Shown: piece after piece, positions 1 through 64,000 of the stretch
Position numbering within the stretch: position 1 is the first letter of the stretch
Layout of the letters: each line of letters opens with the position of its first letter
DNA from: Podarcis tiliguerta
Lineage: Eukaryota
DNA: 64,000 nt
Reading direction: 5' to 3' (one strand)
NCBI GenBank assembly: GCA_965153285.1
Contig: OZ229116.1
The notes under the pieces: generated by a model
The model's database searches: none
Told to the model about the DNA's origin: nothing
What the model saw: only the letters and a program-made list of their open reading frames with translations
Program-made: the position numbers and the translations under genes

Positions 1-1003
1 AATAAATTGACAATGGAGAAAGGTAGCATTTCCTATCATATTAGCAGAGAGAAAGAAATAGTAGCTTCCTCCTCCAGTGTCCCAACCTATCACACCAGAT
101 CAGGAACAAGCTGCAAGGGCTTCTTTATAGAACATCTGTGGTGTATGTATTATCACACTTCCATATGAGGAGCTTCCTTGCTGTCTTCAGCTTCAGGACA
201 GCTCTGCCCACAAGCTAGAGAGGCACACACACTAATTTTCTTCTTTTAGAACCCTACATTTTCTTTGGAAGATACCACTTTCCCCCACAAAGTACTAACA
301 GATGATCCATCAGACCCGAGCTGCAGGAATTGGCTGGAATATTAATGCTACTAACTGAATTAAATGGTTTAAACAATGTCATGCACAGTTCCCAATGACA
401 TATTTTCTGGTAATAAATGATACATGCCAAATATCCCTGAGATGTGTGTGGCAAATCTTTTTTTTTTTTTAACCGCCAAACGATGACGCTGACACGATAG
501 GATGACCACATTCCTCAGGAGTGATGGAATAGTGAGTTTTGACCACAAATCCTGACAATTATGAGACAATTAAAACTTCTTGAAGCCACATCGTTGCTTT
601 GTTTGGTCAAAGTAAAGCCACATTTATTTTTCTTAGTAGTCTGTGCTTTAAGGGTCGAAGTTTCGAAAATAAAGCCAATGAAATACTGCTAAATAAGCCA
701 CCACAACAACGGCTTTGATGCGATACTGGTTACTTGAAAAAATACCTTAATTTAATTAAATCTGGTTGTTTGTTTATAGGTTCAAATAGTTAAGAGGCAC
801 CACAGACACGGGCACAAACAGGAGAGAGATGGCAATGGGCAGATGGACTAGATACAAAGCTGACACCATTCAAGCAAGTGGCCAAACAGTAGCACGATAA
901 GTAAGTGTCTGTGTCTGGTTGCTAGAATTACCAGTACCCCTCTTTACAGTGGAACTCAGAATTCAGAAACCTTCGTGAACAGAAAGTATTCCAAAATGGA
1001 ATA

Positions 1004-1229
1004 CAGTGGTACCTCGGGTTAAGTACTTAATTCGTTCCGGAGGTCCGTACTTCACCTGAAACTGTTCTTAACCTGAAGTACCACTTTAGCTAATGGGGCC
1101 TCCTGCTGCCGCTGCGCTGTCGGAGCCTAATTTCTGTTCTTATCCTGAAGCAAAGTTCTTAACCTGAAGCACTATTTCTAGGTTAGCGGAGTGTGTAACC
1201 TGAAGCGTATGTAACCTGAGGTACCACTG
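1004..1229. mobile_element. Tc1/mariner (Tigger/pogo-like) MITE
   Basis: TIR CAGTGGTACCTC...GAGGTACCACTG with TA on both sides; near-identical copy at 42346-42587. Confidence 0.88.
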
Positions 1230-2966
1230 TAGTTCATGGCTGAAGCATTCAATTCATTCATTAATCTAGATTCTAGATGCCAGTAAAGTCCTGCAAACAG
1301 GGAAAATGACCTACCTGATGACCACACACTAGACCCATCTGAGGAGCACATGCTATTACATATACTAGTGATGCTGCTTTAAAATGCTCCTGTTACATCT
1401 CAGAACAGAGAAGTAAAAGTGTGTATGGTCCCTATTGTTGTCATCACCATTTATTCCTTATAAAAGTATTAAAAATGTACTTGGTGCTATACACTAATAC
1501 AGCTCACAGGCCCTGCCCACATGTTCAAAATCTAAACTACACAAGAAGAGAGGGGATTTTAGAGGCAAGGTGAAAACTTTGCACTTGCTGGGTACATCTA
1601 AAGTAGCTCTTTGAATCCTGGCCAAGGTATCAGTTCAGTTTCTTCAGTATTTTATTCTAGACAGCTTTAGTGCAGATGGCATTTATTCTCACTATGATTT
1701 TACTCTCCTTTTTGCTCAAAACATTTAACAAACTTGTTAATATCTTTAGGCAGAAATTTGGAGAATAAAAATGTGGTGTATTACATCTAAATCTAACAAT
1801 GTATTTCTTTTCTGAAAATGAAATGGATTGCCCAAAGTTTGGCAAGAGGAGAAGGATTGCTGCTGTTAATCTTAAAGCCATCACATGCTGAAGAAGTTAA
1901 AGTAAATCTAGGCCAACAATTTCAAATATGAATATCCATATTTTGGAGCGATAGAGAAACAGTATCCCGGATCAAAATTCTGCTATTTGTCAGTTTTGTC
2001 AGTGAAAAGATTAGTCTTTTCTTTCCTATTTAATGCTTGTTACTGGCAATGGACTAAAGTAGAAAATCATTCTGTTTCAGGTCATTTCCTTTTCATCCTT
2101 TTCTGCAACTGATGCACATACATACCAATATGGTAGTCCTTACTTCTGTACATGATCAGCCACAATAAGCTAGGAAGCTAGCTAGTCCATCTAGCCTAGT
2201 ATTGTCTATGCTGGCTGACTCTCCAGTGTTTTAGGTTGGGGATGGAACCTGGGATCCTTTGTTCTTGCTTATTTAAGTGCCACCTAAAAGGGCCGCCAAA
2301 GTGGCTCAGAAAGGATGCCACACAAATTGCAAAATTCTAATACATTTTGAAAACCAGTAACATCCAAACGCACTCAGGTTTCTGCCAAAAAGGCAAGGGA
2401 TCTCCCCACTCCACTCAGAGAGCAGGAGAAAATCCTTAGGTAGCAGCTCCTTCTAAAGGTCCCAGGCAGCAGGGTGGCTGATAGTTCCTGCACGGTCCTT
2501 CCCTTCTGTGCAAAGGTCCTCTTAGTTGTGGCCACTTCCCCACAAATGTCTGTGCAGTATTCATATCACCCTGATGTTACCAAGTGGACAAGTGGCTGAC
2601 ATGACATTTTCAGGAGTGAAAATGGGGTTGAGATAGCAGCATGGAACAGACCCTTCAAAACAACACTGATATGCAATCATATCTTTTTAAAAATCATTGG
2701 GGAATCCCAGCCAAATGTGCATTGCTCAAGTAGAGCCCCCAGAGAAAAACCAGCAGATTCAGATTCCATTTAATACTTGGATCTGATAAGCCGACTAGAA
2801 GGCTTTTCATGGGCCCAAAGGTTTTTAAAGCAGTACTTACAAAGGCAGTACTCTTAAGGCAGTGCTGCTTAAAAGAAAGATGTCATAGGAACAACAGTGC
2901 TGCTCCACAGCAAGCACTCCATTTTATATGGAGCAATTTAGATGTTTTAAAGGTTAATAATGACAT

Positions 2967-3399
2967 AGTTAAAGCGATGGTTTTCCCAGTAGTGATGTAT
3001 GGGAGCTGGACCATAAAGAAGGCTGATCGCCGAAGAATTGATGCTTTTGAATTCTGGTGCTGGAGGAGACTCTTGAGAGTCCCATGGACTGCAAGAAGAT
3101 CAAACCTATCCATTCTTAAGGAAATCAGCCCTGAGTGCTCACTGGAAGGATAGATCGTGAAGCTGAGGCTCCAGTACTTTGGCCACCTCATGAGAAGAGA
3201 AGACTCCCTGGAAAAGACCCTGATGTTGGGAAAGATGGAGGGCACCAGGAGAAGGGGACGACAGAGGACGCGATGGTTGGAAAGTGTTCTTGAAGCTACC
3301 AGCATGAGTTTGACCAAACTGCGGGAGGCAGTGGAAGACAGGAGTGCCTGGCGTGCTCTGATCCATGGGGTCACGAAGAGTCGGACACGACTAAACAAC
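2967..3399 (+). mobile_element. BovB (RTE clade) LINE, 5'-truncated 3' end
   Basis: VKAMVFPVVMYG..WTIKKADRRRIDAFEFWCWRRLLRVPWTARRSN and LQYFGHLMRREDSLEKTLMLGK; (AAC)n tail; 8-bp TSD AATGACAT (2959-2966, 3400-3407). Confidence 0.92.
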
Positions 3400-3619
3400 A
3401 ATGACATTCATGTACTGGTTTGTGCGAGAAAAGGGGAAAACACTTCAAACTAAAACGTTTAGCTATACAGTTCTGCTTTCTTAATATTTTTTTTAAAAAA
3501 TGTTTCTGAACTTGAGCAGAGGCCAGATTATGTGGTCATGAAGGAAAGCTGTCCATAGTACATCAAGGTAATCTCTGAACAAAAGAATTATTATTCTGCC
3601 AGACATTAAAAGGTCTTAC

Positions 3620-4322
3620 CTGTGCACTTGTAGTCTGAAGCTACACCTTTAAGGACCGCATCAAACACAGATATTTCCACTCTCTGCTTTCTATGATGAC
3701 AGCTTAAGATCAAAGAAGGTTGAGATACGACAAGGTGCAAAAATGGTTCTAACTGCAAGTCACTAGTTCCCCTGCGACCAGGCTGTCGAACGATAGTTAT
3801 GCCCAAGGCTTGCCTAGCGGATGATCTTGTGGAAGCATGAAGACTTTCAAGAGATAGAAGACCTGCTTTTTTCCCAGAAGGCAGTGAACTGTTAGCATTC
3901 AATAGGTCATCTGCTGTTACAGATGAAATGCCCGCTCCGCTGGGCTTCTTGAAATCGTGCTCAACTCTCAAGTTTGCTTCAGGAAGGGTTAATGAAGTTT
4001 TGGCTGCTTTCTCTCCATCTTTCTGATCTTCCTGCGATTTTGATTTAGGTATGGTGGCACATGAGTAAGTCATAAAGGATATTCGGCTTGCTGTAATAAA
4101 AATATCAAAGGGAATGAAGTTCAGGTTCTTCACGATAGAAGATTGCCGAGAAGGACGGGCAATGCGGTGATGGCTGGTACCACTGTGTTGTTCTATTTGG
4201 ACTATTCTGATTTTAACACTGTCACTGCCAATGCCACTGTCTTGGGCTCCACTGTAACGTGAAGATGTTTCAGTCATGCCTCCATCAGACGTATCCATTT
4301 TTTTCTGTTCCTGTTTGGAAAC
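3620..4322 (-). CDS. VPS13B: VPS13B coding exon (exon 34 equivalent), 703 nt, phase 0/1
   Basis: VSKQEQKKMDTSDGGMTETSSRYSGAQDSGIGSDSVKIRIVQIEQ...DAVLKGVASDYKCT; acceptor ttcccag|GTT, donor G|gtaaga. Confidence 0.97.
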
Positions 4323-4692
4323 CTGGGAAGAAAAATAGCATATTAACTTAAAATAGTCATATCCTAAGTATTTCCATTTCACAACATAAAACAATTGCTA
4401 TATAAACATGAGGTCAAGAGAGAGAGGATTCTATAAAAAAAGAAACTTGCCAAGTTAACTTTTAAAATAGGAATCACTCATGAAAACTCAGCAGGTGTCT
4501 GTTCCAGAGAAATGGTGACTCATATTTAATGACATGCTAGTGAAAGATGTGGCAGGAGGAATACATGTTTCCTACGTTCAAACTAATTTGTTTTTCAGAC
4601 CATTTAGGAATTCAAAAGATAGTGTGTCAGCCAATTAAAGATGTTTTAACTGATCAGCTGCCTTTCAAGTAATTAATTATATTTAAATAACA

Positions 4693-4930
4693 GATCTGGG
4701 TGAAGGTATTGAGGGGGTGCTCATCAAATTTGCAGAGGACATCAAACTGGGAGGGGTAGTTATTGCCATAGAAGACAGAATCAGGATTCATGATGATCTT
4801 AACAGATTGGAAAACTGGCCCCAAACTAATAGAATGAATTTCAATAGGGACAAAGGTAAGGGTCTACACTTAGGCAGGAAGAACCAGCTGCACAAATATA
4901 AGATGGGGGGGGGGCACCTGGCTTACCAGT
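4693..4930 (+). mobile_element. CR1 LINE reverse-transcriptase fragment
   Basis: LIKFAEDIKLGG...IHDDLNRLENW...MNFNRDKGKGLHLGRKN (decayed FADD motif). Confidence 0.85.
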
Positions 4931-5346
4931 AGTATATAGTATTTAAAATTGCTGGCTGGATTACTGATCTGCTGCTGTGACACCATGATGACCCAAAAAA
5001 TTCTTCCTTTTTTTTTAAAAAAAAATATTATTAGAACTTCTATAACTCAATTGTTGCTATAGGCCCCTGTTGTGATGCCATCTCCCAACAGGAGATTGCA
5101 TCTCCCAAAGCTTCCAAATTTGTCAATTATTATAAAAATAAATAAAAATAAAACAATATTTGTCACTGACCGCTTCATAGCCTCCCTGCCCCGCAGCCGT
5201 GATTCTGTGGAGCCAAAAGACTCTTCTGAGCCCCACTCCTGAAAACTCATTCTTAACAAAATTAACACTGGCTGTTCTGCTAGCACATTTGCAAGGCCAT
5301 GCAGGGTCCAGTATGGTTTCAAAGTAGATTGGAGGAGGCCACATGT

Positions 5347-5421
5347 TGAGATCCCTGCATTGCAGTTTGGACTAGATGACCCTGAAGGTTCCTTCCAGCT
5401 CCACCATTTTATGATTCTATG
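5347..5421 (+). mobile_element. CR1 LINE 3' end
   Basis: TTGGACTAGATGACCCTGAAGGTTCCTTCCAGCTC...ATTTTATGATTCTATG terminal repeat. Confidence 0.8.
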
Positions 5422-7176
5422 CCCACTTATACATTTCTGCCACACCCAGTTTGGCCCCAGGAGGAGAGAGTGGAGGATGAGTCAGTATGGTCCTCAGCCT
5501 GAAAAAGTTTAGTCACCCCTGGCTGTAGAGAAAATATGACCAGTTCCTTCAGCAAGCCACTTGTTTGCCTTTCACATCTTTAAACCATCTTGGTCGCTAA
5601 CAGGATGTTGTGTGTTGAAGTCATGACGACAAACAAGTCCTGCTGACTTTGTTCCCACTCAATGCATTGCTTTGTACCACAAGAACTGTTGAGTGGTTAA
5701 GCAAAGAATTGGGACTAATGCCACTGTCTTCCCAATAGGCCTGTTGCTAAAGAAAAGGCAATATGGTCCACTTAGAAGATGTTCAGCATAAAGTATATAA
5801 GAAAAAATTCCCACTGAAATGTGTCCACGTAGTGACTTTTTATGAGTCAAAGGAAACAACTATTTCCTTAGACCTATCAATTTACTGAAGCATAGCTTTG
5901 CAAAGAGAAACATTAATACTATAAATTTTTGTTTTCTAGTTACAGATTTTCCAACTTGAATTCAATACCTATTTCTTAAACTTCTGCACTGATTACCGTA
6001 ACCCTGACAAACCCATTATATTTAAATATCCTGGAATGGCTTTTGAAGCAGGCTAGAAAAGTATTTATATTAGACACAGGCTGAACTGAGTAGGAGTGGT
6101 GAGTCCTGTACTGATACTGCACAGTATACAGCAGGTACCATCAATTAATGACAGGGAAGCATGATTCCCCACCCTGCTTTTTAATGCTGAAATCCCTGGT
6201 TCTATCTTGAACAGGCATTTTCTATCAACGCATTGTCGCATGGTTTTTGCTTCTAAAAAAAGTATTGTACAAAACAGAACAGCAGCCTGATTTTTCAAAA
6301 TATTATGCAAAACAGAACATTGATTTGAATATGTGTCTCACTAATAAATTAGAAAGAATTGTACTGAAGCGTTGTATACAATTTTTTTTATCATGCGAAT
6401 CCAGAAGTGCAAGCTGTCGCACAAAAAAGTAGAATATATTAAACCAAACCATAAAATCCACTCCCCCAAAGAAAACCCCCAATAAAGCAATATATAAGAA
6501 AAGCTTGATAAAGTCATCAATCACTAGTCACAACAGGCCAGTACTGTCTCTAGAAAGCAGCCAGACTTGGAATTAAACAGGCTTCTGAGGGGAGGGATTG
6601 CATAGCTAGAAAGTACACCAGCATTATCACCTTTTGATGTTCTGACTTGGCACACAGGCAATGCCTCCAGGAAAGTATATCCAGCAGACCTTAAGGGCTA
6701 TGGCAAGACACACAGATCTGCTAGGGATGATCTCTGGGAGGATATATATCGTTATATGTCACTTAGCCAGTTACTGAGTTGGGATTTGCAGCTATTAACT
6801 TTAAAAGGCAAGCTTGGCAATAAATCTGGGCATCAAATGGAATATCCTTTTATACTGGTGAACAATTCCAAATGCAAGAACTCTAAAAACGTTCCATGCT
6901 TTGTTATGGAAGAAATGGGCCAATATTTTAAAGATGTCAAAAGCACCAATATCGGCTTCCTGATAGCAAATGTAATGGCAACGTTTATCGTTGAGCTGCA
7001 TTTATATCAGTTCACTTACTCTTTACATAACCCATTTAAAACGAACAATAAAAGTTTTCTTTAATTAGCTACTGGTGTGCATTAACATGATCATGATTAA
7101 ACCATAAAAACCAACTGTACATTACTCAGGTCCCCTATCACATGTGTTTTAAATTATTTTAGTTGAAAATGTACTT

Positions 7177-7492
7177 NNNNNNNNNNNNNNNNNNNNNNNN
7201 NNNNNNNNNNNNNNNNNNNNNNNNNNNNNNNNNNNNNNNNNNNNNNNNNNNNNNNNNNNNNNNNNNNNNNNNNNNNNNNNNNNNNNNNNNNNNNNNNNNN
7301 NNNNNNNNNNNNNNNNNNNNNNNNNNNNNNNNNNNNNNNNNNNNNNNNNNNNNNNNNNNNNNNNNNNNNNNNNNNNNNNNNNNNNNNNNNNNNNNNNNNN
7401 NNNNNNNNNNNNNNNNNNNNNNNNNNNNNNNNNNNNNNNNNNNNNNNNNNNNNNNNNNNNNNNNNNNNNNNNNNNNNNNNNNNNNNNNNNNN
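7177..7492. other. Assembly gap (316 N)
   Basis: Run of N. Confidence 1.
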
Positions 7493-10382
7493 AGCACTAT
7501 TGATTCCATATGGCTTATGTTAAATGAAACTGTATTGGTAAAATAACCTTTAAGATATCTGGCATGATAACCGTAATTAAACAGTATTCAAAGGAATAAA
7601 ACAAAGGGGAATTTGGTTTCACAATGGCTAATTAAAATAAAATGAAAAAACACAGCATGTCATCTATCAAGATAAATTGTTATTGTTTTAAAAACTATTT
7701 AAAATACTGTTAAAATATACTTTTTAGATAAAATCTAAAAGTACTGGGAAAATATTTGTGGCTTAAAAATGGATAGTTTGGCGAAGAAAAGTAGTATACA
7801 ACTTGGATTTTTTTTTTATGTTGATAGAATAGCTTTAAAACTTTGAGCATAACCAGATGGGCCTTAAATCAGAGGGATTCTACAGTTTCTCTGTCTGAAT
7901 GAATTGCTACGTGAAAAAGTTTTCAATCGCTGAAAAATGTCAAGTTGATAGTTTACTTATTAGATTGCTTCAGTGCATTTTCTCCATCCTTTCACTTCAC
8001 GGCAGTCTCTATAGAGAAGGTGATGAAAGCTATGCTAGTAGCTAGGGAACTGTGGCAAATTCTTCCTTGTCATGTGTTGAGATAAGTGACTTTACTAGCT
8101 TAACCCCTTGAATTCAAAAGCATTTAGGGAAGATATAGAGATAAGGCTTAACTATAGCTGCTACAGGACGTGTCCACTTCACGGACACACGCTGCTGTTG
8201 CTGGGCATCCTCAAGCATCGTTGTAAATATGCTCAGGTGCTTTTTATTACTAAAGCCATGATATGTCATGAATCTTCCTGTTTAAGCAGCCGTATTGCCT
8301 TAATAGTTGGCAAGGACTGTCAGTCTAATGTATTAATATGGAAACTAAAATCTCCAAGGAAATAAAGGAAATGAAAAGCCAGCCTCAAAATCATTTTATG
8401 CCAGACAGGATTTGGGACAATTACAGTGACCCCATTAAGGTTAGACCTGTCTTACTAACAGAAGCTCCCTGTGTTGCATGTTAAACTCTTCTTTTTTAAA
8501 TGGAGGAGTGTTTCAAAAGCATTTTGTAATTTGGCATGGTACTACGGTAGTTATTCAAGTTTAAAAATCATAGTAGGCTAACACTAGCCCCGTGACATGG
8601 TTCTTTGGATCGTGGACTATTTTCTGTAAAACCTCATGGTTCAAGCTGTTTAAGTGAGAGGCTTGCGATTACAGTTTGTTAACATTGCAGTGGGTCGCTT
8701 CCTTTATAGTATATAGATTAAAAATCAGTTGGCAACTTTGAAATGATGACTGAAACAGACCTGACTTCTTTACAATCACAAATAGGTTTGGTATAAAATT
8801 ATTCGGCTATTCTTTCCTGCTTTAACCGAAGAACTTTCTTAAACACATAGCCTGGAAGAAAATCCAGTTCTCCTGCATATCATTTCTTGCTTTATGAACA
8901 CACACACACAATTGTAATATGCTTATTTGTGGCAGGGAAGTCCCAGACTAGGATTCCTTAGAGGCAACGCCTTCCAACAACTGCAATTTTAAGGAAGAGA
9001 TGGATCCATGCCTTTGCTCATCCCCTGTGGGTTTGTTGGCACTGGAGACCACCTCCACAACACTGAACCCATAGTTGCAAACTGCACAATCTTGAATGAG
9101 CCAAAAGCTGAAGAAGGCAGCATCCGTACTTTAACTAGCCACGATGCAACACTCTGGAGATGGGGCCACTAATGACTACATACTCCTGTTACACAACTCA
9201 ACTATTTACTCCAGTATTTTACTAAGACAACTTATCTGCTTTGCCTCAGCTGCAGGAGTGGTATCCATGGTCTTAGACCCACACCCTGGTCTCCTAGCCA
9301 GGTGCTGATTTTTGCCTTGCTCATCTGCTCTGCCAAGGGAATCAGGAACTATTGACCTTCCCCTTGCTTGAGCCATCATCTCTCCTTGATTGTCAAAAAG
9401 ATTGCTCCAAAAATGAACAACTTAAAATAATGAGTGTGTTTCCTGCTACCGGTAGTTTAATATATCATTTAACCAATTGGAAACATTGAATTAATACAAA
9501 GCTTGTTTTAATGTTTGAAATGCTTGATTAAATTGTGTGAAAATATATATGTAGTGGTGGCAGAAATATATTTCAGGGATTTACTGGCTCTGGTACTATA
9601 TTTCAACAACAGAGAAAACTCCTTAGGTCACATAGTCAAGACAGAATATACTTCTGAAGTGGGTGCGTTGAATGAAGAATGTTATACATCTGCATGAAGC
9701 AATTCCATTTTATTTTAGTTATGATTATGTAACAGGACTATTTAAGTCCTCTTTCCAACTTGCATCATAGTCATTTTCAAACTCTCATCTAAACATCTTT
9801 AGCCAATCATGAGCTCATTTTTCACATCACATAAAATATGGAACAAATTGCAAGCGTGAAACCACAGAGTAAACGTGCCAATCATATCTTCTTCTTCATT
9901 ATGACGTCTGACCCAATTTTGTGCTCCAGCTAAAAGTTAAATGTTTTTTGTGGGCAAGAATATCATGACTAGAGCATGAACATTAATTCTGATTCCTTCT
10001 ATCAGAATTTTAGAAAGGGGGTTCATTTTTTTCTATTCCTATGGAAATGGAAATCCTTTCGAGTCCACTTCAGCTCAAAATATGAAAAAAAAACCCCACC
10101 CATAAATAATTACAGTCCAGTGTGGGGATTATGGAGCCAGTGTTGTGGAGTCATTAAGTGTGTTGGAATAGGACCTATGAGACCCAGGTTTAAATTCTTA
10201 TTCAGCCATTAAGAGCAATTCTCGTCTAACCTAACGCACAGTGGTGGTGGTGTTCCTGGCATTGAGCAGTAGAGACAGATTAGGAATTCTGGTGGTTTAC
10301 TGCCTGCCTCGCTGCCCAGCAGTCTCCCTGCCTGAGCTGACAGAACTGGTGTCGTAGGCCACGGATTCCCAGACTGCTGGTT

Positions 10383-10800
10383 TTGGAAGAGGTGACTGGT
10401 TCTGGGGTGACTGGTTCTGGGGTGGCTCAAGACTTCATGGCTGCCATGACAACCATGGGGTTGTCCCAACATATCACTGGCCCAATGCATGTGGCAGGCC
10501 ACACACTGGACTTTGTTTTCTCAACAGGGCAGGAAGAGGGTGATAAGAAAGTAGGAGATACTGGCATCAGTCCTTTGTCATGGTTAGATCATTTTCTGTT
10601 GGGATTGAGGGTTTCAAAAACTTTCCCCCTCTGCAGAGGTAGGGGACCAATTAGGATGATTTGCCCTCAGAGGTTGATGGGTTTCTTGACAGCTCTGGGG
10701 AATTTTTTTAGCTGCCGTGACTGGCACTCCTGTTGAAGCCCTGGCCAAACTCTTGAACATCCAAATGGCTTGGGCTGCTAACACGATTGCCCAGAGCTTA
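10383..10800 (+). mobile_element. L2/CR1-group LINE ORF2 fragment (endonuclease C-terminal part)
   Basis: AQDFMAAMTTMGLSQHITGPMHVAGHTLDFVFS...PLSWLDHFLL (G.TLD and decayed SDH motifs); boundaries approximate. Confidence 0.75.
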
Positions 10801-12176
10801 GGGCGAGAGAACAAGCTGGGAGACAGCTTGAACATAAGTGGAGGAAAATTGTGGTCACCTCATTTTATCCTCCTACTAATCCTATGAGATAGAATAGGTT
10901 AAGAAGGGGAGGGGGTGATTGGCATTAAGAAATTCACGATAAGAAAGTGAGTTTCATAGCTAAATGGGGATTTGTGCCAAGAGCTCCAAAGTCCTAATCC
11001 AGCACTCTCAACATACTGTGATTTAATGTGAAAGCCAGTTTGGTGTAACACTTTTAAACAAATTTCTTAAGGTGACAGCATTCTATTTAGATAAGGAGAA
11101 GCTTTTAAAAACATATTTGGAATAAATAGCTAAGATGTAGTATTTTGTGCTTTGCAATATAAAACAGGAGAATAGTTAGCTGTTCAAGGTCTAAATAACA
11201 ATTTAAAATTTAAACAGTTAAAACAAAATAACAATCCATTTCGCTACCAAGCTAGGTTTGTGAAGTTTTAGTAAAATTTATTTAAGCTATACATGAGACA
11301 TTAAAAAAGGTTTGACACATTTTATCCAATATTTTGATAGACCTTGAAAGGGACTAGCTAGAACATTCATCTCTTTTAGACCACTAAAATAAGGTAAAAC
11401 AAAGAAAAAAGAAATATAATCCCAATAACAAAGAGGTCTGTTTCAGATAACCAAATAACATAGACCTTAAAATCTGGACTGAACCCAATCTTGCACTTAA
11501 CACTCAGGTTAATCTGCTTGATCCATAAGGGTTAGTTCTCAAACACATTGAAAAATAAATAAAAATAATTCAGATTAACTTTTTTAAAAAAAAAACGAGG
11601 GCAGAAATCTATTTTGGTTCAAGTACATAATTTATCTTTTATGTTTTTGATTGCACAATTTTTTCATGATTTTTCTTAGGGAAAATCAACTTCTTGGGGG
11701 CAATTATCATCTTGGTAATGGGCCAGCATGCTGAATTTTACTAGGATCAACAGAGGATTACATAATCCATTGCAACAAATGTTTATCCTTTGGAATAACA
11801 TACGAAGTTAAGGTTATGTGAGTGGGGCACTTATATTCTGGAAACTGTATGCTAAGGATAGAATCACATTTGATTTTTACAATAAATAAAAGAAAAATAA
11901 AGAGACCATGTTAAACTCCCATTACCTTCTCTGCCAGCAAAAAAATGCTTAGGATGCAGTATGCTAGATATTTAAGATGGCAGGGCAGATGAACAACCTG
12001 GGCCCCAGAAACCTCAAAAACGGCTTCTACTCCTTTGTACTAGAACAATGGTTGAGATCAACTGCAAGTGCCACCTTGACTGTACTACCTGCTACCAAAA
12101 GAGTGCAAAACTCTGTGAGAGGACTCTGAGGAAGCCCAGCATCACATCTCTAGAGTTCTCAGAAATTTGTTTAAAT

Positions 12177-12312
12177 CAAGGGGAACCAATGTGGTGCACT
12201 CCAGATGTCACTGGACTACAACTCCTATCACCATTGACTGTTGGCTATATTTGCTGGGGCTGGTGGAAGTTGCAGTCCAAAAACATCTAGGGGGTGCCAT
12301 GTTGGCTACCTG
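12177..12312. mobile_element. Degenerate hAT-like palindromic MITE
   Basis: Inverted arms GGACTACAACT / AGTTGCAGTCC, similar to 40182-40316. Confidence 0.6.
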
Positions 12313-15300
12313 TGAATTCAATCACAGCAGACTGCCAAGAAGCATCACACTGACCTTGCTTGCTCAGGCTGCTATTTAAAGTGAGAAAAACCCAGAACTG
12401 CTTGCATGCTGCCCCAATCCATAATCATTTTTAGAGGATGATTAAATCCCAGTTCCTTTGCCCATGAATGTGTGTGCTCTTCTAACTGTAAGCAATACAT
12501 GAATTACATACTAATTCTTGTACAAGTACTAAAAAAAAAATCACATGGCATGTGAATGCACCACTAGTGTCAAGGAGAGCATTGGCTTACAAATATATTT
12601 CCATTTCTTTATTAAGGGAGGCAATGTTTCCAATGAAACTTTCCTAAAAGCTAATTAGATAAGCATTTGTTAATACAAAAAGAAGAAAACGTAGCATACT
12701 TTGAAACCATAAACCAGTAATTGTTACTCCAATTCTTGGGGTTTTTGAAAAATCTATATGCTACACTGGATAAACAGGGATTAAGATAGGAAAAGCTGCC
12801 ATTTGTGCTGTCTGGTCCCATGATGTTATCATTTGTTTCATACTAATGCACACACTAATACGCATTACAACAAACTCTGACACCTTAGTTACTAAGAAAC
12901 GGCTTCTTTCCACACAGTTGGCACATGGAGGCTGCCAGAAACTACCTCTGTATGGTAGCCTGGACCGCAGGGTGGGCAGATATCTGTGTGAGCTGCTTCT
13001 CATGATATAGACCTATTAGGGTGGTTGCCTGAAACTGTCTCCATGTGGTGGTGATGCTTCATGTGTATATGCCAACTCATTGTGTGGTATGTACCTTGCC
13101 GTGTGGTTTCTCTGCACGCGGCCCCAAACATTCCTGCTTCAAACACACTCTGCATGGCAAGCCATTTTATAGATCATGGTGTCCTACGTGGGAACAGTTG
13201 CCAAGTAGTTTCACTGTTTCGAACAGTGTCTATGTGGTGGCTATATTGTACTCAGTGGCCCTCAGCACTCGCTAACCACATGGCTTCTGTCCACACAATT
13301 TCCAAGCTGTTTCTGACAGTGTAGAAATAAGACACATGGGTGGGAGCCAGTAAACATAAACAATTTGCTGCACGGAGCAGCCACTCAGCTGAGATAGCTT
13401 CATGTGGCCTCCACATGGTGGAGAATTGTGAGAAGGGAACGTTGCTAGGCCTCCTCTTCTTTCTGCCATCACCAGCTAGGGGCTGTTTTCCCCGCTCCTT
13501 CCCAGCAGCAGCAGCAGCAGGAGCCGGTCACTGAAGCTGTGCCACGCTTGGCTCCACACTCAGCCTCCTCCACCCCTAATCATTCTGAACATTGGAGGCC
13601 TTGCCCCCCCAAATATTGATGTGTTTTTATATTGATCTTGTATTTTGATATTCTTGCTTTATTATAATTATGGGATGAGATTCATTTCAGTGGGTCTAAT
13701 CTGAGTACAACTTCAATTCATAACTTTTTTGTAATCTGCCCTGATGAAGGGTAGAGTATAAATTCCTTAAATTGACGAATAAATGAAATGAAATGAAGCC
13801 CTGGGTCAATCCTCCCTGATAGTTATTAATGGTTATCTGCACTCTCAGAAACAAATATTTATATGCTTATCCAGCAACAGAATTTGACACTGGACTTGTG
13901 TCTGTCCAATGTACCCATACAAAATCTTATTTTCAACATGTCTACCTTTTATTTTTATCTGACCTTTAAGAACTTACCATTTAAAAACATTTTAACCCAC
14001 TATTTAGTTGCTGCCATTCTTTTAAACTCCTTTCAATGTCGATTGTTGTTTTCTGTTCATATGTTTATTGTGGACTATACTATTGTTGATGCTGTCATCC
14101 ATCTTGGTTATGTTTAATGGAAAAGGGGACAGAAGTGCTTGTAAATAATAAGAAAGCAAATGGAGTAGTAATTACAGGAGAAAATGTGATTCAAAAGAAT
14201 GTCCCTTTTAAAATATAAAAGTTAGAAGTTATTCAGACCTACCCCTACTGCAAATACGTATCTATATAAATGCCATCATTTTTATTTTCTCTGAAGTGCT
14301 TGGCACAAAATTAGATCCTTTTGCACAACGAACAACCTAACCTGCTACTTCATTTGTTATGAATATGAACTGCCTGCTTGGGGTTTCCGTCAGACACAGC
14401 AACATTTGATTGTCTCTCCATTGCTTTTTTGCTTCCAGCCTGATAAAGAATTTTGATGAACATGAAAGAAATCTTACTCACTTGTTTGCAGATTTATACA
14501 CAGAAGACTCCCAAGAAAGGATAAGGCAACATTCAATGTTATGTGAGTGGACTTTCATTCACGCAGTGGGGCTTTGTGTTCACCCCCTGTGTGTTCACCA
14601 AATCTTCTTCAGATTGGAGCTTTTGGAGCAAAATATGTTCCAAAGGGTCTCACAACCCTTTGGAACATATTTTGGGAGTGCATAAGGCACTGAAGTATGG
14701 AGGAGAGGCTGTCTGGTCACTCAAGAAGAAGTCTTCCATTGGTAGGTGACCACTATTGGAGGTCATCAAGTATCTTGAACTACAGAACTACAGAAAAGTT
14801 TCAGCTTCATTCTTCTTTCAAAATTAAGATTTTTTTTTCTACACTAGCAAATGTGCCTGATTCCTTCAACAGTGCATTGTCCACAAATATTTCTTCTGTG
14901 AAGTAACATGCCAGATGATTTAGGTTGCTTCTCCATTACCTTAAGTAATGTAAGGTTAACTTTTGCAAAACAAGTTTTAACAAAAAAGAGCTGCGAGATC
15001 TTTGTTATGTTAACCGAAACTAAAGAATCCCACAGAAGCTTCTATATTTGTCTTAAATGCTTTAATCTCAACGACAGATAAACAAGTAAAATGAAAACTC
15101 TAAAAAGAATGGCAATGTTAAGGAAGCAAGTTCTACCAGAATAAGGCAACTGTGTATGAATTAGGATCTGAGAACTGTAGTATGAGGTATCAACAAATTC
15201 AGAATGTGACATTAGCATAAAATAATGCCTTGTCCTTTAGCACCTACCTAGATCAAAGAGCAACCATTTTTGGCCTTAATTATGTGGTTCCTCTTTAGCC

Positions 15301-16212
15301 TCTACACAATATGTTTTTTGTTTTGTTAAAATATAAACATTTAATTTACTCTATAACACTGGTTTCAGAAGTATACATATGTTATTCCTTACATATGGTT
15401 CTTTTGGAAGTGGGTTTAATTTGATGATTACTTGATATTTGTGAACGAAGTAATTACTGCTTCCAAATCCATCTAGTCCACGCAGTCTTGATACACTCAG
15501 CTTTTGCTGCCCACATTCTAAAACCACCTTGTTATTCAATTATTGTAATGTAGCAGTAGCATTTTGCTTTTGTACTTTTGGAGGGTTCCTTTTATATCAT
15601 ATAGCCTCCAAGTCAATATTTAAAATTCAGACAAAAACACAATTACATAGAAGAAGCATGGCTGCTGAAGGGGTGGGGGTAGGGTGGTAAGAATGGTATG
15701 GCTGCTCTGGGCCTGAACTGCATAAAGTCCTGCCACCTCCTGCGAATCCACCCATCTCCCGTGGAGCATGCTGGACTTACAGTGCCCTGTTTCCAGCTAC
15801 AATGCACCATGCTAGCTTCTGCCGATCCTCAAAGGGCTATACATGTACAGCTGCATCAGAGGAGTAGAGGAAGCCAACAAAGCATGTCAGTCCCTGACGC
15901 TTCCCTCAGAGCAAAAGAACCCTCTTGATGCCTCCTTTGTCCCCTTCAGTGTGTGTAGGTGATAGGAGACAGAAGATGTTGAGGCTTTAGTTTAGAATTA
16001 ACCTCCACAAACATCTGTCTCCTCTCCTCTCCATCCCAACCCTACCTGTGTTTAACTTCAACCAAATGGTGAATTTAACTTGTGTTAAATCATCCCAGGA
16101 ATCATGGCCAGCACGGGCTGGGAGGCTACCCCTAGAGAACTTTGCATCACTGCAAGTGAGTTTGGGCCTTAAGCAAAGTTTAAAAACAGGGAAAATTCTC
16201 AAGATAGAGACT

Positions 16213-16342
16213 TTGTTGTTTAGTCGTTTGTTGTGTCCGACTCTTTATGACCCCATGGACCAGAGTACACCAGGCACTCCTGTCTTCCACTGCCTCCCAC
16301 AGTTTGGTCAAACTCATGTTGGTAGCTTTGAGAACACTGTCC
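16213..16342 (-). mobile_element. BovB LINE extreme 3' fragment
   Basis: Near-identical to the 3' ends at about 3275-3399 and 38090-38223. Confidence 0.88.
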
Positions 16343-16343
16343 C

Positions 16344-16463
16344 TGCATGCACATGAAAGCTCATACCAATAACAAACTTAGTTAGTCTCTAAGGTGCTAC
16401 TAGAAAGAATTTTTTTATTTTCTTTCGACTATGGCAGACCAACATGGCTACCTACCTGTAACT
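16344..16463 (+). mobile_element. Penelope-like (Neptune-type) element 3' fragment
   Basis: TGCATGCACATGAAAGCTCATACC...TCTCTAAGGTGCTAC...GCAGACCAACATGGCTACC resembles remembered reptile PLE 3' ends; retains the 3' half of a hammerhead (GAAAGCTC). Confidence 0.65.
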
Positions 16464-19400
16464 ACAGCTAGGCATTCAGTGATAACCTGAACCTATAAGC
16501 CAACCCTTCACCAAATGGTCTCAAGATGGATAATAAACATATAATTTAAAAACAAATAAGGATTACCTTAAAATCATACCCACAAAATAACAGAATAGCA
16601 GTGGATATTAATACAGAGGAAGGGAAGACATTGCTTCAAAAAAAGTTCTGGGTTAAGAGGTACAGTTGCGACAATCACAGAAAAACATACTGTGATGCAG
16701 CAAGATGCATTTCAGAGGTGTGGTCATTCCACAACCTGGGGGTGACCACAGAGAAGTGTTAGGGACTGGCTGGACACTGAGGAGTGGTGGCTGGATTCTG
16801 GGCAGCAAAGGATAGAGGGGTTGGAGACTGACTTGGAAGAAGTGATCAGTGAACGGGGAGAACCTGTAACAGCCAGGAAACGAGAGGCAGAGGCAAGAGA
16901 AGTTGCAGGATTGGAGAGTGAAGAACAGTTGCTGGAGGAGGGAAAGATAGGTTGGCCTGGTGTTTCTAGTGTTTAATTCAGTTTAATTTAAACAATTCAA
17001 CATGATTCCTTGCAAAATAATTTTATGGCATTATGCATTAACACAGGCAATAGGCTTCCTGGTCTCCCTCTAAAACAATTCCATTCTGAATGTCAACATC
17101 TGATTTCTAGTAGTGATCTCTTGCGAAACACTAACATTTCCCCCTTTCCCTTGTGTTTACATCCTGCAAATATTTGCAGATTTATGGCTTTTCTTTTCCA
17201 TTTGTCATTTCTTAGTCAAACTATATATATTTAGCTTCAGAAACCTTGATAATAAATCAGCCTAAAGTTGGATATTTTTTGTTGGTTTTCTTTGAACTTT
17301 TAGTTTGTAGATGCTTCAAAGGGCTGCCTGCTGGAGGAGGTGTTTGCAGCTTAGATAACAGAAGATGGCCTTCCTTTACTGGTGAAGGAAATGTGAGAGA
17401 GCTTCTAGCGGGAGCTGGAAAGCATATAGCAAGGGGAACAAATGTTTGGCTCTTTATTTCTTCTTCTGGCTGTTCATTCCTCAGAGAAGAAAAACATGGT
17501 TGTGAGAGGGAGGCAAGGGAAAACAAAAGCCCTCTGCCATAAAATAATTTATAACAACTCCCAGAGAAAGATAAAAGAAACGATCAAAATTCCTAAAGGC
17601 TGGAGCTATTACACAGTCTGTATGCTGATATGAAAGTTTAAAATGCAGTCTGAGGGTTAGTTAGGCATGGAGGGTTTTTAAATGGGCACTGCCAGGAAGC
17701 TTCCAATAAACACACATCATTGTGTTTGCTCCTGGATCTCTTGTAAAAGAATAGCTGTGTCAGGACATTTGCAGGAATACAGTGGTAAATTGTGAAGTTC
17801 AGGACCTTTCCCACTGCCACTCCCCAGGCACACAAAGAGTCAAAAGGGTGCTGTGGTGTATAGCATGTGAAACTTTGGCTGCAGAGACCTGGGCTCACAT
17901 CCTTGATAAGCCATGAAGCTTTACTGAGTGACTTTCTGAGCGAAGCCTTCCAGATAAAGAGATCATGTGCCAAGCTAGACCTTTCCTTCAATAACACATA
18001 TTAAGAATGCTGGCAAACACCACTTTGGCAGATGACACCACCAAAAAATACAGTACCCACATCTCTCCACCCCTACACTGTTCGGCATGCCATGTGGTCA
18101 GAAGTCAGCCCCATTAGAAGTGCTGGACAAGTGTAATTCTGCCTCATATGTGACAGAGAAGTTTGAGACTTCAAGTCTGACACTTGAGGATTAGAGAGGA
18201 AACAAAGCAAAGTTCCAGTTATAGATCCATCAACAGCAGGGTCAGCAGCAGCCCACTGCAGCTGAAGGAGCAAAGGTCAGGATAGCTAGGAACAGCTGAA
18301 GCTAGGGGTAGCACCATTCTATTATCATTTACTCATTATTTTCACGAAAAGTCAAAATTAAATTTTATTGTGATTCACAATGACATAAAAGAATCCTCAC
18401 TTGTTCTCAAAATGCACCTTATAATTATATACCATGATCTGAACACTTGTATCGCTTCATAGCTGACATTATCAGTTGGTTCTGAGTAGCTTTAAAGCCC
18501 CCATGGACTTTACTAAACCGTAAGTACGCACTTGTGTAACTGTTATACAGTCACAGACTCATACATCACATGTTTAATGTTACTCAGCAACGGGCCCTAG
18601 ATAGTAAAATCTGCCTTCTTTGTTTTTTGGCAAGAGACTGAGCCCCGCCCCCCCAAGATCACAAGGCCCTGGGCTGTAGCCTACTCAGCCTTTATGTAAA
18701 TCTGGAACTGATGGGAAGAAACAGCAAGGGCAAGGGTCTGGGCGGGGGAATAAACAGAAAGGTTAAATGGTGAGAAAGGGAAGAAATAGCAAGGCTAGGA
18801 AGAGTAGATATAGAATCTAAGGGGCGTGGGATTACTTTTTCTGTGACAAGTTACAAGAAAATAAGTCCTCTCCTTTCTTGACAGCAGAGAAATCAAACAA
18901 CCTTGACATGGTTCCCTAATTTAAAGCAACACAACTTTCTGCTCTTTCTGCTGCTTCCCATCCAGTCTCTGAAGTGCTGTGTTGGCTAAGCTCCTCCCTC
19001 TCAGAACAGAATCTCAGCAGACACCAACCACAGTAAAACTGGGGTGAATATTTTGAAATCCTTATAGTGGGTGGGTTGTGGAAGCGGGTATGGAATGAAT
19101 CACTTCATGCAAAGGCATTATATAGCTATGTCCTGACTGACCAGTTGTTTCTATAGCAGAATTCAAAATTATAAGTGTTTTACCTGAAAAGGCCTACGTT
19201 AATTAAGAAGTGCATGAACTAGAGAGGGTGTGTCATTCTCTGGACATGATAAAAGTGCTATATATTTTTTAAGTGGTTTTCATTGTCAAAGTTTGTACGG
19301 TCTATGGACAAAGTGCCGGATTTCTGAGCAGCACCGTCCCTAAATTAAAATTCTGGGCACACACTCAACTTTATGATTCTATCCATTCCACCAAGATGGG

Positions 19401-21071
19401 AAACATTGCCTTGTAAGTTATTTATTGCAAATATTCCCATAGTATGCTTCCTCTGAAAGCTAACTTCCAAAAGAGGCCCCATGATTGCAAAGTATCCAAG
19501 AAAAGGCAAAACGGTATGTCTTGTATTCAGCATTTCAACAAAAATAGAAACATTGCTGTGACACAGACCTGCCATGCCAGGGTATGTCTCTTTCTCACAT
19601 ACAGCCTCTCCGGTCCTCATCCCTTCCAAGCAACCAAGTCATGCAACTCTAGTAAATGTTACATCATTTGATATATCCTGTATATAGGAAGCAGACAGGG
19701 CAGTCCACTTTTCAATTAACACTTCTCCAGCTAATTCTCCTGGCCCCCAAGAAAGGTGTTGCTTATGAACAACTCAGTCCATTGACTGTGTCAAACAGCC
19801 AGTCAATCAAGGCCACCTGGATGCAAACATGAATATGGTAAAATGATGCACATATCCCTTTGTCACCACATTCGACCATCCACTGAATGATCTGCCTTTC
19901 CAAAAAGAAAATGCATGGAGATGGGAAGGTGCTACCTTACCAAGGCAGATAACTGATTCATAGTTCTGGAATCCATTACTGGCCAGAGGTAGAAGGTAAT
20001 AGTAGAAAGGATAAGAATGATACTGCGCAACTGGCCTCCTCTGCTGGACAATTGTGGCAAGTCAAGTGTCACAATTGCCCTTTTCTCTTGACACTTACCA
20101 TGCTTCTAATAGACACCGCTAAAAACTTGCCTGTTTAGGGAAGCCTACCCTGATGGTTAGAAAGTTGAGGTAATTTTTTTATTTGGTATTTTGTATTCTA
20201 ACTTTCGTATGTTTTAAAGTAAGCTTGTTATTTTTTCTTGATTTTACTGTTTTATGCTTTCTAAACTGCTTTGAGGGTTTTTTTTTTTTACAATCAAGCG
20301 GTGTATACACTTTATGAAATAAATAAATACATGTCAAATTTATATTCAGCAAAGTGAACCAACGTCACTGTGTGATTAAGATTAAGCCCACAACCCCCAA
20401 TCAATCCCATGGCATAGGGCAGGGACTAATTTCTCTTGAAATTCCGGTGAATACTGTAGCTTTTTAGTATTTATTTTGTTATTACTGTAGCTAAAGCCAG
20501 CGTAGACCAGACCTAGATGGGAAACCACTTGGAACACCAGGTAAACTACTCTTAAGTATCTTAAAAGGAAGATAAATAATACAATAAATGAAATACCTAA
20601 GAGATGTGTTTAGAGACTTATGCTGGCTGTTTGGCCGCAATAATAAACATTAATTCGTTCATGTGTTTAGGGACTGGGGTTAAAACTAAAGACTTCAAGG
20701 ACTAGACATGCAAGCCTGTCTATCTGAACACCAGAGGTACGGATCACCCAGCAGGCCCATCAGAAGGATTGTGTCAATGTGATTTTGGCAGTTTTACTGT
20801 TGCCAATAATTGGAAGAAGAGAAAAGGTATACCCTCCCCCCTCAAATGATCTGGACACCATAAGGAGACCAAGGAAATATGTACCACGAAGATGTCACAG
20901 GGTTTTGTCCCTGCATAGATAGCATGAAGGAGAGACCCCAACACTGAGGCGATGTTTTCAGTAGCAGTGAAATGGTAACACACATTCCCAGCCAAAACAT
21001 GCTTAAGAGTACATGGGGGTGGGGGGGATAGCAGTATATGAACCATAGTAACTCTGAAAGAATGAAGTTAC

Positions 21072-21215
21072 CTCTGCAGCTTTATTGGATGGTTCCAGTC
21101 CAACCATATTAGTCTGTATTAACTGCTGTAGGAGTTGTACTTGAGCCACACTGAGGAAGAAGTCCAGGCTTGTTGTCATATTCACTTCCAAAGAATGGCC
21201 ACATACTAAAATTTC
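21072..21215 (-). CDS. VPS13B: VPS13B coding exon (exon 33 equivalent), 144 nt, phase 0/0
   Basis: EILVCGHSLEVNMTTSLDFFLSVAQVQLLQQLIQTNMVGLEPSNKAAE; acceptor ttcacag|GAA, donor GAG|gtaact. Confidence 0.96.
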
Positions 21216-22429
21216 CTGTGAAAAACAAGTTTGTAAAACAAAGTCAATGGATACCAGCTGTTTCAAGGCAATTATGTAATTTTCTTTTCTAACCAAACAC
21301 AATGTAGACTATTTATACTCTCCAAATTGGGACTATTAACATTTTCTTATCTCTTCAGGCAGAAAAGCACTGTGCACCATCTGTAAAAGGAAATCAGGTG
21401 GAGGAGTGGTGGAATAGCATACCACTAGGCTTCCAACAGGATATTTGATGATTAAGATACATTTTGTTTGTTTCATGTGTGAGGTCCTGTTTCTTTGTTG
21501 CATCAAATTCTGGGCTGTCAGAGACTCTATTCATGTTCTTGGCAGAGGACTACACTTCCCCTTTCCTTGCTCTCAATGACAGATATACATTGTGGAATAC
21601 AAACACATCTTGGTTTATAATGAAATTGTACATTGCAACCCACAAATAACCGACTTAATTGATTTGTAGCTGCCTGGAAACTACTGTTGACATCTTGGCA
21701 GAATTATAGTTAGATGACCATTATTTTATGGCTGTTGTTAAACACATAGGAAAAGCTTTTGACCATTTCTGGCAAATTACTTCCGAGACGGAAAGAAGAA
21801 AATGAGCAGGTTTGCTTACTAAGCAGATGCTCATAACCCTTATCATGACATGTGCATAAGTATTTATTAGTAATCTGTAGTAGGCCTCTCCCTTCCTCAC
21901 TGAATTTCATCAAGGGAATTGATTCAAAAATAAATAAATAACCGAAACATTTACATTCTTTAACAAGAGCTACAGTAAAATTCATCTGTTACTTTTCATG
22001 GAATGCCTTCTCTACAGCACAGCAATTCCCTAGGTCATTTAACATTTTCCTTTAGATTTCATTTCCAGCACATTTGCAGTAGCAAGTCAGCATTGTGAGG
22101 ATGGGCCACAGCTCATCAATACACAATGTCCCTTGAACATAGAATGCCCCACAACCCCCATATTTAATCCCTGGCATTTACAGTGAAAGAATAGCAAGGA
22201 TAGCAAGGATATCAAGGACAGGTTCCTCTTCCAACTGGGCTGAGAGCAAAGAGGTGTTGTGTGATGTCTGTAAGGAACTGATGTGAATGGAAAGGAAGTA
22301 AGCAACTGGATGAAGCAAAAATCAAGAAAGCTGCAAGGAAATGTAGAGGTGGCATTCTGGTCTGGAGCTGTGTCTTAAATCAAAGACATGTATTTTAGGG
22401 AGAAATGTATAGAATTCAAATGCAAGTGT

Positions 22430-22432
<3 letters not shown>

Positions 22433-22467
<35 letters not shown>
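22433..22467. repeat. (GT)n microsatellite
   Basis: Direct reading. Confidence 0.95.
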
Positions 22468-22468
<1 letters not shown>

Positions 22469-22877
22469 GGAAAGGATGAAGCAGGCATATGACTAGACAC
22501 ATGTGAAACTGACATGGAGCAGAAATAAACTAATTTGTCCATCCCTGCTGCCAGCCTAATCCACCTCACAGGGTTTCTCTGTTGCTTAAACAGTGTTCAT
22601 GTGTGTTATAAATGTAATTAAGAAACACAGAAACACAGGCTAACATGCATACAATTGCCATCTATTGCTCTTCTTAGCATACATGCAATAATCACTATTT
22701 CTGACCTACACACAAGGATTTACAGAAGACAGCCTTTCGAAAAACATTTTAATGCTGGGTTTTCGTTTTATAATTAAACTCAATTTAATGTAGCATTTTA
22801 ACTATTGCAAATATCTGCATTCAGAAAGATACATGAATCTGAAAGCCATGTGAGTGCATCTCAAGTCAAATACCAAC

Positions 22878-23004
22878 CTCTGTATGCAAATTCTCTGGTG
22901 AGATTACTTTTGTGAAAATGATGGCAGGAGCTGCAGTTATTCGCACTGTAAAGTCTGTTAAAATTGGAGTTAAAATAGCTCTTCGTTCTTGATGCCGCTT
23001 GATG
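22878..23004 (-). CDS. VPS13B: VPS13B coding exon (exon 32 equivalent), 127 nt, phase 2/0
   Basis: Read manually: (S)IKRHQERRAILTPILTDFTVRITAAPAIIFTKVISPENLHTE; poly-T acceptor tttttag|C, donor GAG|gttggt. Confidence 0.95.
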
Positions 23005-23269
23005 CTAAAAAAAAAAAAGAAAATTTATAGTAATTCCCAAACCTTAAAAAAGAACTTTCATTAGTGGAATCCTATCACCCAATTTCTCTACTCAACTTAG
23101 ATTACACGATTTTCACAACAGTGAGGGTTACAGAATAAAAACTTTTATTGGGAAATATATTCATCTGAATGAAGCTCAGTTTGTCCTGGGGCATAAAATT
23201 GCAGACCCAAGTAGGAAATTATTAAACATAACATACCATACTAAACAGACTGCCTCACCAGTAGTGTGT

Positions 23270-24580
23270 TTATCATTAGATATATTTAAAGCATTTGACT
23301 GTGTAGAACTAAAGCACTTAATCGGAGTGATAACATTTTTTGGATTTGGCCCTAATCTGGTAAGAATATTGGAAAATATTTATGATATTACATCTGCTAC
23401 AATTAGGATAAGTAATCCAAATTCACAAAAATGTTAACTTAGCCTCAGGACAAAACCAAGTTGCCCATTATCACTTGTATTATTTCCTCTAATTATAGAA
23501 CCCCTGGCAATGAGATTACACCAAATTCTAGCAGGAAAGGTTGTAACTATCAATGGAATGGAATACATTCTGGGACTCCATGCTGATGATACTGTTTTAT
23601 GTATTGCTTATAGGACTCAATTAATGCTGGAAGGTTATTGAGTATACAGTTGGATACCTTTTTAAATGTCTCTGGACTTAAGGTAAAATTTCAAAAATTG
23701 GAAGTAATGTTCTTTCATATTCCCCTGCAACCTTCTCCAAAATATTACAAAGCCCAATAGCTACGAAAAAAGCTTCAGATACTTCGGCATTCAGGTTGCC
23801 CATAACTGATTAAACAAATTTTATCGGACAAATTATAGCAAAGTCTGGAATATAATAAATATGGACATGCAACGCTTGAACAAAATGAAACGTTCTATTA
23901 TGGACCAAGCGCCTGCAATTAAAACAAATTCATATTTCAATCTGACAGACCACACAATTAAAAATCTTTGCTTGTACCATCACCCAACTGTTGGGCGATC
24001 GGGGCCCCCAAATCTAAACAGCTATTACAATGCATACCAACTCAGCAACATGACCGACCTAATGTCTGGCAATAAGAGAAATATATGGAGCACATTAGAG
24101 AACTTGGTAATAGATGGTGTCCCTATAAAAGTAATAACTTTCAAAAAGCAAATTATGCTCTTTACGGTGGCTTACAAATCCATTCACATTTACAAACTTT
24201 CAAAATTTGGACAAAATGGTCCAACGGCCTCTCACCCATTATTCCATTACAGTTCCACTGGGTTTTCAAAAATAAATATAGAGCCTTAAATATAGATGTT
24301 TGGAAAGAAAAACAACTGTATTATTTGAAAGAGGTTTACAAAAATGGACTACCGCTTACCGTTAATGAGATGCAAAATCAATTGGAATATAATAGCTATT
24401 AGGCTATCATTTAAGGACTTTTTAAACAAATTCCCAGGTTAAAAATGAAGTCATGAGGCAATTAATGGTTTATGAAAAAAATAATAGTGGAAGAAAATAT
24501 AATAACATAAGGATTAATATCATCTTTGCATAAATCTATTATAAAGTTGACATTTTCAGCCCTCTAGTATCGTCACATTG
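23270..24580 (+). mobile_element. Degenerate L1/Tx1-clade LINE ORF2 fragment
   Basis: RTKPSCPLSLVLFPLIIEPLAMRL (decayed RQGCPLSP motif) and LHADD (decayed YADD), followed by FRYFGI and PNLNSYYNAYQL; many stops and frameshifts; boundaries approximate. Confidence 0.75.
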
Positions 24581-27569
24581 GAGAAAGGAAAGATCGTTCA
24601 CTATTTTACTACACATCAGTACCAATTTCCTAATCATTAAAATGGTCTTTTAAGGTTTTTTTAATGGTTTAATCTAGGAAGATGGCAGAAGCAGGTATTA
24701 GAATTAATGCAACTATAAAGAGAAACTGAGGACAACGTTGTGTTCAAAAGTGACGTGTCCATTTCAGTGATCCCAAGGAAATAATATGAAATAAACCTGC
24801 ACTTTCTTTATTAAGTCTTCCACACTGTACTATCCTTAAGTGTTCTGCTAACTTGACACAGCTGGGTACCATATGAGCATCCTCAATAAGGAACGGTGTA
24901 ATGATGGTACTATGACCACACTATGTTCACTCCAGGATCCACTTAGGCATCTGTTACATATTTATACCTTTTTCAAAGACAAGACTTTCAGAAATATTAA
25001 AGTAGCTGACCATCTTAGTATACCTTAAAGAACATCTGTTTAGAGTAATAGAGAAAACAAGAAAGCTGTTGCATGTCCACACAAAATAATTATAAGGAGA
25101 AATAATGGAGAAATACCAGCAATCACAAGTTGGGTTACATAAGTATATTAGTTGGGCCTTTCCATTCATGCACACTATAACAGTGCAGCTGACTACTGTG
25201 CTGCAAAAGATACAGGTCACTTAGCCATACAGCCATTCTAAAAAAGGAGAATGGAAACTATATCTCTCCTAATATCATCAATGCAACAATCATTTTTGTT
25301 ATTGGGAAGCACTAATGCGGGGGGGGGGGGGAATTATCAGAGAAGTCTGACAAACACTTTTACAGTAAGAGAAATGAAATACATGTTTCCTGTTGATTAC
25401 CTTATCTTAGTACATTCAAGCCTCTATGCTGAATCCCATGAAGACCTGCACAATTAAACATCCACATGGATTTTGCAGGAAATATCAGGGCACAGGAGCT
25501 GATGCTATCCTTTTATCATAGCTGTCCCATGAAATCCACTTGGATTTTCCATTCCAGCCATATGTTTTCCACATGTTGCACATTCCCATGGGGGTGGGGT
25601 GGGGGAGCATGTTTGAATAGGTTCTCTACCACTACATCCCAGAGGAATATTTAGAACGCTCCATTATAAATTTGGCACCCATTGAAATAAGGCACACAGG
25701 GACCTTAGTAAAACCCATACACTGTGTTTTTAAACTTGAAACAAAGACAATGGCATTCTGCAAAGAAGGAAAGGTGATCCATGTTCCCCTCCCTTTAAGA
25801 AATGTGTATAGAGGAATACACCGTGTTCTAATTTTCTTACATTTTGACCATTATCTAGTCTTTCTGATAACAGCTAAAAGCTCAAATCTGCCTAAATCAT
25901 TTAAACTACTGTCACTGATCCAGTCCTTAAGTGCTTCAACTGTAGGCACCAAAGGAGTTTTTGATGTTTTACATCAAGAGTTTCAGTTATAAATATCAGC
26001 ACATTTTACTTCATCTAATAGATAAGAGCAGTGAATCATTTGCAAAGCTTTTAAAGGCTCTTTAATTTTTCAGAACATCTGATAGGGGCCCCACCTGTGG
26101 TTTGTTTTTACAAACGTACATGCTATACAGTTATCATGATCATAGCTAAAGTTACTGTGGAATCAGCATTTCCTTTGAAAACTGCACTTTTTGGGGTTTA
26201 TAGAAAGACTCGTTGCAGACTGAAAGTTGAAACAAAGTCTCCAGCTCTAAAAAGTCATTAAAAATTATATCATTTTAAAACAAAATTACAGTTAACATTT
26301 ATGATTTATAAGAGTCAGTGTGATATTCTAAAGTCTGTTAAATAGGGTGTTAGACATCTTGTAGTTTCCTAATGTATGCTTCCACTGGGTTGGATCCTTC
26401 ATGTCTTCTAACATCTACTCTGTTGCCTTATCTCTGCATATTTATATTGCTGGGCTAACTCAGAATCCTGAATATGTAGGAGATTGTTCAAGACAGTGTG
26501 AACAGCTTGGATAGCCATGATAAAGAAAACAGAAACATAACTAAACAACACTAACTATAATTCAGGAATCAAAATGTAGTGCTTTAGTTTAATGCAAAAA
26601 AAACAACAACAAAAACAACATTTATCCCAAGTCTACCATGTTATATCTCCCATGCAGATGTAACAAAATGTCACCATCGATTTGTCACACTATAGCCCTG
26701 GGTGTACCATATACTTGTACAATGAATGGATTTGGGAGCAAAGCTTCACCCTTAAACCTTAGCACAACAATTTAGTATTCTGCTGTGAATGTAAACATGC
26801 AGGTTATGTTGGTGTTATCCATACTGTACATTTTTGCAGGGTAGAGATTGTGCAGACAGACAGGCCTGGCATAAACTGTGTTCACCAGGCACAATCCCAA
26901 CTCCCTCCCCCTGTACTCATTCTGAAAAGCATGTTAGCTGCACAGGGCTACTGTGACCTCTAACTGGAAAAAAGCATCAAAGTCTACTGTAGCAATATAA
27001 TCAAAATGGAACACTAAAAATGGAAGATGTCAAAGTAACATTTATAAGTAGACTTGAGCTGGAAGCCCTCTTTTGCATATCAACAAATCAGCAGAAATTT
27101 GTCATTTCAGAAATTGCAGCTGTTTTCATTTACAGAAGCACAGAAACTGGTTTGCAGCCAACAAAGGGGGGGGACTCTTTTTGTCCTCTGCCGGCTTAAA
27201 AATGTCTAAACTGGTTTTGTTCAAACTTTGTAAAAGAACAAAAGGGTAACAACTCTGTTGTTCATAGACTGGAAATGTGAATGCCAGGTTTCAGCCTGGA
27301 GTTATATTTTATGGCCATATTATAAACTATTATGGAAATATAGACATAACTTTATCTGCACGGAAATTACAGTGCAACAGTGCTACAAAACAAAAACTTT
27401 AAGTGTACTGTCCAGATCTCTAGCTCACGGGAAACATGCTTGCTAGGGAATGCAAACACACTTGAATGTACAAACAGCAGCATGCTCAGCTGAAATATGT
27501 GGGATGTTATTATCATAAAGTTTTTTTTGCTAAAGAATACGAGGCGCTATTTTCGCACTGCTTTCTTAC

Positions 27570-27773
27570 CTACTAGCCATATTCCACTCAAGGGCTGGAT
27601 TCTGAGAATTCCTTTCATTCTCTGGCACTGTCCTCCCTTTACCATTCTCCTTCTCTGGCTTCAGTTGATCCCATTGAGCAGTACCAATGTTGATGGACTG
27701 GAGGTCTATTTGGTACTGTCTGTCTTCCACCTCTGATCCAGGATCACGAAGAATCCCCAGATTCAGTGCTCTC
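27570..27773 (-). CDS. VPS13B: VPS13B coding exon (exon 31 equivalent), 204 nt, phase 2/2
   Basis: (Q)RALNLGILRDPGSEVEDRQYQIDLQSINIGTAQW...NPALEWNMAS; acceptor attatag|G, donor AG|gtaaga. Confidence 0.95.
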
Positions 27774-27781
27774 CTATAATG

Positions 27782-27782
<1 letters not shown>

Positions 27783-27818
<36 letters not shown>
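27783..27818. repeat. (CAAT)9 tetranucleotide microsatellite
   Basis: Direct reading; adjacent to the exon 31 acceptor. Confidence 0.95.
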
Positions 27819-27819
<1 letters not shown>

Positions 27820-30039
27820 TAATAGAGAGAGGTTGCATTGTTTTCATCTCTGAGATTATGGACTGGAGCAAGTCTCAAGGCCATAGTGTGGGCAGAAAGT
27901 CTAAACAAACAGTAACTTAACAATAGGGTTAATTATTAGGTCAATGGATGTTATGGCCCTGGGGCTAGACTCTCCTTCTTTGGAGGATGAGGTTGGTGAT
28001 TCAGAGTGGGAGGTGTAAATGGCTTTAAGGTCACCCTCAGAAGCACCTTCTCTATTGAAAAGGCTTCTGGACTAAGGATGTCATATGGTCTTCTCTGACT
28101 CATCTCAGAAGCCGCAGTACAACCAAATTCTCCTCTGTTCCACCGCATCCCTTTAAATGAAGAAGCATCTAGTGAAGGTGGAGCCAGCTACCGAGACAAA
28201 TCTGCAGCTCTAGAAAAGGCTCAGCTGGAGAGCAATTGCTGTAGAAACATTGTGTGAGCTCTGCTCTCATGTAGCATTCAGCCTGAGTCCTGCACAGCTA
28301 GAGTACCCTTGTTTTGCCTTATCTGCCTCATCTTGCCTGTGTTGAGGTCAGTATGTGCATGAGAACAAATACTTGGATCCAGAGTTTGCATGCTAACCCT
28401 CTACTCTGACACATCTCAAAATTAATGAGGGGAAATTGCTATCTGGACCGCCCTTTACATGTTAGCCACAGGCAATGCCCAGCCCAGTATCAGAGTAGAA
28501 TGAAACAGATGCCCCATTTGTACCCAGTGTAACAGAGAATGTTGAGTAAGAGGGGGCGGAATTGAAGTGGGGAGCTCACCTCTAAACATCAGATGACCAC
28601 CCCAAAACAGAGTTAAATAACCCAACCAACAGCAAAATTAATTTACAATTAAAATAAATTAAAAGCCTGGTGAAAAATAAAAGTGCTTGACTGCTCATTT
28701 TAAAAGCATAATGGAACAGTCCAGTCAAATCTCTTGTGGGGGGGGGGGGGTTACAGATCCCCATCTCATATTACCAACACACTCCCCTTGGCAGTGAAAC
28801 AGATTAGGGCCTATGATGATGTTCGTAGATGATGTACAAGTTCATTTTCCTTCTGCTACACAGTTCAGGCCATAAACACACCGGGACAGCTCAGAGAATT
28901 GAGCTAATGTTCTCAGGGGTACAAGCGTAGATGTTTCTGTCTCTCACCCCTGTTCCAAGACCCTGGAGATTTTCTTGAGACTTTAAAATCCAGGTGAGGC
29001 ATGACCCAAGGCAATCAGTGGCCCCTCTGAACTTTACCCTGGTCACATTCTGCAGCATAAGAACATTATAGAAACTAGAAACTGGACTGTAAGGTATGCT
29101 AAAGACTTCCTGATCCCTGTTGTAAAAGCTTCTCTTAATCACTGTGACATATTACATTAGACGTACAATTTATTGTATCGAATACGTTCTCTACTGTTCT
29201 CTTTGCAGGTGGCATCAGAGAATAAACTAAAAGCCTACTATAGTTGGTAAATAATATACTAATGTAATACACCCAAAGAAGACCTTAAGCATGTAACAGG
29301 AAACATAACTTTGATGTTTTCCTTTTTAAATTGATTTAGTCTGGGTCAGGCATTTTGTATGTTTATATAAGACACAGCTCATGTTGAATCAGTTATTACT
29401 CACTGCTGAATAGGCATAATTCAGAGGTTCATTGTAAGAAAGTCAAATGTATTCCCTTACAGGTCAGTTGAGACTTATAAAAGACTGCAGAAACCAAAAA
29501 TAAAAAATAGAAGTTTTGAAAAAGGATATAAATAATAGTGATGTATGGCTTAATCGTATTTATTAAAGGAAGCCTTACTTTCACACATTTCTCTTCACCC
29601 CAAATCTAGGGGAATATTCATATTATATATTGGGAATGTCTGGCTCTGAAGGTTATTGTTCAGAAGCTTTGGTTTCCTGGGTGACTGGGAAAGCCACACT
29701 CCCACCTGCCTCAGTCAGCATACTTTACACAGGGTTGTAAAGCTAAAACATGGAATTTGGATGCACTGTAACCTGCCCTTAACCGGGCTCCAGAGACCGT
29801 GTACGCACATTCTTTAGGGTCATGTGCTTTTCCTCTCCCCAATGGATTACTGCCCTCAAATTCAAAAAGCAAAAAATAATCTGGTGCAAGCACTTTTCAA
29901 AAAGAGGACAAATGCTAGCTTCCATGTGCTGTGTTTCCCATCCTGTATTTGAAATGTTCTTGCTTGTGCCCAAGAACCAAAATGAACTCAGGGCAATTTG
30001 AAGAGCAATTCAGAAGCTTGAGAAGGTGTCTATGGCAAT

Positions 30040-30329
30040 AAGGTAAAGGGACCCCTGACCATTAGGTCCAGTCGTGTCCGACTCTGGGGTTGCAGCGCTC
30101 ATCGCGCTTTACTGGCCGATGGAGCCGGTGTACAGCTTCCGGGTCATGTGGCCAGCATGACTATGCTGCTTCTGGCGAACCAGAGCAGTGCATGGAAATG
30201 CTACTTGCATGACCTTACTTGCACTTTACGTGCTTTCGAACTGCTAGCTTGGCAGGAGCAGGGACCGAGCAACTGGAGCTGACCCCGTCGTGGGGATTCG
30301 AACCGCCGACCTTCTGATCGGCAAGCCCT
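30040..30329 (-). mobile_element. Sauria SINE, 5'-truncated
   Basis: Reverse complement of the 36964-37315 family; B box seen as GGATTCGAACC, tail seen as AAGGTAAAGG. Confidence 0.9.
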
Positions 30330-31231
30330 TTAAAAGTATTAACTGCACAAACTGCCTTTTGTATTCTGGCTGTTTGGGGGGGGGCAGATTAAAGAATTAT
30401 ACATTTTTATAATGTTCACTAAAACCAATTACTTTTCAACAAAAATGTCATATGCTTATTCTATACATGACAACATTTCCCATACTCTTGAGAAGTACAC
30501 ATGGAGCACTCTGCCATCTTCCACCAAAAACAAGTGAAATTTAGTGGAAGACCACCACTGGTTAAGTTAATCAACAACTGTCGCTTTAGCAAAATAATTT
30601 ATTTTGGTGCAGTTGTCAAAATTGTGGACTTGCTTTGCCCTGTGTATAGGTCTACATGTTAATAATTACTTTAAAAAAGATAATAATCAAGGAACAAGCT
30701 GAGACATCAACTTTTGTTCTCAGTTTCCATTTGTAAAATTGTAAATGAAAGAAAATTTCATTCAACCATCAAAGAGTGTCAGTGCTATACTTTGGACAGA
30801 ACTGGACATGAGGTAAAAGTACTATTAATAGTAATTTGACTCCCCCCCCCCTTTCCTTTTAAATACCGTACATTAGTAGTCATTTTAAAGTTGCATTAGC
30901 AGCCCCTTTGAATAAGGTCCATGGCACTGGGGAGGGTTTGTCACCCATTTCCCCCTCTACCACTTGCTATTTTCTCAGTCAGGGAAACAACAGATAGAGG
31001 TACCACTTTGATATTTGAATTTCTTCCATGGAAAAAATTAGGGTGTGTGAGTTATGGTGGTGAAGTAATTTTAATCAGGAAAATGGTGAGGGGATGACGA
31101 CGACATCTTTAAGATCTTATCCTAGTGTTACAGTATTGATACAAATTAGGCGCACCTCCTGCTACTTGTTAACACTACTGAAAAATGAAACGTCTTATTC
31201 ATAGATGGCCTAGGTTGCATCTTGTCTGGCA

Positions 31232-31356
31232 AATAATAATCATTTATCATTTATACCCTGCCCATCTGGAGGGGTTTCCCCAGCCACTCTGGGCGGCTTC
31301 CAGCAGAATATTGAAATACGATGATTCATCAAATATGAAAAGCTTCCCTAAACAGG
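31232..31356 (-). mobile_element. L2-like LINE 3' tail
   Basis: ATTTATACCCTGCCCATCTGG...CTCTGGGCGGCTTCCA...TTCCCTAAACAGGG, resembling squamate L2 3' ends. Confidence 0.55.
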
Positions 31357-33304
31357 GAGAGGCAAATGAGCCACCAACTGAATTTGCATCAGCATTTTAC
31401 ACAGAAGTGGAAATGGTACACAATTGTTATTGTTGGGTATAAAGCCATATTCCAAGCCACCTCTCATGATACAGTTTTGGCATGGAGGTCTCATTCATCT
31501 GAGTCTACACAGCAGCTGCCTCGTGCCACAAGTCAATATTATGTGTATCTATTCAACGTATAGACTAGCCCACACTACACAGTCTGTGTCCATGCAGCAT
31601 CCGATTAGGGGTGGAGAATTTTATCTGATCCATGTTTTTAACTGACCTAAATTTGCACCTCCCAGATTAATGCATGAATTAGGACGTAATTATCTTTTAC
31701 ATTTTGCGCTTTCCTGAATTTTGCAATATAGTGCTCAGCTCAAAAATTGTACCAAAATGCGTATGAACGTCCATTTAGAAATGTGTATGTTGAGGGGGGG
31801 GGGAGGTAAAGGTACATTTTGTGACAAAATAATCAAATAAATATTTAAGTATTATTTAAAATACTTTTCATAGATTCTTTTAAAAAACAAAAACCACCCC
31901 ACCCCACAGAGTAATGCAGAAATGTGACAGAAAGGGCATTATGAATAAGCACACTATGTGAAATTGACATGGAGCAAAAACAGATTGATCTAAATTCTTG
32001 TGATGGGAACTGATCTTCATGGCTGGTTGATTTACATTAAATGAATGGAAGCTGGCAGCAACCAAAACACAGAGAGTTCTAAAAGGGTTGCACATGGCAG
32101 CTGTACTAGTCTAAGAGGCCTCTCACTTTCAGTTTACTTAGGATATTAATATATTAATCTTTGAAAAATAATATTGAGCCCCTTCTTTGCATTTTTATCT
32201 CCACACTCAAATGAACTTTATAAGGAAATCTTCTCATAAAACTTATAAAAGAATCAGCTTGAGGGCAAAATATGATAACTCTTTCCCCTGTAATGATGGC
32301 AGGTGAATGCCACTATAATGTGAATTTGTTTTCCATTTAGGAAGGTCAGCTTTAATGAAATGGACCACAGCATGGTCAGAATTGATTGTAGTACATGGAT
32401 CCTACAAAAGCCACTGAACACATGAAAGGAATTACAGTAGACCACACATCAAACGTTTTGGCCTTGTGCTTCCTTCCTCTTATCCTAGTGGCAGGAAATG
32501 CACTACATATCCCGTGAGGTGACCAGACATTTAAAAGTAGTGCCTTGTTCCAAAAAGCTCTGTGCACAGTAATTTACCACAAATAAGCAGAGGACCGTTT
32601 CCCACTGCAGTTGTCTCTTACACGTATATCTGGAGCACAATAGGGAGGGGAAAAAGGTAAAGTATGGCAACTATATCTTTTCAGGCTAAATGCGGGGAAA
32701 TGTAAAAGTCAACTAAGTTTCAGCTTTACTGTGTTAATGTGTATTCTGCCTGGCAATTTTAAAAAGTATCTGTTTCTTGTTTAAACACTCCAACAAAAAA
32801 ATTAAAGCGAGGGTGAACATTTTAATCCTTTTTTGTGCTCAGAGAGAATAATGTTGATTTACTTTTACTGCAGGACTTATTCTAAATGTTGATTTGATAG
32901 CTGTGCAAATGATGCAGATGCATAATTCTAAATGGAGGTTTCGTGATATGTTTGGATGATAAAACATTTCCACCAGTCACAAGAGGAACATAACTTTTCT
33001 AAATAGACTCAGAAAGGATGACAAAGAACAGGGAGTAATGTCAGCAGCAAGAAGAAATAACTGGTGCTAAAACCAGATGTAAGAACATAACACATTCTTT
33101 ATTGATTTGTTTTACGGGTTAAATAATTTTAGCTCAAAACTCAACATTGCTTGTCTGTAACAGGACACTAGGTTTTGGCTTTCTAAAATATTACATAAAT
33201 ATTTGGCTTAACACTAAACTGAGGCAAGCAACCTCTTTCGGATTCTACACCCATTTTCATTTTGTCATACCTGGTACTCATTGGTTGCTCAAGGTTCTCT
33301 TTGT

Positions 33305-33381
33305 TTAGTGGTACAATACCTCAGCCTTATCAGGTGCTGTATATATTCACCTGGAAGTACTGAGGTTGAGTTTCACTGAAC
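33305..33381 (+). ncRNA. MIR875: pre-miRNA mir-875 (5p about 33315-33336 AAUACCUCAGCCUUAUCAGGUG; 3p about 33350-33370 CCUGGAAGUACUGAGGUUGAG)
   Basis: Hairpin (ACCTCAG..CAGGTG pairs with CACCTG..CTGAGGT) closely matching remembered human mir-875; antisense within a VPS13B intron, as in human. Confidence 0.9.
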
Positions 33382-33426
33382 ACAAGCTTCCTACTTACTC
33401 TGTGGATGTTATTTTGATGTCGGATG

Positions 33427-33523
33427 AAAGACAGAACATCCATAGTGTGTTTGATAAGCTGACATGGGACAGGAGTTCTTTTTTCGCTGTTGTGTCAGTT
33501 TATCAAACCCATACGTGGATATC
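33427..33523 (+). ncRNA. MIR599: pre-miRNA mir-599 (5p about 33450-33471 UUUGAUAAGCUGACAUGGGACA; 3p 33489-33508 GUUGUGUCAGUUUAUCAAAC)
   Basis: Stem GTTTGATAAGCTGACAT pairs with GTGTCAGTTTATCAAAC; 3p arm identical to remembered human miR-599; lies 45 nt downstream of mir-875. Confidence 0.92.
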
Positions 33524-35447
33524 GGTCAAATCCTCTAATGACCACACGGAAATTATTTGAATAGATAACTTATACATATGATATGTACTGTGCTGTCTAT
33601 AGAAACAGAAAAAAAAATTGTTACACACATTATATCTGTACCATTCCAATTTCTTATGCAATTGTTTATACAGTATATAGTGGGAAAAATTAATGTAAGG
33701 GGGGGGTCCACATTAGTTAATAACTGCATTCATAATAACTGCAATCATAAGGAGGACCGGAGTTTATGATGTGAACTATATTCGGAGGGGGGGGGGAAAC
33801 CCAAGTTGCTATAGTTTCACACTTTTATTGTATTATCTGTTGAACAGCATGCATGTCAGAGTTTCCATAGAAATACCCAATGTGGTATTTCGATATTAAA
33901 TGTGATACAAGCCAGGTTAATAACAAATGTGGAATTTTACCTAGTGTCATCAGCATCTCAAATAAAGCAGAAAAATGTAAACATATTAAAACACCCATCC
34001 TGAGGTATATTATAATCTACAGTTTTTTCACCCTGCTTCAGCAGCATGTGGGGCCTTACCCTCCTGCCAAGCTGCATCAATCAACTATCCTTTCCCAAAG
34101 TTGAAATGCAATACTCTGCTACATTAACAAAACTAACATTTGCTCTTTCTTCAAAGTCTTGTCTTCAGCTAATGCTTGTTCTAATGAATCAGTGAAATAT
34201 TAACCACGGAAGACTGCATTGACAAAGAAGTAACAGTAACTAAGTAAGATACTCTATTCTTCTTCTAATTCACATGTTTTAGAGATGATAACTTTTAGTA
34301 AGATAGAAGTGTATGTTTGTTTTGCGAGTTCTATACTGGTATGCTAGCCTTAGTGTCAGAATTCAGTAGAATGCAAATGCTGTGCTTTTGACTATTAAAT
34401 GTAAAAATCTGTGGGAAATTATAATATACCCAAAGAAGCCAGGTGGGTGCCAAGGTGTACAGAATCACAGTCATTTCAGAGAAATAATGTATGTAAAGCA
34501 TTTGATATACATCTGTAAAACATTATATTCCTTTGATTTCGAGTAAAAGCTGTCTGCTTTCAGAGACAAACAATCAGTAATAAAAATATTAAAAGTTACC
34601 AAGCCCTGGGAAGGACTGCAAAGGTTTAGGGATATAGGCCCTCAATGAAATCTGCACATTAATATTCTCTGAAAAGGTATGGGCAATTGGGTTAGTCTAG
34701 AAGAGAAGGCAGGGAGAAAGAAATGAAAGCCAAAAATCTTCCTTATGATGAGTGAGTGAACTGGCAATAAAGAGCCTGAGGCAAGAAACCAGAAGGCAAT
34801 AGTCATTCATCTCAGCCTTTCTGAGTACTTGAAGAACTGTTCATATATTATTTCAGTACAGCTTACAAGAAACCTGCAAAGCAGGTCAGAATTATTAATT
34901 TTCCACAAAGTGCCCCTCCCAACTGCCCCTTGCTTCTCAAGTTAAGAAACAAAATAAGACAAATTTATACTGTCTATTGAATTCCTCTTTTTACAATCAT
35001 GGATAAAGCTCTTTAAAGCGATTATGAAATCAATGCATTGTGGCAAGTTACCCTAAATTTATGTGTAATAAACTACAAATTTGGGCAGTTAGTTTTTTTT
35101 TAAGTCTCTTGAATATGGTATATATACTTGCCTTTGAACTTGTGATCTGCATTTTTAATTTTTACCTCATTACATTTCAATATTGCTGATGGGGTCTGGC
35201 GGAGAGCTCATGTAGGTGTTTGAATCATATTTAAAACTTTTAGTTGTCAAGATTTGCTATGCATAACTAAGCAGTTTTTGTGCCTTTCAGAGCTGTTTAA
35301 AATTTCTTGAGAGTTCTTAAACTCATATCAACTGCAGCTTTTGATAATCAGATTGCATTTAGAAATATTACATGTTTAGAAATATTGCTATATAATTTAA
35401 TTGGATGGTATCCAAAGCTCCAATTCTGCTAACACAAGAGACTTGTA

Positions 35448-35642
35448 CAGTCATACCTCATGTTATGGACGCTTCAGGTTACGTGTTTTCGGGTTGTGGA
35501 CTGAGGGAAACCCGGAAGTGCAAGAACAGGTTACTTCTGGGTTTTGCCACTCGCGCACAGGTGCAGCGCTTCAGGATGCGAACGCTGCGGGTTGCGGACG
35601 CGCCTCCGTCACGGATTACGTCCGCAACCCGAGGTTCCACTG
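35448..35642. mobile_element. Tc1/mariner-type MITE
   Basis: TA|CAGTCATACCTC...GAGGTTCCACTG|TA; CpG-rich interior. Confidence 0.75.
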
Positions 35643-36963
35643 TACTAGTGGAATGGAATGTCCCCCTTCTCTCCTTTCATCTGCAGCCCCCTCAAAATCA
35701 GCTCCAGAGGACTGGGGACTCTCTGGGGCCGCATGGGTGAAGGAGAGGAAACTGAAGTGATCGCTTTGGTTGTATTTGTCAACACCAATCTTAGTATGAC
35801 TATCCCGCTGCTGTCCACCAATCCCTCCAAAATTACTACTGAGTAATTACTGCACATTTGTTGCCAGATTAAGTATCTAGCAGCAAAAAAAGCAGCCCAC
35901 AAGTTCAGCTCTTGGCTTCTGGGGCTCAGTGTTTAGGCTTTCTTTCAAACCAGCAAAACTGCAGCAATGTGTTTTAGGTCAAAGCAGAAAGTTAAGTTGC
36001 TCATCCCTTGCACATACAGCCTTGAAGAGCCTTCAGTTTAGGAGATGACTGTAGCTTGCTGCATTTATCCTGAGGTCATGCATGTCTTTGCAATGGCATT
36101 GGGCTGAAGAGGAAGGCAAGCTCTTCACTCTGATCCTTGACGAGACCCAATGCTATTTTCCAGGGCTCTAAGGATGCATTATCCTCATGCCTCAGGAGGC
36201 CTGGTCTCACTTGCAAAGAGGCTCATGGAAGTGGTTTCCCCAACCAATTTTACATCATTCCTATAGCCATTTGTTCTTTCCTAATTTGTAACATGCATGC
36301 ATAATACTTAAATACCCTTGACATCAGTTGTTTAAATTTCTGACAGATAATGGCTGTGACCCAAGAGATTATGCCACTTGGCTGTTTAGCAGAAGCAAGA
36401 AAACTGGGACACTACACCCACTTCTAATTGTTTGAATATCTATAGACAGGATTTCAACTCTGTTTATCAGGCTATACATGCAAAGACTCAGCACCTTGAT
36501 AAGGAAAAGGAATTCTAGATACAGGCATCATGCATATATATAAAATTCCTATCCAGCAAAGAATATGCATAGGGATGTTTTCTCTGTAAACATAAACTGG
36601 ACTGGCCAGTGGGATGAGATGGGTGGGTCTCTGTTGTTCTCTCATCTCTGCTAGTATCAAGAAGGAGCGGCAAGGCAGCACAGAGCTCAGTGTGATGCAG
36701 GTGCAGCAGTGGTGCCTATGTGACACTGTGCCCATACAATGCTAAACTCCTTGCTGCCTTACCTCTCACCTTCTCCCCGTTAGTACCAGCAGTGACACAA
36801 GTTGTTGAGAAGATGGGAGAGCAACACAGTCCTACTCACCCTCCCAGCTGCTACTGGGTCAGGCATTATTGACAGTAAAGCATGATTAAAATTCCATTGA
36901 TATCAAGGGGACCAAAGAACTCAGTGTGATTCAATGCATATTTGCTCAAATTTAAGCCCTACT

Positions 36964-37315
36964 GGGACGTGGGTGGTATTGTGGGTTAAACCACAGAGCC
37001 TAGGACTTGCCGATCAGAAGGTCGGTGGTTCGAATCCCTGTGACAGGGTGAGCTCCCATTGCTTGGTCCCTGTTCCTGCCAATCTAGCAGTTTGAAAGCA
37101 CGCCAAAGTGCAAGTCGATAAATAGGTACCACTCCAGCGGGAAGGTAAACGGCATTTCCGTGCGCTGCTCTGGTTCGCCAGAAGCAGCTTAGTTACGCTA
37201 GCCACATGACCTGGAAGCTGTACGCTGGCTCCCTTGGCCTATAGAGCGAGATGAGCACCGCAACCCCAGTCGGCCACGACTGGACCTAATGGTCAGGGGT
37301 CCCTTTACCTTTACC
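36964..37315 (+). mobile_element. Full-length Sauria SINE
   Basis: tRNA-derived head with B box GGTTCGAATCC (37027-37037); (ACCTTT)n tail; 13-bp TSD TTTAAGCCCTACT. Confidence 0.9.
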
Positions 37316-38078
37316 TTTAAGCCCTACTGCGTTCAATTAGACAGAGTTCTTGGTAACTGTGCTTAGGACTACAGCCCTGGTTGCAAATATGCAACTATTT
37401 GAAAAGTAGCAGATACCACCTGAATGAAGAAGAGCTTTTTTAACGAGTAAAACAGGAGGACAGATTCCCATGAAATATCAAGCAAAACAAGAAAACATAT
37501 AGAAAACAAACTTTTTAAACTGTAAGAGTTAAAATGTAGTAAAATGGCAAACAGTAAACTATTCAGTCATTTCCAACCGTATTGTTATGGTAAATTTTGG
37601 CAGCAAGAGGGAAAGTATTCCTTGAAACTTATTTCCTGCTGCAGGAAGCCACAGTGTACACCATTGCTTTTGTGACTGCCAAAGCCAAACACAAAGCCTT
37701 CAAGTTAAATCAGCTAAACATCAATGCACACAATATACAGGAGACATATGCCAAAGACATTTTTGAATGGTGGTTTTATGCCAGCTACAGTTCTTCGCAC
37801 TGTCGCACTAGTTTCCACTTGTGAGAAAATGTTATTTATATCAAATCAGTTATCATTAAATAAGAGATTTGTTTTTAGGTGTCTGCTAGTGAGTTGCCGG
37901 ATTACTTTATATTAATACCAATGTTGGCACTCCCATCAGTTAATGTATCTGATAGAGCAGCACGCTGGATTCAGTTGAAGCCCCAATCGTATTGGGCTGG
38001 TTTGGGCAGAACCAGGCTAGTCAGATGGAGACAGCCCCAGATTGCACTGGGATGGGCATCCCATGTGATCTGGGGCAT

Positions 38079-38325
38079 TTGTTGTTGTTGTTGTTGTTGT
38101 TTAGTCGTTCAGTTGTGTCCGACTCTTCGTGACCCCATGGACCAGAGCACGCCAGGCACTCCTGTCTTCCACTGCCACCCGCAGTTTGGTCAGATTCATG
38201 TTTGTAGCTTTGAGAACACTGTCTAACCATCTCGTCCTCTGTCGTCCCTTTCTCCTTGTGCCCTCCATCTTTCCCAACACCAGGGTCTTTTCCAGTGAGT
38301 CTTCTCTTCTCATGAGGTGGCCAAA
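38079..38325 (-). mobile_element. BovB LINE 3' fragment
   Basis: FGHLMRREDSLEKTLVLGKMEG...HGVTKSRTQLN; (AAC)n tail; 14-bp TSD GTGATCTGGGGCAT. Confidence 0.92.
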
Positions 38326-40181
38326 GTGATCTGGGGCATGGCGATAGGTAAAATAGAGTAAAAGAAGTTTTCCTGCACATGCCTGTTCTGCAGGGGAGCA
38401 CACATGTACAGTCAAATTCAGAGGGCTGAGACATTTGCTCCCTAGCTGGAAGCAGACCCCAGCAGGATTGGATCTTCCAGAGGATTCTGTCCTGAAGGCA
38501 GCCGGGGTCTGCTCTGCCAGTGTCTTCCACACATGGAACTCACTGGGAAAACAGCACCCAGCCCTAGAACAGGAGGAGTTAAAGTCTTCAGATGGTGTTG
38601 AAATTCGACCCCTATCATTCTGAACCACTGGCCATGCCAGCTGTGGCTGAAGGAAATTGGGAGTCAAAGGACACCATGTTAGCTAATACTAAAAGGATTG
38701 TGAAAGGTGGGGACTTATGCTCCTCTAGATGTCGCTGAAGTACAATTCCAATCAGTCCCCGCCAAGATGGCCAATAGTCAAGAAGAATAGAAGATGTAGC
38801 CTAGAAGGCAACAAGTTCCCCATCCTTAGCGTAAATTTTGCAATAAAAAGTAAACCTGGGATAAGGTATTGGTCCCACAATACTGGTGTAAAATAAATTT
38901 ACCTAATGAATAAACAGAAGTCGTTTCCCCTTAATGAAGGGCTACTGATAAATCTATTTCAATAGGTGAAGATTCCACACAGTAAAAAAAAAGGATGGAA
39001 TACGTTAAATAGCAACAAAGCTGAAGAGGGAGATTTTTTTTTTAAATGTGCTAAGATTTTAGAGAATAATTTTAAGAAGAAAGAAACCCACACCCATTTT
39101 CACAAAGCACTTCAAGAGCTGTGGTAAAAATTTGTCATAGATAAAACCTTGTGAAGGACATCAGAGAACCCACAAGTATTTATGGAATGAACCACAAGCT
39201 GTATACAGAAGTTAACAAATGTCTCATTACAACAAGGATATGGTTACCTTAGTAACAGAAGCATAGCCTTCACATTATATTCAACTTAAAATTCCACCAT
39301 AATTAAAAGAAAGAAAATAATCTGTTTTAAATATTACTAGAGAATACTTTCCAAACAAACAAAACATTTGTTGAAACCAAATACAATGTAAATTATATTT
39401 ACTCACAAGCCATTAATAAAGAATGGTAACAGTAAGCTTTCTGAAGCTTTTCTGAATTATTTTACAGTAACACTGTTTACCACAACCAAGGATTTTATAT
39501 GTCAATGTTAAACATATATGGCAGCAAAGTATCCTTGAAATGACTGTTCAAAAACATATTTTTGAAATCAGCAGGAAGAGCCCAAGGGACAATGAAACGT
39601 TTTGTGGAAAGTCAACTATTTGCCCAACTGGAATTTGATTTAAATACAAATACAATCGCATGCTAACGGGCAACATCAGCAAAATGCACACTAGGGCATT
39701 TTACTGCTTTGGTTCAAAAAAGAATGCATGTCAGGCTCTCTAAAGCTTGATATACAGGAGAAAAGACCTGAAATCATATAATTTAATTACCAGTAGAAAA
39801 CTGTTCTTCCAAATCCTAAAGACCAGTTCTCAGATCCAAATCACAGAGTCTGGAAATTTTTTAGAAAACAGCTCTCCACATTTTCATAATTTATTAATAT
39901 CATGAAGCTACTTAGTTATGACAGTGCTCTGGTGTAATAATCTTCCCCAAAGAGGCGGTTTTAGGATAGCACAACTGGTTCAGCTGCCCTGGGTGCCGTG
40001 CTGCTGGGGGCGGGGGGCACAACAGTGCTGTAAAACAGAGCGTGAGAGGCAAGGGGCATCGGATTTTAGTGTTGCACAGGCCACTGCTGAAATTTGAGAG
40101 CCAATAGTTCACCACTATTCCCAAATATATTTTTCCGCCCTGATACCTATGGTTATGCACCTAAGAATAATCTCCCTAGAC

Positions 40182-40316
40182 CAGGCTTCCTCAACCTGGG
40201 CCCTCCAATGTTTTTGGCCTACAACTCCCATGATCCCTAGCTAGCAGGACCAGTGGTCAGGGATGATGGGAACTGTAGTCTCAAAACATCTGGAGGGTCA
40301 AGGCTGAGGAAGCCTG
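40182..40316. mobile_element. hAT-type palindromic MITE
   Basis: TIR CAGGCTTCCTCA / TGAGGAAGCCTG; 8-bp TSD CCCTAGAC/CCCTAGAT; inner arms CTACAACTCCCAT / ATGGGAACTGTAG. Confidence 0.85.
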
Positions 40317-41868
40317 CCCTAGATCATTATGAACCCTGACTTCGTTTTCTAGTGCTCTGTACAAATCTTTTTTCCTGTCAAGCATACAAAAACAGTATGA
40401 TGTTGTGAATATCAAGGTTCAGCAGCAAAACCATAGAGGCTGCAGAAAACTTGAGTAAATGATCTGACATGTTAAATATGGATTTAATTGTGATTAATAC
40501 TAACAGTGCTTGTGCACAAAGGAGACTCACATTATCTGCTAAATTGAACCAGGCACACTACTACCAGGCAGGATTTCCAACCTAGGTGAAGTTAAGGGGA
40601 GCCTCATCTTAGAGTACAGATTCTTCTACCAGCCATTAAAGATAAAGTAGCCTCCATGACCACCAGTCATGATGTAACAGGAGGTGAAAAGGGCAGCTCA
40701 ATGTACTTAAATGGTGACATGCCTGCTGCTTTTAGACAAGGTGAAATAAGTGCTTCGAAATTCAAGAAAGACAATATAGTGGGATATTCTTCCAACTTCC
40801 AACTTCATGTTTTCAGTCACCTTTCAAGTACGTTACGCTGAGAATTTGGTTCCCTACAAACTGCTTCCACATTCTAACAAACTTCAAGTATTCTTACAAA
40901 GGAAACGGCTTATTAATAGTTAAGGGTGAGCAGCTGGATGCACGCAGGTCAACACCTCAAAGGTTTCCATCTAGCCTCCACTATATCCTCTGATCCCAAC
41001 AATAACACCCCACGTATACCATGTTATACACCCTGACCACATTTTATCATATGGAGACACAGGGAAGGAGCTGTTTTAAACACCATCCTGCATGATACGT
41101 ACATTGGGCTGTTGTTGAACATTGTTAAGAATGTATTTGGGCCAAAACAGACTAGAATACATTCTGGAAATACAGAATGTATCTTTCTAGTCTTAAAACA
41201 GCAGTATCAGCTTCTATACTGCTTCTGAGCACAATTCGTTGTTTAATTAATTAACAGTCAAAACCCTGAATGGCTTGCCCCCAAAAGGATCCCTTTATTT
41301 CATATGAACTTCACAAAGATCTTCCTGAGAAGCTTTCCCCTGTTTTTGATGCCTTTGGAAGTAAGGCAGGTATGAATCAGGAATTGGGTCTTTTCTGCTG
41401 TGACACCCCAGCTCTGGGACTCTCCTCTGCCTGGTGCAGAGTCTGGCATGTTTTTGACACCTGAGCAAAGTCCTTTTTATTTGCACAGACCTCTTCGATT
41501 TGTGACTTGTTAGCTTTTATCCCCATCTTTATTTGGTAAATACTGCTGTTTTATGTTTGTTGTTTTGTTTTTAATTGTGCATTGTGTTTTTGCACCTTGT
41601 TGTAAACTATCCTGGAAGAATTTTGGGGCACCAAAGAGTAGTACAATAAATATTCAAGCAACTAAGAATAGGTTCATCTGCCTGTTTCAGACGAAAATAC
41701 ATTTAGTTCTTGTTTCTTGGCTTCTATGGAACAAAGTTCTGTGCAGCCCTTCAGCTTTTCATCTGATAGAAATATGTCCCAGTGAAAAAATGGAAGTCAA
41801 GTACAGCTGTAAGTGATTGCTGTATCAAAGTGAGAATGATAAACTGTGTTAACTGAGAGACAATAAAG

Positions 41869-42003
41869 CAGAGATGGAAATTTGTAGCCCTGTAGATGTT
41901 ACTGGACTCCAACTCCTATCACCCTCAGCCAGCATAGCCAATTGTCAGGAATAATGGGATCTATAGTCCAGCAATGTCTGAGGCGCAGGTTCCCCATCCC
42001 CTG
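41869..42003. mobile_element. Degenerate hAT-like palindromic MITE
   Basis: CTGGACTCCAACTCCTATC...ATGGGATCTATAGTCCAG, same family motif; boundaries approximate. Confidence 0.55.
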
Positions 42004-42345
42004 CCACAAATGCATGAAGCCATCTAGTCTTCTTTACAGAAAGGTTATAGAATTTCATACCACAATGCAGCACTATAATCATGTATTGAGGGCTGCTCCA
42101 CACATTACACACTGAAATTCACATGGAACTAGGTCTCTTAAAAATAAATTAAGCTTGAACTGATGAAGGAAGTTAGTCTATAATGCTTCCATCCCCAAAC
42201 TGCACAATGTACCTCTGAACAGTACACAATATAAAATACCCTACATAGTGTTTTGATTACAACAGTACTATCATAACCTCAGTTTCCAGAGAGGTCTCTT
42301 AAGATTTCACAAGATTCTTTGTACAACCTCACAGCTTTCACAGTA

Positions 42346-42587
42346 TAGTGGTACCTCGGGTTAAGTACTTAATTCGTTCCGGAAGTCCGTTCTTAACCTG
42401 AAACTGTTCTTGACCTGAAGGACCACTTTAGCTAACGGGGCCTCCCGCTGCCGCCATGCCATTGGCATGCAATTTCTGTTCTCATCCTGAGGTAAAGTTC
42501 TTAATCCGAGGTACTATTTCTGGGTTAGCGGAGTCTGTAACCTGAAGCATATGTTACCTGAAGCGTATGTAACTCGAGGTACCACTG
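42346..42587. mobile_element. Tc1/mariner MITE, same family as 1004-1229
   Basis: Same TIRs and internal sequence (TTAAGTACTTAATTCGTTCCGG, AACCTGAAG repeats). Confidence 0.88.
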
Positions 42588-44227
42588 TTTCAAAAGCCAT
42601 GCATCCCAAACACTTTTGCCAAACAGGACATTCACAGAATACAACCTCACATGGACACACATTTTGCCCTACCCTGGCACACCTTTCTCAAGCCCGTTAA
42701 GGTATATTGGGGGGATATGCACTTCTGGTACCCTGGGTGTTTATTCTTACTTTCTCATCTGTAAGCTTCCTAGAAAACCTTTCAATCCTATCACTACATC
42801 TAATCTTCGTTTTCCTAAAGAAGATGACACAATTTCTTTCTTGGTGTGCTTGCATGCTCAAGGAAAACATTCCTGATTTTTATGGGTCTATTTCCAAGTC
42901 AAACCCATGACACCACTTCATATATCACATTTTCCTGAATATGTGAAAATGGTATTCAGAGGCAAACCCACCTTTAAGTGCACTATGACAAAGTTTCTCC
43001 CCCCACCCCACCCCCTTGGATAGAAACTGGTAAGTTGCAAGGAGCCTGAACCAGTTGAGGAATTCCTATGCTTGACAAAGTAATATCTGTCATTTTTAAA
43101 GCCGTAAAACATTTTACTGCTGGGAAAGGATTTTGATGTTTGTAACATACTTCTATTGAAGTACAGTTCGAAAATGCCACATCTGAGAAACAGACCAACA
43201 GGAAGCATAAGACACTTGTTCATCTGTATTTCTGTGACTTTTCTCACTTGGTATTATTTGCAACTATACTTTCATGTTTCTCAGCAGTGCCAACTCTACT
43301 AAGAATCATATATTATTTTTATCATGTTGATTACATATGTTCTCCAGTTTTGCTGCCTACATATGATTAGTGTGGTTTGCAGAAAGTCAGTGACACAATC
43401 CAGAGCACGACATTCACACAAAGAATGTGTTTACTGTGAAACTTTGCCTTAGAAGTTTGCTTTCTTTCACAGCTTTGATCCACATGACATCAACAGTCCA
43501 GCATTTTGAATGTCTGCTAACCATTTAACATTATGAAAATCACTTTCACACTAGGCAGCTACTGAGAGAGAAGGTATTTGCAAAAAAAGAGAGATCCCTT
43601 TCCTGTCTGATTTTTTTTCCTTGCAGGGCTGGGGGAGCCCTTAAGATCATGATAACGTAACTGAAAATTAATTTATCGTTCATCAGTGCTTCACAGACTG
43701 TTGAAGTGTCTGAAAAAATATGAAAGCACGCACGATAATTCAGTAATCAATGTAAAAAAGGAAAATTTTATACAAAAAGATTTTCATCAGAATACATGTT
43801 TTACTGGATAACTTTTATTCCAGCCCTGTGATGATTTAAACTGTGTAATTAGCGAGGGGCTCAGGATCATGCCAGTTTACTTTGCCTGCCAGTTCTTTGT
43901 GTATTCAACTTTATTTTTGCATGTGAGCTTATATATGCAGAACCCAACATGCACTGCTCAAACTACATGAACACTATGTCTTGAATACAAAATCAAGAGT
44001 ACAGATTGTGTTGATAGAACTCGGCACACTGGGCTAGGCAAATACTATTCAATGTGCAATGTGCAGGCAAGGATAAAACAATGCAATCCCAGTCGTCAAC
44101 CATGAATGCCAGATCAATGATTTCATATCTTCTCTCTCAAGATAATATCTTGTTTTGATTTTTGAAAACATTTCTGGATTTTTCAAACATTTTTCTCATT
44201 CTAATTTGTCAAATAATAAACACTTAC

Positions 44228-44339
44228 TGGTAAATGTCTTTCCTCAGCACAGCTCTACTAAGAGGATTGTCAGCCTGAGGAGCCATCGACACAGAGCCAA
44301 TTTTAAGTACCAAAGTATCTTCCTTATTCGTCTTATTAT
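44228..44339 (-). CDS. VPS13B: VPS13B coding exon (exon 30 equivalent), 112 nt, phase 1/2
   Basis: (D)NKTNKEDTLVLKIGSVSMAPQADNPLSRAVLRKDIY(Q); acceptor attgcag|AT, donor CA|gtaagt. Confidence 0.95.
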
Positions 44340-44451
44340 CTGCAATTGAAGTAGGAAACAAACAACATTTGTGGAAACATACAGAGCCAGATGTATTAAT
44401 GAAGGTATTTCCAATGCAATGAGTGAGGTGACTTTTCAGTGGAGCAACCAT

Positions 44452-44483
<32 letters not shown>

Positions 44484-44600
44484 TATTATTAACTTCTGCA
44501 ATGAATAATAATAATAATAATAATATTTTTTATTTATATCCCGCCCTCCCCAGCCGAAGCTGGGCTCAGGGCGGCTAACAACAATAAAATAATACAACAT
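44452..44600 (-). repeat. (ATC)n and (AAT)n microsatellites adjoining an L2/SINE-like 3' tail
   Basis: (ATC) about 10 units at 44452-44483; (AAT)n at 44503-44525; followed by TTTATATCCCGCCCT...CAGGGCGGCT. Confidence 0.6.
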
Positions 44601-47416
44601 TCTAAAATCATTTCATTATAAAATTAATTCAAATCAAATTACTGGTAAACCAATTAATACCAAACAAAATAGACAGATATGACGGTCAGACAGGCAGGCA
44701 GATAGACAGATATAGTTCCCCTGCCCATCCCTAGGCCTGGTATTCATGCTATTTTGGCTGATGTAGCTTCCCTCATTCCTAACCCTATCAGGATAACATG
44801 AGAATATATTTAAATTGACTAGTATTGACTAGTGAAATGCCTGTAATTATTATAAGTGCAGTGTCCCTGGGGATATTATAGGGACAGAGAAATGTGTGTG
44901 TTTATGTATCTGTTTCTGACAGAGAGAGAAAAGGGCGAATGAATGCTTCTTCGTGCATCTTTGGTTTTGCGTACTGTATGTTTAAAGCATATGACTTCCC
45001 CAAAAGAATCATGGGAACTGTAGTGAAGGGTTCTGGGAACTGTAACTCTGTGGGGGGTAAACTACAGTTCCTATGATTAGGGGGGGGGGTGTTGTGCTTT
45101 AAATATATAGTGTGTATGCAGCCTTTGTGTGGGGCACCCATTTATATGAAAGGAAAGGAAAGAGATGGACTCAGGTACACTATGCTGGGGGGGGGGGCAG
45201 CTAAAACTGCTCCCTACACCTATCTCAGTGTCTGGAGTAAGAAACAGTATTTTTCTCCAATGGTGTCCTAATCTACAGTCTATATACTTTCCCCCCACAA
45301 AGCTTAATGGGCAACAAAGAAGTATTTCCCTATTGGAAAAGCTATGCCCTAAGTCCTGATTCTTGGACTGGCTGCTGAAAGAATGTTGGGTACTGAGATA
45401 TGAAAGCTTACTGATTACCTAGTAAGAGTTTAATTGTTTTTTAGTGCTCTTAACAGTTTTAGCTCCTATTAAATATTGTGCCTATGCCATCGTTGCAATT
45501 ACTTTTAACACAGCTACTAAAAAAATACAAGGTATACTGTGAATAAATAAAGAAATGAACATGTATTTCAGTACAGAGACCTGCACTCCTGTAACATTTC
45601 TTTTTGCCCATGAAGGATTTTATGACATTTTAGAAGCTGACGGTGACATCCGATATATATACATGCAGTTGGGCCTAGTGTTCTCCACAAGCCTATGCTT
45701 TGAGGATGTACGTAAGCTTTCAATCCCCTTTCCCCATCTGTGGCCACCCAGTGAGATATCCCAGACAACTTGTTTTGAAAGCTAAGCTTTCAGCTACAGA
45801 TGCTAAGAGCGTGGTGAGTGCTAAGTACTTTACTAAATAACACGTTGCTTGATGTGGAAAGAACAAGCAAACTTCACATGCAGCTCAGAAGACTCATGTG
45901 TATGTGTGTTGTGTATATAAAAGCTGGCTTCTGCAACACCACTGAGATGCGTCCAGGATGAATCAGGCAGTCATACTGAGGCTATGATTAACAATCTGGA
46001 CACACAGCTAATGAATAAACCAAGGCAGGGGTGTGGGTGTGTCAGGCAATGCTATCAAATACTTATGAAATACATCAAAAATAATTAAGGAACTGCACTG
46101 AAGATAAGTTATAATAAACTATTTGGGAAAATAGGGTTGGAAAGCCATGGTTATGTGGGAAGTTAAGTGGACAAAGCATTTGTATTTTAATCAGGCTAAA
46201 TAGATACTAATTTTTTCCCCAGTTACAAATACTTTGGTATATGTCTAAGCTAACCTCAAGAACATTTTTTCTTTTTAAACTACAGGACATTTATGCTATC
46301 AACTTTACATAACTTCTAAATCATCAAACTTAGCTTCTTAGTGGTGCTGATTTGACTCCTGGGGCTCCCTCTAATTCATCTGTAGACTTTTAAAGTAAGT
46401 CTGTTATATAAATGTAGCTCTAAGCATCATATGTCATGCATACTTTCACTTTTGATCAAAAAAAGTATCATTCAGCAACACCCAAATGAACTAACATTGC
46501 TAGAGCCCTTGTGAAGAAGAATGTGCAAAATGATAATCCTGTAGTATGTAGCCCAACAATAAGCAAACTGACTAATTTGAGCTTTGACAGTAGGGACACC
46601 AAGCAAATCTATATGAATTTTGAACATCACTTTATATCAATGAAGTGGACATCTGTCTATTTCTCTGCCTCCCATCACAAAATAGGCATTAGCACATTTG
46701 TCACATTTAACAAACGAGTCTGACATGATTTCCTTTTGGGGAAATTTCAAATGAAATTTCCATTTAGGATCTTTTGCTCTGTGTGAAGCCACTTTCAAGA
46801 TCACAGGAAACTACTCTAGATCAAAACACAATGAATTGATTTGTCCAAAAAGAATCAATTATTAATTACTTGGCAAAAAACAATTTTACCCACACAGAAG
46901 ACTAAGTAAATCCTTGGAAGAAGATGGAGAAAACAAGCTAGTCTTCTAGGTCCCTAACAGAAAAGGGGTTAGGGCTGGAAGAGCTCAATATATTCTCTGT
47001 AGGTAATAGAGCTTGCAAGGGGGAGACATCTTTGGCCTTCCATAAGACGAGGGGCGACAGATCCTATCTATTTCTGACCACTGGCTGTGCTGAAATTGGA
47101 GTCTAGCAATTTCTGGAGGGCCACAAGTTTCCTATTAGAATGCTTGTTTGCTGTCTTTCAACGTGTTCCATCAAGACAGGAAGTGAGAACGCAGGTGGCT
47201 GCCAGGTAAAAAAATGAGAAGTGGGCAGCACTCAAAATGGTATGGGATGCCTTCCTGTTACTTTTCAATGGACATAACTAAGCGAATTTGAAACGAAGCC
47301 ATCTCACTAGCTTTCTTCTCCCACTTCAATCTCTGACAACAAAAAACTCCCCGGAGCAATCAAGACAGAGCCCTGGGAAGGGGAGGGATAGTTGAGCACT
47401 CTAGAAAGCAATTGTA

Positions 47417-47657
47417 CAGTGGAACCTTGGTTGTCAAACATAATCTGTTCCGGAAGACCGTTCAACTTAAGAAACATTCGACAGCTGAGGCGCAAAGGGC
47501 TGTCAGCAATTTCAATGGTGAAAATTGAGAAACGCGCCTCGGAAGCCGTTCGACTTCCGAGGCGCGTTCGAAAACGGAAGCAATGACTTCTGGGTTTTCG
47601 GCATTCAGGTTCTGAAACGTTTGGCTTCTGAGATGCTCGAAAACTGAAGTTCCACTG
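47417..47657. mobile_element. Tc1/mariner-type MITE
   Basis: TA|CAGTGGAACCTT...AAGTTCCACTG|TA; internal hairpin AACGCGCCTCGGAAG/CTTCCGAGGCGCGTT. Confidence 0.82.
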
Positions 47658-48105
47658 TACATCCTTTAACAACTGCTTGCATCTTTATGCATGCCTGAAA
47701 CTCGTATGTTATGTAGATATAGACAGTGTATGAATCCACTTCAACCACTGATTTGACACAGTAGAGCTGAGCACTGAGCGAAAGGCCAAAAATATGCACA
47801 TATAACAAAAGCACAGTAGTCCTTTGCCACAAGTGTTTCCCTGGAAAGGTTAACTAGAAGAAACCTGGAGAGGTCACTGCAGAGGTAGCTACCCTGCGCT
47901 TACATGTATTCTATGACCGGAAAGGCAGGCAAAGCTTTTTTGGACTTCTAAAGGATTTTCTCTAAAATTTGCAAATCAGTAAGACTGGAGAACAAGCCAA
48001 TGAGGACCCTTCATATATATATATAGTGGAGACAGCATTTTCATGAACAACAGTATCCAAGAAAAATAAGTTTATTGTATTAATATAAGGTGGAGAATAT
48101 AGTAC

Positions 48106-48514
48106 CTTCAATATTGTGCTGCAATTCCTCCATTTTGGGGGAAAAGATTCTGATTACCCCAGTATTGATATAAATAAGCGGCAAGTTCCGAGATGTGAGA
48201 ATATGAGTCCTCATGGGTTGGCCTGGTGATTTTCTTTTTTCTTTTTGGCTTCTTGGCAGTTTTGCCTGAAATATACTTGCAATTGCATTGAGAAAAGGAA
48301 AACAGAGGACAACATCAAATGCCTGAGCCGAGAGAAGAATCTCATGAAGGAAATGAGGAGAACCATCAGTGAAACTTTCAGATAATTTATGCAAAGTTCT
48401 TCGCTCATTTCTTGAAATCAATTTGTGACGGACATTTTTTGTAACTGCCTTTGTGTAAGTCAGTGACAGAAATCCATGTTGCTGATGAGAACCATCCAAA
48501 AGTTTTGCAGTTGC
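48106..48514 (-). CDS. VPS13B: VPS13B coding exon (exon 29 equivalent), 409 nt, phase 0/1
   Basis: ATAKLLDGSHQQHGFLSLTYTKAVTKNVRHKL...SPKMEELQHNIE; acceptor gatacag|GCA, donor G|gtacta. Confidence 0.96.
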
Positions 48515-51055
48515 CTGTATCAGGAAACAGAAATTGTGAGAAATAAGTAATCCATTTGCACTGTGTAAAAATTATGAGAACTTTTGTCAAACAACCCTTT
48601 CATTTTTTATTTCTTTTCAGCTATACACTTCCCTGAACATCAGATGAAAAGGTTTCTGTGAATATGTAGTACATGTTAACTGCCATGGCTACTCTTAGAA
48701 CTGATTCAATTCTAAATCATACAATTGATATTTTAAAATGCATTTTTTTCAGATCAGGGAATGCGGACTTTGACATCTTTCTGTTCAGATGCAATGAACT
48801 ATAGCAAGCTTCAGGCTCACATGCCTCATTGACCTCATTTGTGTGCAAGAGCAGAATGAAAGTTTCCCCTTTTAGTTTTCAATATACAGCTGTTTTCTAT
48901 TACATCCAAACTCTGAAAACTATGGTTTAATCTTGATTTGCCAACAAGCCACAGTTAAAATAAACTGGACTTGGAAGTATGGAGGTATTCAAAACCAAGA
49001 ATCGAAGCTTTGATTTCCCCTTTGCACACAAAGAAGGAGGCAGAGCTCACTACAAGTCACTGTCATAGCATTTTGTCTGAACCAGACCTTCTGAATGAAG
49101 ATTTGACCTAATATCTATCTATTATGTTCCTACTAGTTTGAAAAGACAAATGTGAAAAATGCATCTATTTTGGTGCAAAACAGAGTAGTGCTAATCTTAC
49201 TGGAAATGGCAATGGTGGGAAGTTTGACTTTCTGTGCTTGCACACTGGACCCCAACACAGCCAAAATCCCGCCAAAGCCAACAGCAGAATAGTCAACGAA
49301 TTGACTCTATGAGGTCTAATCCAAATTTCTTCAGGAACCCCATTCATTTCATGAACAGTGGAATTTCCATTCATACAATGGAAATGAGAATGTGCAACCC
49401 TTTGTGTGAAATCAATGGGGAAATCCTTGTTTAAACAGGAGCTTTGCAAATACAATAATGTTCCTCTACGTTCAGTGAATTTGGACATATTCTTTTAATG
49501 TTCTACTAAGACACATGTATCTCAGCCCAATTTAGCTAATAGCACAAATGGCTCTTTATACATTTTCAAACAATGTCATTCAGATACACTTGATTATTTA
49601 GTTACATTTATGCAATTTTTTTTAAATGGTAAAGAATTAGTAAATTAGCTTCATTTGTGTTAGAATGAAGTTACTCGGATATAAGTAGCAACAGTAATTT
49701 TGCATGTACATGTTCTTGACAGAAAATAATCATGGAGAACAGAACTTCCACCAACTAATAATAATAATAATAATAATAACCTCCCTTGATGGGTTTCTTA
49801 ACTGATGCTGGGTCTGTTCATTCATTACTCTCCATGGGGGGGGGGATCTCAACTTAGTTAAAATCTCAGGCTCTTTCTCATCTCGAACCCTTGAAAAAGT
49901 AACAAGGGGACCAGACTGTACTGGGTTTATCTGAATGCAGTGTCTCCCTGGCCATTTGATCTGCTGAATGATAAGTACATTTTCAGTTAGGTGGTCAGGG
50001 AGACGCTGTAATCAAATAGTCAGATTTTTTTTTTCTGCCATGGGAGAGGAAGGTGTGATCACACACCACAGGTTGACACCAAGTTGAAATTTCTCACTGG
50101 AAAGTAACACGTGATTTACCCCCAATAAATGGAACATCTTAAGATTCACATCTTAAATATACAAATATAAAGAATGCATATGTGGATGTCTGAAATCTGG
50201 ACCCTTTGTAAAAATCTACATGGCATACGTAGATGCACTGGTCCGTTAGGGAAAAAACCCCTAAAGCCACAGTTAGTGTTTTTTTTCGGGGGGGGGGGAC
50301 ACAGGAGTACGCATACCCCTAAACATTTTGTGAATCTTTGTACTTTTGTCCATTTACTGTATTTATTTTTCCAGATTTGAACTATAAAATGGTGATTTTC
50401 TTGAGGCAAAATGAGAGTAAACATTTTATTATTATTATTTTTAAGGGGGAAAGCGCTGGCTACAGTAGAATAACCCATTTTTCCCAGACCAATTGTTGGT
50501 ATCCAAAGTCACAAAAATTTGGTAGTCTATGTATCTTTAAAGCTGAGAGTAGTTCTCTCCACCCACGTCACTTTTTTTGGCTGCTTAATCCACAGTGTCT
50601 GAAGAAGAGTTCTGGACAACTTTAAAGCCTCATCACTAGTTTGTGGCATTTTAGCTGGACCTAATAAAACCAATTATCTGCAGCTTTGAATTTTAGTAAT
50701 ATGTTTGCTTAAGCCATGCTCAGAGCAGAGCCACCAAAATCAATGGACTCAAATATTTCAGGAGTTATCCAGAACCTATGCATGATAGCGTAAAACATCA
50801 AAGTGACCTCTCCTTTAGGGTCACATTTGTAACATACAAAGATGCTCAAGTGAATATTCTTCCTTTGCTCTGCAGCCATCCTTTTTCCCAACTGTGTAGA
50901 TAAGACCACACTTGTTGCCAGAACATTACTGGGGGAGAGAGGCTATTTTAGAACAAAATAAAAACACCAGCTTTTGCATGAGTAGCTGTTCATCGTTCTA
51001 AACTACTGTTTGTTAATGGAAGTTCTGTAATATACATATTGCATTGATTTCTTAC

Positions 51056-51197
51056 AGAGGGAAAGAAGCCAGAGAAGTTACTGAAAGGGTCCTGCTTGCT
51101 GACGGGTCGAACCAACAATGTACGTCTGTTCAGCTTGTCAGTACAGGAAAGGAAGACACCTCCACATTTCCCCAGAGACCAAGAGTCTTCCCCAAAG
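51056..51197 (-). CDS. VPS13B: VPS13B alternative exon 28, 142 nt, phase 2/0
   Basis: (S)FGEDSWSLGKCGGVFLSCTDKLNRRTLLVRPVSKQDPFSNFSGFFPS; acceptor cctcaag|C, donor TCT|gtaaga. Confidence 0.92.
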
Positions 51198-51722
51198 CTT
51201 GAGGTGATGCAGGCAAAAAAGCAAAAAACAAATATAAAGCCATAAGGGGGGGAAATCATATCTTTCAAAACTAAGCTGAATTCGGCCAATATCCATTGCA
51301 GGCTTTCAAGTCCTTCACCTCAAAATTCACAATTCAATTTAATCAAAAGAAGGAAATCATAAACTTGAAACTTGCCACAGTCTAATTATTTGGCAGGAGA
51401 ATAAAAAATTATCAGGAATTAAAGTAGAGCAGGACTCTCCCTAGGTAATGACTAAGTGTAATTTGATTTGCAATTAATTATAAAAAGGGAACAGAAGCTT
51501 TATTAGAATGGAAGGAGATGGAGTGCAAGTACTAATGGACTTTTTAAAAGTTGGAAATTGTATTTTCTCCTTTGCCACAAGAACAAATTGACTTTTTAAA
51601 AGCTATTGGTGGTTTATACCATAATTCTTGCAGTCCTTCATCCTTCTGCATGAGAAAAAAAAATGTTTAGATTTTAGGATAGTTATTTGGTTAAATATCT
51701 TATTCTGCTACAAAAATCTCAC

Positions 51723-51789
51723 CACAAGTTTTTCCTTGCATTGTAGGAATATGCCTTCAAAAAGTCCAGACTGCCAACCTTCTCCTGGT
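51723..51789 (-). CDS. VPS13B: VPS13B alternative exon 28b, 67 nt, phase 2/0
   Basis: (R)PGEGWQSGLFEGIFLQCKEKLV, close to human exon 28b RPGEGWQSGHFEGVFLQCKEKSV; acceptor ttttccag|A, donor GTG|gtgaga. Confidence 0.92.
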
Positions 51790-53145
51790 CTGGAAAACAT
51801 AACATTCACCTTATCTGTTCTCTGCAGCTGGTCAGAATCTATACATTTAAACTACATGAAACTATATTTTGAATATTTTTTTTAAAAAAATATAGTAATC
51901 ATTCTGATTTGCAAACCAAACTGTACAAACCTACCAGTGTTAAACCATTTTACATCGAAAGATTAGCATCAAGAAAAGAATACTACTATTTTTAATACGG
52001 AATTTAGCCAACTGAAACCCCTCAGCATATGCACTAAATCTGTAGACAGAAAGAGTATTTTAATAATTTGGATAGATATATGAAAAGCATGCTGAATTAA
52101 TTACTATAATACATGTGGGGCATTTTTTTTAAAAAAAGTTACACTATTGGAAGAATAAGAAGAAAAAACTAAGAAAATTGTTTACTGTCAGATTGCAAGC
52201 CTTTTTTCACTAGAGCATGCTAAGGTTTCGGTGCACAGATATTTCCTAATTCCACAGGCTGCTTGTTATTGCTGCAAAATTTCACACAAGTATTGTCATA
52301 AACACAATAACTCCAGAAGGTGATAGTTAAAGTATAATTAATGTGAAATACAAAACATCAGCTTCTGGTTTCATAGTTATGAAATCCAGCTTCGTGTCTT
52401 AAGCTAACCACCATTATAAAATGATTAGAAAGGTAACCTTAAATATCTTCAGATTGTACCATAAGACTACATATTGCTCTCCAGAGACTATGAAGGTAAA
52501 CATTTGTATCAAACCTACAGATATTAGCAGAGGCATGTTCTTTGTCACACGGAGTATATTCTTCTTATTACAACTAATGCTGCTTTCTTCCAAGTGCAAA
52601 TTGCGGCAAAGCAATATCACTTCAAATCATCTCTTTTTTATTTGTATTATTATTACTACCACTAAAAACAGGTGACTAATCAGTAGCCCACTGGCCACAT
52701 TTGAGAATCCAATCTGTTTTTGTAGCCTGCCAAAATGTGTAATTTCAAAAAGCACGTTAAAAATATTAAAGATTTCTATTTACACACACACACACACAAT
52801 GCCATGGTGCCAATAGGCTTTTTGTGGGGCACCCCATGCCTCCCCATCTAAAAATTTTCCATTATTTTTTATTTTATTTGCTGGATGAGTAATGGAGTGA
52901 TAAAAATATTTTATTTAAAATTGTGTAGAATAGCTGATGGGAAAGACCTTTGGAAGCTTTGAGAATGGGAAGATGGAAGCTTACTGCTTCTAAGTGAGTT
53001 GTAATTCCTCTTAACTTTTCAGAAGGCAGGAAATTAGATCACCATTGCTGACAGCCTCTCCCTCTGCTGAACCTCAGTTGTGTTTCATGCCAATGCTGAG
53101 CATAATGTACAATAAAGGGAAGGAGAATGAAAGAAACAAAGAACA

Positions 53146-53391
53146 TGTTATGTACTGAAGTTCTCACCCTGGGCCAGCAGGGGGATACTGTAGATAGTTT
53201 TCACTCAGGTCCACGTCAGTTATTTTAGGCAGGAAACCCTGGGTTGTTGTTGCTACAATGTTGACAGCCGGCTGCCTATAAAAGCAGGCCGGCTGAGCTG
53301 TTTGCTGCTCAGTTCTGTTCCAGCTTACAAAATAAAGAGCTGCTTTGGAGAAATCGCTGTGTCGTCTGCCATGTCTACCCACTATTCAACA
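53146..53391 (+). mobile_element. Solo LTR of an LTR retrotransposon (246 bp)
   Basis: TGTT...AACA termini; perfect 5-bp TSD GAACA (53141-53145, 53392-53396); TATAAAA at 53277-53283 followed by AATAAA at 53331-53336. Confidence 0.75.
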
Positions 53392-54060
53392 GAACACCCC
53401 AGAACACAGACTCTGTAAGGAAGGGGGGAGTGCGGGGGGGGGGGGGAGTGCGGAGACCCAGTTAAGAGAAGAGTAGCATCTATATGTGATTAGTCGCAAC
53501 CACCTTGCAGAGTGTGGCCCTGGACACCACCAAGGGACTCAGCTCAGAATAATGTTCATGGTAAGTTCCCAACGCTGTGTTCTAAGATGAGCATGGGAGG
53601 TGCCTCAGTGAGATATACCCCAGCAAACCTCTGATAGGTGGCCGTGTATGGTCTACTACAGCAATTGTCTCCCAGAGATGTATGGTAGAAAAGGCAGGTG
53701 AGGATGTGGCTGCTCTAGTGGAATGTGCTGTTGGATAGTGACACTGAGGTATGCATTGGAAAGGGGCAAGTGGGTACTATTCCAGGCAATGCAGGAAATG
53801 AAACGGAGGTTCAGCAGAGGGAGGAGCTGCTGGCAAAAAGGAGTTAATCTCATTCTCTGCTTTCTAAGTGGTAGAAGGAACCCATTGACACCTCTAATTC
53901 TCAACTCAGAGTTGCAGTTATCCTCACACCCACTTTCACACTTCAGCCCTGCCCACTTTAAGATGCAGCCCCTGAAATGTTAATCATGAGTCAATGCCTA
54001 AAAGAGGTTCACCACCCCGATAAAAAAGAAGAGTAAAATGTTTCTACATGAGCACTAACA

Positions 54061-54093
<33 letters not shown>
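54061..54093. repeat. (AAT)11 microsatellite
   Basis: Direct reading; about 22 nt into the intron after the exon 27 donor. Confidence 0.95.
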
Positions 54094-54094
<1 letters not shown>

Positions 54095-54115
54095 CACATA
54101 AGGTGTGGTTGCTAC

Positions 54116-54230
54116 CTGTTTCTGTAGTGATCAATATTGAAGCTTTCTATTTTGCATTTGACTTTAGTGTAGACATCTTGTACATCTACTGAGGCACTGA
54201 GGTCTTCTAATTCACCAACAACACATATTT
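54116..54230 (-). CDS. VPS13B: VPS13B coding exon (exon 27 equivalent), 115 nt, phase 1/2
   Basis: (E)ICVVGELEDLSASVDVQDVYTKVKCKIESFNIDHYRN; acceptor attgcag|AA, donor AG|gtagca. Confidence 0.95.
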
Positions 54231-55297
54231 CTGCAATATAAATAAATATCCAATGAAAATAAGCCATGAGTTTGAACCCTTAAGAAGTTGTCATTTTATA
54301 TATGCATCGGCCACATTTTATTCGAAGTTCTCTACCCCAAAAATGAAGGCTTCCTATACAGCTATTGTAGGTATTCCATAAAAGGCGGCAAGTTGGATTG
54401 CAAAGGAATAGCTCTGCAGCTAATTCTGGCTGCTTGGCGCTTGACTGCACACCCTGCATTTAGCAGGGATCAGTTCATTTGGGGGCTTTCAACTGGGAAT
54501 TCCAAAGTGCAGCTGATCCATGCAGGGATTGCAGTCAGTGCTGATAAGCTTTTGCCAGGGATAGACTGAACTCTGGAGTTTCTGAGTGAGACCAACACGA
54601 GGGGAGCTTGCATTTGGTACCAAGTTTGAAGGGCGTCAAATACAAGCCCTGCTTGTCAAGGAACAACTGAGACCATACTTTGAGGCCTCCTTCTCTCTGC
54701 AGTGCCTTCTGCCCTCTGAAAAACTACTCCAGGTGGTTATGGAATTCAGTGGAGCATTATGGGAGGTGACACTGGAGGCAGGGGGGCTGTAATGGAAAAG
54801 TGGAATCTTAAAAGTCCTTATTCTGATAGGAGTCCCTGATTGATCTCAGATCTTTCTGTGAACACAAGGAGCCCTTCCATTTGTAGACAGGCAATTCTGG
54901 ATCCAACCCCAAATATATAAGCAATCTCCAATCAGACATAAAAAAGCAGCATTTGCCAAATAGTAATCTGTTGCAAAGGTTGGATGTATTGGCTGGAAAA
55001 AGAAGTTAGTCACAGATGCACTGGGAATGGAGAGTAGCAAGTTAAGATTTTAATCTTTCTGAGCTTATCTTAATATTTAAGTGGATGGGATTCTATATTT
55101 GTCTTGTCATTTTAACCATAATGTACCCTGAGCTTTTCTTGTTGAGTTTGACTTAAATATTCAAATAAATAAGTCTGAAGACTGTAGATTTAGGACTCCC
55201 AAATGCCATCTCTGTTAATACTAGAAGACTTGTTGGAGCAAAACTGCCAGTTAACTTCAAATTACTAGTTCTGTTTTATAAATTCTGTATGCAATAC

Positions 55298-55469
55298 CTG
55301 TTCCTTTACTTTCTGGATCTGGTGCAAATAACTTTACAGTGAGTTTTGGCAACATCCATTGCATCCATAAGCTAACACGTCCACTTGATACGCCAATATT
55401 GCTTGTTGTTTGTTCTAAGGTAACAGAATCTGAGAACGGAGAATCATCGCCACCTTGTAGAGATTCACC
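55298..55469 (-). CDS. VPS13B: VPS13B coding exon (exon 26 equivalent), 172 nt, phase 0/1
   Basis: Read manually: GESLQGGDDSPFSDSVTLEQTTSNIGVSSGRVSLWMQWMLPKLTVKLFAPDPESKGT; acceptor ttggcag|GGT, donor G|gtattg; not in the ORF track. Confidence 0.95.
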
Positions 55470-55789
55470 CTGCCAAGAAACCCAAACCCCAAAACATTAG
55501 TAGAAACCTAACATAAATGTATCATATTCAAATCCAATCTATATAAAATACATCTGTAATATGCTTTTCTGTATGATCTTGTTCATTTTTGTTGTGTTTA
55601 TATCTCTTTCTCCCGCTCCCTTAGATATAAAAAAAGACCATGGAAGATTCAACAGAATTACAATGCAGAGGCAGAAAAGAGTGGGATTTTGGCTGAGTAT
55701 GCCTGGTGGTGGTAATGGGCTGGATGAGACACAAGACACTGAAGTTGAATCCCAACAAGGCAAAGGTGTTGTGAGTTGATGGTTCTCAG

Positions 55790-56165
55790 GTCTAATAATT
55801 GAGTAAGTGGCCTGTTTTGGATGGGGTTGTATTTCTTTTGAGACAACAGGTACTTAGCTTCAGGGTACCCCCTGATCCTATTTTGTCAACGGAGTTTGAA
55901 GTAGTGTCAGTGTCATGGAGTGCCTATTCTGGTTCATCAGCTACTGCCATTCCTAGATGGAGAAACTCTGGCCACAGTAACCCATGCATTGGTGACCTCC
56001 TGGCAAGATTACTATAATGCACTCTAAACTGAGCTGCCCTTGAAGATGCTGTTGGTGCAAAATGCAACTGCTAGAATATTGTCAGGTTCAGTTGTCCAGA
56101 ACAATATAATACTACTTCTGAAGAGCTTGTACGGGCTGCCTACATGCTACTGAGCCCAATTCAAG
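55790..56165 (+). mobile_element. Degenerate L2 LINE ORF2 fragment
   Basis: LATVTHALVTS..DYYNAL..LPLK...VQNATARILSG; boundaries approximate. Confidence 0.7.
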
Positions 56166-56173
56166 ATATAGTG

Positions 56174-56444
56174 CAGGGATGTCCAAACGGTTGTTTAGTG
56201 AGAGATCCTTGTCTGCTGCAATGCTACGTCCGTCTGTTAGTGTCTGTACTGTTGGTGAGCGATTTAAAAAAAGGTACCCAACTTTGGGAAACTCCCCCCT
56301 AAAAAAAGCTCAACAACTTAGACCTGCTCCTCTAAAAATAGCTCAACAACTCTGAACTCCCTTCCCCTCAAAAATGGGTAGATCACTGCCACTCCCCCCC
56401 CCCCCGGGAGTAGATCACAGTCTCTTGGGAGTTGGACATCCCTG
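56174..56444. mobile_element. hAT-type non-autonomous DNA transposon
   Basis: TIR CAGGGATGTCCAA / TTGGACATCCCTG; perfect 8-bp TSD ATATAGTG. Confidence 0.88.
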
Positions 56445-56968
56445 ATATAGTGCTACTTAACAAGTCCCCCCCCTCCTTCCCACCACTATTTTGTAACTAA
56501 ACAACCTACATCCATCATTATATTTTCACCTTCTTGCATCAAGTTTTTCCTCAAAAAATTCATCTAAATTTCATACAAACTTTTGAAAACCAGTTACAAT
56601 GCATTTGACTTGGTCAGGCACAAAAGCACGTAACAGACAAATAAGTTGGGGTGAACACTAAAAATTAAAAGTGACGAAGAGTCAGAATCTCCCTCCTGCA
56701 AGAGGAATGTATGGATTTACCATGACAGAAGTAAACAAATGTATCTTATTAGGAGTCAAAGTATTACTTGTTTAGAACATGAAAACGTGTTCTCGGTTGG
56801 TCCAAAAGTGAAGTTCAAGTCAGTTTTGATGTTCTCTGGATAGGTTTGCTGCTCCCAAGTGATTTAATTTTAATAAAAGAATACTTTTCCATGTGCTTGA
56901 AAGCAGCAGCATTGCAGAACTTCTTTGTTGATCATTTTCAGAGTTATGTCTGCCAAACTATAGTTTAT

Positions 56969-56972
<4 letters not shown>

Positions 56973-57000
<28 letters not shown>
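56973..57000. repeat. (TA)14 microsatellite, left flank of the Penelope palindrome
   Basis: Direct reading. Confidence 0.95.
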
Positions 57001-57003
<3 letters not shown>

Positions 57004-57078
57004 TTTCGTAGATTTTCACGGGTACAGGAATGCAGGTTTTGGTGTCCTCGGGTGTCTTCCCGTGTAAAAGTTGGGGTG

Positions 57079-57125
57079 TCTAGGCGACGTTTCGACGAGG
57101 TCTCACTCGTCATCTTCAGGCTGGT
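57079..57125 (-). ncRNA. Minimal hammerhead ribozyme-like motif, mirror copy (same strand as the VPS13B pre-mRNA)
   Basis: Exact reverse complement of 57820-57866; core at 57086-57119. Confidence 0.65.
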
Positions 57126-57819
57126 GCTTTCGGCTTCTTGTTACTGGAACAGAGCAGGATCTCAGTGTTTGAGTTCCTATAAATACTGTTGAGGAGGTGT
57201 GGTGTATAGCCTCCAATGTTCTGGGCAGAGGGGAGGTTCCCAGGCTAGTGTGCCTTTTCTTCTTTTGTTCCTTAATTACTTGAGGGATATCTTGAGTGAT
57301 TTCTTGAGTGATTTCCTGAATCCCACTTAGGTGGGTCATTAGGTGTGGATTAGTTGCTAAAGCCTTCGTGTCTTGAACTCTTGAACTTTGTGAAGAGTTT
57401 TTCTGAGAAGATGGCTGTACAGCACTTGGTTGTGCTCTGGCTTGGCTTCGTGTATAGGGGCGAGCTGTGGTTTTGTCCAGCTCGCCCCTATACACGAAGC
57501 CAAGCCAGAGCACAACCAAGTGCTGTACAGCCATCTTCTCAGAAAAACTCTTCACAAAGTTCAAGAGTTCAAGACACGAAGGCTTTAGCAACTAATCCAC
57601 ACCTAATGACCCACCTAAGTGGGATTCAGGAAATCACTCAAGAAATCACTCAAGATATCCCTCAAGTAATTAAGGAACAAAAGAAGAAAAGGCACACTAG
57701 CCTGGGAACCTCCCCTCTGCCCAGAACATTGGAGGCTATACACCACACCTCCTCAACAGTATTTATAGGAACTCAAACACTGAGATCCTGCTCTGTTCCA
57801 GTAACAAGAAGCCGAAAGC

Positions 57820-57866
57820 ACCAGCCTGAAGATGACGAGTGAGACCTCGTCGAAACGTCGCCTAGA
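57820..57866 (+). ncRNA. Minimal hammerhead ribozyme-like motif (Penelope type), plus-strand copy
   Basis: CTGAAGA (57826-57832), T, stem II GACGAG/CTCGTC with loop TGAGAC, GAAA (57852-57855), CGTC; predicted cleavage after C57859; helix I is only about 2 bp. Confidence 0.65.
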
Positions 57867-57914
57867 CACCCCAACTTTTACACGGGAAGACACCCGAGGA
57901 CACCAAAACCTGCA

Positions 57915-57938
57915 TATATATATATATATATATATATA
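57915..57938. repeat. (TA)12 microsatellite, right flank of the Penelope palindrome
   Basis: Direct reading. Confidence 0.95.
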
Positions 57939-60900
57939 TGGCAGCAGCTGAGGAGGCTCCTACCCTCATCGCATATATATGATTTTTTTACTGACCTAAT
58001 TGCAAAAATGATTCATTTTCATGACAAAAGATCTATCCTAACAATAGTAAACAAAAAGTTATAGAAAGAAGAAAATAACAAGGTCATGGCAAGATTTGAT
58101 ATTTATAAATTGGATTTTAAAAAACCTTTTGCATTCAGCTGTTTCAGACTTTAATCTGAGATGTAGGACTTCCTTCCAGAGAAATCTGTTTTGTGTTTAG
58201 CAGTTGGAAGTTACAGATCTCTTTGCAATGTTTGAAGAAAAAAAACAAGTGTGGGAAAAGGCTTCAAAATATATTCTGAATATATTAGAAATTCAATCAC
58301 TCTCCACAGATAATCAACTGGTTATTAATTAGGACATAACTTCACCTGTGGTAGCATTAATTAAATCCATGGAGCCTAACATAAATTAAGCATTTCAGAA
58401 ATATTCAATCATTCTCTACAGAAGGAATGAGTATGTAATTATCTACCACATGTTTAACTTTCAAGGACTCAAATCTGTGTTCCAGTGAATACAATAGCAA
58501 ACCTAGCAAATTCTCAGAAGTACACTACAAATGTTATCTGAGCCGACAACACTTCTTAGGTAATAACTGCATGAAAATATCACATAATATCTCATTGTAT
58601 GAACCAAACATTACAGAAAATCTATCACAGATGCATGGGTCATCATGCCCTTGCTTCTGAAGTATACAGAAATGTAAATTGTTCAATGTTTTTCTCATTC
58701 CTTGTCAAATATAAGAAAAGGGAAAAATGCTCAAAGATGATTGCTCAAAACATCTCCCATTTTATGGCTTAATCCAAGTTGCGGGAAGAAATGAGCAACT
58801 GCTGGTGTGACTTTAGCTGAGAATGTAAACTGCATAGAAAACTGGTTGTGCAATTAAGACAACACAAGAAAAACTGCACAGAGAAGGATTTTAATGTCCT
58901 GATTAGAACTGTCTAAAATCATGTTTCACACAAACAGCTTTGCATGCAGTTCGTGTTTTCGGAGGCCATCATAACGATGGGTCCCATGATGGGCGCCAAA
59001 CTAGCTCTTCCAACCACAAAATTGAAAGCTGTCTAGACACTTTTGGACAGACTGGGGAATAATTTCTTGCTATAAATTCTAATACTATTTTTTAAAATAA
59101 ATTTCATTTTTTATTTTTGAAATATTAGGTTCCAATCAAAATGTTAGGAATAATGACAAGAAACATTTTTATTTCTCATTCCACTTTATTTTGAATTTCT
59201 AATCCCTCACATGCATACTTAAGTAAATCTATGCCTCAATTTTCCACTTTGCATCCAAATCCATAAAAATGCCAGAATCTAGAAGGCTGAACTATTTTCC
59301 CACCCCTCCTCATGCCAAGCCCTAAAGTACACAGTTTAATTCTTTTGCCGGTTCTTGCAAATTGACCCAAAATAGTGCGTTTATTTTTCTAGGAGAATTT
59401 ATCTTTATTCATCTGGAGGAACCAAACATATAGGACCTTCATCCTTGGCCCGCATTAAAGCTCAGGGATGATCAGAGTTTTGGGCAAATTACTGCTCTGC
59501 CTTATCAAAATAACTTCTGTGTTTCTGTTCAATCATACAGCTTCCCCAAGGACTAAACACTTCCTCAACTGTTTGTACTTAAGTAAACAGTAACAAGTGG
59601 CCTGTTGTACTCTATACTACCTTCGCTCCAATACAGGGGTGGTAAAAATGATTAACTGTTTCTAAGCTCTGGTGCTTAAGCCTCTCACTCATGTTTCCAT
59701 CTTAGCCACCACCCAGTTTGAAAGTCAGGAATCCTGATAGCTTTGCACACATAAGAGAGCAGCACTCCCTATCAACCTGTCAGCATGAAAAGAATTACTC
59801 ACAGCTTAAATGTATAAATCATCTATGGATAGTATAAATAAATACTTCATATGCTATTTAATACAAACAATTGTTGGAGTGGGTCATACCACCCCAACTC
59901 CCCCCCCCCCCGCCCCAGTTCATTTATGGAAAGACTTGTATACTTGAAAGAACTTTGAGGGGTGAAACATTTCAAAATAATCATTCTGGTCCAGAAGAGA
60001 AGTAGTATGCTTTAACTGTGAAATGTCTGAAGTCAAAAATTCATACAAAGGATGCAAGCGTATTTTTATTTGACAACGTTCAAGGCTTTAAACATAAATT
60101 GTACTGGATGTATAAACAAAACAGTAACAAATTTCAGAGCAGTCCCCCTTCCAACAATAATCTAAATATATCCAGGAAATGTTACACCGTACCATGTTCC
60201 AGTAATTGAAACATAGCTAAAATATTATAAACCCTGATGAAACAAACTCTTTTGAACTTAATGAGTTTACTATACTACTATTGTTCACAATACAGAGTAA
60301 AAGAAGAAGTTAATAATATCTGAGAAACTATATTCAGATCTCAGATGATCCCTGATTCAGAGATTTATGGTCTCTAAATCTAACCTATTTTCTCATGGAC
60401 TCATTTTCTTTAATAATTTCTGCAATCAAATTCTGAACCTCTGCTGTTGTTGCTCTTGTTGCCTCCCCAGTCTAAGAGCGATGTAGGTGCTATAAACACC
60501 TCAGGTAGGTGGTACAGTCCCAGTCAAGCACCATCGCAGCCTCTTCAAGGGGGCAGAATCTATTGGTGTCCCTAGCACTATTCTCCACCAAGTGAATCCT
60601 TTGAAAGTAAATCCTGGTCCATACCAAAAGATAACCCAAAAGGAACTTTTGGCGGAGTCAAGAAAGACCTTATCCCTTGTTTGGTTTTCCCATCAGCTAT
60701 CAACTAATATAGTTGCTCTAATGTAACCAGGAAAATGCTTCTCTAAGGAAGCAGGGGAAACGTTTATTCCTTGCTCCCTTTTTAAATAAAGCTACCACAT
60801 GCTGAAGCACCCTGGAATTAGAATGCCATGAGAGAGACTGAAACATAGCTTGCTAATATGGCCTACTCAAACAAATCATTACAAAACATAGTATATTTTT

Positions 60901-61093
60901 ACTATCAATTTGCAGAGCAATTGGCTAGGTGTTCATGGAAACCTATTGAGTCAGATCTGATGTTGGAAGAAAGCTAGCTGAAGCTAAAATGAGGTAATTT
61001 ATGAGTAACAAAGTATAATGGATAACTACCAAAATACAATAAAAATCGAGGTTGTTGGGTGGGTTTTTTACTTAAAGTAGAAATTGCCTAAAG

Positions 61094-61219
61094 CAGTTTT
61101 GCTGAACCTATGACCCTCCAGATGTTGTTGAACTCCAACTCTCTTCAATCCTGTGGGTCAGAAATGATGGGAACTGGAGTTCAACAACATCTAGGAGGGC
61201 CACAGATCCCCCAATCTCG
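61094..61219. mobile_element. hAT-like palindromic MITE abutting the assembly gap
   Basis: CCCTCCAGATGTTGTTGAACTCCA / TGGAGTTCAACAACATCTAGGAGGG inverted arms. Confidence 0.65.
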
Positions 61220-61377
61220 NNNNNNNNNNNNNNNNNNNNNNNNNNNNNNNNNNNNNNNNNNNNNNNNNNNNNNNNNNNNNNNNNNNNNNNNNNNNNNNNN
61301 NNNNNNNNNNNNNNNNNNNNNNNNNNNNNNNNNNNNNNNNNNNNNNNNNNNNNNNNNNNNNNNNNNNNNNNNNNNNN
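61220..61377. other. Assembly gap (158 N)
   Basis: Run of N. Confidence 1.
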
Positions 61378-62112
61378 GCATTCCTTTAGAATTTTGCTTT
61401 GTTTCCCCTGTGGGCAAAGCTTACAAATCACATATAGGTTTTGCCATTGGCTTAAGTAGGATAGTTAGATTGGACTTGGTTGAGTTAATATGAAAACAAA
61501 TGAGATGGTTATATATAGAGCCACCTAAAAGAGACAGGGAATGGCATTCTATCTGCAGCAGCCCAAGATGGCTCTTCATGTTTCAGGATGATAGTCAATA
61601 TAATTTGCAACTCTATCCAGAAAGTGCAAACTAAAAGCATGCTCCACTAGACAGTGGGAGCCAAGAGCAACGTGGCTGCTTCTTTCAGGCAGGAGCAAAA
61701 AGCTGATTGGGAGCTGCCCACATTCCCAAAGAGCTTCTTCTCTTGCCTCGTGACCAAACCAGTGACCTTATGATACCAAGAGGAGAACTGTGGTTAATCA
61801 AAGGCAGACGCAACAGCTTCCAATCTCCTCCTCGCTGCTGCACCTGGAGAGTAAGGAGGTGGGGAAGGGCAAGCCTAAGGCTCACTGCAGCTCATTTAAG
61901 TGACAATAAACTATGAACGCATTCATAATGTTCTTATTTGTATCACTTCTTTATGTCTTGTGAAGGTTTGATGTTGAGCATGATTCATTAAACCTCAATG
62001 AATATTTATCCATGTTCATTTATTTACATCTTTTATCCTATTGATTCCTATTTGGTCACTTGTTCAGCCTCTTTGCCAATTACCATAGCATGTCAATATA
62101 ATTTTTAATTAC

Positions 62113-62319
62113 CTCTGTAGTTGTCCCAATGTCAGCAGATGGGCTACATGTGCTGGTATCTGGTGGAGCTGTCCCAACACTGCTTTTGACAGGGGAGCCT
62201 GGAGGCGCAGGTCCCGAAGCGGATTCTGTATAGGCTGGAGGGTGGTGCAAAATACCCTTCTTCTGAATCTTATTCCAGACTTTGTTCATTATATCTGCTA
62301 GTTCATACAGAAGTTGCAC
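62113..62319 (-). CDS. VPS13B: VPS13B coding exon (human exon 25 equivalent), 207 nt, phase 0/0
   Basis: Translates VQLLYELADIMNKVWNKIQKKG...GTAPPDTSTCSPSADIGTTTE, matching remembered human VPS13B; acceptor tttaag|GTG, donor GAG|gtaatt. Confidence 0.95.
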
Positions 62320-63479
62320 CTTAAACGGGAAAAAGGTAATAAGGTTCAGCAAATCATTAAAACTTCAAGATTTTATAATGTAAAAATCCCAACCTCAGCA
62401 TTTTTGTTATGGTAAAAAGCATGTAACAAATGTAAAAGTACAGTATAAAAATGCAAGCCCTATGCAAGGTAGAGTTTTAATAAATACTTTTTTTAAAAAA
62501 ATACACTTTTTCACAAGCTCTTACAAATGATCATCCCATTCAGTGGACTCACAACAATCTCAAATTCTAAAAACAAAGGCAATATAGATTGCAAAATGTG
62601 AAATTATTTGTTCATGGTAGATATGAAGCTGTTCTCAGTATGCAGGGGAAAAAGTCTCTTGGAATGTGTCTTTTCAGTACTCACAAAACACTCTGTATAA
62701 CTGTGCATTGTCTGACTCAGTTCTAAGGTATTTACACAAGGCTTCACAAATAAGCATTAATCATAGAATCTGTATGACAACAGTTTGCCACATACTGTAT
62801 TTTAAAAAGAACAGGGAATCTGCAAACACAATACATAAGCAGATGCACAGCTGGACACCATACCCAGCCTGCCATTATTTGAGGGTGAGGGGAATCAAAA
62901 TGTTCATATATTATAAAGAAGCTTCAGCCTCGGGACATATCCAGAGAATGACGTTGGCTTCTAATGTGGGCAGAACAGATGCAGAAAAACACTGTTGTCA
63001 GTTTAAATTTGATAGAAAACAGGACTTAATTTTGTACATCTGAGAATATGATTTATCCTCAGGTTTTGGTTTCACTGTCTTTATATAGCTACAGCACTGG
63101 AGGTATTTGTTTTTTGTAAGAGCCCAAAATTCCTCTCAATTAATATTTTAATGTTTAATATTTAAATCAAACATTGATAGAAAGCAGTCCTCATGCAATT
63201 TGTCATACAGCTTTTTGTCAAGAGGGGTACTTTTTAAATTTATACATTTAACACTTTCAGTATTTACATAGGTAACTGTCATAAGTAAATTGATTATGGC
63301 ACATATGGATGGCAGTACAGCATAAATCTAATATTGTTAACACTGAAAAATATCTGACTTATTTCTAGTATACTTTGATAAGCTGATCAAGTGTCAATGA
63401 TTCATGCAAGCCCTCTCTCCCAGTCCCTGTGGAGTGAAAATACTTCCTGAAATTTCATTATTAGGCCACAGAAAAGATA

Positions 63480-63707
63480 CAGTGATACCTTGGTTCTCGA
63501 ATTTAACCTGTTCCAGAAGTCTGTTCAACTCTCAAAACGTTCAAAAACCAAGGCATGGCTTCCAATTGGCTTCACTCAAGCGGAAGCTGGGTCGGATGTT
63601 TGGCTTCTGAAAGATGTTCGAAAACCGGAACACTTACTTCCAGGTTTTAGGCATTCGGGAGCCAATTTGTTCATCAACTAAGCCGTTCGAGAACCAAGGT
63701 ACCACTG
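63480..63707. mobile_element. Tc1/mariner-type MITE related to 47417-47657
   Basis: TIR CAGTGATACCTTGGTTCTCGAA / TTCGAGAACCAAGGTACCACTG. Confidence 0.82.
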
Positions 63708-64000
63708 TCCTTCTTAAAATCTTCACTGTATTATGGCAATGTGAATATCACATAATGCAAGGACTTGCTGCTGAAAGCTACTAACAAATAGGATCCTAGC
63801 CTGAAGAATGAAAGCTCCGTCCTGGTAAAAATCCTCTTTCAGCACCAATGTTACTGCAAGTAATGGTTTCCTAACCTTCGCTGACAAAAACTTAGAAACT
63901 GACAGAGATGATTTTGTGGAGGATTTTGTTACCTCAAGCCAAATTCCAATGTACCTTGGAGCACAAGACTGTCCCAAACAAAACCATGTGAGTTGTGTCA

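What the first reader, a model, noticed from the sequence alone, without database searches (positions are those of the whole stretch)
56973..57938. 886-bp palindrome of inverted Penelope-like pLTRs inserted in a (TA)n microsatellite
Seen: arms 57030-57467 and 57478-57915 (438 bp each) are reverse complements around a 10-nt loop (TGGTTTTGTC). I saw no mismatch, and the two mirrored 162-aa ORFs differ only across the loop. (TA)14 and (TA)12 flank it, and only the left copy has a 29-nt 3' tail. Established: Penelope-like elements often leave 5'-truncated inverted pLTR copies with a short 3' extension on one copy. Inference: this is a very recent insertion made by fold-back or template switching during reverse transcription, possibly from an active (TA)n-targeting family. 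It would be cruciform-prone and may be polymorphic.
Basis: partly seen in the sequence, partly recalled or inferred. Interest (0 to 1): 0.8.

Follow-up and report, generated by a model that had tools for sequence, protein, structure and literature searches.

The report
Inverted truncated Penelope retrotransposon insertion
This is an ordinary, very young, dead insertion of an abundant lizard Penelope-like (Poseidon-type) retrotransposon: two truncated copies joined head to head inside a (TA)n microsatellite in a VPS13B intron, with outer ends at the two known reverse-transcription start sites of this element class.

Summary
The palindrome is real in the sequence. Arms 57030-57467 and 57478-57915 are 438 nt and 100% complementary, they sit in the only long (TA)n tract of the window, and a 28-29 nt tail is present on the left only.

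Each arm holds three parts. These are the last 36 codons of a Penelope-like element (PLE) ORF, the inter-ORF pseudo-LTR, and the first 84 nt of the next ORF. The start codon lies inside a minimal hammerhead motif, as in Poseidon_Ac of Anolis.

The untailed end falls at +84 and the tailed end at +112 from the ATG. These match the two internal reverse-transcription start sites published for Poseidon_Ac (tail about nt 85-119).

Public short-read contigs show three things:
- The family has thousands of near-identical pieces in two related species.
- Other copies end exactly at 57030 against (TA)n.
- Longer copies run on through the "loop".

Nine of the 10 loop bases therefore belong to the left copy. 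Other contig junctions look like similar head-to-head pairs cut at different points.

The asymmetric tail argues against simple fold-back of one cDNA. It favours two target-primed initiations joined by a template switch.

This scan already found the same kind of insertion at least six times elsewhere in this genome. The layout is published, so interest is low. Whether the insertion is polymorphic, and the centre junction itself, could not be checked with reads.

The parts
56973..57001 (.). Left half of the target (TA)n microsatellite, (TA)14.5
   Evidence: TRF. With 57914-57939 it is the only (TA)>=8 tract in the window.
57002..57029 (-). 'Tail': a 28-nt 3' extension of the left copy, ORF nt +85 to +112, present at this end only
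   Evidence: It is multi-copy in reads (depth in bin 56948-57011). It matches the published PLE tail of about nt 85-119 in Poseidon_Ac (PMC11167929).
57030..57476 (-). Left 5'-truncated PLE copy (447 nt from the untailed terminus), including 9 of the 10 'loop' bases
   Evidence: for the arm. In one search the loose ends 'behind 57476' (11, 1 and 17 contigs in X1, X5 and X11) carry one shared consensus, so family copies match through 57476 and then continue with element sequence. The 2 such contigs in X4 have a different consensus.
57477..57477 (.). One junction base (c) that matches neither copy's continuation
   Evidence: One search compared with the loose-end consensus: the family continues with G, and the mirror of 57468 would be A.
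57478..57915 (+). Right 5'-truncated PLE copy (438 nt), ending at ORF nt +84 without a tail
   Evidence: Other family copies end at the mirror position 57030 directly against (TA)n (16, 6 and 17 contigs).
57914..57939 (.). Right half of the target microsatellite, (AT)13
   Evidence: TRF.
57826..57859 (+). Minimal type-I hammerhead motif of the right copy: CUGAAGA, one extra U, 6-bp helix II, GAAACGUC
   Evidence: Descriptor scan: 2 hits in the window, 0 in 200 shuffles. Helix II is also predicted by folding. It meets the criteria of PMC4209133. Rfam models miss it.
57086..57119 (-). The same hammerhead motif in the left copy
57832..57915 (+). First 28 codons of the PLE ORF in the right copy; the ATG is formed by hammerhead positions A9, the extra U and G10.1
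   Evidence: Poseidon_Ac has the same arrangement.
57003..57113 (-). First 37 codons of the PLE ORF in the left copy, running through the tail
   Evidence: It is 68% identical (25/37, residues 1-37 to 1-37) to the N-terminus of P0002, a 189-aa ORF fragment from a Logan contig.
57589..57831 (+). Inter-ORF non-coding spacer (the pLTR proper) of the right copy; its mirror is 57114-57356 on the minus strand
   Evidence: It lies between the frame-1 stop and the ATG. It contains a 12-nt x 3.8 tandem repeat.
57478..57588 (+). Probable last 36 codons plus stop of the PLE ORF in the right copy; its mirror is 57357-57467 on the minus strand
   Evidence: Inference: in this frame the loose-end consensus upstream reads ..QIWLAQ.. 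about 45 codons before the stop. Poseidon_Ac reads ..KIWLPVLQ.. 50 codons before its stop. This comparison was made by eye.

Best explanation
A single, recent, dead-on-arrival retrotransposition event of a high-copy Poseidon-type Penelope-like element (PLE) placed two 5'-truncated copies head to head in a (TA)n microsatellite within a VPS13B intron.

Each copy starts at its outer end at one of the element's two internal reverse-transcription start sites. The right copy starts at ORF nt +84 (no tail). The left copy starts at +112 (28-nt tail). Each then runs back through the hammerhead-containing ORF start, the pLTR spacer and the last 36 codons of the upstream ORF of a tandem transcript.

Most likely mechanism (inferred): the element's GIY-YIG endonuclease cut both strands of the TA tract. 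Each 3'-OH primed its own cDNA on element RNA. After about 440-475 nt, one nascent cDNA switched template onto the 3' end of the other, adding one untemplated base at 57477. Each cDNA thus served as second-strand template for the other.

The insertion encodes no RT or endonuclease and cannot move. Its only likely present-day effects are a 438-bp perfect hairpin in DNA and in VPS13B pre-mRNA.
For: Shown:
- Perfect 438-nt arms in the only long TA tract of the window.
- Exactly two minimal hammerhead motifs in the window, one per arm, and 0 in 200 shuffles. [quoted passage not shown]
- The ATG sits at A9-U-G10.1 exactly as in Poseidon_Ac, and the cut site lies 25 nt after the start codon against 26 nt there.
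- The outer ends fall at +84 and +112. The published tail is about nt 85-119 and published RT starts are 111-118 nt into the ORF.
- The 37 N-terminal residues match the first 37 residues of P0002 at 68% identity, E = 4e-4 against 1.8 billion proteins. By eye, the rest of P0002 aligns without gaps, at roughly 40% identity, to the Poseidon_Ac N-terminal domain printed.
- Reads: 1735, 227 and 7146 contigs laid in runs of two species, mostly 95-100% alike. The loose end at 57030 is (TA)n in 16, 6 and 17 contigs. Element sequence continues past 57476, in one contig for more than 2 kb. Fourteen listed junction contigs join a left-arm position to a right-arm position at other truncation points.
- Both arms share a minority family variant (57421 and its mirror 57524), so they come from one source.
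- PAc protein cleaves and extends both target strands in vitro, which fits the two-initiation mechanism.
Against: - Family membership at the protein level therefore rests on a 37-aa match plus comparison by eye.
- Rfam hammerhead models give no hit. Helix I is only 2 bp, so ribozyme activity is doubtful.
- The centre junction and the filled state of this locus were not seen in reads. Contigs break at the TA tracts, and the left flank had no depth in any run.
- The junction contigs have depths of 17-125 against family depths near 1e5, so some could be library fold-back chimeras.
- The two-initiation mechanism is inferred from end asymmetry only.
Confidence: 0.85

Rival explanations
1. Same PLE insertion, but made by fold-back (snap-back) of one target-primed cDNA that copied itself, rather than by two separate initiations.
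For: The arms are identical and nearly equal in length (447 vs 438 nt) with a tiny junction. Among 14 other junction contigs, 9 have arm lengths within 25 nt of each other (permutation p = 0.0004). Self-templated turnaround would produce that pattern.
Against: A cDNA copying itself back to its 5' end would reproduce its own terminus. If the tailed cDNA were the template, the right arm should carry the tail. If the untailed cDNA were the template, the left copy could not have acquired +85 to +112. Instead the right arm stops at the family's alternative terminus, the same base at which 16, 6 and 17 other contigs meet (TA)n. The 3' bases at 57468-57477 are not paired to anything that could self-prime.
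Confidence: 0.2
2. Assembly or sequencing artefact: a fold-back chimeric read or misassembly created the second arm, and the genome holds only one truncated copy.
For: Palindromes and PLE tandem/inverted structures are known to trouble assemblies (PMC8557442). The centre junction at this locus was not individually confirmed by reads.
Against: - The palindrome lies inside a contig with different unique sequence on each side. A fold-back read would mirror the flank too.
- The two ends differ by the tail, in a biologically meaningful way.
- Nine loop bases are genuine element sequence.
- Junctions of the same type at other truncation points occur in independent short-read runs of two species.
- The scan noted the same layout at six or more other places in this assembly (these notes are unverified leads).
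Confidence: 0.05
3. A single truncated PLE copy inserted normally and was later duplicated in inverted orientation by host replication-fork template switching or repair.
For: Perfect arm identity would also follow from a very recent host-mediated inverted duplication.
Against: - The duplicated arm ends exactly at the element's alternative RT start terminus and abuts TA repeats rather than copying any flank.
- The layout recurs at many loci with different truncation points.
- The layout is a described product of PLE integration.
Confidence: 0.04
4. A fold-back DNA transposon or MITE with 438-bp terminal inverted repeats that targets TA.
For: Long inverted arms flanked by TA resemble Tc1/mariner-derived MITEs, which duplicate TA.
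Against: - The inner ends vary between loci, and in other copies the sequence continues for more than 2 kb past the centre.
- The outer ends are asymmetric because of the tail.
- The arms contain the start and end of a PLE ORF and a PLE-type hammerhead.
Confidence: 0.01

Closest known systems
Poseidon_Ac (PAc), the Penelope/Poseidon-clade PLE of Anolis carolinensis (Arkhipova 2006; Frangieh et al. 2024, PMC11167929)
   Same: - The start codon is formed by hammerhead positions A9, an extra U and G10.1.
- GAAACGUC lies about 21-29 nt into the ORF.
- The untailed insertion end is at about +84/85 and the tailed end at about +112-119.
- The target is AT-rich.
- Transcripts are tandem units, so an insertion's 3' end lies inside the next ORF.
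- The family is very young and nearly identical.
- An IWL motif sits about 45-50 codons before the stop (seen by eye).
   Different: - It is a different family. N-terminal residues 2-30 are unrelated apart from ..C..E(S/N)LR(K/Q).
- The helix II sequence differs and its loop is 1 nt shorter, so GAAACGUC is read in another frame (SKRR here, GETS in PAc).
- The spacer between ORFs is 243 nt here against 126 nt.
- The tail is 28 nt here against about 34 nt.
General PLE insertion architecture (Evgen'ev & Arkhipova 2005; Craig et al. 2021, PMC8557442)
   Same: It shows strong 5' truncation, an inverted 5'-truncated copy adjacent to another copy, a 30-40 bp tail at only one end, a hammerhead in the pLTR, and a microsatellite (TA)n insertion bias that hides target-site duplications.
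   Different: The textbook picture has the inverted truncated copy next to a full-length unit. Here both partners are truncated to about 440 nt, so nothing functional remains. (TA)n bias was stressed for Naiads, and for Neptune through the CxxC linker. Here it appears in a Poseidon-like family.
Paired opposite-strand min-HHRs in metazoan genomes (Cervera & de la Pena 2014, PMC4209133)
   Same: Two minimal hammerheads lie on opposite strands about 700 nt apart. That paper reports such pairs 100-700 bp apart and attributes them to truncated PLEs.
   Different: None of substance. This locus explains how such pairs arise.
Twin priming of human LINE-1 (Ostertag & Kazazian 2001; from my own knowledge)
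   Same: Both target strands prime reverse transcription, and the two cDNAs are then joined, giving an inverted segment.
   Different: L1 twin priming inverts a different, adjacent part of one RNA, so no palindrome results. Here both cDNAs begin at the element's specific internal start sites and copy the same segment, which gives a perfect palindrome.
Animal non-LTR retrozymes (Cervera & de la Pena 2020; Li et al. 2026 preprint)
   Same: They are pLTR-derived sequences carrying a type-I hammerhead and depend on PLE machinery.
   Different: Retrozymes are head-to-tail tandem repeats that yield circular RNAs. This is an inverted pair with ORF ends, not a tandem array.

Membership tests
Penelope-like elements, Penelope/Poseidon clade | Single ORF with a PLE-type (telomerase-like) reverse transcriptase | not testable with these tools
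   This copy is truncated to the last 36 codons. There is an indirect link only: the 37 N-terminal residues match P0002, whose remainder resembles the PAc N-terminal domain by eye.
Penelope-like elements, Penelope/Poseidon clade | C-terminal GIY-YIG endonuclease | not testable with these tools
   Only the tail of the ORF downstream of the endonuclease domain is present, and Pfam finds nothing in it. The ..QIWLAQ.. motif read from the loose-end consensus resembles ..KIWLPVLQ.. at the end of the PAc endonuclease region. This was judged by eye.
Penelope-like elements, Penelope/Poseidon clade | Minimal type-I hammerhead in the pLTR/ORF junction: extra nucleotide between 9 and 10.1, G10.1-C11.1, palindromic 15.2-16.2, long helix II, short helix I | tested here: met
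   The descriptor scan gave two hits (57826-57859 plus strand, 57119-57086 minus strand) and 0 in 200 shuffles. The criteria come from PMC4209133. Rfam covariance models do not detect it; min-HHRs have no helix III/loop 3 (PMC4209133), which may be why.
Penelope-like elements, Penelope/Poseidon clade | Insertion 3' ends at two internal RT start sites about 30-40 nt apart inside the ORF start, giving a 'tail' at one end only | tested here: met
   The ends lie at +84 (57915) and +112 (57002) from the ATG. The published tail is about nt 85-119 and published RT starts are at 111-118. Both end types are multi-copy in reads.
Penelope-like elements, Penelope/Poseidon clade | Variable 5' truncation and tandem or inverted complex insertions | tested here: met
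   This locus shows it. Fourteen listed junction contigs have other truncation points, and loose ends show longer copies. One caveat: some junction contigs could be library chimeras.
Penelope-like elements, Penelope/Poseidon clade | AT-rich or (TA)n target preference, no poly(A) tail | tested here: met
   Both flanks are TA repeats. In one search, 16, 6 and 17 contigs of other copies read (TA)n immediately outside 57030. Neither end carries an A-run.
Penelope-like elements, Penelope/Poseidon clade | Dispersed multi-copy family | tested here: met
   laid 1735 (X1), 227 (X4) and 7146 (X11) contigs on the arms, with summed word depths near 1e5, against 11-83 on the unique right flank.
Hammerhead ribozyme (catalytically active) | Self-cleavage, which needs helices I-III; min-HHRs need dimerisation or protein help | not testable with these tools
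   Helix I is only 2 bp. Folding of the region is no better than shuffles (z = -0.93). Published PLE min-HHRs cleave poorly in vitro, and the PAc hammerhead needs its protein.
microRNA / hairpin RNA gene | Match to a curated family above its gathering score | tested here: not met
   The mir-942, mir-BART3 and other hits at the centre score 22-57 bits against gathering scores of 55-100. They reflect the perfect hairpin only.

The most novel reading that the evidence does not exclude
The mixed ends (one tailed, one untailed), together with arm lengths that are more alike than chance across loci (9 of 14 junctions within 25 nt, p = 0.0004), would be an in vivo footprint of a concerted reaction. 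A dimeric PLE ribonucleoprotein would start reverse transcription on both cut strands at about the same time, and the two cDNAs would then use each other as second-strand templates. That integration route would differ from LINE target-primed reverse transcription. It would explain why PLEs so often form inverted repeats.
Probability: 0.3. Interest if true: 0.5.

Novelty: new member of a known kind. Interest (0 to 1): 0.2.

Why it matters
For the genome this is routine repeat annotation: one more dead copy of a very active lizard PLE family.

It has modest value in three ways:
1. It shows that, in a second and clearly different lizard family, genomic insertion ends fall on the same two ORF positions (+84 and about +112) that were mapped biochemically for Poseidon_Ac. 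The hammerhead-over-start-codon design is also kept, even though the motif is read in another frame.
2. A single insertion that carries one end of each type argues that both target strands prime reverse transcription in vivo.
3. A 438-bp perfect hairpin in a VPS13B intron is a possible site of instability, and of double-stranded RNA in the pre-mRNA. If it is polymorphic, it would be a convenient young marker.

Tried and rejected
- Rfam scans of 56500-58500 and of 57790-57915 at permissive E-values gave no hammerhead family, only sub-threshold miRNA-like hits caused by the hairpin and a spurious U4 hit.
- Pfam on all three forward frames of the arm gave nothing.
- The word-index protein search with the 120-aa open frame of the arm gave nothing.
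- Pfam on ten other long ORFs of the window, looking for a PLE RT to use as a query, found only VPS13 exons.
- The full-library protein search with the 37-aa ORF start gave two hits. P0001 is a low-complexity repeat protein and was rejected as false. P0002 was kept.
- P0002 then led nowhere further. Its cluster has one unnamed member from a 2989-nt Logan contig. The word search found only itself.
- A text search of papers for the hammerhead core strings found only unrelated primer matches.
- A computed alignment of the arm or of P0002 to Poseidon_Ac was left out. That consensus exists here only as printed text with no reference, so the comparison is by eye.
- Reading filled versus empty state at this locus from contigs failed. 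Contigs stop at the TA tracts, and the left flank 56500-56947 had zero depth in all four runs.

Full report
**Observation.** The repeat finder reports arms 57030-57467 and 57478-57915, 438 nt and 100% complementary, with 10 nt between them (letters read; identity re-checked by script). Tandem Repeats Finder gives (TA)14.5 at 56973-57001 and (AT)13 at 57914-57939. These are the only (TA)>=8 runs in the 64-kb window. Between the left TA run and the left arm lie 28 extra bases (57002-57029) with no counterpart on the right. The two 162-aa ORFs exist. They are simply one open frame mirrored by the palindrome, with no Pfam match and no homologue. The arm has no second copy in the window.

**What the arm contains.** Read in the sense of the right arm, the last 90 nt hold a hammerhead-like core: CUGAAGA, one extra U, a 6-bp helix II (GACGAG/CUCGUC), then GAAACGUC.

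- Rfam's hammerhead models do not report it, even in a 126-nt search at E <= 10.
- A script encoding these rules finds exactly two matches in the window, 57826-57859 (+) and 57119-57086 (-), and none in 200 shuffles.
- The two motifs lie about 700 nt apart on opposite strands. That paper noted the same arrangement for truncated PLEs.

**Comparison with the one PLE studied biochemically.** Frangieh et al. 2024 (PMC11167929) worked on Poseidon_Ac (PAc) of Anolis carolinensis and printed its consensus. They report the following for PAc:

- The ORF start codon lies at the start of helix II, and the ribozyme cut site is 26 nt after it.
- The transcript is a tandem of units.
- Reverse transcription starts internally at two adjacent sites in the beginning of the ORF, 111-118 nt in, and the "tail" is about nt 85-119.
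- The protein cleaves and extends both target strands.
- Targets are AT-rich.

Here the ATG is formed by A9, the extra U and G10.1 (57832-57834 on the plus strand; 57113-57111 on the minus strand), and the cut site is 25 nt after it. The right copy ends at +84 (57915). The left copy ends at +112 (57002). The geometry therefore matches to within a few bases.

The sequences are clearly from a different family. Helix II differs and its loop is one base shorter, so GAAACGUC is translated SKRR here and GETS in PAc. This suggests that the RNA motif, not the peptide, is what is conserved.

**Make-up of each arm.** Each arm consists of three parts:
- the last 36 codons of an ORF (frame 1 of 57478-57588);
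- a 243-nt non-coding spacer, the pLTR proper;
- the first 84 nt of the next ORF.

**Protein link.** The 37 N-terminal codons were searched against 1.84 billion representatives.

- One hit is a repeat protein and was rejected.
- The other, P0002, is a 189-aa ORF fragment from a Logan contig. It matches residues 1-37 to 1-37 at 68% identity (library E = 4e-4; pairwise E = 1e-13).
- By eye, P0002 residues 38-140 align without gaps to the N-terminal helical domain of the printed PAc protein at about 40% identity. Examples are ..LYGE..FQ.TR..EKL.., ..CRD...IP.. and ..FKTP...
- I could not compute that alignment, because PAc has no reference here.
- Further searches from P0002 found nothing.

No RT or GIY-YIG domain was reached directly, so that part of the membership test remains open.

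**Evidence from public reads.** Twenty runs hold part of the stretch. Logan contigs of four were laid on 56500-58400: X1 and X4 are organism A, X5 is organism B and X11 is organism E.

1. The arms attract 1735, 227 and 7146 contigs in X1, X4 and X11, mostly 95-100% alike. Summed depths are near 1e5, against 11-83 on the unique right flank. The family is therefore very abundant and young.
2. Immediately outside 57030, 16, 6 and 17 contigs read pure (TA)n. Other copies thus end at exactly this base, without a tail, in TA microsatellites. Depth also covers the tail, so tailed copies are multi-copy as well.
3. In X1, X5 and X11, 11, 1 and 17 contigs match through 57476 and then continue with one shared sequence (GGCCTGTGCCAGCC...). 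One of them runs for more than 2 kb. X4 has 2 contigs ending at the same place with a different continuation. Nine of the ten "loop" bases are therefore element sequence of the left copy. Only 57477 fits neither copy.
4. Fourteen listed contigs join a left-arm position directly to a right-arm position. Examples are arm lengths of 120/117, 122/126, 253/251 and 316/129 nt. These look like head-to-head pairs at other loci with other truncation points. Their depths cluster near half or once the single-copy depth.
5. Both arms share a minority family variant (57421 and its mirror 57524), so both derive from one source.

Three limits apply to this evidence. Contigs break at the TA tracts, and the left flank had no depth in any run, so the filled or empty state of this locus in other animals could not be read. 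The centre junction itself could not be seen in reads either. Some junction contigs could be library fold-back chimeras of a very high-copy repeat.

**Mechanism.** A fold-back artefact of assembly is unlikely for three reasons. The flanks are different unique sequences, the ends are asymmetric in a biologically meaningful way, and the loop is genuine element sequence.

Two biological routes remain, and the tail separates them. A cDNA that turned round and copied itself would reproduce its own terminus, so both ends would match. Instead one end is the +112 terminus and the other is the +84 terminus, and each abuts TA repeats. Each end therefore looks like its own RNA-templated initiation, one on each cut strand. 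This agrees with the two-strand cleavage and extension seen in vitro. The two cDNAs would then be joined by a template switch with one untemplated base.

Arm lengths across loci are more alike than chance: 9 of 14 fall within 25 nt (permutation p = 0.0004). This could mean near-synchronous synthesis by a dimeric complex. It could equally mean that many other loci did arise by fold-back. I give about 0.6 to two initiations and 0.2 to fold-back for this locus.

**Age.** No difference in 438 aligned sites gives a 95% upper bound of about 1.4-4.3 million years. This assumes neutral rates of 2.5e-9 to 0.8e-9 per site per year, which are my assumption, and it ignores arm-to-arm gene conversion.

**Context and consequences.** VPS13 exons lie on the minus strand at 3606-4391 and 48080-48496, so the insertion is taken to lie in a VPS13B intron. 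The scan's notes name the gene. The transcript of either strand is predicted to form an essentially perfect hairpin of about -920 kcal/mol. Editing, small RNAs and instability were not tested.

**Known or new.** Inverted 5'-truncated copies, one-sided tails, pLTR hammerheads and microsatellite targeting are textbook PLE features (PMC8557442). PLEs are active and polymorphic in lizards, with 16,208 polymorphic Penelope insertions reported in the green anole study (PMC7561263). This scan has already reported the same layout at least six times elsewhere in this genome, and follow-ups called it ordinary. These are unverified notes, consistent with what I found.

The finding is therefore a further member of a known kind. 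The modest additions are three: the exact agreement of genomic ends with the in vitro start sites in a second family, the mixed-end argument for two-strand priming, and the loop assignment.

Noticed in passing
window 56500-58400, run X5 (organism B): Organism B's right flank differs from the window at only 2 of 454 bases. Yet only 3 contigs of that run lay on the arms, all at single-copy depth. Organisms A and E show thousands. Either the family is nearly absent from B, which would be a lineage-specific burst or loss, or that run's contigs were filtered.
   Followed up: no
window 57145-57155 and mirror 57790-57800: Several independent junction contigs (57149>57799, 57151>57790, 57154>57798), and a loose end at 57155 shared by X1 and X11, cluster about 120 nt from the element terminus. 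This suggests a hot spot for the turnaround or template switch, about 35-40 nt upstream of the ATG.
   Followed up: partly
window 57832-57861 (+) and 57084-57113 (-): The hammerhead helix II and GAAACGUC box double as the first 10 codons (MTSETSSKRR), which are identical in P0002. In Poseidon_Ac the same RNA box is read in a different frame, so conservation appears to act on the RNA motif.
   Followed up: partly
window 57419-57526: Rfam reports mir-942, mir-BART3, mir-326 and other miRNA precursors at the palindrome centre, with E-values down to 1e-10 but all below their gathering scores. These are artefacts of a perfect hairpin, not miRNA genes.
   Followed up: yes
window 3606-4391 (-) and 48080-48496 (-): ORFs in these two stretches match the Pfam families VPS13_M and VPS13_N, which places the window inside a VPS13-family gene on the minus strand. 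The scan's notes call it VPS13B and mention a mir-875/mir-599 cluster at 33305-33523.
   Followed up: no
window 57275-57319 and mirror 57626-57670: A 12-nt unit (ATTTCTTGAGTG) is repeated 3.8 times inside the pLTR spacer of each arm. Contigs of organism E carry several fixed differences here (57313, 57320, 57322).
   Followed up: no
window 7177-7492 and 61220-61377: There are two runs of N (316 and 158 bases).
   Followed up: no
window 56500-56947: The left flank had zero laid depth in all four runs, while the right flank was covered in all four. The cause is probably the tool's filter rather than biology. It prevented any filled-site versus empty-site reading.
   Followed up: no
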